Shown: positions 1-56,025, numbered from the whole stretch's first letter. The stretch: DNA of 56,025 bases, filler included, from Dugesia japonica (GCA_001938525.1; 6 parts of 6 records of this genome joined end to end with filler, not necessarily neighbours in it); one strand, 5' to 3'. The notes: generated by a model not told the origin, from the sequence alone. Numbers and translations: made by a program.

Positions 1-26727: not shown

Positions 26728-26928
26728 TAACCATTGATCGCATTTGAGATTTCATTAAAATAAAGCAAAAGCTTCGATCAAAATAAAATGTATTTGTAAA
26801 AGGTTCAGATTTTCGACAATAGTCTTCTGCAGGAACATATCTCAAGATGTTCCTGAAGAAGACTATTTTCGAAAATTTGAACTTTTTTTACTAATACATT
26901 TTATTTTGATCGAAGCTTTTTCTTTATT
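26728..26928. ncRNA. Head-to-head palindrome of two hammerhead-bearing repeat copies (cores 26803-26836 minus, 26849-26882 plus)
   Basis: About 80-bp inverted arms (26759-26838 and 26847-26928) around an 8-nt spacer. Each arm reads GTTC-CTGNAGA-A-GACTATT(G/T)TC-GAAA-AT(C/T)T-GAAC. Confidence 0.7.
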
Positions 26929-27255
26929 GTATTAGTCTTTTTAAAAAGTAAACTTTTAACAATTTACAAAAAGTCATTCATAAAAATATTTTAATATCTC
27001 AATTTTTCTTTTTGAAAGAAGAAAGAATTATTTTTTCTTGTCTGTTAAAAAAACTATAGCAATGCNGAGATAAGCGGAACTTCAAAGCCTGCGTCACATG
27101 CGGGCGCCATATAGTCAATCTGATTATTGCATTATTTACATAAGTAATAAAATAAAACATTTAAAACTTAAACAGAGAAACTCTTTGAAATTAATTTTCA
27201 GTTGTAAACAATAAATAATATATTAATGTTAAAACTAATAGCTATTATTATACAT

Positions 27256-27565
27256 CAGTGTTGTCCAAATATTTTTGAGCCACGGCACATTTGTCTGAAT
27301 TAAAAATTTTCACGGCACACTAATTTTTTGCTTCAATTGCAATTTCTTATTGCACTTTTATTAAAGGTTTAAATAAGAAATAAAAATTTAATTACTTAAA
27401 ATAAATTTAGAATAAAAGTTTACATTTGGAAAACTTAAGTGAATATATCCCTTATTCAATTTCCTTTAACTAAGTTGTCAAAAAAACAGGATATTTTTTA
27501 CTATATTTGAAAAGTTTCGCGGCACACCTTGGCACTTGCAACGGCACATGGTTTGGACAATACTG
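27256..27565. mobile_element. Non-autonomous hAT (Buster-like) MITE, 310 bp
   Basis: TIRs CAGTGTTGTCCAAA and TTTGGACAATACTG, a perfect 8-bp TSD TTATACAT (nnnTAnnn) on both sides, and CGGCACA subterminal repeats. Confidence 0.92.
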
Positions 27566-28997
27566 TTATACATAATGAAAACCTTTGATTAAGTAACAAA
27601 ATTTCCAAAGATAATGGGGCGCGTAGGCAGAGCATCAAAGTGGGCAAAGAAGATCATCATGCCAGTTTTGATAAATAGCATTATACTACTCTTAGTCGTG
27701 TTAATCTGATTCGTTATTAAATACAAAAAAATCAGATTTATACAATTTTTCATACTATTTTTTCATTTGCCCGTATTTTATTTTAAATGTTTGTAAACAT
27801 CATAAACTTAATTTTTTATAAATAAAAAAAGAATTTCTTTAATATCTTTTAAATGAATCCAAAATGAAATGCTTAAAGAAAATTTCTTAGTTTCTACTTC
27901 ATATGAGGCAAAAAATTCATATTTTCCGAGAACCTCAAAATGTAAAAATAAAATTCTTCGCGCTAATATATAATGATTTTGTCGTCAATGGTTTTGTGTC
28001 AAATATAATTACTTTTAAAGTAAATGGTTCACATAGAATTCTTGTATAAAAATCTGTATTTAAATTTTGTAATTACAGTAGTTAAATGGTTGATAAATTT
28101 GTTTAAAGTTTTTGCAAAATAATATATATTGCCAAAATCAACAATTTATCTAAATTCTTTGCTAATAATGTATCTATTTATTTAAATTTAATTATTCTTA
28201 ATTATTCTTTCAAAGAATTANNNNNNNNNNNNNNNNNNNNNNNNNNNNNNNNNNNNNNNNNTTTTTATTTCAATAAATTAATAGCTATTGATTTAATGAA
28301 ATCTCAAATACGATCAATGCTTAAGTTCAACAATTATTCTCGCGATAATTGTAATTGTTAAAATTGGTATATTTATTTTCATTTTTTTAAAACTCCATTA
28401 CAGTTTTATTTCAATAATAATCATATATTACTTATTTTTTATATTTATAGAAATAATTAAATATTTCAAATTTTTGGTGAAAATTTTGTTAACTTAAAAA
28501 TTATTTTAATGAAGTAAGAAGTGTCACTACAATATTATAAGCAAATACTAATAAAAGAACATGATATTTCAAGATTTCTTAGGTTTTTTATTAATTATTT
28601 ATTTATTTTATCAATATAAATCTTTACCTAATAAATATAAAATAAAATAATTAAAATAATAAATAATTTTTTGTTTTGTATGAATCTAGAAATTATTCAA
28701 ATGCTAAAAATTGAAAAAGTAGATCTTTTTTAAAAATAATGAAAAAAAATTGTAATTTTGTAAAAAAAACCTTTTAAATCCGTCGTAAAATAATAATAAT
28801 TACAATATTGATAATAATAATNNNNNNNNNNNNNNNNNNNNNNNNNNNNNNNNNNNNNNNNNNNNNNNNNNNNNNNNNNNNNNNNNNNNNNNNNNNNNNN
28901 NNNNNNNNNNNNNNNNNNNNNNNNNNNNNNNNNNNNNNNNNNNNNNNNNNNNNNNNNNNNNNNNNNNNNNNNNNNNNNNNNNNNNNNNNNNNNNNNN

Positions 28998-29053
<56 letters not shown>

Positions 29054-29301
29054 TTAGTAATCTTAATAATAATATTATTTATATGCGAAATATGTATTAT
29101 AAATCTGTATGAAATAAATTAAAATTGTGAAAATCTTTTGCATTTTTTTTTATTAAGTTATTTGATTTCATCTTTTTTGTAAAGAAAATAAATTTTTAGA
29201 TNNNNNNNNNNNNNNNNNNNNNNNNNNNNNNNNNNNNNNNNNNNNTTAATTAATTAANNNNNNNNNNNNNNNNNNNNNNNNNNNNNNNNNNNNNNNNNNN
29301 N

Positions 29302-30301
29302 TTACCAAATAGATTATTACTAGGAAATTTCTTAACAAATAGATCATAATAGATTGAAAATTGATCTCATTGAGTAAATTATACAACTAAAATCATTGAA
29401 AACTGACTGAAAACTTTGAAAACTTTTAGTGGTGCCAAAATTATCAATCTAGAAAATTCTGGTCGAGAAAAATCTGGCAAATTCAAAGATCAAACTTAGA
29501 AAATCATGGCAAGGAAGGGAAAAAAGTTATAAGGGTTTGAAGATTGACCAATAGTTTCAAAGTCCAAAAATAACAGCCAATGAAAAGAAAGCATATTGGT
29601 GTCGAAAATTTATATTCACCAATAAAATAAACGGGGGTGTAAAAAAACCGGTATAAATACCGATGAAAATTTTACCAAAAACAGCACTTTTTAACCAGAC
29701 AAATATCGAGTTGACCGGAAAACATTCTATTTTCACAAAGGTAATTATTTTTCATTAATTCATGGTGTAACGATTTCCGACTCTAGAAGAAACAGTAATG
29801 GTGGACTCCTCAAATCGTTAATTTCAACTAAAGAATTCGCAATCCAAATGTTGCGCTTGCTCCAGATCGGGATCCAGGTTACGTTAGTTTGTTAATTATG
29901 TTAACTATTAAATTATTGTATATCAAGTGAAATTTAAATCATAATATATTTTTCACTTACAAATTCTTTTGTTTTTCGGAATTTTTAAATAGCTATTAAG
30001 ATTATAATCAATTATAGGGTAGCCGAAAATTATTAGCGGATAATTGTGAAAGCAAATTTTGATTAGAAAATTAAGCGAGTATCATGTAAACGAACCCGAA
30101 CTAAAGGAATGCAAGTCTGTACTCGAGCTACGAGTCAACGGCTTCATTCCGATAAGATCTGGATTTTTTGGGGACACCAGATTCAAATTCACCGCGGGGC
30201 TTTACCAGGTCAATTACCCTAGACTTAATTTAATATAAAGTTTGACCCCCCCTAGATTTAATCAAATAAGGAATAAACTTATCTAGTCTAAAACTCCAAC
30301 A
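29302..30301 (+). mobile_element. 3' portion of a long LTR
   Basis: Aligns by eye with 36090-36560 (CCAATAAAAT...GGGTGT...GGTATAAATACCG; ATCCAA.TG.TG.GCTTGCT) and ends in CTCCAACA. Confidence 0.7.
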
Positions 30302-30899
30302 ATAGTAAATCAGATGATATTTTTGAGGTGGTTGAATTTTCTCGCTTTTTTCTGATGATTATTTTCGAATTATGACTGCTCAAAACTGAATGTAAATTTA
30401 TATGAAAATATCAATATTTTACGTCATATTATTATTGTATTAGTTATTCGTATTTCAGTATTGACAGATTTAAAATTTTGAACTAAATTAATGACTTTGA
30501 ATTACTAATTTCAATTACATTATGTAATTTTACGACATCTCGATTCTTAGTGTTCGGATTAAAGATTTAATTGCGTGAATAATTAATTATAATTCTTTAG
30601 AGTTTGTTCATACTTAACTCTTAATAAATAATTATTTCATCATGTATATAATAATTTCTAAAATAATCGTGCAATAATAATTTCAGTGACGAAATACCAG
30701 AAAGGGGTTAAAAAGTCATGGACGCATTGCTATTATCCCGGAATCCAGTTTTTCGTTGCCAGTAAAAATATTTGAAATAACTTAGTTAAAATAACAAAGT
30801 GGAATCCGTGGCCATGGCAATGGGTCATTTGTCTTTGAAATGAAGTCAACTTGAATTGAGATAAAAAATTAAGGTGACCAAGTCTACACTGCAAGTGAT

Positions 30900-31575
30900 A
30901 TAACATCAAGCAGTCATTTATGTTCTACGCAATCCAATTGGCTATCTTTTAAACCCATGTAACTTCCTTCTTAGTTGAGCTATGATTTTCTAGCTTGAAT
31001 TTTTGAAATTTATGGCGTTTTGTTTACCATAATTTTGTTATACGCTGCATTTTTCTTAGTGGGCAGTCTTCGTTTTTCTTCTATTTTCGTTTTCTTGTAA
31101 ATGTAATAAATTTTTATAAATCATTTTAATTATCATGTTTTTTTATTTAATAAATTAATTGTTTATTTTTATTTACTTCTCAATTAATTTATTAATTAGA
31201 CTGCCATCTTTTATTTCTAAACAGAAATTTAATTTAATTTAGGCGTTTCTTTTCATAAATAATTCATTTAATTTATTTCTTACATCCTTAATTATTAATT
31301 TAATTCAATGTTCTTTATTCTTCTTAATAAATTATTTGATCCATTTATTAGTTGCCGTTTTCTTTGTTTTCTCAGTCTGCTGGTGTCTTCTGTCATTTTC
31401 TTTCTTCTTTGATTTCCTCATTTCCAAATTGTTTCCTTTTTGTTTCAAGATTATACTGGTTATTGCTTATGTTTTAATTCACTATTCTTGATTATCCTTC
31501 AATTATTATTTTCGTTAACAAATNTTCGACTTCCTATTTTCTGATATCCTCTTCTTTGATTTCGTAGTTGCAACA
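30900..31575 (-). mobile_element. Inverted 5' portion of a related LTR
   Basis: Reverse complement begins TGTTGCAAC at 31575 and matches 35560-36180 (for example AAAATCATAGC). Confidence 0.6.
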
Positions 31576-31579
31576 CCGG

Positions 31580-31660
31580 GGACATTCTAAGAACTCACGA
31601 CGAAGGATTTAGGTATAAAAAAGAGAATATCTGTGTATTTAGACGATATTTTACTTTTTT
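31580..31660 (+). mobile_element. Small gypsy RT fragment
   Basis: ELTTKDLGIKKRISVYLDDILLF contains the YLDD motif. Confidence 0.6.
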
Positions 31661-33559
31661 AATTGGTACTGTATATTTACTACACCGTGCCATCACTATA
31701 AGGCTATTTGACTAATTACAGTTTTTACACTTCAAATGGAAGGATTTACATTTCAAATTGAATATTTTTTGATCAAATATTTTTATATATTGGTTGAAAA
31801 AAAGAAATATGACATAAATCATCAGTGAGTAAATTTGTACATTTTATGTTGTTAAGACCATCAAGCTGACGAACATGTAGCATGCACCATTGTGCGCATA
31901 CGAAAATCCCGGTTTTTAAAGGAAATTTGCATTAGTAATTAGTAAGTTAACCACTTGGTTAACATATTTGTTGTAATTCAATATTGTTTAATTATATGTA
32001 TTCATTGGTTCATAAATTCATAACAAACTTCTGACCAGATCAAGATCAGTTAATTTATTGAAGCATATTGTAGGGAAAACTAATATGCACACCAGTAACA
32101 GCACCAATATGAAAATGAACGTGATTAACGAACAGCTAATTAATCTGCGTCAATATCCACTCTCCATTCAGGATCCGAAACTGGGTTGGTCATAGTTGAA
32201 ATATCTCGGAGATCAGATCCAGATCATTTTCAATTTCAATATCAAATCCGGATATAAAGTATGGCACAAAAGTTGTCGTAATGTGCTAACTACCTTTCGT
32301 GCTTGATAATTTTGAATTGGATATGCGTAAATAGCTGACATTAATATTTCAGTATAAATTATAGAGAATTTCATATTGAATAATAAAAATTGAATTTTTC
32401 AATTATGATTGTTTACATTATTTCTATTTTACTGGCGAAGGAAAAACAAAATTTCTAATGGTTTAGAAGAAATGAATTTCATAATAGGATAATTAATTAT
32501 TCACCATTATTGTCCGAATCGTTTATTTTTTACCGAGGAATTCCATTATATCATAAAATTATTAGTGGCGCTTATTTTAAGTAACTATTGAATTTAAGAC
32601 AGACGTGAATCTTTAAACTCGTCAATTTGCTCCCAACAATTTGTCCAAGGATTTCAGCATCGTTTTTCCAAGAAAGTTATTTATTTCACTCTAATCTTCA
32701 CAAATTTTCTTACTACACAGTTTTCATTATAATCGAAATTTAATCTTCTTTTTGTTAGAATATTCTTAATTAATTTTAATTAGTGACTCACTAATTTTTT
32801 ATTTTTTCTATTATTTATTTTAATTTCATATTTTATTTATTGGTTAACTAGGTTTAATTCTTTAATTTATGATCTCCATTTTGTATTTTATGCTCTCAAC
32901 TATTTATGTTCTACTTTATTTCAGTCTTGATTATTATATTATAATAATAATATCCTAAATTTATTTTCCATAAATCAGATGTTTTTAGGGATTCCGGGGC
33001 TCCCTAATTCCTTATCAAGTGAGCTTAATCTCCAAAAATTTAATGGAATTAGTTAAAAGACAAGTACCGAAATATTGATGTTTCATCATATTTTTTATTA
33101 AATAAAATTTAATGTAATCGGGCTAATTAAAATCTTGGTGCTTATAGTGGTGCAGGATAATGTTTAAATCCAGAGTTAAAGGTCGCTCTAAAACAGGCTT
33201 GAACAAACTGCAGCTTGCGAACTATATTCATATTTCATAAAGAAAAAATTTTTGAAATACCATTCTAGTTCGTGAGCAGTACCAAAACTATTATAAAATT
33301 ATTATAATTTATTAAAATTTAATTTAATAATTAAATTATTCGTTGACTTTTGAATTATTTCATCATTGAAATTGCTTTTTCATAATAATAAATGTAGATA
33401 TAAACATGGTAGAACTCCGCAAAGAATTAGTCTGGTGAAATGTCAAGGATATTAGAAAGACTCCCATTTTTCTATAAGTAGAAAAAATCATAACTGATTG
33501 TTAATATAAAATCAATAATTTTCATTGTAGCAGCCCTAAATGCTCCGATTGCAACACCT

Positions 33560-33670
33560 TTGCTCAACAGGCTCAAGACTTTAGGAATGAAGCGCATGAT
33601 TCGCCTCTAGCAACGAGTATATGCTCACATTTCTTTGGTTCGGGTTCTTTTCTCTGTGATACTCGCTTTT
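33560..33670 (-). mobile_element. Inverted fragment of the same LTR family
   Basis: Reverse complement AAGCGAGTATCA...GAACCCGAAC.AAAG...TACTCG..GCTA...GCTTCATTCC matches 30070-30150. Confidence 0.7.
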
Positions 33671-33757
33671 ACATCTTGAAACATTAGTAAAATTGAGACA
33701 ATATTAATAATAAATATCCAGTTTAATAAGACGAAGTAACAAATATTTAAATTATAG

Positions 33758-34300
33758 TCATTCAGACTCATCATCATCTAGATCTTCTAAATCATTTTCA
33801 TCCAAATATTTCAATTTAATTGGCATTGGTACTTTTGCAGCGGTTTCAATAACGTAACGAACCTTTTCAAAAATGATTGGCTTTGGCGGTTTCAATCCAT
33901 AGTACTTATAGACAGCAGAATAATATTCATATGAAGTATCCTTTCCCGAAGCTATACCTTTAATTATTTTAATAATTGTTGAAATATTTAAAATAAATAT
34001 CTTTGTGAAACTGATAATAGCATCTACTATTTTCCCTAAAAGTAAACATCCAAACACAAAGAATATTCCTGTTGACATTATAAAAACTCTATGCTTGTCG
34101 ATTTTTTCTGAAACTAATCGAATAGTATCTTTACTAAAATCAACAATTTCGTTGTTTGTTCTCCCCATCAGGTCAAAATCAAAACTCTTATAATATTCTT
34201 CTACAGTATAAACAGGATCAATCAAATTTGGTGGAGTTAAAGTATCTTGAACATCATATTTTTTCACTCCTCGAAACATAGATAAAATTAAAGATGCCAT
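33758..34300 (-). CDS. Intronless orphan ORF, 180 aa, putative membrane protein with an acidic C-terminus
   Basis: ATG-initiated, stop-free 543 nt in very AT-rich DNA. Central hydrophobic stretch VFIMSTGIFFVFGCLLLGKIVDAIISFTKIFILNISTIIKII, tail DENDLEDLDDDESE, and ATTAAA about 30 nt after the stop. No family recognised. Confidence 0.7.
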   Translation of the reverse strand: MASLILSMFRGVKKYDVQDTLTPPNLIDPVYTVEEYYKSFDFDLMGRTNNEIVDFSKDTIRLVSEKIDKHRVFIMSTGIFFVFGCLLLGKIVDAIISFTKIFILNISTIIKIIKGIASGKDTSYEYYSAVYKYYGLKPPKPIIFEKVRYVIETAAKVPMPIKLKYLDENDLEDLDDDESE

Positions 34301-35508
34301 CAGAAATTTTTACTTCAATATAAATTCAAGTATTTAATTTTAATAAATTAGTTAATTAAAAATATCAATAAATTAAATTTTAAAGTTTTAAATTTTCTTT
34401 TTTGAATACAATGTTTCCAATTTATGCCGAAGAGAAAAATTTTATTCTCATGTTGAAAAAGGTTAAAAAAAATGTTTCGGTAACCTAATAAATCTTAATG
34501 GGAATGAATACATTATTTTTTAAAGTTAAAAAAATTAAAAAAATTTTACTTCGAAAAAAATTCAGTTGTTTTACCGGATTTATTGTTGAGGACTAAACGG
34601 TATTGAATATTTTTAGCCGAAATAAAACTAAATGATTTTTATTTTGAGAATCACTGAATTACGCCAAGCTGATAGGTGAATTTTAATTTTTGAAATATTT
34701 ATCAAATGAAAATTTCAATTTTATCACAGTTCGATTTAGAATTTACTTTAGTCATGTAATTATTTGAATATTTTAAATCAACAAATCTTGCTTTTGAATA
34801 CATTTAATACAATAATTTTTGGTAATGCTTAAAAGGTAATATTAAAAAATGAAAAATTTAATTTTTAAATTTTTTTAAAATATTTAAAAAAATGTTTGCA
34901 GAAATTTAAAATTTAAGATGAATTATTATTATAAGGAAAATTAAAAAATAATTAAAAAAATTCAACCAACAGAAATTGTTGAAATTAAGTTAAATAAATT
35001 TTTAGTTTAAATTTCATAAACAATTATAATATTTCTTAGAGTTGTTATGATTTTGAAATAAAATGTCTGAAATTAATTGTTCTGATTTTGAAGATATCAA
35101 TTGAAGAATTACCTAACAATTATTATTATAATCAAACAGTATTATCAAATATTAATTAAAGAGCCATTTGGTTAATTTTTCATCTCATCTTTTTNNNNNT
35201 AAGACGTGGATAAAACCTCGACAATATGTACTAAAAATAAAAAATTATTCAGTAATTATAATTGCATTAGGTAAATAGTGAATCATATAATCTCTAAAAA
35301 CGATTATTTTACAAAATATTACTTGTAAAAATCCATTTCTCAAATAATAAATACAAATCATCATGCGCTAATGTTTTTTAAACGTCGCGATACTAGATCT
35401 AATGTCCTAAATTATCATGAAATCATCAATGAAATTACAAAAGATTTATTGACTTGTTTAAGTTAATCAAATTAATGATTAATAAAATGCCTAGTACTAT
35501 TATAGAAT

Positions 35509-36600
35509 TGTTGGAGTGAAACATCTGGTTAAAAAAATAGCGATAGATAAACCCGAAATTTGAAAGAAGATCACGAGAAAAGAAAACGAAGAATTCAGAC
35601 AGAGGAAGGACAGAGTTCAGTTAAAAGAAAGAAATAATTGAAGATAAAACCAGATTAGGGAGCTAAAACTTACGATATAACCAACAAAATCTAGAATTAC
35701 AGCAAGAAACAACTCAGAAATAAGAAAGCCGAAGAAGAAAAGAAGTAATAAAAGCTAGGAAAGAGAAAATAATAAATAACGGCCAAGCAATTAGTTTAAT
35801 GAGGCAAAAATAGTGAAATCATATTGAATTAATAATTGAAGAAAGAGAAAATAAATTAAATGAATTAATTAACGAAAGAAAACGACGTAAAAATCAATTT
35901 TAGATCAGAAACTAAAAAGGAACATCTAATTAGTAATCAACAAGAAAATAAAATAAATTTATTTAAATCATACAAATTAAAATGATTTATTTTCAAAAAG
36001 AAAATTAAATTTATACGAAAATATAAAAAAATGAAGACTTCCCATTGCGATAAAATTAGCAATTAAAAAAGTAGTAGTCGAGAAAAAATCGGAAATTTCG
36101 AAAATCTAAATTAAAAAATCATAGCAGGACTAAGAAAGAAGATACAGGAGTTTTAAGACTGACCAATGGTACTGCAACAATTTTGGAATTACAAAATTTT
36201 GACCAATAAAATGAACGAGGGTGTATAAGAAAACTGGTATAAATACCGCTGAAATTCTCAGCAAAAATACACATAAAAATTCCTGAAACCTAACTGGGAA
36301 TAAAAAATCTCGGATACTACTAAATGGTAATTATTTTAGTAATTTGGTTTTGTGCAACGGTTTTCAGCTTGAATCAAATATGGAAGAATATGGAGGACCC
36401 CTTGAGTCATTAGTAGCTACCGAGGATATGCCTATCCAAGTGCTGTGCTTGCTATGAAACGGGATACAAACCACGTTAGTTATATTGATTGTCGTAATTG
36501 ATAAGCGAAAGTTTTAGTAATTATAATATATTTTTCACTTGATAAATTCTTTTGCTTTAATAATAATAAATTTAACCATAAACTCTCAAAAGAAATTTAA
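35509..36600 (+). mobile_element. 5' portion of a long LTR
   Basis: Starts TGTTGGAG (inverse of CTCCAACA at 30294-30301), with an A-rich U3-like tract and TATAAATA near 36238; homologous to 29302-30000. Confidence 0.7.
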
Positions 36601-38251
36601 TATTAACTGTTAAATCAAGGGTAGCAAATAAAATAACTGAGTTAAAACTCCTCCTAGCGAGATGATTAGATTGTTACATATCGGTAATATTGATTCAGCA
36701 ACATAAGATAGTGATACCCCTTTTAAAAAAATAATTATTGAAGAAAGTAATAATGATAGTTCCACGTCATCTTCAACGGATGAATATAATAGAATTATTA
36801 CCACAATCTGGATTACGAAAAGAATTGCAAAATGCAATAAGTTTCATTACAGAAAAACGTAAAGTTAATACTAATGTTAATGAAACAAATAATAAATATA
36901 ATGAACTGAAAAAAGAATTTTGACAATTGGATTTATTCAAAAAGCGGTTGGAAACGCTGGGTTATCTTATATAACGCATTGATTACTATGATGGGTTTTT
37001 TTTAGTTTGATAATTAATTTATTTTGATCCGACTCCAAGATAGTATTCGAGAATAAATAAGACCCAACAATATATATGTTTATTCTAGCAATCACAAATC
37101 ACAAAACAAGTTTTTAATAATAATCCCAACGATTAAGAATACACAAATATGATGATAAGATAATTGATTAGTCTGAGTTGAGTCAATGGGCTTGATTTGA
37201 TGAGTAATGATTGAATAGAGCTCTAGCTTCTACTATTTCGACAATTCCAATTTGATTCCTTTGATTTCCTTTAATTCTTTAAATTATTTCAATAAACTTT
37301 GTCTCCTTGGCTTCTTTAATTTATCTTTGACTTCCCTCTTAACAATTTTTATAATTCTTTAAATTCTCTTAAATTCTACTAAGTTCTCTTATTGCTCTCA
37401 GGAACTGACACATCCCGACTTGCCACGTATTAATTTTACGCCAATAATTTTAGACCATTTTGCGTTATTAATTATTACTTTAACGATATCAATATAATAG
37501 TTAAAATTTTAAATTATATTTCAAGAAATATATAACTACTTTAAATTAATTATTCTAGTTTAATTCAATAAATAAAAAAAATTCCTTCTCATAAAAAAAA
37601 ACAATATTATATAGATCTATGAAATCAAAACGTAACAGCATAATTTTATAAACGGAAATTAATATTTTCAAGTAAATTCAATTATGACAGGAAATTTATA
37701 TGTAGACAAAGGTCTGATGATTTTATGTAAGAATTTAGGATTGATATGTTTATATTTGCATGTGATTGTGGATTTTCTCGCTATTTCTAAAACACTTACA
37801 AGTTTCAGAAAATTATTAATTTTTAACCTCAAAGTTCCTGATACTCATTGAATACACCAANCACAATATTATCACTTGTATTTCAGTAATAGAAAGTTCA
37901 ACCACCACACATCAATGCTTAAGGTATCATTAGCCCTCATCTCTTTACCATATATTACTTTATTTCGTTCATTGGCTCATTACACAAAACGTGAACCCAT
38001 ATTCATCTCTTTATTATCTTAAACATCAGCATCTTTAACCGTAAACGTTTAAATCGTTATTAATTACGTTTTAATTACGTTTTAATTAATCACGTTTTAA
38101 TCGTTATCATCACATCTCTTTTATCATAATCATCTTATCAATTCTACTTACNNNNNNNNNNNNNNNNNNNNNNNNNNNNNNNNNNNNNNNNNNNNTTAAT
38201 TAATTAANNNNNNNNNNNNNNNNNNNNNNNNNNNNNNNNNNNNNNNNNNNN

Positions 38252-38550
38252 GGAAGGAGAAGAGTTTCAGAAGGAGAGTTACAGAGGAAATGGAGTTTCA
38301 GAGGAAAGAAAATTTTAGAGGAAGGCGAAGAGTTTCAGAGGAAGAAGAAGAGTTTCAGAGGAAGAAGAGTTACAGATGAAATGGAGTTTCGGAGGAAAGA
38401 AAATTTTAGAGGAAGGCGAAGAGTTTCAGAAGAAGGAGAGTTTCCGAGGAAGAAGAGTTTCAGAATAAGGAGAAGAGTTTATGAGGAAGAAGAGTTTCAC
38501 AGGAAGGAAAAGAGTTTAACAGGTAAGAAAAGTTATAGAAGAAGGAGATC
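38252..38550. repeat. Purine-rich degenerate tandem repeat (GAAGAGTTTCAGAG), probably part of an inverted LTR
   Basis: More than 12 imperfect units; a minus-strand TATATAAAGG lies near 38588-38597. Confidence 0.75.
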
Positions 38551-39250
38551 TATTATCCAATTGATTTTCGATTACGACTTTTATGCGCCTTTATATATCG
38601 GTCAGAATGAAAGGAATTTTAACTTGGATAATGATCTATTATCCCACGGGTTTGAGTATTTACATGCAGCTAGAGGACATCGGTCTATTTGCACGTTGCG
38701 CTACGATCACAGCATTACGGCCTAAACAGTAGGTTATATAGACTGTGGCTTAAATGGCAAGGACATGCTTGTNNNNNNNNNNNNNNNNNNNNNNNNNNNN
38801 NNNNNNNNNNNNNNNNNNNNNNNNNNNNNNNNNNNNNNNNNNNNNNNNNNNNNACAAACAAAATAGCAAAGATATTGGTTGTATAAGCCTCAAATTATTT
38901 ATTATATGGATCGTACAGAGTTAATTACCGAATTCTATTATTTGGCGACAGAAACAAGTTGAGGATAACCGTATTGCCATGATTTACAATTTTCTATTGG
39001 GTCTTTAGGAGGTGAGTGTCACGGATTGTATGCTGCAGTTAAACTTGATAGAAACTACCGAAACTTGGGTTAGATTAGCAACTTATGAGAATGATTACTA
39101 TTTTATATGATTTCAATTATTTTTTCTTTTAAATTTGAACGTTAAGTTTGATAATTATTCATAAATACATAAGTAACATAAAAAATTAAACATTTTATAA
39201 ACTGAATGATATAAATATCGAAATGTAAATTAAAACGAAAAAAATCTTAC

Positions 39251-39625
39251 TGACGCAAGGCATAGCTACTGTCATGTCAATATTAATTCTCAAATTGCTA
39301 TATTAATTTTCTAAAATTTTAATTGGAAATAAATTAGTAACCTGTCATGATTCTTGTCTATTTCAAATGTAAATTTATTAGGAGAATTAACGTAATTCCA
39401 CATTTCTAACACAATCATTATAATTATCAACCCAAATGAAATAAATGACACTGATGTTAGATTAAAGAAATAATATTTATAAGATAATAAACTACTAGTT
39501 GCGCCGGATAATCTTTTTTCCTGATACTCAGGAGGCAATTTAGTAAACAAATCTAACTTTTCAAACTTTGAAGGCAATGATTTCTCAGTATTTTCAACTG
39601 ATGTATTTCTTCGACGAAGTTCCAT
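39251..39625 (-). CDS. ERGIC2: ER-Golgi intermediate compartment protein 2 (Erv41 family), exons 1-3 only (39625-39496, 39450-39342, 39297-39251)
   Basis: Removing 45- and 44-nt GT-AG introns gives ...FEKLDLFTKLPPEYQEKRLSGATMSFISFGLIIIMIVLEMWNY...FTFEIDKNHDSNLRINIDMTVAMPCV|GTAAG. This parallels human LDAFPKVPESYVETSASGGTVS...YEVDKDFSSKLRINIDITVAMKC. Confidence 0.88.
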
Positions 39626-40949
39626 TTTAAAAAATTGATTTACAGTAAATAATGTGTGCTCTAAATATTTTAAAATTTATTATTTTTAAGGTTTAATTTA
39701 ATAATTTAACAAAACATAGAATAATATTTTAAAGATATTATCGACAAATATTTTAAGAAACATTTAAAATTGCACCTTTGCAATGAGATATTTTAGGCAA
39801 TATAGTATATTAGAACAATGGAAAATATAAAATTATTTAATGCAAATTTAAAAAGAATGTTTTTATAATTACAAATTAATTGTGACTAACATTCTATGTT
39901 ATTTAAAATTATTTTGATAGCAATGATGACTTTTAATTTGTAAGAATTTAACAAGTTAACAAAAAATTATCTTAAAACTTTAATTTCGTAGAAATATTTC
40001 AATACGTTTGTGAGTTATTTTCAAAATGAATAATAATAATTATTTTATTTGGCAAATCAAAATTTATTTCTCGGAATAACAGATAAAAGGTATAGTAATA
40101 AATTTAATTAGACATCATTTTTAAAATTTTATTAAATAAATTGAAAAAATGTGTGTGTGTNNNNNNNNNNNNNNNNNNNNNNNNNNNNNNNNNNNNNNNN
40201 NNNNNNNNNNNNNNNNNNNNNNNNNNNNNNNNNNNNNNNNNNNNNNNNNNNNNNNNNNNNNNNNNNNNNNNNNNNNNNNNNNNNNNNNTCCTCGTTAGTA
40301 TTTACATATTCATAAAACTGTTCACGTGTAAATCTTTTAAATTGTATTTTGTTGGAATTCTAGCTTTGACAGAGTTTAGTAAAGGTTTGTTTCTTTCTTT
40401 CGTCCATTATGAATTAATCAAGAAGAACACTCTTTTTACATTATCGTTATGTCCGGAAATACAGAAAAAAATTCATAAATTCTAAGTAACTTCGAATATC
40501 ACNATGAATTTTGGCAAATTTATAAAAATTCACACTACTGTGCATGAAAGAGGCTTTCAAAAGATTTTTCATTTTTATCCTGCACGAATAATTAAAAATT
40601 GCAATATTGGTGAAACCATTCGACATTATCTACAGTTATATTTTACTCTTTCAGGTTAATTATTAAAATTTTGAACTATAGTCTCGGTTAATTATATGTT
40701 TATCTTTAAGTGAGAAACTGTTGTGCAAAATCTTCAACTTCTGTTTAAGAATATTAAAATGATATTGATGATCAGGAAAAGTATTGGGACTAGTGAAACG
40801 ATAGATGAAGTCGTGACAGTGCAGGCTAAGACCCCTCAAGAAAAGAATTTAAAAATGAAAATGATTATTAAAAATTTACAATAATTTTTAACCAATCAAA
40901 AATAATTTTTCTAAACTTTCAATTTAATTTAAAAGATGTTTTTTTTTGA

Positions 40950-40985
40950 AATTAAAATTTTCGACAATAGTCTTCTTCAGGGATT
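40950..40985 (-). ncRNA. Hammerhead-core copy of the short repeat
   Basis: Minus strand CCCTGAAGAAGACTATTGTCGAAAATTT; stem I degenerate. Confidence 0.5.
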
Positions 40986-42033
40986 TGATTTTAAATATTT
41001 TAAAGTAAATATTTCAAAGTAGTCTTTCAAATATAAATTTTAAAAATACATTTAATAATAATAATTTTCAGAAATTTAATCAAATATTTTATTAAAATTG
41101 AAAACAATTTTTCATTATACTTTAATTATTTTCCAAAGTTTACTATGAAATTTATAGTCATATATTATTAGTAAATTTAATCTTTTTCAATTAAATTGAG
41201 ATTTCTCAAAGAAACAAAATTATATTATCTAAAGTTGGTATGCAAAAAATTTTTAAAATGACAGCGATTTTTAAAAAATTAACACCATGCAGAGATTTGG
41301 AAAATTAATTTTCTTAATTTTTAACTAATTAAAAGTGATATTTATAAAAATTTCAATAAATTAAAAAGTCAAGACAAAAAGACGATTTTGTAGTTCTTAT
41401 TTAAAATCAAAGTTTTTATGAAAGTCTTATTCAGGAATTAAATTTAAAAATTGTGAAGTAAATTTTAAAAATTGTCAGTGAACAAAAAGTAATAAAAAAA
41501 TATCTAAATAGGCATTAACTTGTCGAAAAATATTTTCTTAAAATTTTAAAAATTTATATTCATAAAAGACTTTATATAAATTTGGTCAAGTTTCTTATGA
41601 AGTCTTTATATTAATATTAACAATATTATTTGATTGTTTAAATGTATTAATTTAAATAAAGCTAAAATATCAATAAATCTTAATTAAATTGTGTGATTGG
41701 TGGTTTGGGAAATTAAAACGTTGAGTAACAAATAACATTCATTTATCGTGTTTGTGTGTTATTAAACATCATCAGTAATTAGTCAATTTTTGGAAAATCC
41801 AAAACTATTGTTTGTGTTGGAGGTTATATTAACTGATTATGTTTTATTATGAGTTTGTTTGTCGATTAATAAATGTGAACACTTATTAAAATTTCAATGT
41901 AAAAAAAAGAAAACGAAAATTTTTAATAATGAAATATTTCCAAAAGAGAAAATTGTGATTTAAAAAATATGAGATTTGCCGAAGAAACTTTATAATTTAA
42001 ATTAATCTAACAAAAAGTTTATCTTTGAAGTAA

Positions 42034-42180
42034 TTCCCTGAAGAAGATTCGTCGAAATTCAAATTTCTTACAAGAATTTAAGAAAATAAATCTTTAATTT
42101 AAGGTTTTAAATTTATGGAAACTTTAAATAATTCTATCAGTGGTTAATTTTAACAATTATTCTAGTAATAATTTTAATCC
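42034..42180 (+). repeat. Degenerate copy of the hammerhead-bearing repeat
   Basis: CCCTGAAGAAGATTCGTCGAAATT ... TGGTTAA....AACAATTATTCT. Confidence 0.5.
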
Positions 42181-42449
42181 TAATACGAAAGATTTTAACA
42201 CAATTATTTTTAAAAGTTTTCAAAAATAAAATTAAGTAACAAAAAATTAAATTCTGCTTTGTTTTTTAATATTATTGAATATCAATGGCTTCAGTGTACT
42301 TCGATTGAAATTTGTTGAATGATTTGAAATTTTTAATATACTTTGCAATATGATAAACAATTTCTTATTTAGTCATATGGTTGTAAATATTTTAATTTCA
42401 AAAATGAAATCTTCGATAAATCTGTTTTCTCATATTTGAAATATAATAA

Positions 42450-42680
42450 TTTTTAGTAAGCCTGGATGATATTTTATTAAGCGGCAGAAACAAAGATGAA
42501 CACGCCGACCAAATTTGTAAAGTTTTTCACTTAATTAAACAAGTAGATTTTAAACAATAGCTAAGTAAATGTGATCAATTCAGAAAAAGTAAAATATTTG
42601 GGCATACAATTAGAGTTAAAAGTGCAAAGAAAAATAATGAAACTATTGAAAAATTCGATACACCGTAAAGGCAAAATATG
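42450..42680 (+). mobile_element. Ty3/gypsy RT fragment
   Basis: FLVSLDDILLSGRNKDEHADQICKVFHLIKQVDFKQ*LSKC...GHTI. Confidence 0.7.
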
Positions 42681-43158
42681 TTACACGTAAATACAAGCAT
42701 TTTTTAAAATTAAAAAATATAAACTATTTATCAATTTATAAATAATATATAACTATAATAATTTTAGACAGAAATGACGGAATTTATGAATAAAATTGAT
42801 ATGAAAATCTTGATTCCTAATTTATTGATAAAAGATTCAATTTGAAATTTACACAATTATTTTTGATATTTTTTTTATAAACTTCTTTTATTGAATTGAA
42901 ATTTTTAAAATTTCTCTATGTGAATTTCACGAAAAATCGAAGATTTTCACAATTTTATTAAAATTTAATTATATTTTATACTAATAATTTTTGTTTAAAC
43001 ACAACAATAAGTTAATAAATTACAAAAGCAATTAATGAATTTTTAATTTTAAATTTTCTAGTTTTTTTGCAATAGTTTTCTTTAATTTTTATTTGGATAA
43101 TATTTGTTTACTAAAATACATTTATTATACATATTTTTATCATAACAATATTAAAAAC

Positions 43159-46100
43159 ATGTTTAACGACGACGAAATTACTCCAGAAAATTGGCAGAAA
43201 TGTGCTTGGAATGTAATTGATAGTTTTTTTAATGAAAGGGGTCTTGTAAGTCAACAGCTAGACTCGTATAATGAATTTATATGCCATTCATTACAAGTAA
43301 TGGTTGATGAATATCCAAAAATAGAAGTTGAAGGTGAAAAGAATTATAGTTCTGGAAACGATAAAGCAAACCGGTGCGAATATAAATTTGGTCAAGTTTC
43401 TTTAAAGAAACCACATTGGTATGATGCGAACGGAGTTGGCCGTATTTTATTTCCAAATGAAGCAAGACTAAGAAATTTGACATATAGTGTCGAAGTATAT
43501 GTTGATTATGCAATGAATATCGAAAGGATCAATGGTGAATCTAAACAAATAGAAAAGCAAACAATGAAAATTGGCGAAATTCCTTGTATGTTAAGATCGG
43601 AATTTTGTCATCTTTCTGACATGAATGAAATCGATTTAACTCAAATGAACGAATGTCCATTAGATCCTGGAGGATATTTCATTGTAAATGGCTCGGAAAA
43701 GGTTTTAATTGCACAAGAAAGAATGGCTTATAACACAGTGTTTGTATTCCCATCTAAGGATAAATATCTTTATAAGTGTAGTGTAAAATCAATGGTGGAA
43801 CAAAGCTTTAGATCTCCAAGTACTTTTGGAGTGCATTTATGTAAACAAAGTTCCTTGGTAAAAGGAATATCCGGTCCAGTTATTATATGTCAGATTCCAT
43901 ATATTAAAGAAGATATACCAATCGTTATTTTATTTCGTGCGATGGGTTTCGTATCTGATCGAGATATTATTGAAAGAATAATTTTTAATTCCGATGATAT
44001 TGATATGCATGAAGTGCTAAAACCATCATTTCTCGAAGGTTCTGTTATTCAGACAGAAGATGCAGCTCTTAATTATATTGGATCAAGAGGTGCCAAAGAA
44101 GGTACTCCAATTCTTCAAAGAATTAAATTTGCCAAGGATATAATTACAAAAGAGATTTTACCGCATGTTGGTTTAACTGAAAGCAGCACAAACAAAAAGT
44201 CTTATTTTCTAGGCTATATGGTTAATAAATTAATAATGACTTCATTAAAAAAAAGAGTTCCAGATGATCGAGATCATATGGGACACAAGAGACTTGATTT
44301 AGCTGGACCATTATTGGCATCAATATTCAAAGGGTCTTTCAAAAATCTCGTTAAAGAGTTAAAAATGAATACTGCGAGACTTCTAAATGGAAAAACTGAT
44401 TTTAATGCCTCACATGCTATGAAACATAGTCCCATCACATTAGCTATGAAATACAGCTTAGCCACTGGAAATTGGGGAGATCAAAAAAAAGCAAGTGAAA
44501 CAAGAAAAGGAGTATCTCAGGTATTAAACAGACTTACATATGTGGCAGCTTTGTCACATTTGAGAAGAACCAATTCTCCTACAGGAAGAGATTCGAAACT
44601 AGCAAAACCACGTCAGTTGCATAATACACAATGGGGCATGGTATGTCCAGCAGAAACTCCTGAAGGTCATGCTGTAGGATTAGTGAAAAATTTAGCACTT
44701 ATGGCATACGTTTCAGTTGGTAGTAAAAGTGACCCAATTATAGAATTTCTAGAGGAATGGAGTATGGAGAGCTTAAACGAAATTGCACCATCTGCTATTG
44801 CTAATGCCACAAAGATTTTGGTAAATGGAAGTTGGGTTGGAATTCATCGAGATCCTAATCAATTATATAAAACATTAAAAAAATTGAGAAGATCAATGGA
44901 TGTGATAGCTAGTGAAGTTAGTATAGTTCGTGATTATTCTCAAGATGAAATAAAGATTTACAGTGATGCTGGTCGAATATGTCGACCTTTACTAATTGTT
45001 GATGATCGAAAGCTGGTTATTAAAGAGAAACATATTGATCTTCTAAAGCAATCAAGATTTGGATGGCATGATTTGATTTCCGGAGGCCTAGTAGAATATG
45101 TTGATACTTTAGAAGAAGAAACATGCATGATTGCTATGGTACCAGCGTATATTAGTGGAGACTCGAAATATTGTAAAACGTATGATCATTGTGAAATTCA
45201 TCCATCTATGATTCTGGGTGTTTGCGCAAGTATTATTCCATTTCCTGACCATAACCAGTCCCCTAGAAACTGTTATCAAAGTGCTATGGGTAAACAAGCT
45301 ATGGGCTTTTATATAAGCAATTTTCAAAAAAGAATGGATACTTTAGCACATGTTCTGTATTATTCACAGAAACCTCTGGCATCATCTAGGGCCATGGACT
45401 ATTTGAAATATAAAGAACTACCAGCAGGAATTAATGCAATAGTAGCTATAGCATCATATACTGGCTACAACCAGGAAGATTCTATTATTTTAAACGAATC
45501 GTCTATTGAAAGAGGACTCTTTAGATCTGAGTTTTATCGAACTGTCTGTGAAACTGAAAGTACTAATTCGGAGTTAGTCGAATGTATTGAAAAACCTTAT
45601 AGTTCAGAAACACTTGGAATGAGGGAACGAGAATATATAAAATTAGATTCAGATGGATTAATTTGTCCTAATGAAAGAGTATCAGGGGGTGATGCTTTAA
45701 TCGGGAAAACAGTAACAATTCCAGAGTCAAGTGAATTTACAGATATCCAAGCGAATAATACATTCAAGAAACGAGATTGCAGTTTTTTTATGAAAAAAAC
45801 TGAAAACGGCATTGTTGATAAAGTAATGATAACTACAAACAACGATGGTTCAAAAATGGTCAAAACAACAATTAGAACAACCAAAATACCTCAAATTGGT
45901 GATAAATTTGCATCTCGCCATGGTCAAAAAGGTACATGTGGAATCAGATATAGACAAGAAGATATGCTTTTTAACAGTGAAGGTGTAACACCCGACATTA
46001 TTATCAATCCTCATGCTATTCCAAGTCGTATGACTATTGGTCATTTAATAGAAACTTTAGTTGGAAAAGTAGCAGCTATTCGTGGAGAATCAGGTGATGC

Positions 46101-46629
46101 AACTCCATTTAATGATTTTATCAATGTTGGAAAAATATCTAGTCTTTTAAAAGAAGTAGGATATGAAAAAAGCGGTAATGAAATAATGTATAATGGTCAC
46201 ACAGGCAAAAAATTAAATACAACAGTATTTTTGGGGCCAACATTTTATCAAAGGTTGAAGCATATGGTAGATGACAAAATTCACAGCAGAGCAAGAGGAC
46301 CTGTTACAATGATGACAAGACAGCCTCTTGAAGGTAGAGCAAAGGATGGTGGTTTACGATTTGGTGAAATGGAGAGAGACTGTCAAATTGCTCACGGCGC
46401 GGCTCTTTTTTTAAAGGAGCGGTTACTAGACTGTAGTGATGCATATATCATTTATGTGTGCAAAGAATGTGGATATATGGTAATTGCAAAGCCATCAAAA
46501 AATTTATTTGAATGCAATTATTGTAACAAGATGACACAAGTTGCCAGAGTAAAATTACCTTACGCTGCCAAGCTATTGAATCAAGAACTGCTATCAATGC
46601 ATATTACTATGAGACTTAGATGGGATTAA
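43159..46629 (+). CDS. RPB2: DNA-directed RNA polymerase II second-largest subunit, intronless, 1156 aa from the first ATG (MFNDDEIT...)
   Basis: Hallmark motifs: [111 protein letters not shown], CxxC-x15-CxxC. AATAAA at 46649. The track start at 43093 is an upstream TTG. Confidence 0.98.
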
Positions 46630-46869
46630 TTATTTGTTTTTAATAATTAATAAAATTTTATTGATTGTTCATTTTTTCTTTTGATAATTTTAACTATATT
46701 TTAACGATTAGATTCCTATTTGAATAAAATACGAAGTTAATGTAATAGTCAAGTTAATTTTTTGGAGTTNNNNNNNNNNNNNNNNNNNNNNNNNNNNNNN
46801 NNNNNNNNNNNNNTTAATTAATTAANNNNNNNNNNNNNNNNNNNNNNNNNNNNNNNNNNNNNNNNNNNN

Positions 46870-46985
46870 TTTATTATTAATTTATTATTAATTTATTATT
46901 AATTTATTATTAATTTATTATTAATTTATTATTAATTTATTATCAATTTATTATTAATTTATTATTTCTTTATTATTAATTTATT
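46870..46985. repeat. 11-bp tandem repeat (TTTATTATTAA)
   Basis: Read directly; decays toward the right. Confidence 0.85.
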
Positions 46986-47479
46986 GTTTCTTTATTAGTC
47001 GTTTATTATTTCTTTATTTGTTTATTAAAAAACTTATAATTAATAATTATAGCGTAACTAAAAAACATTATAATTGCTTTTTAATTTGTAAGACAAAATC
47101 TTACGTACTTTATAAAACTCATTCTAAATGAATCACTTTTTTGTTTTAATTGATCTTAAACAGTTAAAATAAATGTCTTGACGATAAAATGAAATCAGTT
47201 GTAATAGTGCAATTCTAGATTTTGTTTTAAAACAGGAAATTCATTACAAATTTTTTCATACTTTCAAAATTACAGTAAAAATTTCAAGATGGTTGTACAA
47301 AAAATGTTATATTAAATTTTATTTAAGTGCCCAATTAATTTTAATTAAAATTAATAAAAGTTTATTGAACTTTTAAAATTATTTTTTTTAAGAAAATAAC
47401 CCAAAATCAGTTCAAACTATTAAGACATTTAAGATGAGGCTATTTTGCCTTGTACTATTTTACGAGTCACCCATTTATA

Positions 47480-47952
47480 GAAAAGATGAACAATAATTTG
47501 GTTTTATAAGTTTAAGAAAAGAAATAAAGCTGTACAAACCGCTCGATATATCAATCGTATAAGTGGCAAAGGGACCGCAAGTAAACTTACCTATGAAATT
47601 TGGTTTCTAAAGATTGGAGATTGAAGCCTTGAAGATGACTAAGACTGTGAACAAACCCTGCAATTGAAAATGAATAATTGAAGGAGTTAGTCAAAACTGA
47701 TCCGCTTACAACTATACAGGAAGTTACCCATAACTCATTTTTAACTATGCTGTCATTTATGCCTTTGAACATTTCGTTGCATTCAGAACTCAAGATTTCT
47801 AGTCTATTCGGATAAATTTACTTAAACGTTTTGGAAACAACTTTTATATAATAATGAATTTGATTTTAATTAATGCAATTTTATTCAAGCTGAGATCTGT
47901 TCATTTAATGTTGAAGATTTAAACCCGGTATTTAATACTTTACAATCAAATA
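47480..47952 (+). mobile_element. Internally deleted mariner remnant
   Basis: FYKFKKRNKAVQTARYIN...IWF...SLEDD...LKELVKTDPLTTIQEV joins the C-terminal AFEHFVAFRTQDF; a degenerate 3' TIR lies at about 47921-47952. Confidence 0.7.
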
Positions 47953-48249
47953 GGAAACATTTGTATTCTTCAGTAAATGTTTAAAAGGAAATTTTAAAAA
48001 TATATTTCGTTTAAAATATAATATATATAAATATTAATTATATATATATTAATCTGTGAAACTTTGGTTAAATTGAAAGTTAAATTAGAATAAAGATAAA
48101 TCTGCCTAATTACTTCAAAATAACTAAAGAATTCTCAGTCATTCTGCGTGTAATTTGACTTTCATAATTTTGTATTTCATAATNNNNNNNNNNNNNNNNN
48201 NNNNNNNNNNNNNNNNNNNNNNNNNNNNNNNNNNNNNNNNNNNNNNNNN

Positions 48250-49030
48250 GTTTTTAAATTCTTTAGTTGACCCAATATTTTTTTACCATATTTTGTTTTT
48301 CTTAATGTTCTGTTGAGATTTAGTTTGTTCTTTTGTTTGATTAATATTATCATTAATTTGCACAGGAATTCCAAAAAAAGATTGAACGGTTAAATTCTGA
48401 ATTGTTGTTTATCATTGTTGAAGCTGTTGATTGTATAAGTTTAATAATTTAGTTCATATAGATTTAGAATCAAAACTTTTCTTATTTTTTTAATAAAGTT
48501 AATCTTGTCTTGTGGTTCTTTTTTATTTTACTTGAAACTAGTTACATATATCAAGTAAAATTGATCATTTTCAGAGTGAACAGTAACATTAATATAATGA
48601 ACAATAAATGAATTTAAACCAACAATAAAAGCATCCAGATGTATTTCAATTTTTTGTTAACTTTAATTACTTTGTAAATTTTGTTTTTCTTTTAATTTAA
48701 TGTTCAATTTTATTAATTATTTGTGGATTAATAAATACGAAAAATTATTTGAAATTGTATTTTCAGAAATTTTCTGTTTGCATTTTCATTCAAATATGCA
48801 AATGCATCTCAGCCTATTTAATTACTATTTCTCACGATTGCAAATTAATATTTCCGTAGTATTCTCAATTATTTCTTTGTAAACTTTCAAAATATTTTTT
48901 TAAAGCCACACTGATAATTGGTATTTCAACTGTTTCACTGCTTCAATATTATTAATAAATCTCCTGTGAATTAATTCTCATGATATTTATCTTTTCACGT
49001 GTAGTTTACCGCAACAACAGTAAAGGATAT
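48250..49030 (-). mobile_element. Heavily decayed Penelope-like RT remnant
   Basis: Minus strand GKLH...RRFINNI...YQLSVWL...IENTTEIL and a later LDIC resemble Penelope RT blocks (PKIHK...RPIVS...YQLSKWL; FLDI). Confidence 0.35.
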
Positions 49031-49239
49031 TATTTCAATATAGAAACTTCATCCATCAATTATTACTAAATTTCAGAAATGTAAAGAGCATTGTACTTGT
49101 GTACAATATAATAAATTATTCCACTTTTTATATTTATTTAATATTATTATTCGCATTTATAACCTTCTCAGTGTTAAGGTTTATGCCTTAGAAAATTTTC
49201 AATTTAATTTGAATAATTTGTTAAAAACTTTTTCTAATT

Positions 49240-49800
49240 TATAAATTGAGATTTATAATTATTGTATTTTCACATAAACTTAAAAATAATTGCAATTTAT
49301 TAATAAACACACAAACATGCAATTTAAATCAATATTTATTAATAGCAACAAGTTTCGACAGTATGTTTGTCTTTTTCACATAAACTATTTTAAACTTTGA
49401 TTATTACGCATTATGCAATCGATTATATAACATTTTCAATAAATTTCAAATTAAATAAAGATTTTCAATAAAGATTTAGAAAGACACGTTTGAAAATTAA
49501 TTTTTGAATGATAATCATCAAATCTTTGCATATGTATCTCTCCCAATAATCTTTAAGATTTCTGAAAACAATTTGGAAATTATTAATATTTATAACTGCT
49601 TTACAATATTACTGCGACTGCCTTACCGACTGTGTTCCTGAATTCCTTTACAGAGATGACGGGAAGTCACTCCAATGTATGTGATATTAACCCATTACAC
49701 TGATAAATAAGTATTTTCAAAATAAATTTTTATTTCAAATTTTAATATTAAAGTATTTTAAGGTATAAATTGCTTGTTTAAATGTTGTAAATAAATCTTC
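49240..49800 (-). mobile_element. Penelope-like element 3' end: GIY-YIG endonuclease remnant and a degenerate hammerhead (49341-49390)
   Basis: YQCNG/NITYIGVTSRHLCKGIQEH matches the C..YIG.T.R.L..R..EH motif. Downstream lies AATAGT...TGAAAAA-GACA(7 nt)TGTC-GAAAC-TT-GTT-GCTATT. Confidence 0.7.
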
Positions 49801-50465
49801 TTCTACGATTTTTGTTTGCATCAAGTATTGATACAGTACTAGATCTCGCAGTTTAAACCACTCGAATTCTCACGCTACTCCAATCCAAAATTAAGTCGTC
49901 TACAAACAATTTGATGCCTACACGTAAACCATTATAAATCATTAAAACATTCAATCTATTTTTCTAGAAAGGCCTGTGACAAAATGTATGGATAAGAAAC
50001 ACAGTAGATGAATAATAGCAAACTACACCAAGCCTCACGTGACGTAACATTATATATGATATATACAAGTTTATTATGTAAACATACATACAGTTTGAGG
50101 ACGTTTCTTTTCCAGTTTGCTATGTAATCAGTTAATACCTATTAGACCATATAAACAACGTAACGTAATAATTCCAATTACATTATAAACACGCAATCTA
50201 TTACAAAATTGACAAGAATATAATTTTTTGATTAAATACAGTACATTAAGGTTTTTTGTTTAAATTTACTAATATTAATGATTTTAGTTATATATCATTT
50301 TTTAAATGATATAAAGGTTTAAATTTGTTAATATTATATAATATTATTTGTTTAAATAATTCAATATTAATAAATAGCTTTTTGTTTAAATAAATAATTT
50401 GGAAAGTTCAATTCTTTTAACTTATAATCACGCCAAAATAAACGGACTGACGAAAAAAGAAAAAG

Positions 50466-52040
50466 ATGATCNACAAAAGATTTTTGCAAAACTTAATGCA
50501 TAAAATATTTGAAGGAATGTTGTATAAAGTAATATTAGTATATCTGGATGATATTTTGATATATATTAAAACTAAAGAGGAGCACGACAAACGAGTTGGT
50601 AAAGTTTTTCAGCCCCTAAAAGATGCGGGTATAAAAATAAATCTAAGTAAATGTGCGTTCAATTCCAAAAAGCTGAAAAGTTTAGGACATGCATTTATTT
50701 TTAAAGGTATTGAGACAAATGATGAAAACTTCGAGAAGCCGTAACGTCAAAATGTGCCAAGCAAACACGAGCGTTCTTCATATTAATCAACTATTACAGG
50801 CGTCTTATAAAATATTGTGCTTTACTTGCAGCCCCACTGTATGCAGCGACGACAGGACAAGAAAAGAACATTGAATGAACAAAATAATGTGAGGATAGTT
50901 TTCAATTTTTGAAAATAAAATTGTGTAGTGCTCCGATCTTGACTTTCTCAAATAATAGGGGCGAAATAACATTGAACACTTGTGCTAATTTTGGAGCCAT
51001 TGGAGGGGTTTTGAGTCAAATAACCTATAATGAATTGCAACTGGTCATAGCGTATGGTTCTTTAACTTTAAACAATCACAAAAAAGGATTTTGTGTTACT
51101 TGCAAGGAATTGTTAGCTCTGCATGAGTTTATGACGTATTTTAAATACTATTTGTATGGCATGAATTATAAAGCATTGACTTTTATGACGTAGACTAGTA
51201 AGCCTATCAGTTCTCAGTTTAAAACCTGAATAACAAATTTAGCAGATTTTAATTCCAATCTAGAATGCCGTAAAGGAGCTTATGGACATGCTGAAGAAAT
51301 TTTAAAGATAGAAGAGAGTCTTTGTTCGCTAGGTTAGAATGTACGTCAAGATGCCAAAGGGAAACGATCTCAAGTTAAAAGAATCAACCCTTCAGATAAA
51401 ACAAACTTTGATAGAAGTCATATTAAAAAAGTACAGAGAAATGATCCAATAACGAGAGAAACCATTGAATTTATTGAAAGTGGAATGATAAATTATAAGC
51501 TCGGCACAATGGTGACCAAAAATAAATATTTTTCCAAACTGGAAAAGTTTAAGACGTATTATGAGATAATGAATATCAATGAAGGCAATAAGAAAAGAAC
51601 TGTACTGGCAAGGCAATCAATACCTGACCTTATAGATTTCATACACGATGGGTTATGTCATGTGGAAGGTCAAAAACTGATTGAATATTTGAGTGTAAGT
51701 TATCTTTGTAAAATTATGCAAAGAAATGTTGAACATCAACTAAACAAATATATAATATCTAACATGTGAACAAAGAAATTTATTATTCCAAGAACAGAAT
51801 TGGAACCATTAAAACAGGTTATCGTGAATATTGTTTACTTTCCAGAAGTAATAACCAAATAAAAATACGTTCTCATCATGGTTGACAGGTATAGTAAGTT
51901 AGTGTCATTTGCAGCGTTAAATAAACATGGTGAAACTTTGGTAATTGAGGCAATAAAAGCTGGATATATTGTTTTGGTAAGCCAAAATCATTTTTAACCG
52001 ACAGAGCAAATATATTTGAAGAAAAAATAAATAATTATGG
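50466..52040 (+). mobile_element. Ty3/gypsy pol pseudogene (RT, RNase H, integrase N-terminus)
   Basis: VYLDDILIY, KINLSKCAF, NYYRRLIK, AIGGVLSQ...VIAYGS...CVTCKELLAL, IHDGLCHVEG in RT-RH-IN order, with frameshifts. Confidence 0.92.
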
Positions 52041-52699
52041 AAATTGCAAGTCTTTTTTGGGAGTAAACTTATTTTGTATAAATCTTTAAAAGTTTTCAAA
52101 ACGTTAACCAAATTTTAAACTTTTATTTTAGCATATGATTATTTTTACATCAATATTTTCAGAATGACCTCAAGATCATTTTTGACAAGAAAGATGCATT
52201 TCGAACAATAAAATGCATCTCTAAAAAGTATACCTAAAAGCGCTAATAAGTGGTTTTTTGCAAAGGTTCACCACTGAGTTTTTGAAAAAATAAAATGTAT
52301 TTCAAATATGATCAACAACCCATTTATTCAATAGAGAATTATTTATTGATCAGGAATATTACAGTTAAAAATCGTCAAACTTTAACGTTGATGACAGAAC
52401 TTGTAAAAACAAATCTTTTAAAAATCAAACCCCATTGGACATTAAAATTTAATTTCCCCTAGTAATAATATATATTAGTTGCTCCCTCAGTGATATTTTA
52501 AATAAAAAATTAACAAGTAAATAACCAAGTAGAAATAACTAACAAAATAAATAACTAACTAATTATAAACTAAAATTTATATCAAATAAAAATATTATAG
52601 AATTTGAATGAAATCTCAATCTTTATTGGAAATATTAAACAAGAAAATTAATTAATTTCAATTAATTAATAAAAACATTACCTTTTCACAAGACTGGAT

Positions 52700-53500
52700 A
52701 GGTTTATTCATTACGAGTTGAAATACTTTAGTGTATTGGTAAACAAATTTTTTTAATCAAAACTCTTTTATCATCATTCTTTCGTCAAAGCAATGTTTCA
52801 TCCTCTTAAAGCTATATAATTTGCGATTTTAGTCACTGATAAATGAGATTTATTGATTTTTATTTTAGCAGTTAAAATACGACTGGTGTGAGAAGTCGGT
52901 ATCTCTCAATGTTATTCGTTTAGCCTTCACCGATTCCTTTTCGTTAAAAACTATAACATTTAAGTCTTAGACAAATCCATATTTTATATATATTTCTTTT
53001 ATTTTCATCTTTAAATTTACCAACAACAGAATTCGAAAACATCCTATAAAGTTCATTGTTTGTACAATAATTAGAAGTTATTTATTCTTTGTCATAAGTT
53101 CCAATAATCTTTTTAAGAAACTACCGGTGTCACTTGCTACAATATTTATTGTACAACTTTCCTGTTTTCTATACTTTTTAAGCTTTTTTTATTGAAACTG
53201 GTACATCATCAACTTTGACAGATCAAGAACTGCTTAAACAATGAAACGTGGTCAATGCATTTGTCATTATAAGTCAAACGTTTTATAGGTTCATTAAGAG
53301 TCATTAAAGTGGATGCATAACTCATACCGATATGACAAAGAAATTTAGAGGCTCTATATTGTTATGTTGAAACATTTCAGCTAGAAAAAAGACATCTAAT
53401 TTGGGATAAATCATCATAAAATTTAGTTAGTATTTACAAAGAGTAATTTCCCACATTTCCAGAGTTTTTTGATGGAATTCTTTGTTAACTTCTTTCATTA
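52700..53500 (-). mobile_element. Polinton/Maverick (adintovirus-type) protein-primed DNA polymerase B pseudogene, internally deleted
   Basis: Minus strand YPKLDVFFLAEMF, IEPLNFF..GMSY, AVLDLSKLMMYQF, SDTGSF (decayed YTDTDS), VVGKFKDE, ICLR, KAKRI, DDKRVLI. Confidence 0.8.
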
Positions 53501-53739
53501 ATAAAATTATTTACTAGCAATAACCATGCAGATATAAATATTTAGAAATTCTAGAATGGAGCGATTAATTCTTATAGCATTGTCTAGACAATACAAGGAA
53601 ACTATACGTAAAGCTATTTTGAGAGGTGGATATTAAGTTTTAGATACCCCAAAGATAACACTAAACTGTGAAAAAGTCTTGAAATCAAAAGCTATAAGAA
53701 AATTTCCACAGAATCTAGACATTAACTTTAACTTTTAGA

Positions 53740-54110
53740 ATCTCTACTATCACAATAAAAAGGCACAAATTGAAATACAGTTCAGGACAATTTTAGATTT
53801 TTTTTAAAACCGACACTTGAGGAGAGAGAGATAACATATTTGCCAGGTCTTTACCCGAAATAGAATTTACGATGAATGTAACAAACCATAAGACGACTGA
53901 AAAGAGACTGGCTGAGATAGTGAAATTAGTGGAGAAAAAACGGTACGAGTTAGAAGTTTCGGATAGAACTAAAGAAAACATTTCAAAAATGACTACTAGT
54001 AGAGAATTCAAAATAGGATAGAAACACGAAAAAGCGCCAAAACAGATTTGAAGATCCTTATAGAATAATTGAGAAATTACTCGAAAGAAGGTATGGACAG
54101 CGATTAACAT
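53740..54110 (+). mobile_element. Ty3/gypsy integrase C-terminal fragment
   Basis: YHNKKAQIEIQFRTI, LPEIEFTMNVTNHKTTEK..AEIV, REFKIG, RFEDPYRIIEKL. Confidence 0.7.
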
Positions 54111-55049
54111 GAAATATGGTAAAAATTAGTAAGTTTCACAAGAAAGGATATTAATAATTAATAATTTCAGTCAATAAAAAGCGAAATAAATGATTATTAA
54201 GATTTATAATTTCTATTTATCTATTATCATTTTAATCAGTCATCCGTGTTAATTGTGAAATAAATATGACAACAAAAAATTGTTCTGATTTCAAATATAA
54301 ATTTTCATTTGGAGATTATAATTTCAATGTTTGGCTACCGGAAACCAGAAATTCAACAACACTTGTTTTATTATGTAAATTTTTTAATGGGAAATTTCGA
54401 AGATTTATTTAATGAATATCAGTGATTTTTACTTTTGCAAAACTTCAAATATTATTTCAGACAATCTTTTACCAAAGCTATCATCAATATTTTTTAAACT
54501 AAGATTTCTACATAATTTTCTCAAACAACTTACAATCTTTTTAATGTGAAAACTTGAAAATTTCTTAAAACTTTGTTAGTAAAAAACTGGTGAAAAAGAA
54601 AGTCAAAGAAATGACAAAAGCAAACATTAATTACTTTAGGCCAGATTCTGTTCTAGTTTATTAAATATATTAAATAAATTTTTACATAAAAAAATATTTC
54701 TTTTACTAGTTACCTTGTTTTTCTTCAGTTGAAAAAAGGTCAAATATACTTTTATTTAAGATTGGAGATTTCAAATTAAAAGTCAATTACTGACAAAGAC
54801 AAAGTCGATAATTCGAAATACTATCAAAAACTAAAAAAAGAAATAAAAAAAATAGAAAAACAATATTTTCATAGAAGCTTTTAATTTAATACAAANNNNN
54901 NNNNNNNNNNNNNNNNNNNNNNNNNNNNNNNNNNNNNNNNNNNNNNNNNNNNNNNNNNNNNNNNNNNNNNNNNNNNNNNNNNNNNNNNNNNNNNNNNNNN
55001 NNNNNNNNNNNNNNNNNNNNNNNNNNNNNNNNNNNNNNNNNNNNNNNNN

Positions 55050-55500
55050 TTATTTGACATTATATCAATCAAGTAGTTTTTGAAATTGAATGTCTTTCTA
55101 AAAATTGCTTCGGAAGTATATGTCATAAGTTTTTTAGCTGAATTACAAAGTCTACCATTAAGTTTTATTTTGAAATTCTCCACCGTTTTACAATGGAACT
55201 TATTGTTGAGTAACTTACTAATTCTTATACAAGTCTGACTTGTTCTGTGAATTTAGCTCTGTATTGCTAGCTAAATAATTATTAAAAATATTTGTTGGTG
55301 AAACTTTAACAGCTTTATGTATCATTGGAATTTTAAATGGTAAATATAACCAAACCTATCTACAGAATCTTATTACCTAGTACTATTTAATTTTTGGCAG
55401 CAACAGAAAAATCATTTAAATAGTCGTAGAGCTCATAAGGAATCATTAAATCTACTTTCACAGTATAACCGAATGATAAAGAATTGTAAATAAATTTACG
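55050..55500 (-). mobile_element. Second Polinton-type DNA polymerase B fragment (palm/fingers)
   Basis: GYTVKVDLMIPYELYDYLNDFSVA and KLLNNKFHCKTVEN correspond to GYILEVDLEYP..LHD..NDYPLA and KLMNNSxFGKTMEN. Confidence 0.75.
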
Positions 55501-56025
55501 NATCTAAATTAAATTAACAATTTTTACTTAAAAAATTTGTATTTATAAAATTATTAAATAAAAACATAATTTTTTTTCAAAATAAAATTATTTCAATAAT
55601 AAATTTCCAAAATAGAATTCGGTTTGTTCATTATAAATGAATGAAAATAGAGGAAATGAAATATCCATTTTTTGTCCACTATTTCATTAATTTTATTCCC
55701 TTTCATTATTTATTATCCCTTTAATTAGAAATGGCTCTGATATGTTCAGGTTAATTTATATGATAAATTGAAATAGACAATTTAATTAATAAAACATGAC
55801 TTCCATTTAAAATTGAAATTTTATTTAATATCATTTAAACATAAATATTACTATAATTATAAACAAAAAAAAATATAATTATAATTACATTATAATTAAA
55901 AAGATAAAAAATAAAACAATCGTAAATATAGTCGAATATAATTTTGTTTTATAAAGTAATTTAGCAGGAATATCACGAAAGTATTTTATAATTTAGTTAT
56001 TCTTTTTATATTTATCAATTAATAT

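Follow-up and report, generated by a model that had tools for sequence, protein, structure and literature searches.

Does the divergent, intronless RPB2 gene in this DNA encode a specialised paralogue of the Pol II subunit, or is it the ordinary RPB2 of a lineage in which that subunit has changed greatly? The window, the whole stretch of DNA analyzed, comprises 56,025 nucleotides, filler included, from an assembly labelled Dugesia japonica (GCA_001938525.1). The gene lies on a very AT-rich piece of it (38252–46769), in which non-coding DNA has 15–25% GC and the long ORF 31–37% GC. A sequence-only reading had suggested that the gene may be a retro-duplicated RPB2 serving an alternative polymerase, for example one of the germline or of small-RNA pathways.

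The RPB2 ORF runs unbroken on the + strand from an ATG at 43159 to a TAA at 46627–46629 (CDS 43159–46629, 1156 aa plus the stop; ORF calling and translation). The widest open frame around it is 43093–46629 (+), and it is the sole long ORF in the piece. An open frame of 3.47 kb in DNA of 33% GC, with a GC3 of 22%, cannot be chance. Domains RNA_pol_Rpb2_1 to _7 were found in order in one chain over residues 28–1153, each above the curated Pfam cut-off, with E-values from 3.5e-139 to 9.9e-14. The 3.47-kb intron-free RPB2 described in the sequence-only reading is thus confirmed as a single uninterrupted frame of 1156 codons. In a search of solved structures, the protein matched human RPB2 with about 1607 bits, and pig and bovine Pol II chain B likewise. 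Scores were 1307 bits for yeast RPB2, 847 for archaeal Rpo2, 762 for RPC2, 601 for plant NRPD2/NRPE2 (Pol IV/V), about 400 for RPA2 and 211 for poxvirus. Based on this ranking, with the highest scores against Pol II RPB2 and lower ones against the other polymerase classes, the gene is an RPB2 of the Pol II type. Exact-product look-ups with the full protein and with a guessed partial product gave no match. Two other origins were considered and dropped: a giant-virus or nucleomorph origin, because the protein is much too close in identity to animal Pol II and bears animal-type signatures, and a ciliate origin, given that there is no in-frame TAA or TAG.

The active-site and hybrid-binding motifs and the zinc ribbon are intact, and every motif named as such in the sequence-only reading was recovered by motif search. 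GYNQEDS occupies aa 769–775 (45463–45483, +), a 12-residue motif aa 914–925 (45898–45933, +) and the C-terminal Cys4 zinc ribbon, CKEC...CNYC, aa 1101–1122 (46459–46524, +); PSRMT is found at aa 955–959 and HMVDDK at aa 1035–1040. Compared with canonical animal POLR2B (PDB 5IY6, 5FLM, 6EXV), the protein has the same seven domains, is 1156 rather than 1174 aa long (human), aligns end to end over its residues 3–1153 and carries the animal-type signatures. It differs in being only about 61% identical, in a fork loop 2 that lacks the Ile and one Gly, and in being encoded without introns.

Identity to other animal RPB2 is only 59–62% once a single relative, P0285, is set aside. Among 5.8 billion proteins, a word-index search matched 7,996, and the best 120 of these are all animal RPB2 at a flat 56–61% identity; the protein itself is absent from that collection. 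JGI metagenomes held no RPB2 kin above 61% identity. An exhaustive search of representatives returned full-length matches of at most 51% identity, plus fragments, with no canonical animal representative among the matches listed. No kin above 62% was found in the 5.8 billion proteins, the 1.84 billion representatives or the JGI metagenomes, with the exception of P0285, which came from a region-restricted search. The best full-length match among the representatives (P0122) belongs to a compact marine-metagenome eukaryote and is unrelated. A sturgeon model flagged as contamination (P0284), considered as a lead to a sturgeon parasite, is merely a fish RPB2 model with an internal duplication. In a first tree, built before P0285 was found, the gene fell within the animal side, and its terminal branch was 1.83 long (median 0.12). 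Of 675 columns conserved to 95% or more across 36 animals, 551 (82%) are kept in the gene, as against 96–98% in a flatworm, Trichoplax, a nematomorph and nematodes.

Divergence extends to positions that are otherwise fixed. Among 346 columns invariant in all 45 comparison RPB2 sequences (36 named animals and 9 unnamed metagenome sequences), 20 are changed in the gene and 326 are kept. The substitutions listed in the sequence-only reading were all found where it had placed them. HMGHKR (aa 373–378; 44275–44292, +; motif search) replaces the canonical H[YF]G[NK]KR and is identical in P0285. The fork loop 1 region (aa 443–454; 44485–44520, +) has the pattern KKA-x-ETRKG in common with P0285, where it reads KKA-A-ETRKG, and canonical animals have KKAHQARAGVSQ. 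Fork loop 2 (aa 473–486; 44575–44616, +; motif search) has lost its Ile, as have the relatives, and in addition bears G479S, which is private to this gene; P0285 has SPSGRDGKLPKPRQ. Neither PTGRD nor GRDSK occurred in fork loop 2 among the best 120 of the 7,996 database matches or in 80 metagenome loci. In NQSPRNCYQ (aa 699–707; 45253–45279, +), T705C falls at a universally invariant column, and P0285 has the same Cys. In switch 3, EGRAKDGG (aa 1058–1065; 46330–46353, +), R1062K also falls at an invariant column, and exon 2 of the P0285 contig encodes the same EGRAKDGG. This last motif also occurs elsewhere, in a few (3 by the tally) of the 80 metagenome loci.

P0285 was retrieved with a query limited to residues 200–425, a region that is 91–95% conserved among animals and in which the protein is only about 50% identical to them. 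There, P0285 shares 60% identity with the protein, against 47–51% for canonical animals. This product, of 1024 aa, is encoded on a Logan contig of 3756 nt (L085; run SRR33002330). L085 is genomic DNA of 41–46% GC and carries a gene of about 3.5 kb with one 79-nt GT-AG intron near its 3' end, encoding 1159 aa once spliced. Used as a query in its turn, P0285 revealed no closer kin of its own. The two proteins are 64–66% identical. They differ in base composition (GC3 47% in P0285/L085 versus 22%) and in fork loop 2, which reads PSGRDGKLPK in P0285, unlike that of the gene. Four of the five changed elements listed in the sequence-only reading are nonetheless common to both, as is the near-absence of introns: the gene has none, and L085, the only relative with genomic sequence, has a single one. 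Numerous further derived residues are shared by the two proteins.

In a tree that includes P0285, the two sequences group together (100% support) on a common stem of 0.80, with a tip 0.78 long for the gene and 0.62 for P0285. Their clade joins animals (100% SH-aLRT) and not the fungal-like or other outgroups. Columns conserved to 95% or more in animals are kept in near-equal numbers (549 of 673 in the gene, 550 of 673 in P0285), and identity to a fish RPB2 is 60.8% and 61.9%, respectively. Of the 346 invariant columns, 13 are changed in both sequences (10 of them to the same residue), 7 in the gene only and 15 in P0285 only. Taken together, the tips, the conserved columns and the private changes do not bear out faster or relaxed evolution of the gene relative to P0285; if anything, the gene is the more conservative of the pair. 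Between the two, pN is 0.22 and pS 0.82, with synonymous sites saturated. These comparisons show long-term purifying selection on the gene and the clade-wide nature of its changes.

The odd states and the intron poverty are thus shared with an independent and equally divergent relative, and on this comparison of sequences they are traits of the lineage rather than marks of a relaxed paralogue. The sequence-based case for a specialised paralogue therefore fails, as P0285/L085 comes from another sample, has a different base composition and shares the states on which that case was built. The sequence-only reading had also named, as speaking against it, a sole RPB2 with a branch length typical of other housekeeping genes in the lineage. 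Because P0285 is equally divergent, the branch of the gene is typical as regards RPB2 of this lineage.

We favor, with modest confidence, the reading that this is the ordinary working RPB2 of an AT-rich, possibly Kudoa-like parasite that was sampled by the DNA runs. The gene would then be a functional housekeeping subunit in a very fast-evolving and sparsely sampled animal lineage. Its odd residues (fork loops 1 and 2, switch 3, NQSPRN-C-YQ and HMGHKR) and its near-intronless structure would have arisen on the lineage stem. In the Pol II cleft, the protein would supply the lobe, protrusion, fork, wall and hybrid-binding parts, and it would contribute to holding the catalytic metal. Were this so, the value of the locus would be descriptive: an animal lineage with a Pol II core subunit at about 61% identity to all other animals, which tolerates change at 13 positions invariant in 45 other RPB2 sequences, including positions in fork loop 2, switch 3 and NQSPRN-T-YQ. 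As a natural experiment, it would reveal which of the 'invariant' residues of Pol II are able to change. It would also be a caution that motif drift and intronless structure are insufficient to call a paralogue in the genome of a fast-evolving parasite.

The neighbor of the gene has a different structure. An ERGIC2/ERV41-like gene starts at 39625 on the − strand, 3.5 kb upstream, and its first exons (39251–39625, −) were recognized from the sequence, from stop-to-stop segments and from Pfam ERGIC_N matches (1.1e-07 and 0.02). It has a certain 44-nt GT-AG intron (39341–39298), followed by an exon (39297–39251) and a further donor at 39250, and it may have an in-frame intron as well; no more ERGIC-like exons were seen before the edge of the piece. 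The earlier count of three introns in 375 nt is roughly right, in that two are secure and the third is presumed. Short exons and introns in this gene, next to a 3.5-kb RPB2 gene with none, sit awkwardly with an ordinary RPB2. The two genes are separated by an AT-rich spacer (39760–43158; 15–25% GC by composition, no long ORF), and scanning the piece for Rfam families and tRNAs yielded no match above chance. No A-run that could be a poly(A) remnant follows the RPB2 stop, and no direct repeat that could be a target-site duplication brackets the ORF. Old retro-insertions lose both of these marks.

To which DNA the gene belongs can be judged from sequencing runs. DNA runs from three studies (2014, 2015 and 2025) with the same species label contain 84–95% of the words sampled from the gene. 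One DNA run (X1, 763 million letters) and the raw reads of three RNA runs (X11, X12 and X15; 1.6–1.9 billion letters each) were aligned to 41000–46769. In X1 the word depth of the gene is 12–17; for a fairly pure sample, this would correspond to a genome size of a few tens of megabases. The same run contains near-copies of parts of the gene, about 92% alike and of equal depth, at 45165–45217, 45360–45537 and 46158–46527. Their changes are mostly non-synonymous and fall at universally conserved residues (P682S, L686Q, G687C, P755S, A756T and Q772H, the last inside GYNQEDS), and a 1-nt insertion follows 45502. At nine or more sites the gene keeps a universally conserved residue that the near-copy has lost. 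Given the hits on conserved residues and the frameshifting insertion, and given that the gene is intact at these places, the near-copy is best read as a decaying duplicate and the gene in the window as the maintained copy, probably the working one in its genome. The near-copies also show that RPB2 has been duplicated in this DNA, an observation that runs against an ordinary single gene.

The RNA runs give a different picture. In X11, X12 and X15 no read lay on the gene at 95% likeness or more, and sixteen contig-level runs with the same label, guessed to be RNA, contain 0.00 of its words. RNA reads were caught only at ultra-conserved patches (44447–44483, 44605–44660 and 46363–46397), with 90–95% likeness, and the ten codon changes inside these patches are all synonymous. 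Beyond the patches the reads continue into unlike sequence, and these loose ends, of roughly 45% GC, translate to LKSNVITDG, SPSGRDGKIP, EGGLRF and AAQFLKERL. From these letters, the RPB2 that is transcribed in the RNA runs is P0285-like, being neither the gene in the window nor a canonical one. It reaches about 10-fold coverage in one of the three runs and is only about 70% identical to L085 in nucleotides. That a P0285-like RPB2 is read under the same label while the gene has no RNA reads is a further observation that counts against an ordinary RPB2.

Silence in RNA would suit a dead or dying retrocopy, an unexpressed pseudogene whose frame is still open, and so would the lack of introns and the existence of decaying sister copies. 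We regard this as very improbable. The gene has 1156 sense codons in DNA of 33% GC and preserves its frame throughout along a long tip (0.78). It keeps 326 of the 346 invariant residues; of the other 20, P0285 has likewise changed 13, in 10 cases to the same residue. Wherever the near-copy has lost a conserved state, the gene has kept it.

The gene could instead be one of at least two RPB2 paralogues of the same genome, with a GC-moderate, P0285-like copy doing the housekeeping and the AT-rich copy being silent or specific to a stage or cell type, possibly in an alternative polymerase as the sequence-only reading had supposed. The three RNA runs, with clear reads from a P0285-like gene and none on this one, are what it would predict, as are the contig-level runs without its words. 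The decaying copies show that duplication happens here, an intronless RPB2 adjoins an intron-containing neighbor, and both RPB2 types fall within the same otherwise unsampled clade, so that an unrelated contaminant is unlikely. Precedents exist in plant NRPD2/NRPE2 and in the Rpb2 paralogues of Oxytricha. Yet the gene shows no more relaxation than P0285 (its private changes at invariant columns number 7, those of P0285 15), and it has neither a poly(A) remnant nor a target-site duplication. Furthermore, the RNA-type letters at 44457, 44463, 44628, 44649, 44652 and 46375–46380 were in no X1 contig. Composition differs widely for two genes of one genome, with a GC3 of 22% here, a GC3 of 47% in L085 and a GC of roughly 45% in the loose ends of the RNA reads. 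X12 and X15 carry unlike RPB2 sequences under one label (fork loop 2 reads SPSGRDGKIP in X12 and STKGRDGKIP in X15), which makes two studies with different genes. The species label looks heterogeneous. Since the RNA type is unseen in X1 and X12 and X15 disagree, the RNA and DNA runs need not stem from a single genome. We therefore consider a pair of paralogues in one genome rather unlikely. The sequence-only reading had named, as support for its proposal, a second and more conserved RPB2 together with restricted expression of this copy. A second type is indeed transcribed and this copy goes unread in RNA, but the second type is not more conserved, is unseen in X1 and differs between RNA studies, so the agreement is superficial only.

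A bolder form of the same idea is an ancient, near-intronless RPB2 pair in a fast-evolving, possibly myxozoan-like parasite. One member would be GC-moderate and transcribed. The other, AT-rich and under strong purifying selection, would stay silent in ordinary samples of RNA, and this would suggest an alternative Pol II-like enzyme, or one confined to a particular stage, in an animal. We hold this to be doubtful. Were the gene a paralogue, it would represent a duplication of a catalytic-core Pol II subunit, which is rare in animals.

A mixture of organisms would account for the RNA runs in another way, with the contig coming from a second, related organism (for example a co-infecting relative), a contaminant in the assembly whose normal RPB2 is the gene. 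Its composition is unlike that of the RPB2 transcribed under the label, the RNA type is absent from X1 contigs just as the type in the window is absent from RNA, and small shares of the words of the gene were found in a sediment metagenome and in one run of a second species. However, a contaminant would hardly be expected in same-label DNA runs of three separate studies at 84–95% of the words, and the depth of 12–17 in X1 indicates that its source has a small genome and makes up a large part of the sample. This explanation is, in our view, unlikely.

Plant NRPD2/NRPE2 (PDB 7EU0, 8HIL) were the model of the sequence-only reading, as duplicated RPB2 serving a small-RNA polymerase, but the protein scores only about 600 bits against them versus 1607 against Pol II RPB2 and is not related to that paralogue. 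In Oxytricha trifallax, Khurana et al. reportedly described in 2014 an extra RPB2 copy with a development-specific role. That organism is a ciliate, with another genetic code and of another lineage, whereas the ORF here uses the standard code and groups with animals. Oxytricha Rpb2 paralogues are mentioned in PMC5312943. A literature search for RPB2 paralogues in animals returned nothing useful.

To return to the preferred reading, of a working RPB2 in a fast-evolving animal, the tree constrains its placement little. In AU tests (LG+G4), union of the clade with Cnidaria, Nematoda or Spiralia was in no case rejected (p 0.17–0.19), and the Cnidaria signal at diagnostic columns is weak. A nematode affinity, for which NTQWGMV and a best pairwise identity to Aphelenchus had spoken, was set aside, with 5 diagnostic columns shared with nematodes versus 9 with other animals. 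Kudoa (Myxozoa) evolves rapidly in sequence, and its genomes have an exon GC of 37%, an intron GC of 19–26%, exons of about 110 nt, introns of 49–61 nt, intergenic distances of 2.4–3.6 kb and 39–46% repeats (PMC12239612). The piece matches in its exons of 31–37% GC, non-coding DNA of 15–25% GC, 44-nt introns, 3.5-kb spacer and high-copy repeats. A 3.5-kb exon would stand out among exons of about 110 nt, but P0285/L085 shows the same trait. A Kudoa-like myxozoan as the source organism is a lead, not a result, drawn from genome architecture and weak cnidarian leanings. The high-copy repeat lies in the spacer at about 41579–41771, where word depth in X1 rises to 925 against about 15, a 60-fold excess.

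The DNA sequencing run in which the RPB2 gene occurs (X1) also contains a second copy of this gene, approximately 92% alike and equal to it in depth, as seen over positions 45165-45217, 45360-45537 and 46158-46527 of the window. In this near-copy, universally conserved residues are hit by non-synonymous changes, among them Q772H within the active-site motif GYNQEDS, and there is a 1-nt insertion after position 45502. The near-copy appears to be either a duplicate in decay or a degenerate haplotype.

RPB2 differs between the RNA-seq runs X12 and X15, which come from two separate studies under one species label. When the reads were aligned to positions 44575-44660, fork loop 2 was found to read SPSGRDGKIP in X12 and STKGRDGKIP in X15, with 4 of the 30 coding bases differing between the two runs. 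Several organisms, or several RPB2 paralogues, may be covered by the shared species label.

The AT-rich spacer that separates the RPB2 gene from its ERGIC2-like neighbour includes a high-copy dispersed repeat (41579-41771), as indicated by a word depth of approximately 925 in X1 versus approximately 15 for the RPB2 gene. Only the first exons of the neighbour are visible (39251-39625, minus strand), and past the donor at 39250 (38860-39250) no further ERGIC-like exon was found ahead of the masked sequence and the end of the contig. Either the gene has a long or interrupted intron or it is truncated. The contig edge itself carries a purine-rich tandem array (38252-38548; units of 17, 37 and 91 nt; GC 39%, GC skew 0.45) whose composition is unlike that of the remainder of the RPB2-bearing piece.

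Database comparison also recovered a 1149-aa RPB2 (P0122), 51% identical to the product of the RPB2 gene, on gene-dense, apparently intron-free contigs (L081-L084) from marine metagenomes, including Tara Oceans. This protein, from a compact eukaryote, has a very long branch (2.2). Public annotation of Myotis bats lists several additional, near full-length 'RPB2-like' proteins (P0034, P0039 and P0073), which are possibly POLR2B retrocopies.
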